A stretch of DNA of 63,689 nt, the filler included. It is 7 parts of 7 records of this genome, joined end to end, with 100 filler letters (N's around TTAATTAATTAA, not from the genome) between each part and the next. Parts side by side here need not be neighbours in the genome. Positions count along the whole stretch, not along the records: positions 11,281 to 21,469 come from SRR31147125_15484; 6 more parts are not named here. The stretch is one strand, 5' to 3'. The notes under the pieces are model-generated. The model saw only the letters and a list, made by a program, of their open reading frames with translations, did not search any database and was not told where the DNA came from. Position 1 is the first letter of the stretch; every line of letters begins with the position of its first letter. The position numbers and the translations under genes are program-made. Shown in pieces: positions 1 through 63,689 of this stretch.

Positions 1-1408
1 ATCTCAGTCGTATCAACGATCTTAAATCCACCATAAACCAATCTTCCCAATACTTCTGTTTTGGACATAGTTCTGTTCTGTCCACCTGTCAGAAAATAAT
101 TCAATTCTCTTGCAACCGGCAACTTTGGCAGTACTCTTCTAAACATAAAATGAATAAAGTTCATAAGAACGGCCAAAGGCTTGGGATATTTATCCATTAA
201 TCTTTGATATTTACCGCCTATTGTCTCACTGCAACCTACAATGTAACCACCCGTCTTCATTTTACTGTTCAATGCGGACAAATAATCATTTATCTTTTTA
301 AAATCATTCACCTTATGCCTGTTAATGACAAGCATCTGTGAATTTGATTTCATATTTTCAATATTAAAAACAGTTTGAGTATCGAACAAAATTGTTTTTT
401 CGGCTTCAATGCCGTTTAAATTAATATTCGATTCCAGAAAAGCATATAATGACTCACAACATTCTGCCATTTTAGGTTTTAATTCTTCATATGCACTGGG
501 AACGTAAGGAGGAAGATCTTTTAGTTCTTCCACTATATGATCATCATCTCTTTTCTTTTTGATCTCTAAGGGTGTTATTCCAAAGATCTTTTCACTTTGG
601 TCCGTATTCCTTAATAATTTTGCATGTAGGCTCATATACGAAACAAAAAGTAGTTCAAAAACAGTTGACAAGATGATCGTTCCAAACATGACCAACCTGG
701 ATAGATTGAATTGTTTAAACAAGTAAATAAATATTGCCAAAACGATAATAGTAAAAGCATTCGCTTTCAAAATTGGGAAAATATAATCCCTGTATCTTTT
801 TTCCCTACCAAGCTATGTTTTTGAGTCAATAAATTTAATAAGAATTCCCATACAAGGAATGCTATCAGAAATTGATAATAGTTCGGGATATAAATTCTAA
901 CGGTTGCCGGTTTTATCCATACAACGATCATAAATGAAATAAAAATGGAGAAAAGATCTATGACCATCAAAACCCATTTTTTATTCCTGACCCCCAGAAA
1001 TACGGAAAATCTTATCTTCTTCTCAATATATTTTTGTCTATTAATAAAATAATAGATCAACCTGGTTGCCAATTCTACAACAAGTACGATCAGGATCTGT
1101 CTGTACAAAGTATGGTAACTTTTATTATATTTTTCAAGAGAGATAACATATAAGCTTAATAGGCCCCAGACCGTTAAAGCATTGATCACAATAGCCATTA
1201 GTTCATTTTTAATCCCTTTGTGTGTAAAATTATATTTACCAAAGGAAAATGAAAGCAATATCCACGAAGCAAAAAAGATAGCATAATATGTATTAAAAGG
1301 GATCTTCCCTGTCTCTAAAAGATCGGGATGAATAACAACTACGAATAATAGCAAAATATCCGCAAACAGGGCCAATATTGTCAGTTTAGTATTATTCTTT
1401 TGAACCAT
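1..1408 (-). CDS. Membrane-bound sugar transferase (priming glycosyltransferase-like), 3'-truncated at window edge, apparent frameshift near 790-800
   Basis: The 767..1408 ORF is a multi-TM N-terminus. Another minus frame continues to base 1 with INRHKVNDFKKINDYL...GGYIVGCSET...SKTEVLGRLVYGGF, a pattern typical of Bacteroidota sugar transferases. It is the last gene of the polysaccharide operon. Confidence 0.6.
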
Positions 1409-1449
1409 GACTAATATTAATTATACCATAACAGGCTTCAAAGGGTTAA

Positions 1450-2487
1450 TTATTCTGAATTTGAAAAATATTCCTGAACAAAATTTATCATAAAATCCGT
1501 CGGATCAATGAAATCCTTCACCAGTTCATTTTTCTTTTTATTATTGTTACTACTAAATTCTTTATCATTTAAAAGTTTTTCAACATGCTCCAGTATGCCA
1601 TGAGGATCTTTAAAATGTTTTAAAAGTCCTTTTTCCTGCTCTAATTTCAAATACCCCATTAGAGGCAGTGAATTCACATAAACAGCATAGGTACCAAGCA
1701 AAGCGCTTTCGGATGCCATTGTCGCACTTTCACCAATGAACAAATGTGCAAAAGCCAAAGCATCGTGCATTCTTTCGGGAGCTATGTTGATCCTGTACTT
1801 TTCAAATTCCTCTTCGAGATCAGCTTCGGATGAAATGAGTACTTTGTAACCTTTTCTTTCAAGAATATCGATCAGAGCTAATTTATCCTTTTTATCCAAT
1901 CCTTTTTGTCCAACATCATGATGGGCTACCCAGGAAACAAAACGCAAGATCACATATGCCTTACTTTCATCAATGTTCATCAACTTATAAATACCGGGAT
2001 CTGGTGAATAATAATTCGGATGTAAATAGAGATATTCAATTAAAGCATTGAACCTGATATGTTTTTCACCCAGGTCATTCAAATATACTGCGGGGGTTAT
2101 AATAGAAGTAGAAAATCTATAGGTGAATTTTGCATGCACGGCATCCGTATGTTCGGTATCATTCAATGCAATATGAGGCTTTCTCATAAATGATGCTACT
2201 TGCGCCGCATAAGGAGATGAAAAACTGAGAAAAATATCCGGTTTGAATTTTCGAGCATGTTTAAACATCAAAATATCGGCTTTAAGCATATATGTAAGTT
2301 TGCCAAGCAGAGTATCTCTTCCTTTACCTCTCAAAATATATTTAATACCGTAATGATCTAATAATTGCTCGACAACACCTCTTTTGCGAGCAAATACAAG
2401 AAAATTATGTTCACCCTCCATTTTCTTGATCATATTCCTGAAGTAATGTACATGCCCGGGATGTCCGATATCAATAATGATATTCAT
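1450..2487 (-). CDS. DUF354 family GT-B fold protein
   Basis: N-terminal IIIDIGHPGHVHYFR, LNDTEH, IGESATMASESALLG motifs. Confidence 0.8.
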   Translation of the reverse strand: MNIIIDIGHPGHVHYFRNMIKKMEGEHNFLVFARKRGVVEQLLDHYGIKYILRGKGRDTLLGKLTYMLKADILMFKHARKFKPDIFLSFSSPYAAQVASFMRKPHIALNDTEHTDAVHAKFTYRFSTSIITPAVYLNDLGEKHIRFNALIEYLYLHPNYYSPDPGIYKLMNIDESKAYVILRFVSWVAHHDVGQKGLDKKDKLALIDILERKGYKVLISSEADLEEEFEKYRINIAPERMHDALAFAHLFIGESATMASESALLGTYAVYVNSLPLMGYLKLEQEKGLLKHFKDPHGILEHVEKLLNDKEFSSNNNKKKNELVKDFIDPTDFMINFVQEYFSNSE

Positions 2488-2978
2488 TATTCACCAAATT
2501 CCTTTTCCCACGCTTCGCGATCAAATTCCTTGCTTGATCTTTCCAACATATCTTGAACGCTTGAGATCTCTTTGGCGGGTTGTCCAGCATAGACCTTATT
2601 TGCAGGAATATCCTTTGTAACGAGTGAAAGCGCTCCAACCACCGAATTATTACCGATCTTCACACCGGGCATAATAACAGCTCCCACACCGATAAAGACA
2701 TTATCACCGATCTGTACATCTCCCAACACTCTATCACTTCCAAAAGGAACATAAAGTGATCTTGGGCCTCCCAAACCTGTATCCGTATGGTTCAAAATAA
2801 TAACATTTCGGGTTATGAAACAATTGGAACCGATGCTTACATTCGCACCCTTATGTGAATCAATATAAGCTTTATGCGAAATAAATGTATCCGGACCGAT
2901 CTTGATCCCTCTACGTCTTAAACGATTTTGCCTGAACTTATAGTAGATCCTCACCAAAGATCTGAGTAATTTTCTCAT
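2487..2978 (-). CDS. Hexapeptide-repeat acyl/acetyltransferase
   Basis: Left-handed beta-helix repeats (VQIGDNVFIGVGAVIMPGVKIGNNSVVGA), C-terminal AGQPAK. Confidence 0.9.
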   Translation of the reverse strand: MRKLLRSLVRIYYKFRQNRLRRRGIKIGPDTFISHKAYIDSHKGANVSIGSNCFITRNVIILNHTDTGLGGPRSLYVPFGSDRVLGDVQIGDNVFIGVGAVIMPGVKIGNNSVVGALSLVTKDIPANKVYAGQPAKEISSVQDMLERSSKEFDREAWEKEFGE

Positions 2979-2990
2979 AATTCACCAAAC

Positions 2991-4076
2991 TTATTTGTTT
3001 GCAATACGTTTTTCGATCATCGCATCGTATTTATTGTTAATATTTAATTCTTTAAATGTAACAGCAGTATTAAAAGCTTCACGTGATTGATCTTCACTTT
3101 CTGATGTATCAATATTCAATATTTTTTCAATTATATTCGTGATATCATCTATGGAATTTGACTCCAGAAGATAACCGTTTTTCTCTATTTTGATATAATC
3201 GGTTATATCACCTACATTCGAGACGATTGGCACGCACCCGTAAGCCAATGATTCCAACATTGATCGGGGCACTCCTTCCCCATCAGATATCAGCATAAAA
3301 TATTTTGATCTTTGATACAACTCTTTGATCTTTTTATGCTCCAGCCATCCTGTCATATCAGCTGATAGTAATTCATTATCATTGCTTTTGATCCAAGCCT
3401 TGATATTTTCATATTCGGGACCATCACCAACAATGGTAAGATTTATTTTATTACCCGTCTTTGAACTGATCTTATCCAGTACTTCGAGCAACTGTATGGT
3501 CCTTTTGTTGAAAACAAGCCTGCTAACCGTCAGAAAATCAATATCACGTGGCTTAATACTCAGGTTTTTTGGTTTTTCTTGATCTCTGATAGAGTTAGGG
3601 ATAATAAATATTCTTTCCGGCTCAAGACCATGATCAACCAGATATGCTTTTGTATTGCTGCCTTGAACCACCAAGGCATCGATCTTCTTAACGAATTTAA
3701 GATTTCTTTTTTCAGCTTTCTTTCCACCATACCATATTTCCCGGTGACCGGCATTTATGACATGAATATGTTGGATCTTCATAATTCTGGCTATAAAACC
3801 TGCAATATACCCGTGAGGATGCAAATGCACACTGATCACGGTTTTGATTTTTTCTCTACGTATTAATTTTCTGGCAAGAATGAATTTCTTGATCATTTTA
3901 ATGATCTTATTGCTTGAAAGCGCATTGAATTGGATCAATTTATCGGAATCACAGGGATACTCATTATCGCGTATCAAATATACCTTTGAAATATATTGTG
4001 AATTGATCACCGGATCGATCTTAGATGCCAGAACCTCATTTGAGGATTTCCCGATATATAATACTTTATTTTCCAT
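2991..4076 (-). CDS. Glycosyltransferase family 4
   Basis: VSRLVFNKR, IVGDGPE, EGVPRSMLESLAYG (EX7E), SNVGDI; start placed at MENKV. Confidence 0.9.
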   Translation of the reverse strand: MENKVLYIGKSSNEVLASKIDPVINSQYISKVYLIRDNEYPCDSDKLIQFNALSSNKIIKMIKKFILARKLIRREKIKTVISVHLHPHGYIAGFIARIMKIQHIHVINAGHREIWYGGKKAEKRNLKFVKKIDALVVQGSNTKAYLVDHGLEPERIFIIPNSIRDQEKPKNLSIKPRDIDFLTVSRLVFNKRTIQLLEVLDKISSKTGNKINLTIVGDGPEYENIKAWIKSNDNELLSADMTGWLEHKKIKELYQRSKYFMLISDGEGVPRSMLESLAYGCVPIVSNVGDITDYIKIEKNGYLLESNSIDDITNIIEKILNIDTSESEDQSREAFNTAVTFKELNINNKYDAMIEKRIANK

Positions 4077-5127
4077 ATACCCTGTAATAATTGCCAATAT
4101 TCTTAATTATTTGTTTTTTGTCCTTAAAGGAAGTATTGAATAAAATATTTCCTATAAGATGCCGCTTCATACCAAAACGCGCCTTCGCTCTTTCCTTTGC
4201 TACTTCTTTTGTGTAATCTTCGTCAGAATAATAATCTTCATCCTCAAGAATGCTTTCTACCCATTTCTCGATCGCGGGTGTTTTAATAATTCTACTCCCC
4301 ATTTTCCTGTGCAATCTTAAAATATGCTGACCATAATGGATCCGATCTTTATAAAACTCTATATCCAGCATCAATCCGGTACGTGTTTCTTTTGAAAAAA
4401 GATCATCAAACAATGCGTTTCCAAGACTGTAATAGATCCGTCCATGTTCATGATCCTCGTATGATTGAATAACATGCGGATGATGCCCAATTACCAGATC
4501 AAATCCCATTTCGATGAGTTTATGACCGAGCTCTCTTTGAAGTGCGCCGGGTTTATGGATATATTCATTTCCCCAATGCGCGATCACGATCTTATGATCT
4601 AATCCTTTCATTTCATCAAGAAGATCTCTGATCTCATCTTCATGATATTGCATGATCATCTGACTGTTATTCTTTGTTGGGATCATATTGAAAGAAACGA
4701 TCCCGATACTGACATCGTTCTTGCTGATCTTGATCATCTTACTCTTGGCATCATGATTTATTCCACAGCAAGTAATTTGATTTTTATTCAGGATCCCAAC
4801 CGTTTCAATGATCTTCTGGTCGCCATGTTCGTCCATGTGATTATTTGCTAATGATACGTGAGTAATACCAATTTCATTCATGTATTCGGCAAAGATCTCA
4901 TGTCCAATAAAAGCATGTTCATTTGCATAATCAAGATCGCGGCTTAGGGGTGACTCAAGATTGATCAAATTAAAATCCGATTCTTCAAAAACCTTAGATA
5001 TTGAGGCATCAAAAGGTTCTTTGGAATCCTTATTTACATACAAGGGCTTTAAATAACCCGTCTTGATGTAAAAAGGCAAGTATGCCGGAAGCACATCACC
5101 TGTAAATGTCATTCTAATTTTTTTCAT
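4066..5127 (-). CDS. CapA/PGA_cap family metallophosphoesterase
   Basis: FTGDV, NLESP, LANNHMD, AHWGNEY, IGHHPHVIQ, YSLGN motifs. Confidence 0.9.
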   Translation of the reverse strand: MKKIRMTFTGDVLPAYLPFYIKTGYLKPLYVNKDSKEPFDASISKVFEESDFNLINLESPLSRDLDYANEHAFIGHEIFAEYMNEIGITHVSLANNHMDEHGDQKIIETVGILNKNQITCCGINHDAKSKMIKISKNDVSIGIVSFNMIPTKNNSQMIMQYHEDEIRDLLDEMKGLDHKIVIAHWGNEYIHKPGALQRELGHKLIEMGFDLVIGHHPHVIQSYEDHEHGRIYYSLGNALFDDLFSKETRTGLMLDIEFYKDRIHYGQHILRLHRKMGSRIIKTPAIEKWVESILEDEDYYSDEDYTKEVAKERAKARFGMKRHLIGNILFNTSFKDKKQIIKNIGNYYRVYGK

Positions 5128-5129
5128 GA

Positions 5130-6449
5130 TCAGTCTTTTGCGATCACATATCTGAATTTATTGGACTTCGGTAATTCTATTTCATCAACATATTTTATGG
5201 TAATTTCAACACCCTCGCCTATCTGGGCTTTGAGTGATCTCATGATCATATCTTCATCTTCCTGAGAAAATCCTTCTTTCTTTACCAGTCGGATCTCAAG
5301 TTTATCCTGATCGGTCTCAACGATCTGGAATTGATGTATCAGATCATCGTGGTCTTCAAATGGTATTGATAAACCATTTAAGGTATTCCCGTTTGAAAAG
5401 CGGATGATATCGGATGATCTTCCCATCAAACCCTTCAGTTTGGGAAGATTCCTTCCGCAGCTACAGCCATCGCTAATGCTTTCTGCCAGATCTCCTGGCA
5501 TATATCTGATAAAGGGCATGGAGTAATTCCACAGTGATGTGACCGCAACATTTCCATATTGATCTTTAGGATCATCTTTTACAACTTCAAGATAGGATAT
5601 CTCAGGTGAAATATGCAATCCGGAATGCTGCTCACATTCACAAGCATTCAAGGTGCCGTCTTTACAGCCGTATTGGTCATAAACCGGACACATAAAAACG
5701 GATTCAATTAGTTCTCTTTGATACGGAAATAACATTTCTGCTGTTGTCATCACGCCATTAAGCGGCAGACGTTCATTATGATCTTCAAGGTATTTTGCAT
5801 AGGTATAAACGGCTGTGGGATAACCTCTGATAAAACGGATCTTTTTCCTTCTCATGAGTTTGGTAAAAGCTTCCATTTTCTCTTCGGTCAATAAGGTAAT
5901 AGAGAGAGGATAATATTTCAGGATCTTCATCCAGAGTTTTCGTTGTATTCCACGATCACCCTCATTCACAATTGAACCGCCGGCCAACATACCGATCTTA
6001 TCTTTACCCATGGTGTAACCCAACCATTCATAGGCGCGAAAAAGGGAAAACCAGTTATAAAGCCAGTTCCGCCTGTCCAAAAGATATTTAAAAGCCACAC
6101 CGGTGGTCCCTCCGGTATGATAATGACGTCCATGATACATTTCCCTGTTCTTTGCAACAAAAGCCTCAAAATCAGCTTTAATATCTTCTTTACTGGTTAC
6201 CGGGATACGTTCAAGCTCATCAAGTGAGCTAAATTCACGTGGATCAAAATCAATTTTGTCAAAAAGAGCTTTATAATGATCGGTTTGTTCATATGCATGG
6301 ATCAAAAGCTCACGGATCTTTTCTATCTGGTAGGTCTGTATCTCTTCTTTTGTTTTATATTGGAAAGCGTCGATCTCATCCTGCTTTCCTTTCAAGGATA
6401 TCTTATATTTATGCGCAATAATATTTAAAACGAGTTTAAACAGATTCAT
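5130..6449 (-). CDS. Phenylacetate-CoA ligase-like (CapK-type) adenylate-forming enzyme
   Basis: TGGTTG P-loop, GYPT, YDQYGC, MPFIRYMPGD, CSCGR, GRSSD, KFR C-terminal motif. Confidence 0.85.
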   Translation of the reverse strand: MNLFKLVLNIIAHKYKISLKGKQDEIDAFQYKTKEEIQTYQIEKIRELLIHAYEQTDHYKALFDKIDFDPREFSSLDELERIPVTSKEDIKADFEAFVAKNREMYHGRHYHTGGTTGVAFKYLLDRRNWLYNWFSLFRAYEWLGYTMGKDKIGMLAGGSIVNEGDRGIQRKLWMKILKYYPLSITLLTEEKMEAFTKLMRRKKIRFIRGYPTAVYTYAKYLEDHNERLPLNGVMTTAEMLFPYQRELIESVFMCPVYDQYGCKDGTLNACECEQHSGLHISPEISYLEVVKDDPKDQYGNVAVTSLWNYSMPFIRYMPGDLAESISDGCSCGRNLPKLKGLMGRSSDIIRFSNGNTLNGLSIPFEDHDDLIHQFQIVETDQDKLEIRLVKKEGFSQEDEDMIMRSLKAQIGEGVEITIKYVDEIELPKSNKFRYVIAKD

Positions 6450-7665
6450 TCAATCGTTCCTCAGCTTCATGGTTTTCCATTACTCCCATTACAGCTCCAA
6501 ATAATGACATGATATAGTATGGAAGAGCATAATTATGCAATCTAGTAGAAAATAGAAATGTAACAAAACAGGCTAACAGACTTATGGTAACCGGTAAGAT
6601 TTTCGTTTTCACGTCTTTATATTTTTTAAAATAATAAAGATATCTTCTCGTCATTTTATAAATGATCACAAGGAAAAAGATCACTCCTACAAAACCGGTC
6701 CCGGCCAGTAAAGCGGCATATCCATTATGCAACTCCCTGTATGTATTAAATTGTTTCATGGTATTGAATACTTCCTGACCGAACATCATTGACACAATAC
6801 CCCCATCCCGGATCTTGTTAAATGCATTCACGGGATCCATAAATCGGCCCTCTTCCAAATTGATCAAAGTATCGTCTTTATAATGCTTATATTGGAAGTT
6901 TTGTCTGGCGTTCAGTCGTTCAGAAAATTGTTCACCTACAGTTACTTCCATTACAACAAGAGTTAATAGCATTAAGAGTACAACACTCACAGTTGTAATG
7001 ATCTTGTTTCTGTTAAAAGCAAGAAATACAGCGACTCCAATGAATAAGAAAAGAATACCACTACGACGCAAGGACAGGAAGATGAAAATAATGGACATGA
7101 TACCAATTAAAATGATCCATAATCTTCTGCGTTTATTATCTTCATAGTATATCGGTAAAGTTATAACGAATAGAGCCATGATATTACTTGCACCCAGTCC
7201 GGTTCCTCCGGTATAGAAAGTGTCTTCGATATAATCGGACACACCGATCTTAAAGAACTGTGCAAAAACAAAGTTAAGATTATAGATGATCAATGAAATA
7301 AAGTAGGCATTCAGCAGTTTATACAAAACATCCATATTGGTGATGTAATATCTATAGATCAGAAACGAACTCATGGCCAAAGAGACCTTAAGTACCTGCA
7401 TACCCGAATAGAATCGCTGACTTGAAAAGATCACCAAAACAAAAAGGAATGCGCAGTAAAGAATAATATTCCGGTTCAAGTCGTCAAATTTATAGGAAAA
7501 CCTTTTGTAAATAAAGAAAAGTGTAAAGATCGCCAGAATAATAGCGCGAATATTTCCCGGATTCATCTGTGTATAGGGGAAATAATTAGTCGCAATATTA
7601 GCAATTGCGTTCAAAATGGGAATGAATAATACAAAATTCAATTCGGATTTCTTAATACCTATCAT
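6436..7665 (-). CDS. O-antigen polymerase/ligase (Wzy/WaaL-like) membrane protein
   Basis: About 11 TM segments, SLRRSG and LHNGY motifs, position within a Wzx locus. Confidence 0.8.
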   Translation of the reverse strand: MIGIKKSELNFVLFIPILNAIANIATNYFPYTQMNPGNIRAIILAIFTLFFIYKRFSYKFDDLNRNIILYCAFLFVLVIFSSQRFYSGMQVLKVSLAMSSFLIYRYYITNMDVLYKLLNAYFISLIIYNLNFVFAQFFKIGVSDYIEDTFYTGGTGLGASNIMALFVITLPIYYEDNKRRRLWIILIGIMSIIFIFLSLRRSGILFLFIGVAVFLAFNRNKIITTVSVVLLMLLTLVVMEVTVGEQFSERLNARQNFQYKHYKDDTLINLEEGRFMDPVNAFNKIRDGGIVSMMFGQEVFNTMKQFNTYRELHNGYAALLAGTGFVGVIFFLVIIYKMTRRYLYYFKKYKDVKTKILPVTISLLACFVTFLFSTRLHNYALPYYIMSLFGAVMGVMENHEAEERLNESV

Positions 7666-8830
7666 AGTGATTCTAACAACCTGTTTACTACGTTTTCCTG
7701 ATCAAATTTAACTTGGCAAATTTCTAATGCTTTTTTACCAATTCTTTCTCTTTCTTCCGGAGAATCCATTAATTTCTCCAATGTATTTTTTAATTCTCCA
7801 AAATTATGAATTAAATAGCCATTTTCCCCATGAAAAATTAAAAATTCCTTCATACCTGGGAGATCGCGCATAATAACCGGTAATCCGCAAGCCATTGCCT
7901 CCATAACAACATTTGGCGTTCCTTCAGCATAGGAATTATGTAAAAAGATATCAGAGACGGCTAAAACATCCGCAACATTCGAAACCGGCCCGAGAAATTT
8001 CACTTTATCACCCAAATTATCCAGCATATACTTATGCAGATCCTTCATCTCTTTTATACGATCTTCAGACCAGTTTTTGTGATAACTGTCATTGGGATTC
8101 TGTTTATAATCACCCATGATGAGATATGTATAATCTCTATTTAAGCTTTTGAGTGCATCTGTAGATTCTTTATACCCTTTTCGTAAGAGCAAGTAGCCGG
8201 TTGAAGCAATGATCAATTCATCATCGCTAAAACCCAATTCTCTTCTGATCTCGCTTCTTCTTTTTTTATCAGATGTGGGAAATTTTTTCAAATCCACACC
8301 CTGAACGGATAAAAATACATTGTTTTTTTTGGGAAATATCGACTTATATCGTCTTTCAAATTCCGTATTGATCGAAAAGTAACGGTGAAGTCTGGAAAAT
8401 ATCATCTTATTAAGTGGGTACAGAACTTTCCCGTATTTATTGCATAAAGCTGGCATATCATCCTGATCCAGGCTTGTAGACCGCAGGATGACCTTTTTTC
8501 CTAAAAGGCCGGCCAGAAGGATCATTGTTTTGTATCCCGGAGGAGTTGAGTAAATAAGGAAAACATCATGAGAAAGGATGAGCGGGATCAATGCCGGGAT
8601 AATAGGGATCTTTGACAGGCGTTTACTTAAACCTGAACTTCCATTAAAAGGCAAGCCAATGCATTCGATATTTTCACATTTGGTTTGAGATCTTTTTTTG
8701 CACCATGCTCCAAGGCGACAAGCGTCAACTTTTTCGCATGTTTTTTTAAGCTTCGCGCAAAGTTAAATGCATTTTTTCCTGCACCCGAATTAGTGGGATA
8801 TTTTGCCGTTGTATAAACCAGAATATTCAT
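7662..8830 (-). CDS. Glycosyltransferase family 4, split by an apparent frameshift near 8690-8700
   Basis: N-terminus MNILVYT..YP..SGAG (8627..8830) and C-terminus with EGTPNVVMEAMACGLP (7662..8654); a T homopolymer lies at the junction. Confidence 0.8.
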
Positions 8831-9750
8831 GCTTTTTTCCGCTTGTTCAGTAAAATATAGGCAGCATAATGTTTTAATTTCGCATGACCGGATCGTCTCA
8901 TTTTCGCAAGATACTGTCTACTTTCTTTTCGTTTTCCGCATTGTAGATGTTTGTAATACATTAAGCGGTTGTGGTAAAATTCAACTTCGGAAAATAGTTC
9001 TTGAGCGATCTGATATTCCTGCATAAAATATTTTCTTACCTTAATACTCTTTTGAGCATAATCGATCTGTTTATCCATTCTTCTATCGTTTGTAATAGAT
9101 CTTTTATTCACTCTGTATGCAACAGTCTTATCTTTGAGATATTTAAATTTCCCTTTATGAGCCAATGATAACCAGACCGGCAAGTCCTCCATCGGGAAGC
9201 CTTTTTCAATAAACTTGTTAAAATCAACGGTTTTTTTATAGCTTTCTGATCGGATACAAGCGGTAGAAGCTGTAATAAAACTCTCTCTTAACAAATTCTC
9301 AAAAACATTTCCTTCATAATATTTTCTATCTGCTTGTGGAAGTTCCTTCCCCGTTTCATCAATTCTTATAGTATCTGTATAGATCAAACAGTGATCAGGA
9401 TTTGCTTCAAGGAAATCTACCTGTTTTTGCAATTTAGTTGGATCTATCCATAGATCATCACCACCACAACCGGCAATATATTTTCCTTTTGTCTCATCTG
9501 TAGTTTGACGGTAATTCTCCAACAAACCCAGATTCTCATCACGCAAAAATAGCCTTATCGTATTAGGGTGTTTTTTTTGATACTCAAGAAGAATATCGCG
9601 TGTGGCATCGGTTGAAGCATCCTCCCCTATCAAGATCTCATAATCAAAGTCAACTTTTTGTGCTAAAATAGCGTCCAGACAAGAAGAAATATATTTTTCC
9701 TGATTATACGCAAGCACTCTGACTGAAACCATGACATCATGCTTTTTCAT
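8827..9750 (-). CDS. Glycosyltransferase family 2
   Basis: VSVRVLAYNQEKYI, GEDASTD, GDDLW, MEDLPVW. Confidence 0.9.
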   Translation of the reverse strand: MKKHDVMVSVRVLAYNQEKYISSCLDAILAQKVDFDYEILIGEDASTDATRDILLEYQKKHPNTIRLFLRDENLGLLENYRQTTDETKGKYIAGCGGDDLWIDPTKLQKQVDFLEANPDHCLIYTDTIRIDETGKELPQADRKYYEGNVFENLLRESFITASTACIRSESYKKTVDFNKFIEKGFPMEDLPVWLSLAHKGKFKYLKDKTVAYRVNKRSITNDRRMDKQIDYAQKSIKVRKYFMQEYQIAQELFSEVEFYHNRLMYYKHLQCGKRKESRQYLAKMRRSGHAKLKHYAAYILLNKRKKA

Positions 9751-11180
9751 TTTTCTTCTTTCTATTCTTAAAATATGAACCAATGGTTCTTATAAAATAT
9801 TTAACGATTTCAAGTAACTCACGATAATAGATCATAACTGTAATCGCAAGTGAAACATATGGAAGAAATCCCAGTATAATGCCCCATTCCATTTCAAGAA
9901 ATTTCACTAAAATATTAACAATAAATAAACCGATCAGTATAAATTCTTTAAAATTGAAATAAAATATTTTCATTGATCGGGATACTAACAGAGATATTAT
10001 CATGATCAAGGTATAAGTCAGGCTGGTTGCCAGAGCAGCGCCTACTATTCCATATCTTTGGATAAAGAAATAATTCATTATTAAGTTTATTGGTAAACTG
10101 GATAAAAGGATCAATGAAGATATATAACTTTTCTTGATGATCGTATATTGGTTGCTTATGGTTTGATACATAACCAACAATAAAGGTGATATAAATAGAT
10201 AAGGAAATACTGTATAACCAAGTACATAATCCCCAGTAAACAAAATTGAAAATAGAGGTTTAGCGATCATCATCATCACATAGAATGCCAATATGGATAT
10301 TAATGCCAAGTTCTCAAATATCTTCGATTTCATCTGGGCTTGATCTTTATCTTTCATCGTAGAAAAAGTAAAATAAGACCATCCTCCTGCAAACGCCATT
10401 TGTATAAATGAGCTTACAGATGCCAGACGTGTTCCTATAGCATATATTCCCTGTTGCTCAAGACCAATATGACGTGCAATCAATATCTTTGCAAATGACT
10501 GAAACACCCAATAAATAATAAATACCGGCATTAGAGGGACACCGATCTTTAGTAATTCTTTTGATGTGCCTTTGTCAAATGTCTTTACATCAAAATATTT
10601 ATGATTTATGATCAAAAAGAATATTAGTACGGCACCCATCGAAGAAAGGCTTGCAAAAATAAGAGAATTATAACCTTTGCCCATACTTACCAGAATAATT
10701 GCAACAGAATAATAAAACAGCATTCTAATTAAACCAGAGAACAAAAACATTTTTCTATTATTTTCAAGGCGCGATGGAGTTGAAATAACATTTTGTAAAG
10801 CTCTTATAACAAGACCTATAGCAGCAAAGATAACGATGGCACTCATATTGTTCATGCCAAAAATATAATTTGATATATTATTCCTAAATAGCATGACCAA
10901 CATAGATATCAATAACGCTGAGATAATAACAATATTTAATCCCGTAGCTGTAACTTTATGCTTTTGATCAGGATCATTTGATTCAAAATACTCACGGAAA
11001 ATAGATATATGAATACCAAGTCCGGCAACATTGGCTCCAAAACTTACTATGACATTATACATATCAAAAGCACCATAATCCGCTGTATTTGTCAATAAGC
11101 GCGTAATTATGGGGAGCATTAAAAGAGGAATAAGTTTGTTTAATGATTGGATAAAACCAAAAATAAAAAAATTTTCAAAA
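9737..11180 (-). CDS. wzx: Oligosaccharide flippase (Wzx/MATE-like), 5'-truncated
   Basis: 12-14 TM segments, LPIITRLL..DYG, GIYAIG, YGIVGAALAT; frame is open to the contig edge. Confidence 0.85.
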
Positions 11181-11280
11181 NNNNNNNNNNNNNNNNNNNN
11201 NNNNNNNNNNNNNNNNNNNNNNNNTTAATTAATTAANNNNNNNNNNNNNNNNNNNNNNNNNNNNNNNNNNNNNNNNNNNN
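11181..11280. other. Artificial contig linker (N-TTAATTAATTAA-N)
   Basis: 100 nt of N with a central six-frame stop 12-mer. Confidence 0.99.
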
Positions 11281-11873
11281 GTTTTTTCCATTTCCATCTG
11301 AAGCAAAACAGTCTAGTGATTGGTTGTTGTTGCGTAAGAATATCTTGGTACAAGTTTGTGGCACAGGCTAGTATTCCCAATCACAAATTGCTGATAAATT
11401 ACTCAGACTAAACTTTCGGATAGGGTAACTCATAACAATCAGTGAGAAGAGATAGGAAAGGAACAACTATAAACCATAACATATCCAAAGAATCCCTTAA
11501 ATTTAGTAGCTGCTCATCGAGTTTAACATTGCCTCGAAGGTCTGAATTTTCTACCAACGCTTCAAGTTTAGACTATTCCTGTGCAGCTAATGTTCCGCCT
11601 GTCTTGGGACGTAGGCTTTTCGTGTAGGTGCGGTTTCCGAACAGAGACAGGAACAACCTAAACGGTAAAATTATCAAGATAGCCGAGCTTGCCAACAAAC
11701 ACTTTGAATCGCCTCTTTTAATATCGAGTGAATCCAGATAGAATTGCTTAATCAAGACTTTTAACCTGGGTCATCTAAAGTGATATTTCTTATACTTTTG
11801 GGCGACTCTGGTTTTTTCGAAAATAGATCTGTCGTATATCATACATTAGGCGAATTAAAGGTTCGAGTCCAGA

Positions 11874-13229
11874 ATGGAAAACAACAATAATAGTGTAAGC
11901 CCGCATATTTTAAAGATTGAACGTTGGGATGTAGACTTACCTACAGGTGATTGGAGTGGACCAGATCCACTACCTCTTTATCCAAGTCTTGATAAAGCCA
12001 AAGGCACTGAAGAAGCATCGCGAGCGTTTAGAGAAATACATATCCAATTTTATCCGACCAAAGAACAAAATCAGAAGATCTTGAAATGGGTGAGTGATAA
12101 AATCCCTGAGGATGTTAAGTGGCTATTTCATGGGCTAGAAGTAAATTATATTCAATTCCAAAAGCTTTTTCTTGCACTCCCATCAGTCCATCTTAAAAGC
12201 GAAGCAGAAAATAGTGACTTAAAATCTCAGCATCCTGAGGTTTACGAAGATGATTGGGATGCACGCCTGGATGTTTATCGCTCAGATTTTCTTCAATATC
12301 TAGAAGAAATCCACTGCTCGTTTCAATTTGTTACAGAAAATGAGGCGGAAGACAATGGAATGCTAGAAATAATGGGTTATAAGCGGCCAAGCTTTCTTCT
12401 CTCCTACGACACCTATCCAGGTAATAACAATCCCCCTAACAAGCTTTGGAAATACCTAACTACTTCAAAGTTTCTAGATATGCTTCGGAATCGATCTATC
12501 TGGTTTTCCCGCCCACAATATTTTGATGATCCACATGAGTTTACGGTGGATATACCATCTCAGCGTAGCCTGTTTCAATGGAAATTGGACTCGTTTGCTC
12601 GTTCATACAATCGCGCTGTCGTCAGTAAGCAAACATCTTACACATCTGCATCGATACCACTAGTAGCAGGGCTTGATCTAGATGAGTTAGGAAAAATTAA
12701 TAACTGCCCTATATGCCTATCTCAATTATCTGAGACACTACTTGCTTCTATCAAAAAGAATATTAGAACTTGGCAAGAGTCATTTTTTATATCGTGCTGG
12801 CGCTATAGCCCCTATGACTCTGTTGCTATTTGGAATCAATATGCATCGCTGGAAGAGGGCGTAGCTATAGTTGCTGATCTGGATTGTCTTCGCGAATCTT
12901 TTGAAAAATTTGGTGATATTAGAATGGCAATAGTCGAATACCGCGACTTTGCTGATGAGTCGATTGCACCAATGACAAGGAACCCACTTACATATAAAGA
13001 TGTTCGATTTTCATCGGAAGAGGAAGCAAGATTTTACTTTCGAGCCAGGCTAGGAAGTGAAAAAGGCTTAGCAGTACGGTTTGAACTAGCTGATGTGATA
13101 AAAGAAATTCATTTACCCCCAAGCTGTAATGATTCTTGCAAAAAATTGGTTAAAAAGTTGCTAGAAGAATATGGCTTTGATATTACAATTTTAGAATCTT
13201 CGCTAAGTAGAGTCCCTAGTAAATTTTGA
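11874..13229 (+). CDS. DUF2971-domain protein with ~185-aa unknown N-terminal extension; probable gene cassette
   Basis: LWKY..., FDDPHEF, FISCW...SVAIWNQYA...GVAI, VEY, K...FSSEEEAR motifs. Confidence 0.75.
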   Translation: MENNNNSVSPHILKIERWDVDLPTGDWSGPDPLPLYPSLDKAKGTEEASRAFREIHIQFYPTKEQNQKILKWVSDKIPEDVKWLFHGLEVNYIQFQKLFLALPSVHLKSEAENSDLKSQHPEVYEDDWDARLDVYRSDFLQYLEEIHCSFQFVTENEAEDNGMLEIMGYKRPSFLLSYDTYPGNNNPPNKLWKYLTTSKFLDMLRNRSIWFSRPQYFDDPHEFTVDIPSQRSLFQWKLDSFARSYNRAVVSKQTSYTSASIPLVAGLDLDELGKINNCPICLSQLSETLLASIKKNIRTWQESFFISCWRYSPYDSVAIWNQYASLEEGVAIVADLDCLRESFEKFGDIRMAIVEYRDFADESIAPMTRNPLTYKDVRFSSEEEARFYFRARLGSEKGLAVRFELADVIKEIHLPPSCNDSCKKLVKKLLEEYGFDITILESSLSRVPSKF

Positions 13230-13272
13230 ATAGGACTAATAATTTACTAAATATGATAATTCTCAAAATTGC

Positions 13273-13333
13273 GTCTAAAAATGCGCTCGTTCGGACGCAC
13301 TTTACATCGCGTCATAACTCTTAAACGTTGAGA
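13273..13333 (+). mobile_element. Degenerate attC site
   Basis: GTCTAAA (R'' with AAC>AAA), ATGCGCTC..CGGACGC..GCGTC core, AAC-GTTGAGA (R'). CGTCTAA at 13272 is a 1-mismatch complement of TTAGGCG at 11846, upstream of the DUF2971 gene. Confidence 0.5.
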
Positions 13334-13520
13334 CTGTCAACTTAAACATCTCTAGTTTCTTCATTACCAAAAACAGAACCTTCTTCCTGTATCTCTCCAG
13401 AATTGTCCTGTCATCGGCAATCACTGGGGTATGCTTGTCAGTCACAAATCGGAAAAATAATTTATGCCCCCAGAATTCACAGATTTAATTCATTGACTCA
13501 TGGTCGTAGTACATAGGAAA

Positions 13521-13640
13521 GGGGAGGTAATCGGCTGATAATACCTCCCCCCCGGTCGACTTGGTCAGATCTAAATTAACTACACTAGCCTCCAGCAGAG
13601 TGTATGGACATTTAAGTCCATCAATCCCTAGCTAGGAGGA
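13521..13640 (+). promoter_or_regulatory. Structured leader (three hairpins plus a palindrome overlapping the RBS) upstream of the 75-aa ORF
   Basis: GGGGAGGTA/TACCTCCCC (13521-29/13542-50), TACACT/AGTGTA (13581-86/13599-604), ATGGAC/GTCCAT (13604-09/13616-21), CCTAGCTAGG running into AGGAGG. Confidence 0.55.
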
Positions 13641-13647
13641 TATCTGT

Positions 13648-13875
13648 ATGTGGAAAGCAATCAGTAAACTGTGGCTCACTGCCTCGCTAATGATCGATAC
13701 GGTAGATTCAGCAACACGAACAGTGAATAACGTTGTAACTATCGCAGAGGCTCACAGTGAGAACTTCAAAGCGGTGAGCATGGCAGAACTTTCCGCCAAG
13801 CAAGCCACGGCTGAAGCTAGAGCGTCCGCAACTATTGCATCACTTGACGAAGTCAGATCCTTGGCGGCAAATTAG
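13648..13875 (+). CDS. Small 75-aa Ala-rich helical protein, phage early-gene-like
   Basis: Strong AGGAGG RBS with correct spacing, followed by a terminator; amphipathic N-terminus MWKAISKLWLTA. Confidence 0.7.
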   Translation: MWKAISKLWLTASLMIDTVDSATRTVNNVVTIAEAHSENFKAVSMAELSAKQATAEARASATIASLDEVRSLAAN

Positions 13876-13885
13876 AAGAATCTGT

Positions 13886-13914
13886 GGGACCGTTTAGGCG
13901 GTCCCTTGTGTTTT
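13886..13914 (+). terminator. Intrinsic terminator
   Basis: GGGACCG-TTTAGG-CGGTCCC followed by TTGTGTTTT, 10 nt after the stop codon. Confidence 0.7.
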
Positions 13915-14321
13915 CGAGAACACATTCACAGTAAGCTAGTCATAGCTATGAATAGATTGGGGTGAGGCCGTTTATGCAAAGAATTGAACCTTCTGATATG
14001 AGCACAATATCTCCCCAATATTCCAGTTTACCGCGAGGCAGTTAGGCCAGTTTGGTTTGTCATATACTGCGGTTGTATAACTGGCGTAAATCATCAAAAA
14101 GCAGTGTCAGGTTTAATCTCTAGTGATTGTTGGTAGAATCTAATCCTGCTATTCATATACCACATTTATCTCGTAATTATAAAGAGGTAGCAAGAATTTT
14201 TGATTGCCAAAAGAGGCTTGTTAATGCTACATTGGTTGTCAGGATCGAGCGTGAGATCAATGAAACATCCCAGAAAAGCTGCAGCGATAGATTAAAAGTT
14301 ATCTCCTAAGGAGGAACTCAA

Positions 14322-14912
14322 ATGCCCACAAAATTATCTTTGACAACGTTTGTTGATATAGTTTCCGCATCTGGCACCTCTAAGGCCACAAAAACTAGAA
14401 AGGCATTGAATGGAGAAGAGTACCACCCTGCAAAAGATTACTACAAACCGATTCGAGAAAGGATAATTCAATTACATGAAGGAAATGAGGAAAGGAGCTA
14501 TCTGACTGGCTACCTTCCAAAGGTATCAGACAAAAAGAAAATTAATAATTACTATACAATTATAGAAAGTTACAGCAAATGGTTGGGTAAAAAGAAAACT
14601 AAGTGGTTTACACCACCTCATGGTGAATATGGGACTAGTACTGTATTAATTAGGGTAAATCCGGAGTTAGGCCTAAAATTTAATGGCAAGAAACACATAG
14701 TTAAATTGTATTTCAAATCCGAACCATTGTCGAAAAACAAGGCAGACATAATTATGGGGTTAATGAACTCATCCCTAAAGAATGATTCCATAATGTCTGT
14801 TTTGGATATTAGGCAACGTAAATTATTTATACCTACGATTGAAATACCAATGTTAAAAGAAACTGTAAATGCCGAATTAGCATATATATCTGCATTTTCA
14901 ATGATAAAATAA
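14322..14912 (+). CDS. Conserved-looking basic hypothetical protein (196 aa), integron gene cassette
   Basis: AGGAGG RBS; flanked by exactly complementary cores GTTATCTC (14298-305) and GAGATAAC (14922-29); VNPELGL...IVKLYFK may be a degenerate PD-(D/E)XK core. Confidence 0.75.
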   Translation: MPTKLSLTTFVDIVSASGTSKATKTRKALNGEEYHPAKDYYKPIRERIIQLHEGNEERSYLTGYLPKVSDKKKINNYYTIIESYSKWLGKKKTKWFTPPHGEYGTSTVLIRVNPELGLKFNGKKHIVKLYFKSEPLSKNKADIIMGLMNSSLKNDSIMSVLDIRQRKLFIPTIEIPMLKETVNAELAYISAFSMIK

Positions 14913-14922
14913 ACCAAATCTG

Positions 14923-14986
14923 AGATAACCAGCTAATAAACACGGGCCCACAAACAGCGCACGGGCCGGTTATCACAACGTTATAG
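14923..14986 (+). mobile_element. attC recombination site (64 bp)
   Basis: R'' AGATAAC, L'' TAATAAAC, inner arms CGGGCCC/GGGCCG, L' GTTATCA, R' GTTATAG; lies between two tightly packed co-oriented ORFs. Confidence 0.8.
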
Positions 14987-14995
14987 AAAGGAAAA

Positions 14996-16159
14996 ATGAC
15001 ATCTCTTTCAACCAGATCACATCATGTGTTTGTTGACGAGTCAGGAGATCCTAGTCTTGATTTGGAGAAAAAAGGTGTCAGTAAATTCTATGTTGTTACA
15101 GCAATATTATTGCCATCAGATAATGTTGATATTGCAACATCAGAGGCTGGTTCGATCATTAAACAATACTGCCAATCTGGAGAATTAAAGTCTAACAAAA
15201 TCGAAAATATCAAAAGACGAGAGAAAATCATTGATGATCTTGTATCAAAAATAGATTTCAAGCTTTACTCTCTGGTTATTGATAAATCAGCTATTTATAA
15301 AGATAGTGGTTTGCAGTACAAAAAGTCATTTATCAAATTCTTAAATGGTAAGTTATACAATCCATTATACAAATCATTTCATGAGCTCCATGTTAAAGTA
15401 GATGAGCATGGCCACTCTGAGTTTATGAAAAGTTTTGAAAAGTATGTATTGAAAAAACATACTCCACGTCTTTTTGAGCAATCATCCTTCCAACATGTAA
15501 AAAGCAGAGAAACACCATTGGTTCAGCTTGCAGATCTTTTTGCTGGGACAATATTTCGCTGCTACGCTGGAAAAGATGATTTTAAAATTTTAAAGCTTTT
15601 CCAACTCCAGACCTTGATAATCGAACAGTGGCCCCCATCAATTAAACACATATCTAGATATGAAGAATCTAGAAAAGTTGAAAATTTTGATTTGGTAGCA
15701 AGAGAGCAAGGATTAAACCTCACAAAAATATTCATTCAAGAAAATGAAAGAGAAACAGAAGAAGATATAAAACTACAAGTTGCCACTCTAAATTTTCTTC
15801 TATACCAATATACAGTAATTAATCCTGAGAAGTATGTTTCTACTAATGAGATTATATCTTATCTACATAAAATATCTGATACCGATGATCTAATAGGGGA
15901 ACATAAGTTTCGAACAAAAATAATTGCAAAAATTAGAGATGCGGGTGTTATAATAGCATCTAGTGATAAAGGCTATAAAATACCATATCTTGCCAAAGAT
16001 ATTAGTGATTATGTAAATAAAGTAAGTGGTTTGGTTGTCCCATCCCTTGGCAGACTAGAAATAGCCAGAAATCATATTCTATTATCAAGCAAAGGTGAGT
16101 TTGAAATCGTTAGCAAAGAGCACTTCCCTGAACTTCATGAATTAATTATAGGAAAATAA
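14996..16159 (+). CDS. DUF3800 (RNase H-like) protein with C-terminal winged-helix-like domain, integron gene cassette
   Basis: VFVDESGD and QLADLFAG motifs; C-terminal IIAKIRDAGVIIASSDKGYKIP wing; flanked by GTTATAG (14980) and CTATAAC (16164). Confidence 0.8.
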   Translation: MTSLSTRSHHVFVDESGDPSLDLEKKGVSKFYVVTAILLPSDNVDIATSEAGSIIKQYCQSGELKSNKIENIKRREKIIDDLVSKIDFKLYSLVIDKSAIYKDSGLQYKKSFIKFLNGKLYNPLYKSFHELHVKVDEHGHSEFMKSFEKYVLKKHTPRLFEQSSFQHVKSRETPLVQLADLFAGTIFRCYAGKDDFKILKLFQLQTLIIEQWPPSIKHISRYEESRKVENFDLVAREQGLNLTKIFIQENERETEEDIKLQVATLNFLLYQYTVINPEKYVSTNEIISYLHKISDTDDLIGEHKFRTKIIAKIRDAGVIIASSDKGYKIPYLAKDISDYVNKVSGLVVPSLGRLEIARNHILLSSKGEFEIVSKEHFPELHELIIGK

Positions 16160-16163
16160 ATAC

Positions 16164-16222
16164 CTATAACCAAACGCTCCACTCGGACTCGCTGATGCTC
16201 GCCAGTAAATTTGACGTAGCTT
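16164..16222 (+). mobile_element. attC site, degenerate R' end
   Basis: CTATAAC-CAAACGCTCCACTCGGAC...GCCAGTAAATTTGAC-GTAGCT. R'' exactly complements the cassette start; the R' GTT is damaged. Confidence 0.65.
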
Positions 16223-16247
16223 ACAGTCATATTTAGTATGATAGCAT

Positions 16248-17240
16248 ATGTCTAGCATAGGAATTAAGTATAGGTATGCTCTTGACGACAGAGGTCAATT
16301 AGTGGACATAGCTTGCCTTAGTGAATCTGACCGCAAGGATTACATATGTGCTGGCTGTGGAAATATTCTTCGTCCAGTCCTCCCTAGATCTTGCAGACAA
16401 AAACATTTTAGACATAAATGTGATCATAATTGTTCAGTTGAAACCTACTTGCACCGCTTGGGTAAAATATTATTTGAGGATAACTATAAGAGATGTTTGC
16501 AGGAAGGAATACCCTATGAAATAGAATATCAGGTTCCAATTCTGTGCGATGCATGTGATAGCGGCCCTTGCGAAACAGACGCAGTTATCAAGAGCTACGA
16601 CCTGACTAAACAATTTAAAACTGTGTTGGTTGAAAAGAGAGATGGGGAATTTATACCTGATGTTCTCATCATAACTTCTAGTTCTGAAAAGATATATATT
16701 GAAATTGCAGTTACACATATGTGCACATCAGAAAAAGTGAATTCTGGTGAGAGGATAATTGAGTTTTATGTCAATGATGAAGATGGATTAGAAGTATTTT
16801 CCCGAAGCTCTCTTACTTTAGATGATCATAGTGTTGATTTTTACAACTATAAACCAACGCCTATTATGCAGTCCAATAGCAATGAATGTAAGCGCCTTGT
16901 GCATTATTTTATTGTTTTTCCTAGTGGTAAGTGCCGCATTGCTACTTGTTCATTGTATGAATTTAATAATTTAAAGAAAAAAATAGGATTTTATTTCAAT
17001 AAAGTTCCACATGCTTCTTCATACTATTTTGCTAATGAAGTAGAGCGAGCGTATAAACATGGAATAAAGATTAGAAACTGCTATTTATGCCGATATCATG
17101 CGGAAGCAAATTGGTATCAAAGTGAGGACGGGACTTGTTCCATATTCTGTAAGACTTATCGAAAATCGACAATATCAACTCGGGCTTGTGATTGTGATAG
17201 GTATAGGGTTGACCCCAAAGTATTCCCATCAGTCAGTTGA
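16248..17240 (+). CDS. CoiA-like PD-(D/E)XK nuclease with N- and C-terminal Zn-binding clusters
   Basis: YICAGCG...HFRH...CSVETYLH; FIPDVLI...IYIEIAVTH; C-terminal NCYLCRYH...C..C...C. Confidence 0.7.
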   Translation: MSSIGIKYRYALDDRGQLVDIACLSESDRKDYICAGCGNILRPVLPRSCRQKHFRHKCDHNCSVETYLHRLGKILFEDNYKRCLQEGIPYEIEYQVPILCDACDSGPCETDAVIKSYDLTKQFKTVLVEKRDGEFIPDVLIITSSSEKIYIEIAVTHMCTSEKVNSGERIIEFYVNDEDGLEVFSRSSLTLDDHSVDFYNYKPTPIMQSNSNECKRLVHYFIVFPSGKCRIATCSLYEFNNLKKKIGFYFNKVPHASSYYFANEVERAYKHGIKIRNCYLCRYHAEANWYQSEDGTCSIFCKTYRKSTISTRACDCDRYRVDPKVFPSVS

Positions 17241-17260
17241 ACTACCAGATTATTTACACA

Positions 17261-17851
17261 TTAGCTATAATGGCGTTCCTTTGATGTTGCCCAGGAACGT
17301 GTGCTAGCCTGCTCTAACTCGGCAGATAGCCAGTCGAATGTAGTTTGGTGCATTCCCTTGGGCTTTTTCCATATGGGCCATGATAGGTTGTTGCTGTCCC
17401 CTAGGCGCTCGCGGATTTTGCGCGTCTTTCTCATCATCCTATATTCTTCGTTTTCCTGCTGGCTGGCATATGTTAAACTGTGGCAGTGTCTGCAATAGAA
17501 CCCTGGTGTGACATAATACAGGACAGCTACACGTCGGCCACAGTGACCACACTGGAACCATTTCCTTGATCCTCCGTAGTTACAACCGGTAGTCTCGAAC
17601 TTGATGATCTGTTTTGTTGGTTTATGTACTCTGTCTTCTGATACCTGGTTGTACTGCAGAACAAGCATGTCCTCTCGTATATGAAACTCAACTGTTCCCA
17701 GTCTGGTTTCACCTATTGACCAGGTGAAGGTCCCATTGAGGTTAGAATTCAGATACCCGTATTTTTTTAGCTCGCGGATATCTATGGAGGGAACTCTTTC
17801 AGTTGCCTTCTTTGTCTTTTTGCCAGCAGATGCATTTAATCCAACACCCAT
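17261..17851 (-). CDS. Zn-finger hypothetical protein of the kind found in integrative elements/phage satellites
   Basis: GCNYGGSRKWFQCGHCGRRVAVLY...CRHCHSLTYASQ...RLG...KPKGMH signature. Confidence 0.7.
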   Translation of the reverse strand: MGVGLNASAGKKTKKATERVPSIDIRELKKYGYLNSNLNGTFTWSIGETRLGTVEFHIREDMLVLQYNQVSEDRVHKPTKQIIKFETTGCNYGGSRKWFQCGHCGRRVAVLYYVTPGFYCRHCHSLTYASQQENEEYRMMRKTRKIRERLGDSNNLSWPIWKKPKGMHQTTFDWLSAELEQASTRSWATSKERHYS

Positions 17852-18000
17852 TACTCATAACCTCTAGTATTAAATCGAAATCAAAAGGAAAATTTGAGCC
17901 TATAGCTCATCTAATTAACCGATTTAAATTATACCATGGACCTGAAACGGATGTTTGAGAATATCCGCTCCAGCATACCCAGCAGCTCCGACGAGCATAA

Positions 18001-18290
18001 TGTGAGGCCCATTCTCGCATCTGGTTATGCTTCCGCTACCAACAGGCTAGAATCGTGATCTTGCAGAATGATTGTTTAAAGGCTAAGAGCCGAGAACCAA
18101 AACCGATATGCGGCCGATATGTTAATCGTAGATGAAGGTGTTTGTTTCAAACCAGTTGGGTGAAATCTCATTAGTGCATTATATGTTGGAGCATATACCG
18201 ATCAATTTTTCCGTGCGACATTGTGGTATTTTCATTACGAAGACTTGTGAGATGTCCATTCTCGCAGCTGACTTTTCCTTCCGCTACCAA
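18001..18290 (+). repeat. Imperfect ~45-bp direct repeat (18001-18042 and 18246-18290), each copy ending in CTTCCGCTACCAA
   Basis: TGTGAG..CCATTCTCGCA.CTG....CTTCCGCTACCAA aligned by eye in both copies. Confidence 0.75.
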
Positions 18291-18594
18291 ATGGGTAGAT
18301 TAGTTAATAGCAACGAGGAAAAATTACAGTACTTATTACAGTATAAATCCTATGTGCCCGAAGTTAAGTGCTATAATATTAGACTCATAAGGTTGTAATG
18401 TGGTGGACGCCTCGCCCACCAGTTATTTCAGCAACTTACAAACTTTTCGATAATACTGATCGGAAGCCTTTTCGCTGGTATTACGCTATCTTGTTTTGAA
18501 ATGAGAGAATGCGGAGGTCGGAATCGAATTTAATATGATTAGTATTTTATTTTCAGATAGATAGCAAGCAGTACCTAGCGTGGATATTCTCAAT

Positions 18595-18725
18595 TAGTCA
18601 CATTTGTAGTCACATTCCTCAAAGCTTGCTGGACATACTTGCGACGGAAGGCAGCGTTTAAGGTCGGCCGTGCTGGTTCAAATCCAGTTGAGCCACCTCT
18701 TTCTTAAGATTGAGCCAGGTGACTA
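18595..18725 (+). mobile_element. att-like site: tRNA 3'-half remnant flanked by arm-type repeats
   Basis: T-arm GCTGG-TTCAAAT-CCAGT then TGAGCCACC (18672-97); TAGTCACATT twice (18595, 18607) and inverted GTGACTA (18719-25). Confidence 0.5.
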
Positions 18726-18759
18726 GTTGGTAAGGAAGCTTGGATACCATAATCTAATC

Positions 18760-21069
18760 TCAAGTCACCCTAACTCGAGCTTCAGTTCTCAATCGAACTG
18801 GAACCAGTTCAGGGATGCGGTCTCTTATAAGTTGGTATAATTTGGCATCATTTCTCGAAAATTCAACATTAACAATCGCTGCGTACTTAATCTTCCCAGG
18901 ACTCTCTGGGCCGTATTCCCAGTCAGAGCGTGATAACGCATGAATATCGAGACATGGGTGTTTGACTCCAGATACACGCATTTTTGTCCAACAATGTTCT
19001 ACTGTATCCCAGATCCCCTCTTCTCTGCGTTGCTGTTCATTCCTCTTGGGGGGCCTGGTACTAGCATGCGTGCTCTGCTTTCTACCTTCAGCAATATAAG
19101 CTTTAACCCTGTCAGCTTGAGTGATCAAGTTAGCTTTTTTAGAATTAGGGTTATTCCCCTTTAAGGAGAATGTGAAAACATCAGAGTGCGGTCTAAATGA
19201 AATTTCAGCACCAGCCAATGAATATTCATCAGGCATAGATGGGGCAATTCCGGTTGCAAAAACAAAAGTCCATCGAAAAGTTACATACCCACCACTAACA
19301 GCATCTTCAAAGAATGGTATTTTAAGGCGTACACATTTTGTGAAATCGATCTCGCCGTTATAAATAACGGATACCGCCTGATCAGTACATTTCATTATAT
19401 CTTCAGGCAAATGAGGAACGGCTCCCCAACCATAGTTGGGGTCCCAAGTTTCACATCTTTTCGCATTGTGGATTAGTAAGGCTTTTGCCGTTTGAGGGGT
19501 TACTACAGTGTGATCATCAACGCGATGGAGTAAATGTCCTGCTAATGATGAAATCACTGGTGCCGCAAAGCTCGTTCCGGTTACCCCAGCACATTTTCCA
19601 CTTCCACCCGCCAGAAATACATTAAATAGTTGTCCCTCTCCTCCTCCAAAAGCGTGTACATCCGGTTTGATAGCATTTCCACATCGGCCAGACCCGGCAC
19701 AACTGTAGCTAGCTGGTAGCATGCTGCCGTCTTGGTCTTGAACATATGCTCCGACACCAATCCCATTTATTATGTCAGAAGGAGGTTGAATCCTGTTAAA
19801 AGGAGGTGCATGTTTGCCTTTATTGCCTGCTGCGACAACAAACAGTACATCTTTTTCGTATGCAAGCCTGTCTAGCGTTTCTGTAAAAGGATCAATTTCA
19901 TCATCTTCTATTGGATAATCGGGCCCAAAGCTCAGCACAAAGGTTTTAATTTTGGGATTGTTCTCTACTGCCTGTTCAATCCAATCTAATATTTTGTAGA
20001 GGTCGAGGTGGATCCCCTTGACTGTCGGTACGGGGAATATACGAAATGACTTAACCTGAATAGAGGGTTTACTGTAGGAAATATTGGGATCATAGGGACC
20101 GTATAAAACAGCCCCGCATACTGCAGTCCCATGTTTGACGCCGTCTACATCCTCAGCTGCGGGGGTTAAATCTTCAGGCACTACCCAAAGTCCTAAATGA
20201 GGAATTGTCGTGTCAACACCTCCATCGAAAACCCCTATTTCAGGGACTTCCCCAGTACGGAAAGTGCCGCCTTTAGGGACTGGCCCTATGTCCAATAGCG
20301 AGTTATCGTCAATACGCGGAAACGAAATGCCTGGCATAACTCTAATTGACCGCAATGGGTTAAACTCTGACAAGAGATTTAAGGTGTTGTGATTTACTTG
20401 TGCAGGTAAGAATCTTGGGGATTTTGTAGAGCTACTACGGACCCAATCAAAAAGAAACTCGGGGTATTCGTTTGAAAGCAAAATGTCTTTAAGTTTCCAA
20501 AGACACTCATCCCAGTCTGATTGAGACATAGAGTGTATAATCAACTCTACCAAAGTATTGTCATGGATTTCCTGAAGCCGTTCCAGCTTTTTTTCAGGAT
20601 TAATTAATTTCACAGAATCAATTCTCAACACTTCTTTCTGGATAGTTTTTGTAAGACCAGCTGGGTACTCGAGGCTATTCTTAAAAAAAGTGATTGAATC
20701 CGGAGAGCCTCTGAAATAGAGCCTTCGACTTTGTTTCTCATTTATTTTAATCCCATCCCTATGCTTCTGGTTCCAGGCTATCGACCCCATCAGGTCCCAC
20801 CTAGCAGCAGACACAGTGGAGTGAGGGAAATAGCTTTTAGCAACATATGAGGAGTCCATATCTACGCAAAAATAAACACCATTTTTTATGCGATGTTTTT
20901 CGGGGATATCGCTTGCTGATCTCGCTAAATCTTCTAGTTGTGGTATTAACCTCTCCTTGGCTGATTCAAAGTCACGAATTTCGTATTTTTTCCCAAAACC
21001 AGAACTTAAGCTAACAGCACCTGTAATCCGTTCACCTTTCCCCAGGACAGGGAAGAACTCTTCGCTCAT
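18760..21069 (-). CDS. ietS: S8 subtilisin-like serine protease, IetS-type (Y4bN-like)
   Basis: Catalytic D (IGVFDGGV), H (HGTAVCG), oxyanion N (AAGN), S (GTSFAAP); no signal peptide; 4-nt overlap with the upstream AAA ATPase. Confidence 0.85.
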   Translation of the reverse strand: MSEEFFPVLGKGERITGAVSLSSGFGKKYEIRDFESAKERLIPQLEDLARSASDIPEKHRIKNGVYFCVDMDSSYVAKSYFPHSTVSAARWDLMGSIAWNQKHRDGIKINEKQSRRLYFRGSPDSITFFKNSLEYPAGLTKTIQKEVLRIDSVKLINPEKKLERLQEIHDNTLVELIIHSMSQSDWDECLWKLKDILLSNEYPEFLFDWVRSSSTKSPRFLPAQVNHNTLNLLSEFNPLRSIRVMPGISFPRIDDNSLLDIGPVPKGGTFRTGEVPEIGVFDGGVDTTIPHLGLWVVPEDLTPAAEDVDGVKHGTAVCGAVLYGPYDPNISYSKPSIQVKSFRIFPVPTVKGIHLDLYKILDWIEQAVENNPKIKTFVLSFGPDYPIEDDEIDPFTETLDRLAYEKDVLFVVAAGNKGKHAPPFNRIQPPSDIINGIGVGAYVQDQDGSMLPASYSCAGSGRCGNAIKPDVHAFGGGEGQLFNVFLAGGSGKCAGVTGTSFAAPVISSLAGHLLHRVDDHTVVTPQTAKALLIHNAKRCETWDPNYGWGAVPHLPEDIMKCTDQAVSVIYNGEIDFTKCVRLKIPFFEDAVSGGYVTFRWTFVFATGIAPSMPDEYSLAGAEISFRPHSDVFTFSLKGNNPNSKKANLITQADRVKAYIAEGRKQSTHASTRPPKRNEQQRREEGIWDTVEHCWTKMRVSGVKHPCLDIHALSRSDWEYGPESPGKIKYAAIVNVEFSRNDAKLYQLIRDRIPELVPVRLRTEARVRVT

Positions 21070-21469
21070 AATGTGCCCCTACCTTCATGTTTTTTAATAA
21101 TATTAGAAACTTGTGTATGGGATATCCCAAACATTGTTCCAAGTTTGCGATAGCTGAAAAATTTTGGTGATAAAGCTCGGGCCTTGACGAGAAATGAGAC
21201 TACAGCATCATCATGTAGCCCCCTCCCAACTATTTCTTCGGAAAGCTCCTGCCAGATAGCCTCTCTTGAAGGCGTACTATCTAAAATTTCTAATGATTTC
21301 ACTCTTTTTACGAATGACAAGAGATCTGCACCGGTAGCGCCTTCTAACCCTAAAGCAGCTAATTCCAGAAATTGCTTTGAACCTTTATTGCCGTAATATT
21401 TCTTTAATATAATTTGCCTCTCAGCAAGCCCTGGAAGTGGAAGCTCAATCCACCTTGAAAATCTTCTTT
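21066..21469 (-). CDS. ietA: AAA+ ATPase C-terminal part with terminal HTH, IetA-type, 5'-truncated
   Basis: Frame is open to the contig edge: RRFSRWIELPLPGLAERQII...EGATGADL (arginine-finger/lid region), then FSYRKLGTMFGISHTQVSNII HTH. Confidence 0.75.
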
Positions 21470-21569
21470 NNNNNNNNNNNNNNNNNNNNNNNNNNNNNNN
21501 NNNNNNNNNNNNNTTAATTAATTAANNNNNNNNNNNNNNNNNNNNNNNNNNNNNNNNNNNNNNNNNNNN
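21470..21569. other. Artificial contig linker
   Basis: N44-TTAATTAATTAA-N44. Confidence 0.99.
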
Positions 21570-22416
21570 CGATCAAAAGATCGGCCAGATTTTTTGTACC
21601 ACAAGTTCCCCCATCAAGGACCGTTCCAACAGCCATCTCATTCAGGCTGCAAAGGATCTGGAAATATCTGTTATGGGGATTATGGATCATTGGAAAGGGG
21701 CGGATCGTTTTTTTGATAAGGGACGGCCGCTGTTCAAGCCTGATGAGATCTGTTGTATTGACGGGGTTGCCAGGGAAATGCTTCTCCGCAAAGGGTTTTT
21801 AGAAAAATGTATCCACATCACAGGTCATCCCCATCTTGAGGGCATTACCCCTCTCAATAGGTTTGGACAGGGGAAGGATATCCGCCTGCTGCTCTTATCC
21901 CAGCCGGAGACATCTGACAGTAGTTTCAGGAGTATTTTCAGCAGAACATGCCCCGGAGCAGGCAGCCTTTTGGAACAAATCCTGGCTCTGACACAAGGGC
22001 TGTCGTTCAGGGACGGGCGCCAAATTTGTATCACCCTGCGTCAGCACCCGAAGGAGGAGAAGATGCGTTGCCTGCCGGACAGGATCCGTCTTGATACCTG
22101 CCCAGATATCAGGGAGTCAATAGAACAGCATGACATCTGCGTGGGAGTGGATTCCATGGCTTTGATTGAAGCCCAGCTGTCCGGAAGGTTTTGTATCTCT
22201 CTTCGGCTCAAATCTTATTTTGAAACAGATGGGCCCCCTCTGCCTTTCCAGTTTAATTGCCAGGCTGACAGCCTGAAGGAGTTCCAAGACGCTGTAAGGC
22301 GCGGGGGGGAACAGATTGATCGGCTCGGGGCGGTGGCAGTACCTTCTTTTATAAAAGGATCAACAGAGAGGCTTTTGTCGATAATTGACCAATTCACAGG
22401 AAAGACCCATGAATGA
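21570..22416 (+). CDS. GT-B fold surface-carbohydrate biosynthesis protein, 5'-truncated
   Basis: DHW, ITGHPHLE, RQHPKE, VGVDSMALIEA; overlaps the neuB-like start. Confidence 0.55.
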
Positions 22417-23503
22417 AAATATATTAAACCATATCAAGGCCCACCAGAAGCAATTGGGGGAGATAAGCGTCAATCAAAGACAGATAAGCGAAACAGCCCC
22501 TGTTTTTGTCATTGCCGAAGCCGCCTGTAACCACATGTGCGATCTTTCCCTGGCTAAAAAAATGATTGATGCGGCAAAGGACGCCGGGGCCGATGCCATT
22601 AAATTTCAAACCTATAAGGCCGAAAAACTGGTCACAAAGCAGGCCCAGGCATTCTGGGGAAAAGAAACGGTTTCCCAGGTGGAGTACTACAAGAGGCTTG
22701 ACCGGTTCGGCCCACAGGAATATGCTGATCTTTTTGACTATGCAAGCAAAAGGAATATTATTGCATTCTCATCTCCCTTTGACAGTGACAGCGCCCGGAT
22801 GCTCCATGACCTGGGCATGCCGTTGTTCAAAGTTGCCTCCTGCGACCTGCCCGATTTAAGAAATCTCCGGCTGATTGCAGGGTTTGGCAAACCAGTCATC
22901 CTTTCCACCGGGGCATCGACCATTGAGGAAATTGATCGGGCTGTGGAGACGTTCTTTGATCAGGGGAATAATCAGCTGATGCTCATGGCGTGTACCCTGA
23001 GTTACCCGACCCAGAACAAGGATGCCAATCTAATGAGGATTCGAACGCTTAAAAATAGGTATCCTGGCATGCTCATCGGTCTGTCAGACCACACAGAGCC
23101 TGACCCCAATATGGTTATTCCCACGGTGGCTACGACCCTTGGCGCCCGGATGATAGAAAAGCACTTCACACTGGACAGGACCATGACCGGATCAGGTCAT
23201 TTCTTTGCCGTGGATCCGGCTTGTCTGGACAAGATGGTCCAGAATATTAGGCTTTCTGAACTCGTGCTGGGCAACGGCGAACTGGGGGTGGCTCCTTCGG
23301 AGAAAAATGCCTGGGAAAGTGCCAGAAGAAAAATAGTAGCAGAAACACGGATCGAAAAAGGCTGCATCATCAGGGATGACATGCTCGGGGTTAAAAGACC
23401 GGGGAACGGACTGCCTGCCTCCATGCTGGATAAGGTCGTAGGGAGGAAGGCCGTTCAGACCATCGAACCTGACCAGGCTATTTCACTGGATATGATTGAA
23501 TAG
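22409..23503 (+). CDS. neuB: N-acetylneuraminate synthase family (NeuB/PseI/LegI) with C-terminal SAF domain
   Basis: IAEAACNH, AIKFQTY, SSPFD, FKVASCD, ILSTG, GLSDHT, IEKHFTLDR, KRPG. Confidence 0.92.
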   Translation: MNENILNHIKAHQKQLGEISVNQRQISETAPVFVIAEAACNHMCDLSLAKKMIDAAKDAGADAIKFQTYKAEKLVTKQAQAFWGKETVSQVEYYKRLDRFGPQEYADLFDYASKRNIIAFSSPFDSDSARMLHDLGMPLFKVASCDLPDLRNLRLIAGFGKPVILSTGASTIEEIDRAVETFFDQGNNQLMLMACTLSYPTQNKDANLMRIRTLKNRYPGMLIGLSDHTEPDPNMVIPTVATTLGARMIEKHFTLDRTMTGSGHFFAVDPACLDKMVQNIRLSELVLGNGELGVAPSEKNAWESARRKIVAETRIEKGCIIRDDMLGVKRPGNGLPASMLDKVVGRKAVQTIEPDQAISLDMIE

Positions 23504-23557
23504 TAACGCGGCCGGATCCCGAAGATCAGGCCAATGTATAGAGGAAGGCGAGTAATA

Positions 23558-24885
23558 ATGAAAGTTTTGCTTTTGACGGCCCCCAGGCCTATGGAGGGCT
23601 ACTCACCGGTCCACTTCGGGGACAACCGGCCGCCCCAGGGACTGGGGTATATTGCCGCATATCTTGTGCACCACGGGCATGAGGCTGAAATTGTTGATCT
23701 CTACGCCTTTGGCGGAAGCAGGGTCAAAAAGAACGTCTCGGTAAGCCAGGAGGAAATCGGTGATTCTCTGGATATTGATATTGATCAGGTTATTAAAGAG
23801 TTTTCACCTGAGTTCATCGGAATGTATGTCCATACCATGTCCTTTGAGTCTGCCTGTGAACTTTCTTTGCGACTGAAAAAGGCGTATCCGGATATTCAGC
23901 AGGTCTGTGGCGGTCCCCACCCCTCAATCAAGCAGGAGAGCATGCCTCTGTCCTTTGATTATGTAGTTGCCGGCGAGGGGGAATTCGCCATGTTGGATAT
24001 TGTTGAAGGCCGGGTAACGGAACGAATGGTCAGTGGAAAGCAGATGACATCTTCGGATATAGAGAATTTGCCCTGGCCGGATTTTGATCATTTTTGGGGA
24101 AAGCCTTACAATTTTAAACTTAAATTGTTCAACAAGGATATCGAGCCTGTCCTGACGATTAGTACCAGCAGAGGGTGCCCTTCCGATGCAAGTTTTGCGG
24201 AGCAAAAGAAATTTATCCCCGCTATGCCAATATTTCTGCAGACCATGTTTTTAATCGCATGGTTGAACTCAGAGAGCGATACGGGGTTGATGCCTATTAT
24301 TTCCGGGAAGATAATTTTACTGCCAACTTAACCCGGTTGAGGCGGTTTTGTGAACTGATTATTGGGTCGGGAATCCCATTTAAATGGGTTTGTGAGAGCC
24401 GGGTTCGGGAGCTGTCCCCTGAAATGATAACCATGATGGCCAAATCCGGATGCATTGGATTGTACATCGGCTGTGAGAGTGGGAGTAACAGGGTGCTCAA
24501 GCTGATGCAAAAAGATGAAACCGTTGAGGATTATATGGAAAAATTTCCCCTGCTGCATGAAAACGGAATTTCCACGTATACCACCTGGGTATACGGAACA
24601 CCGGGGGAGCGTTCGGAGGACAGGCATATGACGGACGAGATCATTCGGAAGCTAGGGCCGACAGAAGCAGACCGCTTTGTTTATATCGGCATACCAAGAA
24701 GTGAGTGCTATGATGAGATCATCCAGGAAAAAGCCTATGAATTCATTGATCAGAACGGGTTTATGTATCCCAACGGCTATCTGAGTCTCAGTCGGGCGTT
24801 GTACGGAATAGCCGACCCAAGGGTAACCTATGTGGATAGGCTGTACCGTGAGCATGGAATTACCCCTGTGGAAAAGCCGTGGTAG
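23558..24885 (+). CDS. B12-binding radical SAM protein, apparent 1-nt frameshift at ~24178
   Basis: PPQGLGYIAA, GGPHPS, GEGE B12-binding domain. Adding one C restores SRGCPFRCKFC; the C-terminal frame has EDNFT and IGCESG. Confidence 0.85.
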
Positions 24886-24929
24886 GCTCAGTGACTGTTT
24901 CGGATGCAAAATCAAAGTATAGGAAAGAT

Positions 24930-26311
24930 ATGCCTAAAGTAACCGTATATATTCCCAGCTTTAACTATGGAGGATACATCCTGACCGCTGTTGAAAGCGT
25001 GTTAAAGCAGACTATTAAAGACTGGGAACTGATTATCATAAACGATGGGTCCACGGATAATACAATGGATGTGCTCAAGCCTTATGACGATCATCCTCGT
25101 ATCAGGATTATCCACCAGGAAAACAAAGGGCTTAACATCACGAATAATATTGCCCTGAGGCTGGCCAAGGGGGAGTACATCATGCGGCTTGACGCAGATG
25201 ACTTCCTTGACGAGAATGCATTGTTGGTACTGTCTAATACCCTTGATACCAATGGGGAGATTGATCTGGTTTACCCGGATTATTATCTGGTTAATCCCAA
25301 AGGAGAGGTTTTTGAAATTGTCCGCCGGAAAAAAATAGAGAAAGAGGTCCAGCTCCTTGACCTTCCTGCACACGGGGCCTGCACCATGTTTAGAACCAAG
25401 GTGCTGCGTCAGATCGGCGGATATATGGAAGATTTTACCTGTCAGGATGGATATGAACTCTGGCTCAGATTCATCCAGAGGTTCAAGCCCTATAATGTGA
25501 ATATTCCGCTTTTTTATTATCGGCAGCACGAAGACAGCCTTACCAAGGATCATAAAAAAATTCTCGATACACGCCGGGAAATCAAACGGCAGTTCATGAG
25601 TCGGTACTATGAGGGGGAGTCCCTAAAAGTACTGGGCATCATCCCGGCGACTCGTAAGTCTGTATATTCCATGAATGATCCGCTCAAGGAAATTGCTGGC
25701 CATCCCCTGATCTGGTATACGCTCAATGAGGTGCAATACTCCCAGTCACTGGATAAGGTTGTGGTCTCATCTGAGGATGATGCCGTTCTTGAATATGCAG
25801 CCAGCTTTCCCGATATTATCCCGATGAAGCGTTCTGTTGAACTCAGTGCCCAAGGAGTGAGGGCAGAAAGATTGATCAATGGTATCATGGATGCCCTTGA
25901 GCAAGACCAAAATTACCACCCCGATGCCATTTGTTCATTGTATATAAATACTCCTTTAAGGAAGGCACATCACATTGACTGGGCGGTCAACACCCTGAAG
26001 ATTTTTGATGCTGATTCTGTGATTTCCGTTCAGGAAGAACTGGCTTTTATTACCGGCACAGGCGTTTCGGTCTTGAACCCATTGGAAACGGAAGCCGGAA
26101 CTTCCGGCTGGAACGGGATGCGATATATAAGGAAAACGGCGCCATCATCCTTAGCCGGGCCTCTGTGCTGAGACAGGAACGGCTCATCGGTCAAAAGGTA
26201 GGGCATATTTCCTTGCTTCCCGAGGAGGGGGTCAGGATCAATAGTGATTATGAATTCTGGCTGGCCGAAAAAATTCTCCAGGAACAGAAAGCAGAAATAA
26301 CCCATAAATAA
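24930..26311 (+). CDS. GT2 fused to a NeuA-like cytidylyltransferase domain, apparent frameshift at ~26045
   Basis: GT2 (INDGSTD, RLDADD, QDGYELW) followed by IIPATRKS, PLIWYT, NTPLR; the shifted frame gives YKENGAI...RINSDYEFWLAE. Confidence 0.8.
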
Positions 26312-26330
26312 TCAGACAGGCAGGTAAGAG

Positions 26331-27326
26331 ATGAGAGTAATGGTAACAGGCGGTGCAGGCTATATAGGATGCCTCGTGGTGGAAGAGTTGTTGGCAAAAA
26401 ACCATGTCCCGGTTGTGTTTGATACCCTTTACTGGGGAAAAGAATCCCTTGATCCGTATCTGGATAGGATTGAGATTATTGAAGGTGACTGCAGAAATTC
26501 CAGGGATATTATCTATGCCCTGGAAAATGTGGATTCCATCATTCATCTGGCAGGTATTGTTGGTGAGTTTGCCTGTGCCAGCAATCATAAAGCCCATTTT
26601 TCCATTAATGTGGAAAGCACCCGGACCCTTGTTAACTGCTGTACCGATCCTGAACTGGATCTGGTCAGAGATTTTATCTATGCCTCGTCCTGCTCTGTTT
26701 ACGGGAATGTGGCCGGCCTTTACGATGAAGTGACAGAGGAAACACCGGTCGCACCCTTGTCTGCCTATGCCAATGCCAAGCTCAGGTCGGAAAAGATTAT
26801 TCTTGAGCGTGCAGGGGAAATCCCCCATTTCCATCCGACCATCCTCAGACTGACCACGGTATTTGGATGGTCCCATCGCCCACGGCTGGACCTTGTGACC
26901 AATCTTTTTGCCTATAACGCCTGGAAGAAGGGACGCCTCCAGATTCATGGAGACGGCCTGCAGTACCGCTCCTTGATCCATGTCAGGGACATTGCTCGGG
27001 CTTTTGTCCAGACCCTTGACGCCCCCAGGTTTATGAGAAGCGGCAAGATTTTTCATCTGGGTGAAGAGGAGAATAACAGGACCGTCCGGGAGATCGCAGA
27101 AACCGTTAAGCGGTTCCTGCCTGAGACTGAGATCGAATTTAAAAAAAGTGCACCATCTGATCGCAGGGATTACCGGATTAATTGTTACAAATTGAAAAAT
27201 ATTATCGGCTGGAAGGCCGACTATTCCGTTGAGGATGGTATCCAGGAGATGATCGAAAAATTTGAATCCCTTGACCTGAATTGGGATGCGGACAAGTACC
27301 GCAACAGTTCCTTTGACTACGTATAG
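26331..27326 (+). CDS. NAD-dependent epimerase/dehydratase (extended SDR)
   Basis: TGGAGYIG, HLAGIVG, SSCSVYG, YANAK, RLDLVTN. Confidence 0.92.
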   Translation: MRVMVTGGAGYIGCLVVEELLAKNHVPVVFDTLYWGKESLDPYLDRIEIIEGDCRNSRDIIYALENVDSIIHLAGIVGEFACASNHKAHFSINVESTRTLVNCCTDPELDLVRDFIYASSCSVYGNVAGLYDEVTEETPVAPLSAYANAKLRSEKIILERAGEIPHFHPTILRLTTVFGWSHRPRLDLVTNLFAYNAWKKGRLQIHGDGLQYRSLIHVRDIARAFVQTLDAPRFMRSGKIFHLGEEENNRTVREIAETVKRFLPETEIEFKKSAPSDRRDYRINCYKLKNIIGWKADYSVEDGIQEMIEKFESLDLNWDADKYRNSSFDYV

Positions 27327-27337
27327 AGAGGCTTGAG

Positions 27338-27687
27338 ATGGAAAAAAAGCCCATTAAGGTGGCGATTCCCCATGTGGGGGATGATGAAATAGACGCTGTC
27401 AGCCGCGTCCTTAGATCGGGTAACTATGTGTCCGGTCGGCAGGTGGCATTGTTTGAAGAAAAATTTGCAGATTATATCGGCGTGGACCATGCCGTGGCGG
27501 TTAACAGCGGTACCGCAGCCCTTCATATTGCTTTGGATGCCCTGGGGGTTGGGGAAGGGGACGAAGTTATTGTCCCTCCGGTTACTTTTTTTGCCACGGT
27601 GTCTGCTGTGCTTTACTTGGGGGCCAAACCGGTGTTTGCCGATATCGACCTTGATGATTTTGCCTCTCCCCTTTGGATACTGCCCGA
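27338..27687 (+). CDS. DegT/DnrJ/EryC1/StrS aminotransferase, 3'-truncated
   Basis: VNSGTAALH, GDEVIVP, TFFAT, GAKPVFADID. Confidence 0.9.
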
Positions 27688-27787
27688 NNNNNNNNNNNNN
27701 NNNNNNNNNNNNNNNNNNNNNNNNNNNNNNNTTAATTAATTAANNNNNNNNNNNNNNNNNNNNNNNNNNNNNNNNNNNNNNNNNNNN
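27688..27787. other. Artificial contig linker
   Basis: N44-TTAATTAATTAA-N44. Confidence 0.99.
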
Positions 27788-27812
27788 GGATAAGTTGAAA
27801 AATTTCTGTTTT

Positions 27813-30080
27813 TCAACTATCCCCTTCATTATCCATGTAATCTTGATATTCTTTATATATTTCAATCAACTCATCCAGCTCATCATCAGTAACTCCTAAA
27901 TACATTTCCTTATAATCGCTTATATTTTTATCATAATAAGATAATTTAATTATTATATCATTAATTGAAGGCGTACTGAAGTCATTTTCTTTAACAAACT
28001 CAATTACTTTATAAAAATATTCATTACATACAGCATCTTCTTCCTTTCTTTGTAAGTGGAAATAATAGTCTCTGTATTCCTCTGTAGTTATAAAATATAT
28101 TTTTAAATTATTAAAATCACTTTCAACGCCAGGTTCATATCCCAAAATTATACTTTCAAACTCTTGCATACCAATTTTATTTATAGCGTCTATATATGCT
28201 TGCGCCGTTTCTGGAGTGTCATCTGTTTTTATCATATATTTATCAGCAATATCTACTCCCTCTATTCTTCCCCAGACCATTAATGAACCTATATTAAGGT
28301 TGTTTCCAATATTTTCAAATAAACCAATTCTATACTCATATGGTGATAAATAATCAACATTTATACTTATCTTTTGTTCTGTAGATAGAGTATCATATTC
28401 CTTACAGAATACTTCATATACCTTTTTCATTTCTTCTTCAGCTGTTTTATCTAAAACATCAAAGTCATTATTTAGCATTTTTGATGACCAAGTATTCCAA
28501 TCTATTACATTGTCGTAATAGCTAATTTGAGTTGCATTCTTCAACGGCATATTGTGATAATAACTATTTTGATAATCTTTATTTGAAAGTATTTTTGTAT
28601 GTGTATTTTCTTCTAATAACTTTCTTTCCTCTATATCATAATTATAATAAATTGGAACGTTTTTATAAATAGCCCTACCGTATTTTTGATTAAACTTAAC
28701 CCTTAAAAAATAATCAGGTTGGTTTTCTTTGTATTGTTCTTCTCTATTGTTATATCCATTAGCTAATTCCTCAATTATAGTTCTGTCGGTTATCTTCACA
28801 TCACCCGATATATACTGTCCGTAAGATAATGTCCAAAATTCTGCTATCTCTACATACCTTGTACTCCCTGGATATGACATTCCAGTATATAAAATCAGTA
28901 GGGCATTTGGTTCATTCTGCGTTATTATACTAACGCTTTCCACCTTATCAGTGTTTATTTCTATTTTACTATCTCTATCAACTTTTACTTCTATACCACA
29001 ATTTATTACAACAGCTAATATAAAAGTTACAGCAAATACCAATAAATATCTATTTCCCCTTATAATTTTTTTATATGCGAGTACGACATATGACAATAGC
29101 AAAATTACAACTGCTATCAAGCAAACAATTATTTTAATATCATAACTTCCATTAACAATATTATATAAGCTATATTCAAACAAACCTAATATAACCAAAT
29201 ATACTACTGCAAAAGATACTACTCCCATTACAATGTCACGAACTAACTTATTTTTTGTATATACTCCTGTAATTTCACCACTTCTTCTTTTAAATAAGAA
29301 ATAACCAGTAACAATATATCCTAACCCTAAAAACAGTGAAAATATTATACCAGGTAAGTATCTTGAAAAATTGATTAATCTGTCTGTGGTTAGTAGTGTG
29401 TTTGTAAAAATATAAAGCGATGGTCTCATCATTATCAAGTAATCTATATAGTTTGCATGTCTTACTAAAGAAAAATATCTGCTTATTGGAAAAATAAATG
29501 GAAAAGTTAACATTCCAATTGATAAAATTGCTGCGGATAATGCTTTACCCGTTACGCTGGATGCTAAAAATATTGCTCCGATAATTACTAAGGAACATAT
29601 GGAAGCATTGATAAAACCAAAGATTATATCGCTGACAAATGTCAAACTTCCTATAAATTCTAGTGAAATAAATACTTCTGCAATTGATATTGCTAAAAGT
29701 AATGTAATCTGCGTAAAAATTACAGCTAATACCTTAGATGTATATAGCTTACCTTTAGTTAAAGGCATAGAATATGAAAAGTCGGTTCTTTTTCTGTTCC
29801 ATGCAAATCTAAGAGCATTAATTGACAAAAAAGGACTGCCAAAAATCATAACAATCAGCAGTGCAGGGTTATTTATATTATATCCTTGGAGATTGTATAC
29901 TTGATATATACCCGCATATACTGAACGTTCTAATGATGATCGGTTACTAATAATATTTCTGGTAGCTATTAGAGATAATATTCCAATTAATAAAAGTAGT
30001 ATTACAATATAGATTAATTCTTTTAAAGTATCAAAAAATACTCTTCTATCAAATAATTTCTTCATTCTTCTATCCTCCAC
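27813..30080 (-). CDS. ABC-2 type permease with large C-terminal extracytoplasmic domain (YtrC/D-like)
   Basis: RTDFSYSMPLTKGKLY motif, multiple TMs, downstream of an ABC ATPase. Confidence 0.75.
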   Translation of the reverse strand: MEDRRMKKLFDRRVFFDTLKELIYIVILLLLIGILSLIATRNIISNRSSLERSVYAGIYQVYNLQGYNINNPALLIVMIFGSPFLSINALRFAWNRKRTDFSYSMPLTKGKLYTSKVLAVIFTQITLLLAISIAEVFISLEFIGSLTFVSDIIFGFINASICSLVIIGAIFLASSVTGKALSAAILSIGMLTFPFIFPISRYFSLVRHANYIDYLIMMRPSLYIFTNTLLTTDRLINFSRYLPGIIFSLFLGLGYIVTGYFLFKRRSGEITGVYTKNKLVRDIVMGVVSFAVVYLVILGLFEYSLYNIVNGSYDIKIIVCLIAVVILLLSYVVLAYKKIIRGNRYLLVFAVTFILAVVINCGIEVKVDRDSKIEINTDKVESVSIITQNEPNALLILYTGMSYPGSTRYVEIAEFWTLSYGQYISGDVKITDRTIIEELANGYNNREEQYKENQPDYFLRVKFNQKYGRAIYKNVPIYYNYDIEERKLLEENTHTKILSNKDYQNSYYHNMPLKNATQISYYDNVIDWNTWSSKMLNNDFDVLDKTAEEEMKKVYEVFCKEYDTLSTEQKISINVDYLSPYEYRIGLFENIGNNLNIGSLMVWGRIEGVDIADKYMIKTDDTPETAQAYIDAINKIGMQEFESIILGYEPGVESDFNNLKIYFITTEEYRDYYFHLQRKEEDAVCNEYFYKVIEFVKENDFSTPSINDIIIKLSYYDKNISDYKEMYLGVTDDELDELIEIYKEYQDYMDNEGDS

Positions 30081-30147
30081 TTTAGTTTAGTACTATGGTC
30101 TTATCTTAACTATAAGCATCTTTTATTATTGTTTAATATTTATTGAT

Positions 30148-31931
30148 TTAACCTATCCTTGACGATTTTATTAGCTCCTCAAACGCCTTAGCAGCTTTGG
30201 GAGTATATTTATCCGTTATATAATAAATATCCATTGTATCAAAGCTCCCTACTCTCCCCTTTACATATAGCTTACCTCTTTGTCTAATCTCTTCCTTTTC
30301 TCCCAGCCAAATTGAAGGAATGGCAAATGTTTTGTTAATATTCTTTATTATATCTTTTTCTTTCAAAGACAAAGCACTGTATTCTTCACTAAATATCATA
30401 TATACTTCTCTAAGTTTATTTTCTATATCTTTACTAAGCATTGCATGGCTATAACTTATGCACGTTACATATTCTATAGGCACATATTCATAGTATTTAT
30501 CTGCATAGCCAGATAACGATTTAATTTGCAATTCAATATTTCTTAAAAGCACTTGGTTTTCAACATCATATTCAGCATAAACAGGAACAATTTTATACAT
30601 TGATTTTCCAGATTTAAAATTAAACTTAATTGTCAGACTATAATATTTACCGCTGCAATTTTCACCAATTTCGTAGTCTCCAATGCTTATATTGTAGTTA
30701 TTAACCAGTTCATTAATTATTTCTTTATCCTTTATTTCATAATTACTTGCAATATATTCACCATAGGATATTTCATCATCTTTATTAAATATGGAAACTA
30801 CTTCCCCATTGGTAATTACATTTATACTTTCTACTTGCTCTGAAATAATTTTATCCTCTTTTTCATTAAGTAAATATTCTTGAACAGCCAAGTTTGCACC
30901 TCCAGCTAAAATAACTAAAGCTAAAAATACCCATATGCACCTATTGTTTCTTCTAATTCTCTTATGAACAAAAATGTCATACGAAAACACCAACACTAAG
31001 CCTGCAACAAGCAAAGTTATTAATGAAATAATATCTCCAGAATCTGCATCTCCCACAAATAAACCATATTCTCTAGATTTATTTACAGCTGTATATATTA
31101 TTGCAAAAGGTACTATTGACATTACAATATAGTGAACAAGCTTATTTTTAGTGTGTTCCCCGGTCAGTTCTCCGCTTCTTTTTTATACAAGAAATAGCCT
31201 GCAAATAAATATAATAAAGCCAATATCAAGGAAACTATCATAGCTGGTATATATCTAGAAAAGTCAATCATGGAAGTAGAAAAAAACATATTTACCATGA
31301 TAGATAGAGAAGGTTTAAATAAATACACTTCATTCCCAGTAGCCGTAACCCTATCAACAAATGTATAATACCTGCTTATTGGAACAAACAGAGGAAGTAT
31401 AAATATGCCTAACGATAAAATTGCAAAAGACAACTGCTGTCCCGTTATAGTTGCTGTAAAGAAAACTATACCTATGATTATTAAGGAGCCTATAGCTGCG
31501 TTAATAAATCTTATCAGTATATCGCTAACATAAGAAAGTTGCCCTAAAGATTCTATTGATAATAATATACCTGCTGTAGTAATAACTAAAAGCAATCCAA
31601 CTTGCATACTAATAACCGCTAACACTTTAGATGCATATAATTTACCTTTTGTTACAGGAATCGAATATTCAAAATCAGTTCTCCTTCTATTACAAGTAAA
31701 TCTGACTGCCAAAATAGATAAAAATGTACTTCCACTTAGCATAATTATAATAAGTGTTACATCAGTAATGCTGTATACCAATGATTGGTAAGAATAACCA
31801 TATAAATCAATCTTAATAGCATTAGTATTAGCAAAAAGAATTATCATTCCACCAAATAATATTAAAATCGCCAAATAAATTAATTGCTTCAGAGTTTCTA
31901 AAAATACTCCTTTATCAAACAACTTCCTCAT
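30148..31931 (-). CDS. Paralogous ABC permease, apparent frameshift at ~31165-31185
   Basis: MRKLFDKGVF.ETLK.LIY and RTDFEYSIPVTKGKLY match the neighbouring permease; the 30148..31122 ORF matches its C-terminal half. Confidence 0.7.
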
Positions 31932-32835
31932 CCCTCGGCCTCCGCTCCCATTGATTACCATATCCTAATTTATTTAATTTAATCACAAATATCTCCTCAA
32001 TCGTAACAGGCAAAATTTCAACTAATATAGGGTTAAGCTTATTAACTTCATCTTTTATCTTTCCTGCATCACCCTTTGCAATTATAGTGTATATTTTTCC
32101 GCTGTATTCGAAGCTTTGTATGTCTATATCACTAAAGTCTTCTTCTGCAACTTTTTCATCAAATGCACATCTTATTTTTACTAAGCTAGACTTAAAATCA
32201 TCAATATTGCCTTGAAGAATAATCTTCCCATTATGAATCATAGACAGGCTATCACACATATCCTCCAATTCCTTTAATGAATGAGAAGTAATCACTGTTA
32301 CCATCTGCCTTTTTATAGTCTCATCAAAAATCAGCTTTTTTGCATTTATTCTCATTAAAGGGTCAAGTCCATCCAATGTCTCATCCAAAAGCATATATTT
32401 TGCATCACATGCTAGTGCTATTGACAAAAAAGCTTGTTTCTTCATCCCTTTAGACAGCTTTGCTATTCTAGTTTTCTTATCTAAATTAAATAAAGATAAT
32501 AATTTCTCGTATTTCACATTATTAAAATTCTTGTAAAACAACCTATACCTTTTCGCCATAGAATTTATAGTATCCGATGATTCATAAAACATATCATCAC
32601 TTAAAAACAATATATCAGGTGCATTATCCAGCTTGTTCCCCAAATCAACACCATCGTAGGATATGCTGCCTTCTTTTGCATCGTACACACCGCACATCAT
32701 TCTTAGCAATGTGGATTTCCCCGCACCATTGGAGCCTACAATCCCCAATATAGTACCGTCCTTTATTTCGCAGGATATGTTCTCCAACACCTTGTTTCCA
32801 TCAAACGATTTACTTATGTTCTTTATCTCAATCAT
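31915..32835 (-). CDS. ABC transporter ATP-binding protein (YtrB-like)
   Basis: GSNGAGKST, LSKGMKK signature, LLDE, SH switch. Confidence 0.92.
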   Translation of the reverse strand: MIEIKNISKSFDGNKVLENISCEIKDGTILGIVGSNGAGKSTLLRMMCGVYDAKEGSISYDGVDLGNKLDNAPDILFLSDDMFYESSDTINSMAKRYRLFYKNFNNVKYEKLLSLFNLDKKTRIAKLSKGMKKQAFLSIALACDAKYMLLDETLDGLDPLMRINAKKLIFDETIKRQMVTVITSHSLKELEDMCDSLSMIHNGKIILQGNIDDFKSSLVKIRCAFDEKVAEEDFSDIDIQSFEYSGKIYTIIAKGDAGKIKDEVNKLNPILVEILPVTIEEIFVIKLNKLGYGNQWERRPRDEEVV

Positions 32836-32836
32836 T

Positions 32837-33205
32837 TTATACCTCCTTATAAATCTCTTTAACTATTTTTACTATGTCATCCACACTGCTGCCGCTTTGC
32901 TTAGCATTTTTAATAATCTCTTTTAATCCTTTTAGGCTTTCCTGTTTCTTTTTTCTGATAATTCCCTTGGCCTCTTTTGTCACATACCTGCCGCTGCCTG
33001 GCACACTAATGCACAAATTTATATTCTCCATTTCAGAATATGCTCGCTGCAGTGTATTAGGATTTACCCCCAGCTCCTTTGCCAAAGCCCTTACAGATGG
33101 CAGCTTTTCTTCTGCCTTCAAAACTTCTGCAAATATCAGCTCTTCAAACTCAGATATTACCTGCAAATATATCGGCGTCGATGAATATTTATTTATAAAA
33201 AGCAT
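32837..33205 (-). CDS. GntR family regulator, YtrA subfamily
   Basis: PIYLQV, KLPSVRALAKELGVNPNTLQRAY, short C-terminus. Confidence 0.92.
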   Translation of the reverse strand: MLFINKYSSTPIYLQVISEFEELIFAEVLKAEEKLPSVRALAKELGVNPNTLQRAYSEMENINLCISVPGSGRYVTKEAKGIIRKKKQESLKGLKEIIKNAKQSGSSVDDIVKIVKEIYKEV

Positions 33206-33236
33206 TTCTACTCCTTTCGTCCGATTTGCATCGCAC

Positions 33237-33294
33237 TAAGTGTGTTAATTGTATTAATACACTTATATTCTACCACAATACTCCATTTTGTCAA
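33237..33294 (-). promoter_or_regulatory. SigA promoter with overlapping YtrA-type operator
   Basis: Minus-strand TTGACA-N16-TAGAAT with extended TG; palindrome TAAGTGTGTTAAT-TGT-ATTAATACACTTA (33237-65) fits AGTGTA-N13-TACACT. Confidence 0.75.
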
Positions 33295-33402
33295 CATTTT
33301 TCATGCCTACCCTTTTCCTACCCCTTCACAAAGTCAAAATATTATTGCCACAAAACTGACATAATGCTAGAATATAATTAACTAAAGGATGGTGAAAAGC
33401 AC

Positions 33403-34083
33403 ATGTACAATGTAAAAGTGCTTATTGCAGAGGATGAAAAAGCTCTGCGCGATATGATTGTAAAGTATTTAAAAAGACAAGGCTATACTCCTCTTGTTGC
33501 TAAAGATGGCAGGGAAGCTATAGAGATAGTAGAAAACGAAAATTTCGACCTTGCTATACTTGATGTAATGATGCCCTATAAGGACGGTTTCGAAGTGTGC
33601 GCTAATATTAGAGCTGCGCGTGAATCTGTCCCAATTATTATGCTTACTGCAAGAACCAGCACAGAGGATAAAATACAAGGTTTTGAATATGGTGCAAATC
33701 AATACGTACCAAAGCCATTCAGTATGAAAGAATTGATGGTACGAGTCAAGTCAGCATTAAAAAAACAAAATATCCAGGCAATAGATAAGGAAACTAATTT
33801 AGGATGTTTATATATAAATACGGGAGCACGAATAATAAAAGTGGATAACGAAATTATTGATCTTACACCCAGAGAATATGATTTGCTTATGTACCTAACA
33901 GATAATAAAGACCAAGCCTTGAGTCGAGAAATGATTCTAGAGCGTGTATGGGGATATGATTACGACTGTGATGAACGTACCGTTGATACATTTGTACAAA
34001 GACTTAGGCGTAAGCTAAAAGCTGCTGGAGATTATATTCATACAGTTAGGTCTATGGGATACAAATTCTACATTAAGGAATAA
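33403..34083 (+). CDS. OmpR/PhoB family response regulator
   Basis: AEDE, LDVMMP, MLTAR, KPFS, LTPREYDLL, RTVDT. Confidence 0.95.
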   Translation: MYNVKVLIAEDEKALRDMIVKYLKRQGYTPLVAKDGREAIEIVENENFDLAILDVMMPYKDGFEVCANIRAARESVPIIMLTARTSTEDKIQGFEYGANQYVPKPFSMKELMVRVKSALKKQNIQAIDKETNLGCLYINTGARIIKVDNEIIDLTPREYDLLMYLTDNKDQALSREMILERVWGYDYDCDERTVDTFVQRLRRKLKAAGDYIHTVRSMGYKFYIKE

Positions 34084-34086
34084 TTC

Positions 34087-35670
34087 ATGAACAAACAGAA
34101 GAAAATAAAGTTAATAAAATTCTTCAAGCTCCACAGTATCACCACGACGATGTTTTGGCTTAGTTTTGGCACAATTACGGTTGTGTTACTAATCGGCTTC
34201 CTAATAACAGGCGTTATAGCTCCTCGTGTATACAGCAATTCGGTAATAGATGAAATTGAAGATAACTTTATTGATACTCTAGAGTATTATGACATTACTA
34301 TAAAAGATATAGCTAAAAATCCTATAATTGAAATAATAATAAATGACTCTGCTCCTTTTTACATTCCTGATAATAATCAAATAATACCTCGACCGTCTGT
34401 AGATGATGGTTTTAAAGATAACGGAGATATATATATACAAACAGTAAATATAAATCACTTATTAAATGCCTTGGCTATGAGTCGTGGTGCAATGGTTGAA
34501 ATTAAAGATATGGATGATAATATAATTTATCAAACTCCAGAATGGTTTAAAAACAATGTGAAAGGCTTTAAGAACCAAAGTAATAACTCAGAATCATTTT
34601 TTCGAGGTCTGTTTCTAAAAGATTCTATTGAAGATAATGCTTGGATTACAAGAACTACTACCCTATCACAAGATGAAGATTATATACTTAATGTACGGCT
34701 CGATTTAAGTGCATTTAATCAAAATATATATATATTCAACAGAATATTCATATACATGCTTTCAGCAGCAGTAATGTTTGCCCTTATATTCTCTATTTTC
34801 CTGTCCTATATTGTTACAAAACCGCTAAAGGAATTAAAGAGCATAGCAGCTTCTATGGAGAATATGGACTTTTCCATTAGGTACACCAAAAACCGCGAAG
34901 ATGAAATTGGTCAGCTTGGCAAAACATTAAATCACATGATGGATAGATTAGGTACAACCATTAACAAGCTTCAAGCAGAACTTCAAAAGGAAAAAAGAAC
35001 CGATAAGCTTCGCAAAGAATTTGTAGCACAAGTCTCACATGAGCTAAAGACTCCAGTTGCCATAGTATCTAACTACACAGAAGCATTACTCGACGGGGTT
35101 GCAGATTCAAAAGAAGAACAAGATACATATCTAACGACTATAGAAAATGAATGCCACAAAATGGCTCACATTATTAACGACCTTCTGGATCTATCACAGA
35201 TGGAAGCAGGAACTTTCAATGTCAATAAATCAAAGTTTAAGTTTAATGATTTAATTGAGGATTTAATAAACAAATATGAAAACCTAATAAAGGGCAAATT
35301 TGAATTTATAACAGATATTAATATAAAATACACGGTAATGTTCGGAGATGAACTTAGAATAGAACAGGCAGTATCAAACCTTCTATCTAATGCTATTAAA
35401 CACACAAAAGAGGATGGATATATCAAGCTTTCTGCATCCAAAGAAAATAAAATGGTACATATACAAGTTGAAAACCAAGGCGATACTATTGATAAAAACC
35501 TACTGTTGCGTATTTGGGATTCTTTTGCAAAAGGTACTGATGAAAAAGGAGCGGGTTTAGGATTATCTATTACAAAGAATATTGTAGATATTCATAACGG
35601 CGAGTATTATGTTCAAAACCTAAACAATTCTGTAGTGTTTGGCATAAGACTACCAATAGTAACAATATAA
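34087..35670 (+). CDS. HAMP-domain sensor histidine kinase
   Basis: Two TMs, HAMP (DEIGQL), SHELKTP, NLLSNAIKH, GAGLGL. Confidence 0.93.
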   Translation: MNKQKKIKLIKFFKLHSITTTMFWLSFGTITVVLLIGFLITGVIAPRVYSNSVIDEIEDNFIDTLEYYDITIKDIAKNPIIEIIINDSAPFYIPDNNQIIPRPSVDDGFKDNGDIYIQTVNINHLLNALAMSRGAMVEIKDMDDNIIYQTPEWFKNNVKGFKNQSNNSESFFRGLFLKDSIEDNAWITRTTTLSQDEDYILNVRLDLSAFNQNIYIFNRIFIYMLSAAVMFALIFSIFLSYIVTKPLKELKSIAASMENMDFSIRYTKNREDEIGQLGKTLNHMMDRLGTTINKLQAELQKEKRTDKLRKEFVAQVSHELKTPVAIVSNYTEALLDGVADSKEEQDTYLTTIENECHKMAHIINDLLDLSQMEAGTFNVNKSKFKFNDLIEDLINKYENLIKGKFEFITDINIKYTVMFGDELRIEQAVSNLLSNAIKHTKEDGYIKLSASKENKMVHIQVENQGDTIDKNLLLRIWDSFAKGTDEKGAGLGLSITKNIVDIHNGEYYVQNLNNSVVFGIRLPIVTI

Positions 35671-35783
35671 AACTATAGTATCAGTTTTCAATAAACGATT
35701 ATAAATTGGTAAGATTTAGTTATAAATTATTTTATAGCTTTTTTTCATAATTTAAAATATAATTAGGAAGAGAGGTATAAAAT

Positions 35784-36839
35784 ATGTTGTTTCGTATATT
35801 ACGTATAATATTCACAGTGTTACTAGTCATTTTTCTGATAGGAACAGGCTCAATTGCTTTAGTTGCTTACTCTGTTCAGGAAGTTATTCTTGATAGTTCT
35901 TATTTTAGCGAGGACTTACTGTATTCGGGGGCATATACCAAATTCTTTAACTACATTTTAGATAATTCTTCTAAAGAGTCATCCATTGTATCTAACGCTA
36001 TAGAAGCTATTCCAGAGGAAATAATCAATTCAATAAAGCCAGCAATATTTTCAAGTTTAGCTGCAGATTATTCGTCTGACTGGATGGATTACTTGCTTGG
36101 TAAAATTCCATCAAATGAAATACCCCTTTTAAATTTTGCAGAACATACGGATACTATCTACCATTCAGCAATATTAGCTTCAGAAGATGAAGAATTTCTG
36201 CTTTCACTTTTATCTGATGTAATTGAGTCTAAAGGATATGATTTAGATAATTATACAAAAGAAGAACAACTTTCTTTACTTGAAACCTACAAAATTAAAA
36301 AGATTTACATAGAGTCTGTTGATAACGCTTTTACTGACGAAAATTCTTTCTTCTATAAAACAGCAATTGATAGGAATCCATTAGCTTTATTAAGCTATGC
36401 ATTACCGGAATTATCACAAGAAGAATTAATTTCGGATGTAAAAAGCAATCATGGTATACTATCTTATTACAAATCTATTGTATACTTAGTATTTGCTGGA
36501 ATGCTGGCATGTCTTGGTATAATCTTTATAATGTGGTTAAACTATTTAAAGGTGCCATTACTGACAAGCGGTATAATAACTATTCTTATATCACTGCCAG
36601 TATTTATTATATCATTTAGTAAAAATGCTTTTAATTCATTTATGCACATGTTAGAGCCACTTATACCTTTAACAATACCATCTTTTGAAACTATTGATTT
36701 TCACGGTAACTTTGCCATATGGCCAGTGGTTAACCATATGCTTACTGTATCAACAATCTCATTAATAGTAGGTGTATTATTTTTAGTAGGCGGCATATTG
36801 GCAGATAGCAAAAAGAAGAAACCTAAAAACACTTTCTAG
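35784..36839 (+). CDS. Hypothetical membrane protein
   Basis: 351-aa ORF with RBS, one N-terminal and three C-terminal TM segments. Confidence 0.65.
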   Translation: MLFRILRIIFTVLLVIFLIGTGSIALVAYSVQEVILDSSYFSEDLLYSGAYTKFFNYILDNSSKESSIVSNAIEAIPEEIINSIKPAIFSSLAADYSSDWMDYLLGKIPSNEIPLLNFAEHTDTIYHSAILASEDEEFLLSLLSDVIESKGYDLDNYTKEEQLSLLETYKIKKIYIESVDNAFTDENSFFYKTAIDRNPLALLSYALPELSQEELISDVKSNHGILSYYKSIVYLVFAGMLACLGIIFIMWLNYLKVPLLTSGIITILISLPVFIISFSKNAFNSFMHMLEPLIPLTIPSFETIDFHGNFAIWPVVNHMLTVSTISLIVGVLFLVGGILADSKKKKPKNTF

Positions 36840-36847
36840 GAATGGTA

Positions 36848-37807
36848 CTACATTCTCCTTAAATCATCACCTAAAATATGTATTAATGCAGTATTTTGGG
36901 TCGATGATATCCTTGAGAATATCCTGTATCCGTACCTTTCTTCCATCTTAGGAAGTGTAAGGTTGGTGCATATTATTGTGTGCTTTTTATTAGTGAGCCT
37001 GTATTCAATGATTTCATACAATGTTTCAACTGTGATATTCCTAAGTAACGGTTCTACACCTAAATCATCAATTATCATCAAGTCACATGATTTAAAAAGT
37101 TTAATTAAGGAATTATCCTTTTCATTTATTACTTTTAACATAGCTTCGTTAATCCCACCAGCTGTGGAGTTAACAACGCTATAGCCTTTTTCTATTACCT
37201 TATGAGCCATACAGTTTATCATGAAGCTTTTTCCCACTCCTGTTACACCAATAAACAATGTCTGTAGTTTATTAGTTTTCGGGAAAGTCTCGCACCATTT
37301 TATTGCTCTATTTTTTATATGTAAAATATGCTCTCTTTGAGTTCTTCCCTCTTTATCAATTTTCTTATCATTAGGGAATATATTTATATCAAAATTATCA
37401 AAAGTAACATCATCTATCAAGTTTTGGCTGGTTAACGCAGATTTTGTAACCCTATTAACAAGACAGTGACAAAATATCTTTTCTTTATCGCCTGTATATC
37501 CTGTATCCTTACAGTCACTACAAACATATTTTATTTGCAAATCCTTTTCATTGATATTGCTATTTTTACATGCGGTTTTTAATTTAGCATCGTATTGTTT
37601 TCTAGCCTTATTAAAATCTACACCTTTACCTTTTAGTTTTGCTATTGCATGGCTTGCTCTGGCTCTAGAATATTCCTCTCTGGCTTTTTTAAACTCTGGA
37701 TTTTCCATAATAAGCCTTTTTAAAAGCTCATTAACTCTCTTTTCTTCGTCCGATCTTCGGTTGCTATATTCTTCTAATATATTTCTTATATCAATTTTAC
37801 TTGCCAT
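36848..37807 (-). CDS. DnaC/IstB-like ATP-binding replication protein (helicase loader)
   Basis: CSDCKDTG..CHC Zn motif, GVTGVGKS, IIDDLG, TNL, RIFSRI, GDDLR. Confidence 0.88.
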   Translation of the reverse strand: MASKIDIRNILEEYSNRRSDEEKRVNELLKRLIMENPEFKKAREEYSRARASHAIAKLKGKGVDFNKARKQYDAKLKTACKNSNINEKDLQIKYVCSDCKDTGYTGDKEKIFCHCLVNRVTKSALTSQNLIDDVTFDNFDINIFPNDKKIDKEGRTQREHILHIKNRAIKWCETFPKTNKLQTLFIGVTGVGKSFMINCMAHKVIEKGYSVVNSTAGGINEAMLKVINEKDNSLIKLFKSCDLMIIDDLGVEPLLRNITVETLYEIIEYRLTNKKHTIICTNLTLPKMEERYGYRIFSRISSTQNTALIHILGDDLRRM

Positions 37808-37810
37808 TTT

Positions 37811-39089
37811 TTACATTTCCTCCATAGCTTGGAGTATGTCATTATAATCTTTCTCGGTATATCCATGGGATAGAACGCCATCATTCACTTTGCTCTTACT
37901 TGTAAACGACTTAACATTGCTACTTTTGTTATTAAGGATTGCATTAATATATGGTATCTTTTTATCAGCATTTACGGACTGTTTTGCTGCATTAAGAATA
38001 TCTTCGTGTGTTTTTCCTGATTCTATCCATTTAGCATAGGCTCTTTTTTCAGATAGATTAGCGGCTCTACTCTCTCCCAATGACATAATCATATCATTTG
38101 CGGCGATTGTTATTTTCGCTAAATCATCCAGCTTATCCATCATCATTTCATCGTCAATTATACCATCTTCTGCCCACTTGCTAACTATCTTATTCATGTC
38201 TTCCATACTTTGTAATCCATCTTGTTTTAAAGTCATAGCTACACGCAGCAATATTTTATGTGAAAATCCTAATTTTTTTATCTCTAAATACTCTTTTTCT
38301 ATATTCTGATCGTATTTTGATACGTTGTAGATTATTTTAGTTATCTCTTTTAATCTATCTGCAATTCCCATATGCTCTTGGAATTCTTCTATTGTACGAA
38401 TTCCTTTATTATGCCAGTTAGTTAGTATGCCGTCCAAATATTTAAATTTATTTCCGCCAATACCCACCATTTGCTTCCTAGCCTCTGTAATCACTGCTTC
38501 GTTCATTTCATATTTTTCAGTCCATTTTTTATACATAACTATCTCATCTACTGTAGCTACTCTATTTTCATTCCATGCCCTTAAAAGCTTTGTTGCACCA
38601 CTTTCTCTCGCACTGCTTAATATTAAATGATTTTCGGCTTTATTATAATTATCTATTCCGTTTTCATGCATTGAATGTATTACTTTATCAATATATGAAA
38701 AATGCACCCATCTTCCCTTGTTCTCAATGCACCACGCTACTACCAAAGCAATCATTTCTGGTGACCATTTTAGTGTTGTAGCCCAGTTAAGTACTTTTTT
38801 TGTATCAGATGTGTTTAGCAGTCTTCTTCCTCCAAATGACTGCTGAATTTGCATTATTAATTCCTGATTATTGTGCATTTCATTTTTCATCGGTTTTTCA
38901 TTTTGAAGCATCTGCTTAATATTTTTAACTCTTATACTGAATGGTCTGCGGCTTTCTATCTCTATTAAAGATAGCTGCGCCCAATAAACTAAAGCTTTTT
39001 TTACTTCGTCTTCGTCCATACCTAGCTCTTTTGCAAGGTCATTTGTGTCGTAATCATCATGTGGATAATAGCAAATATTAAGCAAAAAA
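37811..39089 (-). CDS. DnaD-domain replication protein, 5'-truncated
   Basis: Repeated DnaD motifs (SYIDKVI, KYLDGILTNW, PYINAILN), adjacent to the DnaC-like gene. Confidence 0.82.
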
Positions 39090-39189
39090 NNNNNNNNNNN
39101 NNNNNNNNNNNNNNNNNNNNNNNNNNNNNNNNNTTAATTAATTAANNNNNNNNNNNNNNNNNNNNNNNNNNNNNNNNNNNNNNNNNNNN
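39090..39189. other. Artificial contig linker
   Basis: N44-TTAATTAATTAA-N44. Confidence 0.99.
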
Positions 39190-40794
39190 AAAAGTGCCAA
39201 AGAATCCACAAATCATGATAATCTTGTGGATTCGATTGAATCGGTGCTTTCACGGATATTGATTAACGAGGATAATAATCACATAACCTCTATTAATTTG
39301 AGTACAACGCTCTGTACGAACGCAATTGTTGAAGGTAAAACAGAAGACATTGGCACATTGGTTACAGCAGGCCCTGGTATCCAACCGGATAATTTTCAAA
39401 TTGGAAGACAGTTTAAGACTATTCATGGTTCCATTGACCATCGGGGCAATGAAATTTTACATATTGATGCGGAGAAACTTTTTGACCATATTTATGATTT
39501 TTCCCAAAAAGGCATAAATGTGTTTGCCGTTATCGGTAAATTTTCGACAAGGAATCCCTCACATGAGAATATGATAGCAAAAGAGCTTATGCCAATGGCT
39601 GATTTTGTGACCTTGGGTCACCAGCTCTCCGGCCATTTGAATTTTCCCCGACGTGTCGCCACGGCTTATTTTAATTCTGCCACATGGCGGATTTACAATG
39701 TATTTGCCGATGCCATTGAAAAGAGTCTTCAGCGGAAAAAAATAACGTGCCCTGTTCGTATCCTTAAAGCGGATGGTGGAACTATTCCAATGAGTGTCTC
39801 CAGAAATTTACCTGTTCACACCATTCATTCCGGGCCTGCTGCCAGTGTCATGGGATGTCTTGCGGTAAATGAGATTGATGAGGATGCTATCATTATGGAT
39901 ATTGGAGGCACAACAACGGATTTGACTCTTTTTGCCGCCGGTACACCATTACTGGAAAAAGATGGTATAACCATTAATAAAAGGGCTACGTTGATTCGGG
40001 CTATAAAAACAAGGTCAATTGGTGTCGGGGGTGATTCTGTTATAAAGGTAGAAAAGGATCAGGTACAGGTGGGGCCTGATCGTTTTGGTCCGGCAATGGC
40101 TGTCGGAGGCGAGGTTCCGACTCTTATGGATGCCTTTAATACAAAGGGTATCATTGGTTTTGGATCTGTTGATCGTTCTAAAGCCGGCATCAATAAAGTG
40201 TCTCAAAAATACGATATGACAGCACCGATCCTTGCTGATCAAGCTATAAACTATTCAGTTCTAAAAATAAAAAAAACTGTAGAATCCATGCTGGAAGAAG
40301 TTAATGCGAAACCCGTTTATACAATTCATGAAATGCTTTATGGACACGACATCCAGCCACGGATTATCTATCTTATGGGTGGCCCATCAGAGGCATTTGC
40401 AGGTATTTTGGCCACAGTTTTTAATATGAAAGTGGTTGTTTCAAAATATCATCCGGTGGTGAATGCGATTGGTGCTGCGCTGACAAGAACGACGATGGAA
40501 CTTGAACTTTTAGCGGACACTGAAAAAGGACAAAAGTCAATTCCGTCATTGAATATTTTTGAAAAAATTGATTCAAATTATAATCTTGAAACGGCAAAAA
40601 AAGAAATAAAAACGATTTTATTAAATTATCTCAATACGATTGGTGTCGTGATAAGCGATGATCAGGTCGAAATTATGGAAGCAGAATCCTTCAATATGGT
40701 AAAGGGTTTTTATACGACCGGTAAGAATATTCGCGTAAAGTGCCAGGTAAAACCAGGACTTTATAGTAGACTTGGAGGCAAAGCTGAATGTTAA
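39190..40794 (+). CDS. Hydantoinase/oxoprolinase family protein, 5'-truncated
   Basis: STTLCTNA, KADGG, SGPAASV, DIGGTTTD, IGVGGDS, NAIGAA. Confidence 0.9.
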   Translation, partial: KSAKESTNHDNLVDSIESVLSRILINEDNNHITSINLSTTLCTNAIVEGKTEDIGTLVTAGPGIQPDNFQIGRQFKTIHGSIDHRGNEILHIDAEKLFDHIYDFSQKGINVFAVIGKFSTRNPSHENMIAKELMPMADFVTLGHQLSGHLNFPRRVATAYFNSATWRIYNVFADAIEKSLQRKKITCPVRILKADGGTIPMSVSRNLPVHTIHSGPAASVMGCLAVNEIDEDAIIMDIGGTTTDLTLFAAGTPLLEKDGITINKRATLIRAIKTRSIGVGGDSVIKVEKDQVQVGPDRFGPAMAVGGEVPTLMDAFNTKGIIGFGSVDRSKAGINKVSQKYDMTAPILADQAINYSVLKIKKTVESMLEEVNAKPVYTIHEMLYGHDIQPRIIYLMGGPSEAFAGILATVFNMKVVVSKYHPVVNAIGAALTRTTMELELLADTEKGQKSIPSLNIFEKIDSNYNLETAKKEIKTILLNYLNTIGVVISDDQVEIMEAESFNMVKGFYTTGKNIRVKCQVKPGLYSRLGGKAEC

Positions 40795-42086
40795 GTGCCA
40801 GGAATAAAGTCGGGATTATATTTTTCCCGGCCTATGATTGGGCCATCAGCCCGACGCATCCGGAACGTGAGGAGCGTTTGCTTTATACTCAGGATCAACT
40901 ACGGGAAGAAGGGATCTTTGATATTGAAAATATTCAGGAATTCAAACCTGATATTGCTCAGGTTAAAGATGTCCAACGCACCCATTTTTGTTTTCCAAAC
41001 GTAAAGAGTGTTGTCACGGAATCTCACATGATTTCGGCTGGTGGTGCCATAAAAGCAGCAAAACTGGTGATGGAAGGCAAAGTTGACAAGGCATTTGCTC
41101 TTGTCAGACCACCCGGACATCACGCCATGAAAGTGGTGCATGGGAATCGTGGATTTTGTAATATTAATAATGAAGCCATTATGATCGAATATATTCGCCA
41201 ACATTATGGTGAAAAGAAAATTGCTATTGTTGACACGGATTGTCATCATGGTGACGGTACTCAGGATATTTATTGGCATGATCCGAATGTGCTCTTTATT
41301 TCCATGCACCAGGACGGGCGTACTCTCTATCCGGGTACTGGTTTTATTGATGAATTAGGCGGTCCCAATGCTTTTTGTCGAAATATTAATATTCCTCTTC
41401 CCCCGGAAACGTCAGACGATGGGATCCTTTACATTCTGGATCATGTTATTTTACCAATTTTACAGGATTTTAAACCGGATATTTTAATCAATTCTGCCGG
41501 CCAGGATAATCATTATACGGATCCTATTACGAACATGAATTTTTCTGCACAAGGTTATGCAACGTTAAATGAAAGGTTGAATCCGGATATTTGCGTGCTT
41601 GAAGGCGGTTATTCTATTCAAAGTGCATTGCCGTATGTTAACCTGGGTATTATACTGGCCATGGCCGGAATAGACTATTCTCATGTTTGCGAACCGGATT
41701 ATGATCCGGAAAGATGGAAACAAAGTGAAAGTGTGACAGACTATATTACCAAATTATCTGTCGACATATTAGATTATTACTTTAATCCACGAGCCGGAAG
41801 CATGCCGGATAGGATTGTAGGACAGTACCAGACACGGCAGAAAAGTGTTTATTATGATACGGATAATATTCAGGATAGCCAGACTGAATCCGTACGTATA
41901 TGTAATGATTGCCCTGGATTATTAAAAGTTGAATCTGTATCCTCGATTAATCCATTAAGCCTGGGAATTGAGATACCATTTAATGCCTGTGACATGTGCC
42001 TGCAGGAAGGATTGCGTTTGATTAAAGAATCAGAAAATTCCACCAGGTACTATTTTAAAAGTATAATTAATCGAAGAGAAAATTGA
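40788..42086 (+). CDS. Histone deacetylase-like (class II) amidohydrolase
   Basis: HPE, RPPGHH, GFC, DCHHGDGTQ, SAGQD, LEGGY. Confidence 0.92.
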   Translation: MLSARNKVGIIFFPAYDWAISPTHPEREERLLYTQDQLREEGIFDIENIQEFKPDIAQVKDVQRTHFCFPNVKSVVTESHMISAGGAIKAAKLVMEGKVDKAFALVRPPGHHAMKVVHGNRGFCNINNEAIMIEYIRQHYGEKKIAIVDTDCHHGDGTQDIYWHDPNVLFISMHQDGRTLYPGTGFIDELGGPNAFCRNINIPLPPETSDDGILYILDHVILPILQDFKPDILINSAGQDNHYTDPITNMNFSAQGYATLNERLNPDICVLEGGYSIQSALPYVNLGIILAMAGIDYSHVCEPDYDPERWKQSESVTDYITKLSVDILDYYFNPRAGSMPDRIVGQYQTRQKSVYYDTDNIQDSQTESVRICNDCPGLLKVESVSSINPLSLGIEIPFNACDMCLQEGLRLIKESENSTRYYFKSIINRREN

Positions 42087-42583
42087 AAATTTTGTCAATG
42101 AAACAAATATATATGAAACATTGTATTAGGTTAAAGGTTACGGTTTATTAAAACCTGAATAACTTTTGTCTGTAAAAATTTTTTCGAAAATTGTTATTTT
42201 GACTTTTCCATTTAAGAGCTAAAAATTTTATGAAATCAGGTCGCATAATGATTTTTAGCTCTTGTCGTTTTTAACTGTTTGTACTCAATCCGCTAGAATA
42301 TCATTTGTTTCTACCGCATTTCCCCTTTCAAGTATCTGTTTATTATCACATGTTACCACTTTTTAAATTTGCCTTGTCAAAAACCGAAATGTGCGCATAA
42401 TGTCGTATTCTGTTTGAAAAAGTATTTTTATTAAAACTTGAATGAATCATTTTTAATATTGATTCATCTTATTGGTAGGTTTCACAAATAGATAAGTAGA
42501 AAATGGATAGGCAGAATTTTATTATTAAAAAAGTGGTAAATCGGTCGCAGGAAATTATTTTTGCTTAAACACGAGGAAAACGT

Positions 42584-43813
42584 ATGAAAAAATTGCTCAT
42601 ATTGGGTGCCGGAACTGCAGGAACTATTATGGCAAATAAGCTGAGCCAGCATTTAAGTACCGACGAGTGGCACATAACTATTGTCGATAATCATGAAACG
42701 CATTACTACCAACCCGGATTTTTGTTTATTCCTTTTAATATATATTCACGAAATGATGTCATTAAACCGAAAAGAGATTATTTACCATCGTCTGTAGAAA
42801 TTGTCATGTCCGAGATTGAGGTCATTGAGCCGGATAAAAATCGTGTAAAACTGGCAAACAATCAGGTCCTCAGTTATGATTATTTGATTGTGGCAACCGG
42901 ATCTAAAATTAAGCCCGGAGAGACTGAAGGATTGCAGGATGGTGGTTGGTACAAAAATATATTTGATTTTTATACCATCGAAGGAGCTTGTCAATTACAA
43001 AAGTTTCTGAAACATTGGGAAGGTGGCAAACTCGTACTCAACATTGTTGAAATGCCCATTAAATGTCCTGTCGCTCCTTTGGAATTTCTGTTTTTGGCTG
43101 ACTGGTGGTTTACGGAAAAGGGTATTCGGGATAAAGTGGATTTGACTTTTGTAACCCCGCTTCCGGGTGCTTTTACCAAGCCTAAAGCGTCACAAATTTT
43201 GAATTCCTTTTTGGAAAAGAAAAATATTAATCTTGTTTCCGAATTCAATACCGGTTCCGTTGATTCAGAAAACAACAAACTGGTCTCATTTGATGAACGG
43301 GAAGTTGATTATGATTTACTTGTTACAATACCCACAAATATGGGTGATGAAGTTATTGAAAGATCAGGTATGGGAGATGAATTGAATTTTATCCCAACCA
43401 ATAAAAATACCTTACAGTCAAAACAACATGAAAATATTTTTGTTATTGGAGATGCAACAGATCTACCAAGTTCCAAGGCTGGCTCTGTGGCGCACTTTCA
43501 GGCGGATGTGTTAACTGAAAACTTTTTACGCCATATCGAAGAACTTCCATTGATGGAAAGCTTTGACGGCCATGCTAACTGTTTCATTGAATCCGGATTT
43601 GGCAAAGGCCTGCTTATTGATTTTAACTATGACGTTGAACCCTTGCCCGGCAAGTTTCCTTTACCTGGCGTCGGACCGTTTTCTCTTCTGCAGGAAACAA
43701 AGATGAATCATTGGGGTAAAATGATGTTCCGATGGGTTTATTGGAATTTATTATTAAAGGGCCTGGAGCTTCCTATTGAGGCACAAATGAACATGGCAGG
43801 AAAAACCCGATAG
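42584..43813 (+). CDS. sqr: Sulfide:quinone oxidoreductase-like flavoprotein (type III-like)
   Basis: GAGTAG, HYYQPG, IKCPVAPLE, IGDA, SKAGS, DGHANCF. Confidence 0.85.
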   Translation: MKKLLILGAGTAGTIMANKLSQHLSTDEWHITIVDNHETHYYQPGFLFIPFNIYSRNDVIKPKRDYLPSSVEIVMSEIEVIEPDKNRVKLANNQVLSYDYLIVATGSKIKPGETEGLQDGGWYKNIFDFYTIEGACQLQKFLKHWEGGKLVLNIVEMPIKCPVAPLEFLFLADWWFTEKGIRDKVDLTFVTPLPGAFTKPKASQILNSFLEKKNINLVSEFNTGSVDSENNKLVSFDEREVDYDLLVTIPTNMGDEVIERSGMGDELNFIPTNKNTLQSKQHENIFVIGDATDLPSSKAGSVAHFQADVLTENFLRHIEELPLMESFDGHANCFIESGFGKGLLIDFNYDVEPLPGKFPLPGVGPFSLLQETKMNHWGKMMFRWVYWNLLLKGLELPIEAQMNMAGKTR

Positions 43814-43827
43814 GAGAAATATTTATT

Positions 43828-44523
43828 ATGGATAAAGATTTAGAGCTGTTGCATAAGAAAATAGATTTTCTAACGGATCAAGTGATGCAAACTCAGCGTC
43901 GCCAACGAGAATTGGAAGAATTGCGTCAGGATTTGACTCCAATCGCTACGGATCTTTACAAAACAGCTGTGGAAGAATTGGATGAGGTTGCCCCCTATTT
44001 TAGTTATGAAGACCTTATTTATCTGGTAAAAAAACTCCTGCGTAATACAAGAAATATTGTTGCTCTTTTCGAACAAATGGAAAGTGCTGTGGATTTTGTC
44101 AGTGATTCAGCGCCATTATCAAAAGCTGTTTTCCAATCCACTATGGAAACGTTAAATGAAATGGAACAGAAAGGCTATTTTACTTTTTTCAAGGGTGCAT
44201 TGGAAATAGTTGACCGTATTGTAACCAGCTATACGGAAGAGGACGTTAAGAAATTGGGTGAAAACGTTGTGTTGATGATGGATACAGTTAAACAACTGAC
44301 CCAACCTGAGATGCTTAATACTGTGCAAAATGCTCTGGCTGTTTATAAGAATTTCAATGTATCACCACCTGAAAAGGTGTCCTTGTTTGGTCTTGTCAAA
44401 GAAATGAACGATCCGCAGGTCAGAAGGGCGCTTGCCACAGGATTGGCGATACTTAAAAATATATCCGAAAGCCTGGACACAAACAGTCCGACCACACAAC
44501 AAGGAACGGTGATGACAAATTAA
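43828..44523 (+). CDS. DUF1641 family helical protein
   Basis: C-terminal VSLFGLVKEMNDPQVRRAL motif; typical SQR partner. Confidence 0.8.
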   Translation: MDKDLELLHKKIDFLTDQVMQTQRRQRELEELRQDLTPIATDLYKTAVEELDEVAPYFSYEDLIYLVKKLLRNTRNIVALFEQMESAVDFVSDSAPLSKAVFQSTMETLNEMEQKGYFTFFKGALEIVDRIVTSYTEEDVKKLGENVVLMMDTVKQLTQPEMLNTVQNALAVYKNFNVSPPEKVSLFGLVKEMNDPQVRRALATGLAILKNISESLDTNSPTTQQGTVMTN

Positions 44524-44626
44524 AGTGAAATAATTAGAAAAAAATAAACTGTTTCAAGTTTTGCGAAATAATCACGTAACGATTTACATATATGTTGAAA
44601 ATTAAATAATAATAAAGGAGATAGAT

Positions 44627-44944
44627 ATGTCAACTCGAGAAATAGCAGGACTTAAAATCGATGTGGATAATGACGGATTTATGATAGATCTTGAGCAATG
44701 GAATAAAGACGTTGCCAAGGTTCTTGCAGAAGAAGAAGGTATTTATGAACTTTCTGAGGACCATTGGAAGGTGATTGATTTTATGCGCAAGGATTATAAA
44801 GAAAAGGGGCAGGTCCCAACTATTAGAAGAATGAACAAAGTTGGCGGTGTTCCTACTAAAGTTCTTTATGAGTTGTTTCCAAAAGGTCCGGCTAAAAAGG
44901 CTGCAAAGGTGTCCGGTCTCTCTAAACCACAAGGGTGTGTATAA
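44627..44944 (+). CDS. tusE: TusE/DsrC/DsvC family sulfur relay protein (single C-terminal Cys)
   Basis: DNDGF, HWKVI, LFPKGP, GLSKPQGCV. Confidence 0.88.
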   Translation: MSTREIAGLKIDVDNDGFMIDLEQWNKDVAKVLAEEEGIYELSEDHWKVIDFMRKDYKEKGQVPTIRRMNKVGGVPTKVLYELFPKGPAKKAAKVSGLSKPQGCV

Positions 44945-44963
44945 TCATTTGCAGGAGTTTATA

Positions 44964-45443
44964 ATGGCAAATAATGACCATTCTCCAATTGAAAAGGTAT
45001 CCATTGTAATTTCGAAAGGTTCTTTGGACGGAATTTATCCCGGGCTCATCATGGCGAACGGTGCCAGGATGGAGGGAATTGAGGCCACTCTGTTTTTCAC
45101 TTTTTTTGGCCTTGAAGCTATTATGAAAAAAAGAGTTAAAAATATTAAAGTGGCTACGGTCGGAAATCCGGCTATGCACATGCCTAGCCTGGTCGGTGTT
45201 TTGCCAGGAATGTCCTCTTTTGCTACCTCTATGATGAAGAAAGAAATGGAAAAGTTAGATATTCCTCCTATCGATGAGTTTATCGAGATGGTTAAAGATG
45301 CAGGCGCGGAGCTCTATGCCTGTAAAGCAACCGTTGATATGTTTCATTTGAAAGAAGATGATTTTTTGCCCCAGGTTGATGCTGTTATTAATGTAGGTAC
45401 ATTTTATGAAAAATCGGCTGGCGCGCAAATTATTTTTACTTGA
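44964..45443 (+). CDS. DsrE/DsrF/DrsH-like (DsrE2) sulfurtransferase
   Basis: LFFTFFGL, YACKATVDMF, C-terminal IIFT; start moved to the ATG after a GGAG RBS. Confidence 0.85.
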   Translation: MANNDHSPIEKVSIVISKGSLDGIYPGLIMANGARMEGIEATLFFTFFGLEAIMKKRVKNIKVATVGNPAMHMPSLVGVLPGMSSFATSMMKKEMEKLDIPPIDEFIEMVKDAGAELYACKATVDMFHLKEDDFLPQVDAVINVGTFYEKSAGAQIIFT

Positions 45444-45563
45444 TATATTAAATGTGGTTAAAATATAGAGGTTCTTCTTTTTTTGGTCCGGCCTGTTTTA
45501 CCCAGGGCCGGATTGAATAATCACGTTTATTGAGCAAAAGAATTGTCATTTTTTCTCGTAAAT

Positions 45564-45594
45564 AAAAAAAGGCAGGTATTTATACCTGCCTTTT
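45564..45594. terminator. Bidirectional intrinsic terminator
   Basis: AAAAAAAGGCAGGTAT-TT-ATACCTGCCTTTT between convergent genes. Confidence 0.8.
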
Positions 45595-45661
45595 ACGTAT
45601 AGGTTGATGTACTACAACAACCCTTATTTATATTAGAGCCCACTAATATAAAGAGGTACTA

Positions 45662-46075
45662 TTATCTTTGTGCAAGATACCCTTCCTGCATCCTACTTGC
45701 GACACCTGCCAGTACAGAACGAACTGTTTTGTTTTTATCTTTACGAGCCTGTTCCTGTACAAACTGCACCGATGAATTGTCACCTATTTGCAATAATGTG
45801 ACACCGGCAATAATTCTGGCCTGGTATTTCTTGTCCTTTTTTAGCATTTTTTGTAACGGTTCAACAGCTTCCAAAGCTTTTCGATCGCCTAATACTTGTG
45901 CGGCACTTGTTCTTATACCCAAATTGTCATCTTTTAACAATTGGATCAATGTCGCGTTGTCTGCCTTATCCATATCAGTAATAATGCCTGTTTTCTCACC
46001 TGCAATTGCACTGGCACTTAGTAAAAGAGCCAAAGCCAATGCAACAATCATGGAATATAATTTAAAATGTTTCAT
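45662..46075 (-). CDS. Secreted HEAT-repeat protein
   Basis: Signal peptide ending ASAIA; HEAT repeats (IRTSAAQVLG, AVEPL). Confidence 0.8.
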   Translation of the reverse strand: MKHFKLYSMIVALALALLLSASAIAGEKTGIITDMDKADNATLIQLLKDDNLGIRTSAAQVLGDRKALEAVEPLQKMLKKDKKYQARIIAGVTLLQIGDNSSVQFVQEQARKDKNKTVRSVLAGVASRMQEGYLAQR

Positions 46076-46138
46076 TGCTCTTACCTCTTTTTATTATGAA
46101 ATTGATTAGGATTACTAATTAATAGTTACCTGGTCTAT

Positions 46139-46154
46139 TGCAACTGGTGTGCCA
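46139..46154 (-). promoter_or_regulatory. Sigma-54 promoter (-24/-12)
   Basis: Minus strand TGGCAC-ACCAG-TTGCA, matching the consensus, ~65 nt upstream of the HEAT gene. Confidence 0.75.
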
Positions 46155-46287
46155 GAATATCTTATTGTGGGCCGGGATTGACGTGTGGTTAAATAAGATC
46201 AATATTAATAATAACATGATGTGTTTTGAGATTGTCATAAGTGATTTATTTTGTTGAATGAATCGAACTTTTTCTGGTTCATATCTC

Positions 46288-46387
46288 NNNNNNNNNNNNN
46301 NNNNNNNNNNNNNNNNNNNNNNNNNNNNNNNTTAATTAATTAANNNNNNNNNNNNNNNNNNNNNNNNNNNNNNNNNNNNNNNNNNNN
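46288..46387. other. Artificial contig linker
   Basis: N44-TTAATTAATTAA-N44. Confidence 0.99.
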
Positions 46388-46574
46388 AGAAGCTGTAACA
46401 GTTACAGTTGTAGAATAATCTTATTGGCTTAGGTTTGATTAATGAACAAATTACAGAGTTGAGTTATATTGTAGTTATCATATTTTACTAAGCTAAAAAC
46501 TATAAGCACATTGTAGAAAATAGTTATATTGGAACAAGTTTTAAATTTCTTAAAGGAACAACACAAAATTGTAT

Positions 46575-47084
46575 AGGGCTAGAAATGGCGAAAAGAAGAT
46601 TGTTTGGAGATGTATATCAAGGTTGGATTATGGCAAGAAGTATTGTCAGGACTCTCCTACGCTACATGAAGATAAGCTACATAAAATGATTCTCGATATA
46701 ATCAACAAAAGGTTGAAGGACAAGGATTCATTAATAAGCACACTTAATGAGAGCATAGCAACAACCACTTCAAGTGATGATAACAACCCATTCGTTATTG
46801 ATGCCAAGATAAAAGCGTTAGAAATTAAGCTAAAGCATTTGATTGAGCTATCAGCAAAGACCAATGTGGAAAAGCGGAGTGATTATTTCAAGCGGATTGT
46901 AGAACTCAATAAAGAAATTGAAATAAATAAAGCTAAGAAGGCTACAAACGATATTACTCAAGTAAATATAGTCAGCACCGATGATTTACCAAATTCCATA
47001 GCAGAGTTTGATGATAATAAGATTAGACAGATTGTTAGAAGAATTAGAGTTTTAGGAAAAGAAGAGATTGAAGTATTGTTTTAG
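46575..47084 (+). pseudogene. C-terminal fragment of a large serine recombinase (Zn ribbon + coiled coil)
   Basis: ARNGEKKIVWRCISRLDYGKKYC...IRQIVRRIRV..EIEVLF; no catalytic domain upstream. Confidence 0.75.
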
Positions 47085-47287
47085 CACTCCCCATGATTAG
47101 GTTCAATATTCACAGTTTATGCTATAAAGTTGCAAGGAAAGCCCAACTATTCGTAAAAGAATCCTTCTGTGAATAGTTGATGGCGGATTTCTTAGATAAA
47201 ATTAATCTGAAATTGAATCGTGAGCATTTTTAAAAATGCTATGTTACATATTCTTGAGATAAGTACAGGTTATATCACTATACGCTG

Positions 47288-48193
47288 TCAATTATTAATG
47301 TAATATTCTCTAATTAATGTAACGAAGTATTTTTGCGCTTCCGATAGATGATAACTTTTTCTATAACCAGCATATAATTTGCGGTATGGTGTTGGAGATA
47401 GCCTTAGAGTAACGATGTTTTCTAACTTTAGTGAATTAGGTGCTGGTATTAAACTTATAGCAATTCCTTCTTTTACAGCTTGAATCTGCGGATCTGTTGA
47501 TGAGGTTTCCACCAAGATGTTTTCAGGAAAAAAACCAGCCTTCTCAAATAAATCATTTGTCAAGTTGCGATGCATAGATGTATTTTTTGATAAAATCCAT
47601 TGATCATCTTTAAATAGTGCTAAATCAGAAATTTCTAAAGTGCCGGATTTTTTGTCTGCCAAGTGAACCAACGGATGATTTGCCGGTATGGCAAGAACAA
47701 TTTCCTCTTCGTCCAGAAAATCATGCACAATTGTAGGATATTTTTCTATCGGAGATACCATAGCAATATCAATAGAACCTTCGATTATTGAATCGTAAAG
47801 CTCGTTCATATTAGCTTCTTTCAAAATGACGGTTACATCTGGGTATTTTTTATAAAAAAATGGATAAATGTGCCCGAAAACTGAAAGCCCCCGCTTATGA
47901 GAACAACCGAAAATAAATTTATCTCGTGTTTGACTCTGTACACCTTCGATTTCTAGGAAAGCTTCCTTCTTTATTTGCAAAATCCTTTTTGCTGCTTCAA
48001 CGTATATCTCGCCACAGTATGTAAGGTGAAGTTTGCGATTGATACGCTCAAAAATCGGAATGCCCAACCTTTTTTCAATCTTTGTGACATGTTGGCTCAG
48101 AGCAGCAGGGGTTATAAACAGCTTTTCTGCGGCAGCATTGATTTTCTGTTCTTCTGCCAACGTAACAATATATTCTAATTGAGTTAAAATCAT
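47288..48193 (-). CDS. LysR family regulator
   Basis: AAEKLFITPAALSQ HTH, LHLTYCG; divergent from the tct operon. Confidence 0.93.
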   Translation of the reverse strand: MILTQLEYIVTLAEEQKINAAAEKLFITPAALSQHVTKIEKRLGIPIFERINRKLHLTYCGEIYVEAAKRILQIKKEAFLEIEGVQSQTRDKFIFGCSHKRGLSVFGHIYPFFYKKYPDVTVILKEANMNELYDSIIEGSIDIAMVSPIEKYPTIVHDFLDEEEIVLAIPANHPLVHLADKKSGTLEISDLALFKDDQWILSKNTSMHRNLTNDLFEKAGFFPENILVETSSTDPQIQAVKEGIAISLIPAPNSLKLENIVTLRLSPTPYRKLYAGYRKSYHLSEAQKYFVTLIREYYINN

Positions 48194-48437
48194 ATACGAT
48201 ATCTCCTTTGTTGCTTTTGCATTAGAAAAAGTTAACGAAAGCGTAAATATAATTAACTTTACTTATGTTTATAGGTGAATTATAATTGAAAAAAGTAATG
48301 TAGTCAATAGAAAAAGCATTTAGTTAAGTTCTACTAAATAATACTGTTTAAAAAAGTTTGCCCTTAGTGGGCTCCAATAAAGTTTTATATTTATTATGAT
48401 TATATAATCATAAAAAACTATAAGGAGAAATGAAAAA

Positions 48438-49475
48438 ATGAAAAAAACATTATCAATTATTTTGGTTATCGCTATGGCTACAATACTATTTGCTGGCTGT
48501 GCACAAGAAACAGCACCAGCTGAAGTGAAAGAAGAACCAAAAGTTGAAGAAAAAGTAGAAGAAACTCCAGCAGAAGAACCTGCACCAGTATGGCCAACCG
48601 AAGCAGTAACAATTGTTTGCCCATCTAGAGCAGGTGGATTCGCTGATGCTCACTCACGTATGTTGGCTGATTATTTTCAAAGAACAACAGGTGTGGCTTT
48701 TGCGGTTATAAATGTAACAGATGGCGGCGGATCAGCTGGGTCTGAGCAAGTTAGAACTTCTAAGCCAGATGGGACAACTTTACTTCATTTCCATACATCA
48801 TTCCCGATTTCTTGCTATACTGGTGCATCTCCTCTTGATCCAGAAAGAGACTTTACACTAATTGCGGCAACTGAAAATGGTGGTTACAATGCGTTGGTAT
48901 GTAGCGCAGACGCACCATGGGATACAATGGAAGACCTTGTTAATGATGCAAAAGCACGTCCAGAGGAAATTATTTGGGCAGCGGCAGCAGGTGGAACATC
49001 TCACTTTATGCTTGCTATGCTAGAGCAAGATGCTGGCGTTAAATTCAAAATGGTTGACGGTGGCGGAACCGGCGACAGAATTACTGGAATTTTAGGTGGA
49101 ACACTTGAAGTTACTAATATCGGTATCGGCGCAGCTGACCAGCACGTTAAAGATGGCGGAATGAAGATTCTTGGTGTTATCGGTGATGATAGAGATCCTG
49201 TATACTCAGATTATCCTACAATTGTTGAGCAAGGCTACAATATGAGCTGGGTTGGCGAGTTTGGTCTATGGGGACCAGCAGACATGGATCCTGCACTTGT
49301 TGAAGTTATGAATGCTTCTTTGAAAGATATGCCAAATGATGAAGTCGTTCAAGAGCAGCTTAAAAAATTAGGCTCTTGGTATGATTACAGAAATGTTGAA
49401 GAATCTGAAGAAGTTATGGGTGCTATGTATAAAACAATCAAAGACTTAGCTGTAAGTCTTGGTTTTACACAGTAA
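48438..49475 (+). CDS. tctC: Tripartite tricarboxylate transporter substrate-binding lipoprotein
   Basis: Lipobox FAGC, WPTEAVTIVCP..AGG, KPDGTT, YPTIVEQG. Confidence 0.9.
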   Translation: MKKTLSIILVIAMATILFAGCAQETAPAEVKEEPKVEEKVEETPAEEPAPVWPTEAVTIVCPSRAGGFADAHSRMLADYFQRTTGVAFAVINVTDGGGSAGSEQVRTSKPDGTTLLHFHTSFPISCYTGASPLDPERDFTLIAATENGGYNALVCSADAPWDTMEDLVNDAKARPEEIIWAAAAGGTSHFMLAMLEQDAGVKFKMVDGGGTGDRITGILGGTLEVTNIGIGAADQHVKDGGMKILGVIGDDRDPVYSDYPTIVEQGYNMSWVGEFGLWGPADMDPALVEVMNASLKDMPNDEVVQEQLKKLGSWYDYRNVEESEEVMGAMYKTIKDLAVSLGFTQ

Positions 49476-49488
49476 TTAATGAAATCAT

Positions 49489-49527
49489 CGTACTCTGTGA
49501 TTATTTTACGGAGTGCGGTATTTTTTT
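49489..49527 (+). terminator. Stem-loop with U-tract after tctC (partial terminator or stabiliser)
   Basis: CGTACTCTGTGA/TTACGGAGTGCG followed by TATTTTTTT. Confidence 0.55.
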
Positions 49528-49545
49528 ACCAGAGAGGTGAAAGAA

Positions 49546-50021
49546 GTGAAATTGACAAAAGACAGAGCAATTGGGATTATCCTGATTATCATCGGAACGA
49601 TTTTTATAATATTGACGAGCCAAATACCGGAACCTAAGTTTTTTACAGAGATAGTTGGGCCGGACTTGTTTCCGTATATAGCCAGTATTGGTATGGTGTT
49701 GTGTGGGGTAGCTCTACTGTTCAGGGGAAAAAAGATGAGGAAAAGTTTTTGACAAAGGCCGGGTGGTTTAGGGTTTTGAAAATGGCTCTTCTTATATTAT
49801 CATTTGTGTTTTTAATGAACTATGCAGGATTCATTGTTGCTTCATTGATTCTGCTGTTTGGAATGGTATGTTTATTTGATCTTAAAAAAGAAACGTCCAT
49901 ACTGAAGAAAATTATATATGCAGTTGTGCTTACAGCAATCGTATATGTGCTTTTCCAATTTGTACTGAATATTAAGCTGCCAAGCGGAGAATTATTTGAG
50001 TGGCTGAAAGACTTGAGGTGA
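49546..50021 (+). CDS. tctB: TctB small membrane subunit, apparent frameshift in GGGGAAAAAAA at ~49725
   Basis: GPDLFP in the first frame; GFIVAS and LNIKLPSG in the second. Confidence 0.8.
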
Positions 50022-50025
50022 TAGT

Positions 50026-51525
50026 ATGGAATATTTACAATATGTACTAACGACGCTCATTGAACCAATGAGCATATTACTTGTGTTTTTAGGTGTTACC
50101 CTTGGGATTGTGTTTGGATCGATTCCTGGGCTTACTGGTGCACTGGCAATCGTATTGCTAATGCCGTTTACATTTTTTATGCAGTCTGAACCGGCTATTA
50201 TTTTGCTGGTGAGCATATACATTGGCGGAATTTCAGGTGGGTTTATTGCATCTACAATAATCGGGATTCCGGGGGCTCCGGCAGCTATAGCAACAACCTT
50301 TGAGGCATGGCCGCTATCTAAACAAGGAAAGACGACTAAAGCTTTAGGTGTAGGAATTGTAGCGTCTTTTATTGGAACATTCTTTAGCTGTATTATTGCA
50401 TTATTTTTAAGTCCTGTTATTGCAGACCTAGCTGTTAAACTTGGGCCGTGGGAATTTTTTGGCCTGTGCTTGCTTGCAATATCGTTGATTGCATCACTTT
50501 CTCAAGGTGATGTTGTTAAAGGACTGGCGGCTGCATTTATTGGATTTATATTGGGCGCAATAGGAATGGCGCCTGTGTGTGGAACATATAGATTTACATT
50601 TGGTGTTATGAATCTTATTGGCGGTCTTTCACTGAGTGCTACCATGATGGGTTTCTTTGCGGTAAGGCAAATACTCGTTGATTATGGTAAAAAAGACATT
50701 ACGCTTCCTGAAGTTAAGGATCAAAAAATTAAAGGACTTGGCTTTACAATAAAAGAACTAGTATCTAACACATGGAATATTATTAGATCTTTCTTTATTG
50801 GGCTAGGTATTGGATTTTTGCCTGGCATGGGTTCGGGAATATCCAGTTTTGTTGCATATGCGACAGCAAAAGATTCATCAAAGCATCCTGAAAAGTATGG
50901 TAAGGGTTCGATTGAAGGTCTGTTTGCAACGGAAACAGCAAATAACGCAACGATTGGCGGAGCGGTTATACCAATGACGGCACTTGGAATACCTGGCGAC
51001 TCTACAACAGCATTGTTGTTAGGTGCGTTGACCATCCAAGGATTAGAGCCGGGACCATTGCTTATGAAAAACAATCCTAATTTTGCATATGTTATGTTTG
51101 GTGCATTGATATTTGCAGCTGTTATGACATTGTTTGTTCAATTTTTCGGAATGAGATTGTTCCCTAAGATTTTGAAAATAAAGTTTATGTACTTGTTCCC
51201 TGTAATCATGCTTTTATGTTTTGTAGGCGCATATTCAGATTCATATTCGATTTTTAATGTTGGTATGGTTATAGCTTGCGGATTTTTAGGGTTCTTACTA
51301 TCATGGGGAAAATTCCCAATAACGCCACTTGTGCTTGCATATATTTTATCAGGTAGATTGGAAATGTATCTAAGACGCGGCATAACGTACACGGATGAAG
51401 GGTTCTTAACATTTTTCACAAGACCGTTGTCTGCAGCGTTAATTCTGATTACTGTACTATCTATTGCAAGAGCATTTTTAAAGCCAGTGCTTGATAAGCG
51501 CAAGGCAGAAAAAGCGGCAAAGTAA
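50026..51525 (+). CDS. tctA: TctA large permease
   Basis: GSIPGL, IGIPGAP, ETANNA, LGIPGD, PGPLL. Confidence 0.93.
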   Translation: MEYLQYVLTTLIEPMSILLVFLGVTLGIVFGSIPGLTGALAIVLLMPFTFFMQSEPAIILLVSIYIGGISGGFIASTIIGIPGAPAAIATTFEAWPLSKQGKTTKALGVGIVASFIGTFFSCIIALFLSPVIADLAVKLGPWEFFGLCLLAISLIASLSQGDVVKGLAAAFIGFILGAIGMAPVCGTYRFTFGVMNLIGGLSLSATMMGFFAVRQILVDYGKKDITLPEVKDQKIKGLGFTIKELVSNTWNIIRSFFIGLGIGFLPGMGSGISSFVAYATAKDSSKHPEKYGKGSIEGLFATETANNATIGGAVIPMTALGIPGDSTTALLLGALTIQGLEPGPLLMKNNPNFAYVMFGALIFAAVMTLFVQFFGMRLFPKILKIKFMYLFPVIMLLCFVGAYSDSYSIFNVGMVIACGFLGFLLSWGKFPITPLVLAYILSGRLEMYLRRGITYTDEGFLTFFTRPLSAALILITVLSIARAFLKPVLDKRKAEKAAK

Positions 51526-51569
51526 ATAAGCGATATAAACGTGAGGGCGGCTTTTGGCCGTAAAAATAT

Positions 51570-52716
51570 ATGAAAATTAATGACATTAAGGTAATAAGAG
51601 CGGGAAAATATTTGTTTGTCAAAGTAGAAACTGATTCTGGAATAACCGGCATCGGTGAAGCAGGCGCATGGAGTTTTTTAGATGCGACAATTGGCGCTAT
51701 AAATAAGTTTAAGAGCTGCATAATTGGGCAAGATCCGTTTAAGATAGAGCATTTATGGCAACTTATGTATAGAAGTACATATTTCAAAGGTGCAGTAATC
51801 ATGAGTGCTATATCTGCAATTGATATTGCGCTATGGGATATAAAAGGCAAAGCGCTTGATGTACCGGTATATGAGCTTCTGGGCGGCAAATGCAGAAACA
51901 AAGTGAGAAGCTATGCGCCTGTATTTGAATTTACAGCTGAAAAGATGGCAGAAGGGTGCTGCAGAGTTAAAGAAAAGGGTTTCACAGCAGCAAGATTGAT
52001 GCTGACAGAGCCAATGAATAACTCACCATTAGATTTAGAAGAAAGCATATATAGTAACCGAGTGGAATCTGCGATCGATAAGGTGCGCAAATGCAGGGAA
52101 GCAGTTGGAGAGAAGTTTGATCTTTGTGTGGAAGTGCATAGAAGCATGACACCGGCAGAGGCAATGGCATTTGCACAAGGTATTGCAAAATATCACCCGA
52201 TGTTTATTGAAGACCCAATACCACCGGACAACTATCGTGTGCTTGCTAATCTTTCTAACAAGATTGCTGTTCCTTTTGCAACTGGAGAGAGGTTTTTCAA
52301 TACGCAGGATTTTGAGTTTTTACTTTCTCAAAACGGAGTCAGTTATGTCCGACCGGATGTGTGTGTTGGGTGGTCTGACAGCAGCAAAAAAAGTTGCAGG
52401 AATTGCAGAAGCACACTATGTTAGCATCGTTCCACATAATCCATTAGGACCGGTCAGTACAGCTGCATGTTTGCAGTTGGATGCGTGTATTTCAAACTTT
52501 GCTATACAGGAGTTTCCGTCTTTTTATGATAAAGATGGAGAAAGCGAAATGATGGTTAAACCGTTTGAAGTATCTGATGGATGCATCATAATTCCAGATG
52601 CTCCAGGCATCGGTATAGAACTTATTTCTGATATCGAGGAAAAATTCCCGCCTGTAAATTCTCGTCAACAGTCTTTTTCAAATACTGCTTTTGATGGGTC
52701 GATTAGGGACGTATAA
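51570..52716 (+). CDS. Mandelate racemase/enolase-superfamily dehydratase (galactonate dehydratase-like), apparent frameshift in the GT repeat at ~52360
   Basis: SAIDIALWDIKGK, EVH, FIEDP, TGER, RPD; the second frame has GGLT, PHNPLGP, IQE, PGIGIE. Confidence 0.85.
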
Positions 52717-52791
52717 ACAAAAACAGCATTCCCTATGTTTATAAAATAATATAGGAATATTATAATAATAAATAGTTAATTAAGGTGAATT

Positions 52792-53682
52792 ATGAATCGA
52801 GAACAAGCAATAAAGCAATGGGATGAAATGGAAAGAGCCTATAATAAAAGGGCCAAGCCATACATAGAGGATTATATGACCAAGTATTTAAAGCCATTTA
52901 AAATATTTGGGAATCTATATTATATTGGGGATAAGGTGATCTGCTTGCATCTGCTAGATACTGGGGACGGTCTGATTCTATTCGATACAGGATTTCCACA
53001 TGTTAAAAATCAATACATGGAAAACATCAAAGATCTTGGGTTTAAGTTAGAAGATATAAAATATATTATCCATACACATGAGCATTTTGATCATTTTGGT
53101 GCTACATATGATTTACAAGCCAAGTATGGATGCAAGACATATATAAATAAATACGCTGCACAGGTATTTAGAGAAACGCCGCATCATACAGAACTTGAAA
53201 ACGCTGGTGTGCCTGATGCTAGATTATTTGAAGTTGATGTTGAGCTTGATGATGGTGATATTATAAAATTGGGAAATACCGCAATTCGTTGTATTCATAA
53301 TCCTGGACATTCTGCTGGATCTATGAGTTATATTTTTGATGTAAGTGATGGAGAATCAACCTTAACTGCAGGCATCTGCGCTATCGGCGGATTTGTAACG
53401 CTGCATACAGGCAGACTGTTAAAATACGATATCGACCTTGATGCCAGACAGCAATATGTGCAGTCAATTGAAAAATTACATCAGGAGAATGTTGATATTA
53501 TGCTGGATACTCATCCTAGACCAAATGGTGTGATTAGGCAAGTGGAAGGTATGGATAAAGAATCTTTAAGCAAACTCTTTATTGATAAAAACAGATGGCA
53601 GCAAGCCTTGGATGAATACTTGGAAAGATACGAAGAATTTAAAAAAAGAGAAGCAAAAGGAATTTCAGAGAAGTTTAAATAG
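52792..53682 (+). CDS. Metallo-beta-lactamase-fold hydrolase, subclass-B3-like, cytoplasmic
   Basis: PFKIFGNLYYIG, THEHFDH, PGHSAG, THP; no signal peptide. Confidence 0.85.
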   Translation: MNREQAIKQWDEMERAYNKRAKPYIEDYMTKYLKPFKIFGNLYYIGDKVICLHLLDTGDGLILFDTGFPHVKNQYMENIKDLGFKLEDIKYIIHTHEHFDHFGATYDLQAKYGCKTYINKYAAQVFRETPHHTELENAGVPDARLFEVDVELDDGDIIKLGNTAIRCIHNPGHSAGSMSYIFDVSDGESTLTAGICAIGGFVTLHTGRLLKYDIDLDARQQYVQSIEKLHQENVDIMLDTHPRPNGVIRQVEGMDKESLSKLFIDKNRWQQALDEYLERYEEFKKREAKGISEKFK

Positions 53683-53688
53683 TAAAAT

Positions 53689-53720
53689 AGGGTAAAACTG
53701 ATTAGTCGGCTTTACCCTTT
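53689..53720. terminator. Terminator-like hairpin between convergent genes
   Basis: AGGGTAAAACTGA/TCGGCTTTACCCT. Confidence 0.55.
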
Positions 53721-53731
53721 GCTTTACATTC

Positions 53732-54309
53732 TTATTTTGTAAATGTGTCTGTGACAATAGTAATATAATCAGTCATTCTTTTCTCTAAGTCGTAACTGCC
53801 GTCATACAAACACCAATCATTAACAACACCTCTTGCCACAATAAAAAGAAAGTTCTCAATTTCTTCTGGTTTCATCGAAGTTTTGATCTTTTCATCAGTT
53901 TGACCTTCCTGCAAAATGTCTCTAAGCAATTGATGCATGTATCTATTTCTTGCCACAAAGAGCTTTTGTTCGCTGTTGCTATATAAGTTTTTAACAAAAG
54001 CAAACCCTTGTTGATTGTTATACTTTGCATAGTGAGAAAAAAAGCAATTATTTTGTCCTTAGCTTCTAGGGATTTTATTTCATTTACCACAATATCTTCA
54101 AAAAAGTGATCTGCAGATTCGAATGCAACTACAATAACATCGTCTTTTGATTTGAAATAGTTATAAAACGAGCCGATTGATACTTGCGCGCGATTGCATA
54201 TCTGCTCAATAGTTGTATCTTCTATGCCTTGCTTTTGCATCAGATACACTGCAGCGTTAAAGATTTTCTTTTTTGTAAGCTCTGCTTGTTTCTGTCTGTT
54301 TGTTTTCAT
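53732..54309 (-). CDS. TetR family regulator, apparent frameshift in the A7 tract at ~54040
   Basis: TTIEQIC..AQVSIGSFYNYFKSK HTH; the 53732..53956 frame supplies the C-terminus. Confidence 0.85.
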
Positions 54310-54370
54310 AATTATTAGATAATCCTTTAATTGTTTTCTATAGTATTATTGCAAATTAATTACATTTTGT

Positions 54371-54487
54371 CAATGAATTAATTCATTGAACTTTATTCGG
54401 TGAATTGATTCAAAATTAATCTTGACGTCGAATATAGATTGCGCTATACTGAATATATTCGATGAATGAATTCGGTGAAAACATTCA
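54371..54487 (+). promoter_or_regulatory. SigA promoter flanked by six TGAA-N4/5-TTCR operator boxes
   Basis: TTGACG(54422)-N17-TATACT(54445); boxes at 54374, 54387, 54401, 54450, 54463, 54476. Confidence 0.7.
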
Positions 54488-54531
54488 GTTATGTGATTTA
54501 TACTTTTTTAAGTTTAAAAGGAGGATGTGTA

Positions 54532-56001
54532 ATGAAAGAGACCAAAAAGTCCTTAATCGCCATAGTTGGTGAAAAGAACGTTAGTGATGAAGCTTCTGTC
54601 TTAGAGCAGTATTCTAAAGATCAAAGTTTTTCACCATCGCTTTTGCCAAACTTTGTGGTTAAAGTGCAAAATGCACAACAGGTTGAGGAATTAGTTAAAT
54701 GGGCAAATGAATCAAAAACCCCATTGATTCCAATAAGTTCAACAGCACCGCATCATAAGGGTGATACTGTACCGTCTGTTCCGCAGTCTGTAATTGTTGA
54801 CTTGTCTGGTATGAAAAAAATCTTGGGTATTAATAAGAAATACAGAATGGCAGTTATTGAGCCGGGCGTGACATATGATGAGTTAAATGAAGCGCTTGCC
54901 AAAGAAGGCATGGCGGTTTCTATGCCTTTGGCACCAAGAACAGGCAAATCGGTTGTTGCTAGTGTTTTGGAAACAGAGCCGAGGCTTAATTCACTGCATC
55001 AATGGTGTAATCTTGATCCACTGCGTTGTGTTGAAGTGACATGGGGTGATGGTAACAGAATGTATACGGGTGAAGCCGGTGGCGCTGTTATGGATTTAGA
55101 AAAGCAGTGGGCAGAAGAAAAATGGCAATGGGAACCAGCAGGACCGATGATGCTTGATTTTTATAGAATTCTAACAGGCGCACAAGGCAGCATGGGTATT
55201 GTCACATGGGCATCAATTCGTTGTGAAATGCTACCTCAGGCACATAAAGGATATTTTGTGCCTGCAAAAAGCTTGGAAGATTTAATCGACTTTTCATATA
55301 ATGTTTTAAAATTGCGCTTTAGCGAAGAGTTTTACATCATGAATGGTGTGCAGCTTGCTAGAATGATGGCTGAAACATCGGCGCATAAAGAAAAATTAGT
55401 TAAAGAGCTGCCTGCATGGGTGGCTGTTGTGGGTATTGCCGGAAGAGAGTTTTTGCCGGAGATGAGAGTATCAGCTCAGGAAAATGACATTAAAGAAATA
55501 GCACAAAGTCATGGGTTAGATATGGTGCCTGCAATCGGTGAAACTTCTGCTGAAATGGTGATTGAAAAATCATTATCAACATGTGGCGAAAAAAGTTGGA
55601 AAGATGCTTCTCTAGGTGCGCATCAAGATATATTCTTTGCAACGACTTTAGATAAAACGCCTGGATTTGTCCATGCAATGGAAAAGTTAGCTGGAGAGGC
55701 AGCTTATACAGATGCATTTGGTGTATATTTGCAGCCTGAAAACATGGGCACTTCATACCATTGCTCACTGACTTTGCCTTATGATTCAAATGATAAATCA
55801 TCATCAGCGAAAGTTGAAAATCTTTTTGAAAAGGCGAGCTTAGATTTATTGAACATGGGAGCATATTATTTCCGTCCATATGGCATTTGGTCAAAAATGC
55901 AGCTGAATAGAGATGCTGAATCTTATAAAGTACTTCAAGAATTAAAGACGATTTTTGATCCAAACGAAATAATGAATCCAGGGAAACTAACTAATTATTA
56001 A
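54532..56001 (+). CDS. FAD-binding oxidoreductase (VAO/GlcD superfamily)
   Basis: IVDLSGMKKI, EPGVTY, GAQGSMGIVT, FDPNEIMNPGK; start placed at the ATG after AGGAGG. Confidence 0.88.
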   Translation: MKETKKSLIAIVGEKNVSDEASVLEQYSKDQSFSPSLLPNFVVKVQNAQQVEELVKWANESKTPLIPISSTAPHHKGDTVPSVPQSVIVDLSGMKKILGINKKYRMAVIEPGVTYDELNEALAKEGMAVSMPLAPRTGKSVVASVLETEPRLNSLHQWCNLDPLRCVEVTWGDGNRMYTGEAGGAVMDLEKQWAEEKWQWEPAGPMMLDFYRILTGAQGSMGIVTWASIRCEMLPQAHKGYFVPAKSLEDLIDFSYNVLKLRFSEEFYIMNGVQLARMMAETSAHKEKLVKELPAWVAVVGIAGREFLPEMRVSAQENDIKEIAQSHGLDMVPAIGETSAEMVIEKSLSTCGEKSWKDASLGAHQDIFFATTLDKTPGFVHAMEKLAGEAAYTDAFGVYLQPENMGTSYHCSLTLPYDSNDKSSSAKVENLFEKASLDLLNMGAYYFRPYGIWSKMQLNRDAESYKVLQELKTIFDPNEIMNPGKLTNY

Positions 56002-56012
56002 CAAGGAGGATA

Positions 56013-57293
56013 ATGGTTATGTCACTAAAAGATTTTCGTCCTATGATGGAAAGATGCAGCAACTGTTCTGCATGTAAATGGATACCATATGACAAAATTA
56101 AAAGCCAACGCTTTGCAGATAATTGCCCAAGTGTTTGCTATAATAACTTTAATACATATTCTGCAAGAGGCAGATTTCAGCTTGCTCAGACATTAATGGA
56201 TGAGTTTGCGGATTATACAGATGATGTTTCAAACGTGATACATAGCTGCACAAGCTGCGGCGCATGTGATACAGCTTGTAAGATAACAAGATACAATTTA
56301 GAACCGTTGGAACACAATATTGCACTTAAAACCGATGCAATTGAAAAAGGTAAGGTTTTAGCTAAGCAAAAAGAGATAATCGACAGCTTGATGAGCGAAA
56401 AAACAATGATGCCTGGTAAACAAAAGAAAGATCGTGCAAACTGGGCAAAAGGTTTGAATGTTAAAGATGCGATGAAAGACAAAGCAGAAGTATTGTTTTT
56501 TCCGGGTTGTAAATACAGCTATGATGATAAGCTTTCAGCAAAAGCAAGAGACATGGTTGAATTGTTGAAAAAAATTGGTGCAGATGTAGCGATTATGGGC
56601 AAAGCAGAAATGTGTTGTGCCGGAAGAGCGCATCAAATGGGGTATCAAAAAGAGTTTGAGAAAAAAGCCGGTATGAATATTGAAGCTTTTAAAAAGTCTG
56701 GTGTAAAGGTAATCGTGACACCATGTAGTGATTGCTACCATGCCTTTAAAAGACAGTATGCAAAATTGGGTATGGATATTGAAGTGTTGCACATTGTTGA
56801 GTATCTTGATAGGGCAATTGCAGACGGTAAGATTGGCTTTACTAAAACTTTAGATATGACAATTACGTATCATGATCCTTGTCACTTGGGTAGACTGGGT
56901 GAAGCGTATGTGCCTTGGGAAGGGAAAGAGAAGAAGATTCGCAAGCAAATACATACATGGGATCCACCGCGTCCAAGATATAACGGAATATATGGCGTGT
57001 ATGATGCACCGCGTAATATCTTAAAAGCAATCCCAGGTGTAAAACTGGTTGAGATGGAACGTATACGTGAGTATTCATGGTGTTGCGGCGCCGGAAGCGG
57101 ATGCAGTGAAACATTACCGGAGTTTTCTGAATGGACAGCGGCAGAGAGAATAACCGAAGCGAATTCAACCGGAGCCAGTGCACTTGTTACAGCATGTCCT
57201 TGGTGTGAAAGTAACTTTGAAGGGTCAAAAGATGAAAACGGAAATACAATAGAAGTTCTGGACATAATCGATCTTGTTCAGAAAGCACTTTAA
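56013..57293 (+). CDS. (Fe-S)-binding protein with CCG domains (GlcF/HdrD-like)
   Basis: CSNCSAC, CTSCGACDTAC, CCAG, TYHDPCHLGR, CCGAG, TACPWC. Confidence 0.9.
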   Translation: MVMSLKDFRPMMERCSNCSACKWIPYDKIKSQRFADNCPSVCYNNFNTYSARGRFQLAQTLMDEFADYTDDVSNVIHSCTSCGACDTACKITRYNLEPLEHNIALKTDAIEKGKVLAKQKEIIDSLMSEKTMMPGKQKKDRANWAKGLNVKDAMKDKAEVLFFPGCKYSYDDKLSAKARDMVELLKKIGADVAIMGKAEMCCAGRAHQMGYQKEFEKKAGMNIEAFKKSGVKVIVTPCSDCYHAFKRQYAKLGMDIEVLHIVEYLDRAIADGKIGFTKTLDMTITYHDPCHLGRLGEAYVPWEGKEKKIRKQIHTWDPPRPRYNGIYGVYDAPRNILKAIPGVKLVEMERIREYSWCCGAGSGCSETLPEFSEWTAAERITEANSTGASALVTACPWCESNFEGSKDENGNTIEVLDIIDLVQKAL

Positions 57294-57308
57294 GGAAGGG
57301 GTGATTAT

Positions 57309-57506
57309 ATGGCATTAGCAACAGAAGTCTATAAAGCATTTGAAGATGTAGTTGGAAAAAGAAATATATCACAGGACACAGGCGTGCTTGAAACTTATAG
57401 ATGTATTGCTCCGCAATCATCTGCACACTATGGTCCTTATGACCATAAGACGCCTTTGCCGCAGGCAGTTATACTACCTGGCAGCACAGAGGAAGTACAA
57501 CGTGTT
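57309..57506 (+). CDS. Second FAD-binding oxidoreductase, 3'-truncated
   Basis: DVVGKRNIS...PQAVILPGSTEEVQ. Confidence 0.8.
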
Positions 57507-57606
57507 NNNNNNNNNNNNNNNNNNNNNNNNNNNNNNNNNNNNNNNNNNNNTTAATTAATTAANNNNNNNNNNNNNNNNNNNNNNNNNNNNNNNNNNNNNN
57601 NNNNNN
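57507..57606. other. Artificial contig linker
   Basis: N44-TTAATTAATTAA-N44. Confidence 0.99.
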
Positions 57607-58021
57607 TTTTCTACCTGAAGCTAAACAGAAGGGATTAAATTTTAGTTTGAAAAGAACTGAGATGAATCATGGAAATATTGTCAACATCGATAAAGTAAAG
57701 TTAAATTCTATTTTGACTAATCTTATGAAGAATGCTTTGAAATTTACAGAGCGCGGTAGTATTGAATTTGGTTGCGACAAAAAAGATAATACCTTGATGT
57801 TTTTTGTGAAAGATACTGGAAACGGAATTAGTAAGGAGCAATTTGAAACAATATTTGATCGGTTTGTTCAAGCAGATATAACTAGGACCAGGGGGCACGA
57901 AGGCTCTGGGCTTGGTTTATCTATATGCAAAGCCTATGTGAATATGATGGGGGGTAATATTTGGTTAGAGTCTAAAGAAAACGAAGGGTCAACGTTCTTT
58001 TTTACAGTGCCGATTTGTTAA
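57607..58021 (+). CDS. Histidine kinase HATPase domain, 5'-truncated
   Basis: NLMKNALKFT, DTGNG, IFDRF, GSGLGL, GSTFFF. Confidence 0.9.
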
Positions 58022-58076
58022 GCTGGGTTTAGTATGATTGTAAGGTTCTTAAGTGTTTATTCTGATAGTTCTATTA

Positions 58077-59051
58077 ATGCTTCACGATAAGAAAATACAT
58101 CCAAAGATTAAGGGAGGTTTGCATATTCGGAATAAGCATAGAAGTCGCTATGACTTTAAAGAACTTGTTGCTAGTCTTCCTGAATTGGAACAATATATTA
58201 TAGTCAATAAATACAAGGGTGTATCGATTGATTTCTTTAACTCAAAGGCAGTGAAAAAGTTGAATAAAGCACTGTTGAAGCATTATTATCAGATTGAAGA
58301 ATGGGATATACCTGAGAATTATTTATGCCCGCCTATACCTGGAAGAGCAGATTATATACATCACATTGCTGATTTGCTGTATCGTGATAATCCTGAATTT
58401 TTGAAGAAAGAGAGTTCCAGTAGCAAGCAAATTAGATGTTTAGATATTGGAGTAGGTGCTAATTGTGTATATCCCATAATTGGACACCATGAATATGGTT
58501 GGCTATTCGTTGGTTCAGATATTGATTCAATTTCTATTCAATCTGCAACAAGAATAATTGAACAGAATTCCTATTTAAAGGGAAAAATTGAGCTTCGTCT
58601 TCAAAAGAATAGAAAAAATATTTTTAATGGTATTATCAAGAATAATGAATATTTTGATTTGACCATTTGTAATCCTCCATTTCATGCTTCTTTATCCGAA
58701 GCCCAATCAGGAACTCTTCGTAAATTGAAAAATCTACAAGGGAAAAAAGTTACTACTCCAACTTTAAATTTTGGAGGTCAAAATAATGAATTGTGGTGTG
58801 AGGGTGGTGAACTGCGATTTGTGGAGAAAATGATTCTTCAGAGTAAGAAATACCGTGCATCTTGTCTTTGGTTTTCTACTTTAATCTCAAAACATGCTAA
58901 CTTAAGAAAGGTATATAAAACATTGAAAAATGTAGGAGCTGTTGAGGTTATAACCATTCAAATGGAGCAGGGTAATAAAATAAGCCATATTGTTGCCTGG
59001 ACGTTTCTTAGTCGTAAGCAGATTCAGAATTGGATGAATTCAAAACAATAA
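58077..59051 (+). CDS. rlmF: 23S rRNA m6A1618 methyltransferase
   Basis: RNKHR, LCPPIPGRADYIH, LDIGVGANCVYP, CNPPF, NFGGQ..ELWCEGGE. Confidence 0.93.
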   Translation: MLHDKKIHPKIKGGLHIRNKHRSRYDFKELVASLPELEQYIIVNKYKGVSIDFFNSKAVKKLNKALLKHYYQIEEWDIPENYLCPPIPGRADYIHHIADLLYRDNPEFLKKESSSSKQIRCLDIGVGANCVYPIIGHHEYGWLFVGSDIDSISIQSATRIIEQNSYLKGKIELRLQKNRKNIFNGIIKNNEYFDLTICNPPFHASLSEAQSGTLRKLKNLQGKKVTTPTLNFGGQNNELWCEGGELRFVEKMILQSKKYRASCLWFSTLISKHANLRKVYKTLKNVGAVEVITIQMEQGNKISHIVAWTFLSRKQIQNWMNSKQ

Positions 59052-59081
59052 AATATATGACCAATTCAGATATAGAACTGA

Positions 59082-60218
59082 TCAATTATTTGTATTCAAA
59101 GGTAAATCAATAAAAAAAGTAGTTCCTTCTGTAGGATTACTTACAAAGTCAACTTTTCCATTTAAGAATTTCTCCCCGAGTAATTTCATGCTGTAGGTAC
59201 CAAGTCCTCTACTTATGCCTTTTGTAGAAAAGGAGCGTTTGAAAATTTGAAGTTGGGTTGCTTTAGGTATATGAGTTTGATTATGTACACTTAAACGAAG
59301 ATTGCCATTTAGTTGATTTGCAGAAATGGTTATGCTTTCTTCGTTTGATATAGCTTCAAGGGCATTTTTAGCCATATTTATCAATATTCGAGTAAGCAAA
59401 ACACTATCAGTTCGAATTGTTTTTGCAGTTGCCTCGTTTTCAATGTTAATAAACTTATTTGATGAAACCTGATGAAACCTGATTTTAGATTGAATAGTAT
59501 TGAGTAAAGGATCAATTTGAGTGTCTATGAATTCAACAGTAAGGTCACCTTTTTCAGCCTGAATCATTTGGCGCTGAGCTTTTATCTCATCAATAATCTG
59601 ATCGTTTAGCGATGTCATAATAGGAAGATATTCTTCCTTTTCTTCATCATTAAACATTGGAAAAAGTTCCAAAATGCCACTTAAGCTACCTGCAATATTT
59701 AAAATGTCGTGGAAAAAGATTCGCTCAAGCAACTGTTTGTGTTTTTTTTCTGAAATATCAACAATCGAAATGATCTGATAATGCTCATCAAAGTGCATTG
59801 GAGTTGCTGTAATTTCGATATCTAGCTGATGCTTTTTATTATTGGTAACTGTTATTATTTTACATTCTCTTGAGATTTTCTTTTTCTCTTTCCATGCAAT
59901 TTCTATGGCGTTAAAAGCACCACAGTATTCACATCGTTCTGTTGTACCACAACCTCCCGTATCGTTGTCAGCATTTTCACAATCTAGGAATTCTCCAGGC
60001 CTTTTCCCTAAGATGTTCTTTTCAAGATCAATTCCAAAGTCGTCAAGCATAATGTCATTGGTGAAAACAACCTGATTTTTTTCATTAATAATGCAGATAA
60101 TCGAAGAAAGTGCGGATAGGATTTCACTAATATATTCAATAGACTCAAGACTAGCTTTGCTTTTTAAGATCACTTCAAGTGGTTCTCGTTTATTCAGTCT
60201 TTCCTTCTGATCCATAGG
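59082..60218 (-). CDS. Cytoplasmic PAS-like sensor histidine kinase with Cys-rich motif
   Basis: RPGEFLDC.NA...GGCGTTERCEYC, FFHDILN, NMAKNALEA, FSTKG.SRGLG; start uncertain. Confidence 0.85.
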   Translation of the reverse strand, partial: PMDQKERLNKREPLEVILKSKASLESIEYISEILSALSSIICIINEKNQVVFTNDIMLDDFGIDLEKNILGKRPGEFLDCENADNDTGGCGTTERCEYCGAFNAIEIAWKEKKKISRECKIITVTNNKKHQLDIEITATPMHFDEHYQIISIVDISEKKHKQLLERIFFHDILNIAGSLSGILELFPMFNDEEKEEYLPIMTSLNDQIIDEIKAQRQMIQAEKGDLTVEFIDTQIDPLLNTIQSKIRFHQVSSNKFINIENEATAKTIRTDSVLLTRILINMAKNALEAISNEESITISANQLNGNLRLSVHNQTHIPKATQLQIFKRSFSTKGISRGLGTYSMKLLGEKFLNGKVDFVSNPTEGTTFFIDLPLNTNN

Positions 60219-60270
60219 CATGATATTGAATAATTGCAAGATGCAAAAATATTATAACTCTCACATGGTT

Positions 60271-60570
60271 TTATACTACATTTTGAATAATTTCTTTTAA
60301 ATCAGATGCATTATAAAAACCAACTCCTGTCCATTTTGGGGTGCCAGATTTAAATAAAATTAGTGTAGGAATGCTTTTAACATTGTATTCATTCGCAATG
60401 AAAGGATTTTTATCAACATTAACTTTCACAAGCCTGATGTTGTCTTTGTGTGTGGTTTTAACCTCTTTTAAAACTGATTGAAGCATTTGGCATGGCTGGC
60501 ACCAATCAGCATAAAAATCAACTAATACAAGTCCTTTAGATTTAACAATATTTTTAAAGCGATGACTCAT
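60271..60570 (-). CDS. Thioredoxin
   Basis: DFYADWCQPC, SIPT. Confidence 0.92.
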   Translation of the reverse strand: MSHRFKNIVKSKGLVLVDFYADWCQPCQMLQSVLKEVKTTHKDNIRLVKVNVDKNPFIANEYNVKSIPTLILFKSGTPKWTGVGFYNASDLKEIIQNVV

Positions 60571-60571
60571 C

Positions 60572-60778
60572 CTACTTTTTCTTTTTGAATAGACCAGTTA
60601 GTATATCACCAATAAGATATCCGGCTAATGCTCCCCAAAGTGTGGAATAATACCAAACTGACTTAATAGCACATGTTCCAGATTCGCAACCAATAAATTT
60701 CCAGTAAAGGAAACCGCCAATTGCACCTACTATTGCACCAATTATTTGAATTTGGTTTTTTTGAAGAAGTCTACTCAT
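60572..60778 (-). CDS. DUF6132-like small membrane protein
   Basis: GGFLYW..IGCESGTCAI, two TMs. Confidence 0.7.
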   Translation of the reverse strand: MSRLLQKNQIQIIGAIVGAIGGFLYWKFIGCESGTCAIKSVWYYSTLWGALAGYLIGDILTGLFKKKK

Positions 60779-61021
60779 CCTGTTTTTATTAAGTTTTAAC
60801 ATGATTTGAATAAAATGGTTTGAATTATTTAGATAGATTTAGAAAATGACCGATAAAGATTACTGATGTCTTGGATGTGAATAGATTGATGTTGTAATCT
60901 TAAGTTTAGTTTTAGATGTTGGATAGCAGTATTATATGTTTGTATTTCAGTGTTTAGTGTGTGGTTTGTCATTCCGAATTTCTTTTTGTTTTCTTATTTT
61001 AATGCAATAAAAAATGATATT

Positions 61022-61447
61022 ATGAAAATCCTTTTTCTAAGCAAAGGGGGAGGATCGTGTCTAAGCCTTATTGCTAAATCCATCATGCAATCATTTGATT
61101 CTGATCTTGAGGTTTTCGCTGCGGGATTGAGTCAATTAAACTGTACTGTTGATGAGCTAACTCCTGTATTACTTGAGTCAGGGTGTAAAATTGATAAGCC
61201 TAAACAATATTTACCCATAGAAATTAAAGATGTTGAGTTTGATTTTCTGATTACCTTATGCGAAGGAACAAAAGAAGAATTTTACAAATTACCGTTGAAG
61301 TATAAGCGTAAACTGCATCTTGCATTTACCAATTCCGAAATTATTAATATGAATTATGTTGATAAAGGAAATAGCTATAGAGAACTAATTGAAGAAATTC
61401 AAACTGAACTCAGTTATTTCTATTATCACATTTTAAAGAAACAGTAA
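61022..61447 (+). CDS. LMW-PTP/ArsC-fold protein with degenerate active site
   Basis: MKILFL...S..A, V.AAG, FDFLITLC; the P-loop is SKGGGSCLS instead of CX5R. Confidence 0.65.
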   Translation: MKILFLSKGGGSCLSLIAKSIMQSFDSDLEVFAAGLSQLNCTVDELTPVLLESGCKIDKPKQYLPIEIKDVEFDFLITLCEGTKEEFYKLPLKYKRKLHLAFTNSEIINMNYVDKGNSYRELIEEIQTELSYFYYHILKKQ

Positions 61448-61449
61448 AT

Positions 61450-62838
61450 CTAGCGAGATTGAATAATTGCCTCAACTTCATCTGGTGTTATTGGAATACG
61501 TTTTCCAATTAATTCGCACCCATCTTTAGTAATCAGTAAGTCATCTTCTAAACGAATGCCTCCAAAATCACGATATTGATTAACTTTCTCAAAATTGATA
61601 AAATCGGTGTTTGTTTTTTCTGCTTTCCATTTGTCAATTAATGCCGGGATGAAATAAATGCCTGGTTCATTGGTAATAACATAACCTTTTTCAAGTTTTT
61701 TACCTAAACGTAAATATGCAGTTCCAAATTGATTAACAGGACGAGTTTCATCATCATAACCAACATGAGTTTGACCAAGATCTTCCATGTCATGAACATC
61801 AAGTCCCATCATGTGCCCTAGTCCATGAGGAAAAAAAGCGCATGTGCCCCTGCTTTTACAGCTTCTTTTACATTTCCTTTCATTAATCCAAGTGCTTTCA
61901 GTCCCAATGCAATTACTTCAGCTACTTCTAAATGTATTGATAAGTATGTTGTTCCGGGGCTTGCCAACTTTGTCGCATGATTATTTGCCGCAAGTACAAT
62001 CTCATAAATTTCACGTTGCTTTTGTGTGAACTTACCACCAACAGGAGAGGTTCTGGTAAAGTCCGACGCATATTTCATTGTTGACTCAGCTCCAGCATCA
62101 ACAAGCATTAACTTGCCTTCTTCTAAAATATTTGAATGATCATGATTGTGCAGGGTTTCTCCATTCTGAGATAGGATTATAGGGAAAGATGGAACACTGC
62201 CGTGAGCAATTGAAATCCCTTCAATTGTTCCTGCAATTTTTTGTTCCCAAGTGCCTGATTGAGCCATTCTCATAGCAGTAACATGCATTTCATATCCTGC
62301 ATTAGCCGCTTTAATAAGTTCGTTAATTTCACAATCTTCTTTAATCGATCTTAAAGCAATAACTGCTTTTGTTAATTCAAGTGAAGCATATTCACTTTGC
62401 TTATTGGCCGAGATTCCTAATAGCTCGTGTAATAATAGTTTATTTTCAGCGCGATAGGGGGAGAAAATGAATCTTTCTACCTTTCTTGATCGCATTTGAA
62501 ATAGTATCTGTAAGTTTATTAAAAGGTCGTGATTTATGTATTCCAACTTTAGCTGCATTTTCTCTAAATGCAACCTGTGTTCCCATCCAAATAATGTCTT
62601 CTATTTCAACATCATTGCCAAAGAGAGTTTCTTCACCTGTATCTACATCAATAACACCTGCAAGTTGTTGAAAATCCAACCCAAAAAAGTATAGGAAAGA
62701 ACTGTCTTGTCTGAAATGGAAGGTGTTAGCGGGATAATTCATTGGCGAATCCACATTTCCTAATAGTAAAATAACACCTTCTGATACTTTTTCTTTTAAC
62801 TTTCTTCTTCTTTCAGTATAAATTTTGGCTTCAAACAT
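61450..62838 (-). CDS. pepP: Xaa-Pro aminopeptidase, two apparent frameshifts (~62458 G-run, ~61832 A-run)
   Basis: FRQDSSFLY, TLHN, DAGAE..YASDFTR, HG..H.MGLDVHD, TNEPGIY, GGIRLEDD spread over three frames. Confidence 0.88.
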
Positions 62839-63020
62839 TGTCGAAATATTAATGGATTAAACTGTGGTGAAAGATATGAAATAAAAGAGGATGCATACAT
62901 GATTTTTCTCGCCAATAACTTTCAATTTAAGAATAAATATTGAGTTTTTTAGATACTAATAAACATATAACAGAAAAAAATGGAGACGTAAACTTCATTA
63001 AAACACTTAAAGCTACAACC

Positions 63021-63689
63021 ATGAATAATTCTTTGCTTAACTACATGAATAAACGATTAGGGCAAAAGGAAGCTATGAAAACTCATTCTAGCCAATCTGC
63101 AGGACCTGTAATTACGATATCGAGAGATGTAGGTTGTGGTGGATTGAAAATTGCAAGAAAAATTGCACATTCATTGAATGAAACAACTGTCTGTAAAAAA
63201 TGGCAAGTGTTTAGTAAAGAGGTTTTTGCGGAAAGTGCCAAAGAGCTGGAGTTGCATCCTCAAAAAGTCAATCGATTGTTTTCAGGTGATGAACGGTTTG
63301 TGATGGATGAAGTGTTGGCTGCTTTTAGTGATAAGCGTTTTAAAAGTGACCGAGTAATAAAAAAAGGAGTAAGGGAAGTTATACGTACTTTTGCAATTAG
63401 TGGATGTTGTATTATTGTAGGAAGGGCTGCACATATTTTGGCTGGTGATATTGAAAACTCTTTACACTTGAAGCTTACAGCTCCTATAGATTGGCGAATT
63501 TCAAAGATTGCTTCTAATCATAGCGTGTCAGAGAAAGAGGCATTGGGGTTTATTCAAAAGACAGAGAAGGATCGCTCTCATTTTCGAAAGCAGTTTGTTA
63601 AAGTAGCCAGTAAGGCTGATGAATTTGACTTAATTATAAACGTTTCAAAATTTACAACAGAAAATATTGTCAAAATTGTTCAATCTGCT
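63021..63689 (+). CDS. Cytidylate kinase-like family protein, runs off the window end
   Basis: My translation: GPVITISRDVGCGG, IIVGRA, LTAPIDWR, FDLIIN. Confidence 0.8.
   Translation, partial: MNNSLLNYMNKRLGQKEAMKTHSSQSAGPVITISRDVGCGGLKIARKIAHSLNETTVCKKWQVFSKEVFAESAKELELHPQKVNRLFSGDERFVMDEVLAAFSDKRFKSDRVIKKGVREVIRTFAISGCCIIVGRAAHILAGDIENSLHLKLTAPIDWRISKIASNHSVSEKEALGFIQKTEKDRSHFRKQFVKVASKADEFDLIINVSKFTTENIVKIVQSA

What the first reader, a model, noticed from the sequence alone, without database searches (positions are those of the whole stretch)
13510..13960. Self-contained phage-like early unit (N4/Schitoviridae-style) embedded among defence cassettes
Seen: a C7-GGT tract, then a hairpin with a CTCCA loop ending in GTAT-GGA, a 5' hairpin ATGGAC/GTCCAT, a strong RBS, a 75-aa amphipathic helical ORF and a terminator. 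It is not bounded by attC cores. Known: N4 virion RNA polymerase promoters are short hairpins (non-template ..GC-TCC/TTC-GC..) lying 4 nt before a GGA start, at the genome left end ahead of small early genes. Inference from pattern memory, unverified: this is a captured N4-like terminus with its first gene. The hairpin is imperfect (GC-CTCCA-GC). Lytic phage DNA in a defence island could act as a phage-polymerase-triggered switch, a dominant-negative early protein, or a terminus/packaging signal used by a satellite.
Basis: inference. Interest (0 to 1): 0.7.

Follow-up and report, generated by a model that had tools for sequence, protein, structure and literature searches.

The report
N4-like phage left-end unit in defence island
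A 0.4-kb stretch between bacterial anti-phage genes looks like the first transcription unit of an N4-type lytic phage, with its C-tract, hairpin promoter region, leader hairpin, small first gene and terminator, which is unexpected in a bacterial contig and could be a fossil or a phage-triggered device.

Summary

**For an N4-like origin**
- Seven left ends of N4-type phages carry the same ordered elements: C6-9 tract (GGT next in 4 of 7), GC-TCC-GC hairpin, T/GTATGG (6 of 7), leader hairpin at the GG, SD, small first gene.
- The composite motif occurs once in the window and in 0 of 100 shuffles.
- The 75-aa protein belongs to a rare family of 20 clusters. It was not found in two pattern-limited scans of 185,579 representative genomes.
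- Its only phage similarity is the small ORF behind the C-tract and hairpin in Pontosvirinae N4-like vibriophages: hhalign 87%, 0 of 250 shuffles, top of 397 ORFs.

**Against**
- nhmmer, a covariance model, Smith-Waterman and BLAST find nothing significant.
- The promoter hairpin is non-canonical.
- No other phage gene lies nearby.

**Context**
- The window is concatenated contigs. The unit lies on a 10.2-kb contig with IetAS, DUF2971 and DUF3800 genes.

**Verdict:** probably a captured, diverged N4-like left-end unit. Function is untested.

The parts
13521..13550 (+). Perfect 9-bp hairpin (12 pairs with an inner ATC/GAT) whose 3' arm runs into the C tract
   Evidence: -10.1 kcal/mol as DNA, z -3.1. 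G-rich/C-rich hairpins also precede the C tract in N4, HN05 and Gutmeister, by inspection.
13547..13556 (+). C7-GGT box
   Evidence: the only C>=6 run on the + strand. A C>=6 tract lies upstream of the first gene in 9 of 10 phage left ends that have upstream sequence, and GGT follows directly in 4 of them.
13581..13604 (+). Imperfect promoter-like hairpin TACACT-A-GC-CTCCA-GC-AG-AGTGTA, core GCCTCCAGC at 13588-13596, loop centre C13592
   Evidence: It resembles the GC-TCC-GC heptamer of N4-type early promoters with two extra bases. Its fold is not significant (12 of 200 shuffles).
13603..13607 (+). TATGG initiation box. G13606 lies 14 nt after the loop centre. A13604 lies 8 nt after the C of the 3' GC.
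   Evidence: T/GTATGG in 6 of 7 gp1-type left ends; LUZ7 start G lies 13-14 bp from the hairpin centre; N4 ruler from -8.
13604..13621 (+). Leader hairpin ATGGAC-ATTTAA-GTCCAT at the predicted 5' end of the transcript
   Evidence: z -3.6. The N4 counterpart is GGACA-TGT-TGTCC and the pVa5 counterpart is ATGAC-AATTAC-GTCAT.
13634..13639 (+). Shine-Dalgarno AGGAGG, 8 nt before the start codon
13648..13875 (+). Gene for a 75-aa single-helix protein, member of a rare family of 62-75 aa proteins
   Evidence: Remote match to the Pontosvirinae first early ORF.
13886..13915 (+). Intrinsic-terminator-like hairpin GGGACCG-TTTAGG-CGGTCCC with a T-rich tail
   Evidence: Hairpins with T runs also follow N4 gp1 and pVa5 ORF0105, by inspection.
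13369..13404 (+). Left copy of an imperfect direct repeat (GAACCTTCT ... TATCTCTCCAGAATT), a possible insert border
   Evidence: GC rises from about 0.36 to 0.45-0.50 between the copies. Weak: short two-copy repeats are often chance.
13979..14022 (+). Right copy of the imperfect direct repeat
11281..21469 (.). The contig that carries the unit, bounded by linkers at 11181-11280 and 21470-21569. Genes: DUF2971/PDC-S31 at 11874-13229(+), 196 aa at 14322-14912(+), DUF3800/PDC-M04A at 14996-16159(+), 330 aa at 16248-17240(+), 196 aa at 17261-17851(-), IetS-like at 18760-21069(-), IetA C-terminus at 21072-21467(-).

Best explanation
The stretch from about 13520 to 13915 is a diverged copy of the left-end early transcription unit of an undescribed N4-like (Schitoviridae-type) phage lineage. 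It is about the size of one terminal-repeat unit. In order it holds a C-tract/GGT box, a variant of the hairpin promoter read by the injected virion RNA polymerase, a leader hairpin at the transcript start, a ribosome site, the small first early gene and a terminator. It lies between unrelated anti-phage genes on a 10.2-kb contig.

Shown: the ordered elements, the intact and family-typical gene, and the remote link of the protein to the first-slot ORF of Pontosvirinae phages.

Inferred:
- It arrived by illegitimate capture of the phage end that enters the cell first.
- The host polymerase does not start there, because no sigma-70-like site was found.
- It is read, if at all, by the polymerase of a cognate infecting phage. 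The output would be a single-helix early protein that stops at the terminator.

Whether the host uses it is open. The default reading is a recently captured, still intact fragment.
For: **DNA architecture**
- N4 and six other gp1-type left ends show C6-9 (GGT next in 4 of 7), an xxxGC-TCC/TTC-GCxxx hairpin, T/GTATGG (6 of 7), a hairpin starting at the GG, GGAG and the ATG.
- Two Pontosvirinae phages show C10/C12, a 3-nt-loop hairpin with compensatory stem changes between the two phages, a leader hairpin and a small ORF.
- The window has the same order and shares TATGGACAT with N4.
- CCCCCCGGT-N30-60-TATGG hits once in the window, in 0 of 100 shuffles, and in 4 of the 13 loci fetched up to then, all at left ends.
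- Random expectation is 0.0019 per window. At TATGG sites in random sequence, the fractions that carry each further element are 0.0098 for the leader hairpin, 0.010 for SD plus ATG, and 0.0015 for the GC.TCC.GC core.
- G13606 is 14 nt from the loop centre, as in LUZ7 early promoters, where the start G lies 13-14 bp away (passages).

**Protein**
- The family has 20 clusters among 5.8 billion, mostly on short metagenome contigs.
- No relative was confirmed in two scans of GTDB representative genomes: 0 of 51 and 0 of 9 pattern matches.
- tblastn of member P0020 against the phage collection returns 6 records, all Schitoviridae vibriophages, E 0.1-0.7, all at the ORF behind the C tract.
- hhalign of family A3 against the phage-side profile A4 gives 87%, P 3.8e-6, columns 1-51 ungapped from Met1.
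- 0 of 250 column shuffles reach that score: real 32.9, shuffle maximum 20.3.
- The ORF ranks first of 397 pVa5 ORFs, 27.2 against 17.5 for the next.
- The window protein keeps all 5 invariant family columns.

**Expression and size**
- No sigma-70-like site lies upstream on the + strand.
- The terminal repeat annotated in Axy24 (1-410) covers the C tract, the promoter and most of gene 1.
- The N4 review implies that plasmid-borne early promoters are transcribed in vivo on infection, since that transcription is lost in ssb-1 hosts (passage).
Against: - Unbiased sequence tests fail. An nhmmer profile of the 7 left ends gives no hit at the locus at E <= 10.
- The covariance model R1 ranks the locus second of 10, at 8.5 bits and E 1.5. 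An unrelated neighbour scores 11 bits.
- Smith-Waterman against 9 phage left ends gives z 0.2-2.0, with 57-410 of 1000 shuffles as good.
- blastn and tblastn of the locus and its protein against 50,697 phage records find nothing. tblastn of members P0012 and P0007 finds nothing, and P0004 gives only E 4.
- The motif pattern was written after seeing both sequences.
- The promoter hairpin has a 5-nt loop (or a C.A mismatch) and a broken stem, and its fold is not significant.
- hhalign to the N4 gp1 family gives only 10%, P 0.003.
- No vRNAP, RNAPII or other Schitoviridae gene lies on the contig. The neighbours hit no Schitoviridae.
- Other contigs of the window look clostridial, and isolated N4-like phages infect Proteobacteria (passage). 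The link between contigs rests on binning only.
- The injected polymerase is described as staying anchored to the membrane (passages), which argues against free access to a chromosomal site.
Confidence: 0.6

Rival explanations
1. The unit is domesticated. It is a silent cassette in a defence island that is switched on only by the virion RNA polymerase of an infecting N4-like phage. It would act as a sink for the few injected polymerase molecules, as an infection sensor, or as the source of an interfering copy of the first early protein.
For: - The gene is intact and family-typical.
- No host-type promoter was found.
- A strong hairpin upstream and a terminator downstream insulate the unit.
- It is placed among IetAS, PDC-S31 and PDC-M04A genes.
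- Only 4 +/- 1 polymerase copies are carried per N4 virion (passage).
- In vivo transcription of plasmid-borne early promoters is implied by the N4 review (passage).
- N4 gp1 is reported as needed for middle promoter use (passage).
Against: - There is no second example. No related locus could be fetched.
- The hairpin is non-canonical.
- The terminator separates the unit from downstream genes by about 415 nt of non-coding DNA.
- The polymerase is described as membrane-anchored.
- Selection could not be measured, because no DNA of relatives was available.
Confidence: 0.2
2. The resemblance is coincidental. This is an ordinary small bacterial or island gene with its own weak host promoter or read-through from upstream, and the C tract and hairpins are unrelated to N4-type signals.
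For: - All generic similarity tests are negative.
- The promoter hairpin fold is not significant.
- AGGAGG sites are ordinary.
- Single-helix proteins give weak profile matches easily.
- The tblastn lead had E 0.1-0.7.
Against: - The composite motif expectation is 0.0019 per window before the hairpin, SD and core terms are added.
- The protein and the DNA point independently to the same slot of the same phage family.
- The hhalign controls are clean.
- The family was not found in two pattern-limited scans of 185,579 representative genomes.
Confidence: 0.12
3. Assembly or binning artefact. The unit was joined to defence genes by a chimeric metagenomic assembly, or the whole 10.2-kb contig comes from another mobile element or organism than the rest of the window.
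For: - The window is concatenated short contigs of 6-11 kb.
- 0 of 10 window proteins are in the 15-billion-protein collection.
- GC rises locally.
- A published survey flags chimeric assemblies as a caveat for N4-like sequences in Firmicutes contigs (passage).
Against: - The unit is internal, 2.2 kb and 7.5 kb from the contig ends.
- It is flanked by imperfect direct repeats rather than by an abrupt break.
- No other phage gene accompanies it.
Confidence: 0.08

Closest known systems
Coliphage N4 left end: C tract, early promoter P1, gp1, terminator (NC_008720 1-520)
   Same: Same order of elements. Shares TATGGACAT, a leader hairpin at the start site, a TCC-type loop core flanked by GC, an ATCAATC leader stretch, SD spacing, a small first gene followed by a hairpin and T run, and a size close to one terminal repeat.
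   Different: - The window has a 9-mer GCCTCCAGC instead of the 7-mer, and a broken stem.
- The C tract to promoter distance is about 36 nt against about 53 nt.
- The protein (75 aa) is not demonstrably a gp1 homologue: gp1 is 108 aa and hhalign gives 10%.
- It is not at a DNA end, and the rest of the phage is missing.
Pontosvirinae vibriophages pVa5 (KX889068, ORF0105) and 1.026.O (MG592410, gene 001)
   Same: A C10/C12 tract, hairpin, leader hairpin and small ORF of 62 aa. This is the only phage protein with detectable similarity to the window's family. The motif GTAGTAC lies about 30 nt before the C tract in all three, by inspection.
   Different: - 16% identity over 51 columns.
- The phage promoters use a tac loop with a CAC/GTG stem (7 copies in pVa5), which the window lacks.
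- In the phages the ORF is followed by a long run of small early ORFs.
LUZ7 (Pseudomonas N4-like) early promoters mapped by ONT-cappable-seq (PMC9163698, passages)
   Same: Start at a G lying 13-14 bp after the hairpin centre. In the window G13606 is 14 nt after C13592.
   Different: LUZ7 promoters have a stem of at least 4 bp and a conserved 3-nt loop. The window has 2 bp, an internal loop and 6 bp, with a 5-nt loop.
Integrated N4-like proviral regions reported in bacterial contigs (PMC10654107, passages)
   Same: N4-like DNA inside bacterial contigs, including a Firmicutes case with a stated chimera caveat.
   Different: Those are whole or large proviral regions with hallmark genes. Here only about 0.4 kb is present, without any hallmark gene. 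The supplementary tables of that paper were not seen.
Satellites and islands that respond to helper-phage transcription signals (P4 with P2, PICIs; recalled, not from a call)
   Same: The idea of a chromosomal element that is silent until a phage-supplied transcription factor arrives.
   Different: No integrase, replication or packaging gene lies nearby. Here the signal would be a polymerase-specific promoter, not an activator site.

Membership tests
N4-type vRNAP early promoter | Hairpin with a continuous 5-7 bp stem (>=4 bp in LUZ7) | tested here: not met
   2 bp GC/GC, an internal loop (A / AG), then 6 bp. The definition comes (passages).
N4-type vRNAP early promoter | 3-nt loop whose centre is G on the template strand; GC-rich heptamer centred at -11 | tested here: inconclusive
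   The loop is CTCCA (5 nt). The inner TCC matches the N4 P2 loop, and its centre C gives a template G. However, a C.A mismatch replaces a closing pair, so the core is a 9-mer GCCTCCAGC.
N4-type vRNAP early promoter | Start at a G at a fixed distance from the hairpin (11 nt in N4, 13-14 in LUZ7) | tested here: met
   G13606 is 14 nt from the loop centre. Counting 8 nt from the C of the 3' GC gives A13604, the first base of the leader hairpin.
N4-type vRNAP early promoter | Transcribed by a virion RNA polymerase from an extruded template-strand hairpin | not testable with these tools
   Needs in vitro transcription or 5'-end mapping during infection.
Schitoviridae left-end unit | C>=6 tract upstream of the first promoter | tested here: met
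   C7 at 13547-13553. Present in 9 of 10 phage left ends with upstream sequence; Philippe lacks it in the 160 nt before its gp1 homologue, and its record annotates a small ORF (303-425) within that stretch.
Schitoviridae left-end unit | T/GTATGG followed by a leader hairpin, SD and a small first gene with a terminator | tested here: met
Schitoviridae left-end unit | Detectable sequence homology to known left ends | tested here: not met
   nhmmer no hit; CM E 1.5; Smith-Waterman z <= 2.0; blastn none.
Schitoviridae genome or provirus | vRNAP, RNAPII and other hallmark genes nearby; position at a DNA terminus | tested here: not met
   the neighbours are DUF2971, DUF3800, IetAS and unknowns. The unit is internal to the contig.
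Pontosvirinae first-slot small ORF family (pVa5 ORF0105) | Profile-level similarity over the conserved N-terminal 50 residues | tested here: met
   hhalign 87%, P 3.8e-6; 0 of 250 shuffles; rank 1 of 397 ORFs. The match is remote, at 16% identity.
N4 gp1 family | Profile-level similarity to gp1 (9-sequence profile) | tested here: inconclusive
   hhalign 10%, P 0.003. Columns 10-33 align with 9-32, in the same register. Against the single sequence the value is 3.3%.
Defence island context (IetAS, PDC-S31, PDC-M04A) | PADLOC model matches in the neighbours | tested here: met
   IetS 3.8e-53, PDC-S31 1.5e-12, PDC-M04A 4e-11; IetA C-terminus 3.7e-11. The 75-aa protein matches none.

The most novel reading that the evidence does not exclude
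A defence island carries a copy of a lytic phage's own terminal-repeat and early-promoter unit as a polymerase-specific tripwire. It stays silent until the few virion RNA polymerase molecules injected by an N4-like phage read it. It would then divert them or make an interfering copy of the phage's first early protein. That would be immunity keyed to a phage enzyme's promoter rather than to a phage protein or nucleic acid. If the contig is truly clostridial, it would also point to vRNAP phages of Firmicutes.
Probability: 0.15. Interest if true: 0.9.

Novelty: new variant of a known kind. Interest (0 to 1): 0.62.

Why it matters
N4-like phages are regarded as mostly strictly lytic, and their early promoters work only with the polymerase they inject. 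I found no report of an isolated, intact early unit inside a bacterial defence island. The searches behind that statement were made; one search returned 0 papers.

If the unit is a fossil, it shows that the first-injected DNA end can be captured. It also marks an unsampled N4-like lineage with a new first-gene family.

If it is used by the host, it would be a sensor or decoy keyed to a phage polymerase, which is directly testable.

The comparison also brings out two points that may be useful for phage annotation:
- A C tract precedes the first early promoter in 9 of 10 left ends examined.
- pVa5 carries seven tac-loop hairpins that are likely early promoters.

Tried and rejected
**Family and structure libraries**
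- Rfam: 0 matches at gathering score in the window. Only sub-threshold noise near the locus.
- No tRNA or tmRNA.
- Pfam, NCBIfam, PADLOC and PDB gave nothing for the 75-aa protein.
- PHROGs gave no consistent family: 21 different families across the 21 members, best E 0.0007 for a single member. The pVa5 ORF matches none.
- ESM Atlas: no usable hit for the 75-aa protein.
- A fold search was not run, because a single helix matches anything.

**Collection searches**
- Plasmids: no DNA or protein match.
- The genome-contig scans found no relative. The patterns were narrow, so distant members could be missed.
- Exact look-up: the ORF and 10 other window proteins are absent from the collection, so the organism could not be named.

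**Dropped or failed items**
- P0006 (1585 aa, repetitive) was dropped from all alignments as a composition match.
- The P0004 tblastn hit inside a Rhizobium N4-like phage vRNAP gene (E 4) was rejected as noise.
- The best CM hit, 13343-13466, shows no C tract or hairpin in its alignment and was rejected.

**Readings considered and rejected**
- attC or integron cassette: no such repeats among the families.
- Riboswitch or sRNA.
- Type I toxin: the protein is a long soluble-looking helix with mean hydropathy at most 0.65.

**Not checked**
Full report
**What is there.** The finding's coordinates hold a compact unit on the + strand:
- a perfect 9-bp hairpin at 13521-13529/13542-13550, whose 3' arm runs into a C7 tract at 13547-13553 followed by GGT;
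- an imperfect hairpin TACACT-A-GC-CTCCA-GC-AG-AGTGTA at 13581-13604;
- GTATGGA;
- a 6-bp leader hairpin ATGGAC/GTCCAT at 13604-13621;
- AGGAGG 8 nt before the ATG at 13648;
- a 75-aa ORF ending at 13875;
- a terminator-like hairpin at 13886-13905 with a T-rich tail.

The sigma-70 scan found 3 sites in 13200-14350 against 2.5 expected. None lies upstream of the ORF on its strand. AlphaFold2 with the family alignment predicts one helix over residues 2-74, pLDDT 83.

**Context, corrected.** The window is not one molecule. Six linkers of N44-TTAATTAATTAA-N44 join separate contigs. The unit lies on the piece 11281-21469.

That piece carries these genes:
- a DUF2971/PDC-S31 gene;
- a 196-aa gene of a widespread bacterial hypothetical family;
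- a DUF3800/PDC-M04A gene;
- two unknown genes;
- an IetS-like protease with the C-terminal 132 residues of IetA, cut by the contig end.

'Among defence cassettes' is therefore right. The polysaccharide genes on either side belong to other contigs. Other contigs look clostridial: a DnaD-domain protein with a PRK06835 loader, and a selenoprotein-type SQR. Their link to this contig rests on binning only. None of 10 window proteins, nor the ORF itself, is in the 15-billion-protein collection.

**The protein family.**
- A word-indexed search found one relative at 74% identity.
- The exhaustive search found 6 proteins at E <= 0.001. Five are 62-73 aa. One repetitive 1585-aa protein was dropped.
- A profile search found 20 clusters among 590 candidates. 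Nearly all sit on short metagenome contigs. One member is on 11 contigs, the longest of 68,983 bp.
- The 21-row alignment A3 has 5 invariant and 11 nearly invariant columns. The window protein keeps all 5 invariant ones.
- Two scans of 185,579 representative genomes confirmed no relative: 0 of 51 and 0 of 9 pattern matches.
- Plasmids gave nothing.

**The phage link through the protein.**
- tblastn of the window protein, P0012 and P0007 against 50,697 phage records found nothing. P0004 gave only E 4.
- Member P0020 gave 6 records, all Schitoviridae vibriophages of the subfamily Pontosvirinae, E 0.1-0.7. Every hit falls on one small ORF.
- hhalign of A3 against that ORF gives 68%.
- hhalign of A3 against a 7-row profile of its relatives (A4) gives 87%, P 3.8e-6, columns 1-51 ungapped from the first Met.
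- Control 1: 0 of 250 column-shuffled A4 profiles reach the score. The real score is 32.9; the shuffle mean is 8.9 and maximum 20.3; the reversed profile scores 10.2.
- Control 2: among all 397 ORFs of at least 40 aa in pVa5, this ORF ranks first at 27.2, against 17.5 for the next.
- In pVa5 the ORF sits upstream of a long run of small ORFs and the two RNAPII genes.

**The phage link through the DNA.**
- Upstream of the Pontosvirinae ORF lie a C10 or C12 tract, a 3-nt-loop hairpin and a leader hairpin. The hairpin is AATCCC-tac-GGGATT in pVa5 and AACCTC-tac-GAGGTT in 1.026.O, so the stem changes are compensatory.
- pVa5 has seven such tac-loop hairpins in the first 8.6 kb of its early strand.
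- N4 itself begins with C9, then GTTGC-TTC-GCAAC, TTAT, GGACA-TGT-TGTCC, GGAG and the gp1 ATG at 154.
- gp1 homologues sit at the left end of many N4-like phages: tblastn found 138 records. I fetched eight of them.
- Of the 10 phage left ends with upstream sequence, 9 have a C>=6 tract. Among the 7 gp1-type ends used for the alignment, 4 have GGT next, 6 have T/GTATGG, and a GC-TCC-GC core is the rule.
- The window follows the same order and shares TATGGACAT and an ATCAATC leader stretch with N4.

**How far chance goes.**
- CCCCCCGGT-N30-60-TATGG occurs once in the window, in 0 of 100 shuffles, and in 4 of the 13 loci fetched up to then, all at left ends.
- In 200 Mb of random sequence of the window's composition, the expectation is 0.0019 per window.
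- At TATGG sites in that random sequence, the fractions carrying each further element are 0.0098 for a hairpin of at least 5 bp at the GG, 0.010 for SD plus ATG downstream, and 0.0015 for a GC.?T[TC]C.?GC core upstream.
- These patterns were written after seeing both sequences, so the product overstates the case. Even the first two terms are small.

**Results against the reading.**
- A profile HMM of the seven left ends finds nothing at the locus at E <= 10.
- A covariance model ranks the locus second of 10 at 8.5 bits, E 1.5. It lies below a neighbouring stretch that shows none of the motifs.
- Pairwise Smith-Waterman scores against 9 phage left ends have z 0.2-2.0.
- blastn finds nothing.
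- The promoter-like hairpin is the weakest element. It has a 5-nt loop, 2 + 6 pairs with an internal loop, -4.5 kcal/mol, and 12 of 200 shuffles fold as well.
- That fails the N4 definition, taken from passages of PMC4496689: a 5-7 bp stem, a 3-nt loop and a GC-rich heptamer centred at -11.
- The geometry does fit. G13606 is 14 nt from the loop centre, as in LUZ7, where the start G lies 13-14 bp away (PMC9163698, passages). Counting 8 nt from the C of the 3' GC lands on the first base of the leader hairpin.
- Homology to N4 gp1 is not shown: 3.3% against the single sequence and 10% against a 9-row profile, although the register is the same.
- The neighbours hit no Schitoviridae.

**What it most likely is.** Two independent lines, one from ordered DNA motifs and one from the protein family, point to the same slot of the same phage family. 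I read the unit as a diverged copy of the left-end early unit of an unsampled N4-like lineage.

It is about the size of one terminal repeat. The repeat annotated in Axy24 spans 1-410 and covers the C tract, the promoter and most of gene 1. Published N4-like repeats are about 400 bp (PMC3896407, passages).

GC rises to 0.45-0.50 across the unit. Imperfect direct repeats flank it at 13369-13404 and 13979-14022. These are possible insert borders, but the evidence is weak.

**How it would work.**
- With no host-type promoter, the unit is probably silent until a cognate virion polymerase arrives.
- The N4 review implies that plasmid-borne early promoters are read in vivo on infection.
- A 2026 structural paper describes the polymerase as membrane-anchored and present in 4 +/- 1 copies per virion (PMC13434306, passages). 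The anchoring argues against easy access to a chromosomal site. The low copy number would make a decoy effective.
- N4 gp1 is reported as needed for middle promoter use.
- Whether the host exploits the unit is untested. I put a fossil or recent capture ahead of domestication.

[quoted passage not shown] Isolated N4-like phages infect Proteobacteria (PMC7650795, passage). My searches found no report of an isolated early unit in a defence island. The pVa5 paper has no occurrence of 'hairpin'.

Noticed in passing
window 11181-11280, 21470-21569, about 27688-27787, 39090-39189, 46288-46387, 57507-57606: Six N44-TTAATTAATTAA-N44 linkers show that the window is a pseudomolecule of concatenated short contigs. 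Gene neighbourhoods across these points are not real, and several genes are cut there, for example the DegT-type gene at 27338-27739 and the ORF starting at 57310.
   Followed up: yes
window 18760-21467 (-): An IetS-like S8 protease lies downstream of the C-terminal 132 residues of IetA. The contig end truncates this IetAS defence pair.
   Followed up: yes
window 57405-57417 (+) and about 24193-24207 (-): Two perfect N4-style hairpins, ATTGC-TCC-GCAAT and TTTTGC-TCC-GCAAAA, lie inside coding DNA. So 2 of the 4 GCTCCGC heptamers in the window are flanked by 3 or more further complementary bases. This is probably chance. The first is followed 16 nt later by TATGGTC/GACCATA.
   Followed up: partly
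L002/L004 (pVa5, KX889068.2) first 8.6 kb of the early strand: Seven hairpins of the form xCAC-tac-GTGx followed by AA[AG] are likely virion-polymerase early promoters of Pontosvirinae. The pVa5 paper does not mention hairpins.
   Followed up: partly
L001, L002, L005-L008, L011-L013 (phage left ends): A C6-C12 tract precedes the first early promoter in 9 of 10 Schitoviridae left ends examined, often as C6-7GGTAT. An ACCCTACCCC box lies between it and the promoter in most gp1-type phages. I found no description of this in the passages I read.
   Followed up: partly
window 13369-13404 and 13979-14022: Imperfect direct repeats bracket the unit, and GC content is raised between them. They may be borders of an insert of about 0.6 kb.
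   Followed up: partly
window 42584-43813 (+): The ORF matches the NCBIfam model for the selenoprotein subtype of type III sulfide:quinone reductase (E 1e-202), yet reads as an uninterrupted 409-aa ORF. I did not check whether it has Cys at the Sec position.
   Followed up: no
window 14127-14309 (+): A 60-aa TTG-start ORF lies in the 415-nt gap after the terminator. One stretch (YKEVARIFDCQKRLVNATLV) looks like a helix-turn-helix and may be a gene remnant.
   Followed up: no
window 13343-13466 (+): This is the best hit of the left-end covariance model (11 bits, E 0.41), directly upstream of the unit. Its alignment shows no C tract or hairpin, so I treated it as noise.
   Followed up: partly
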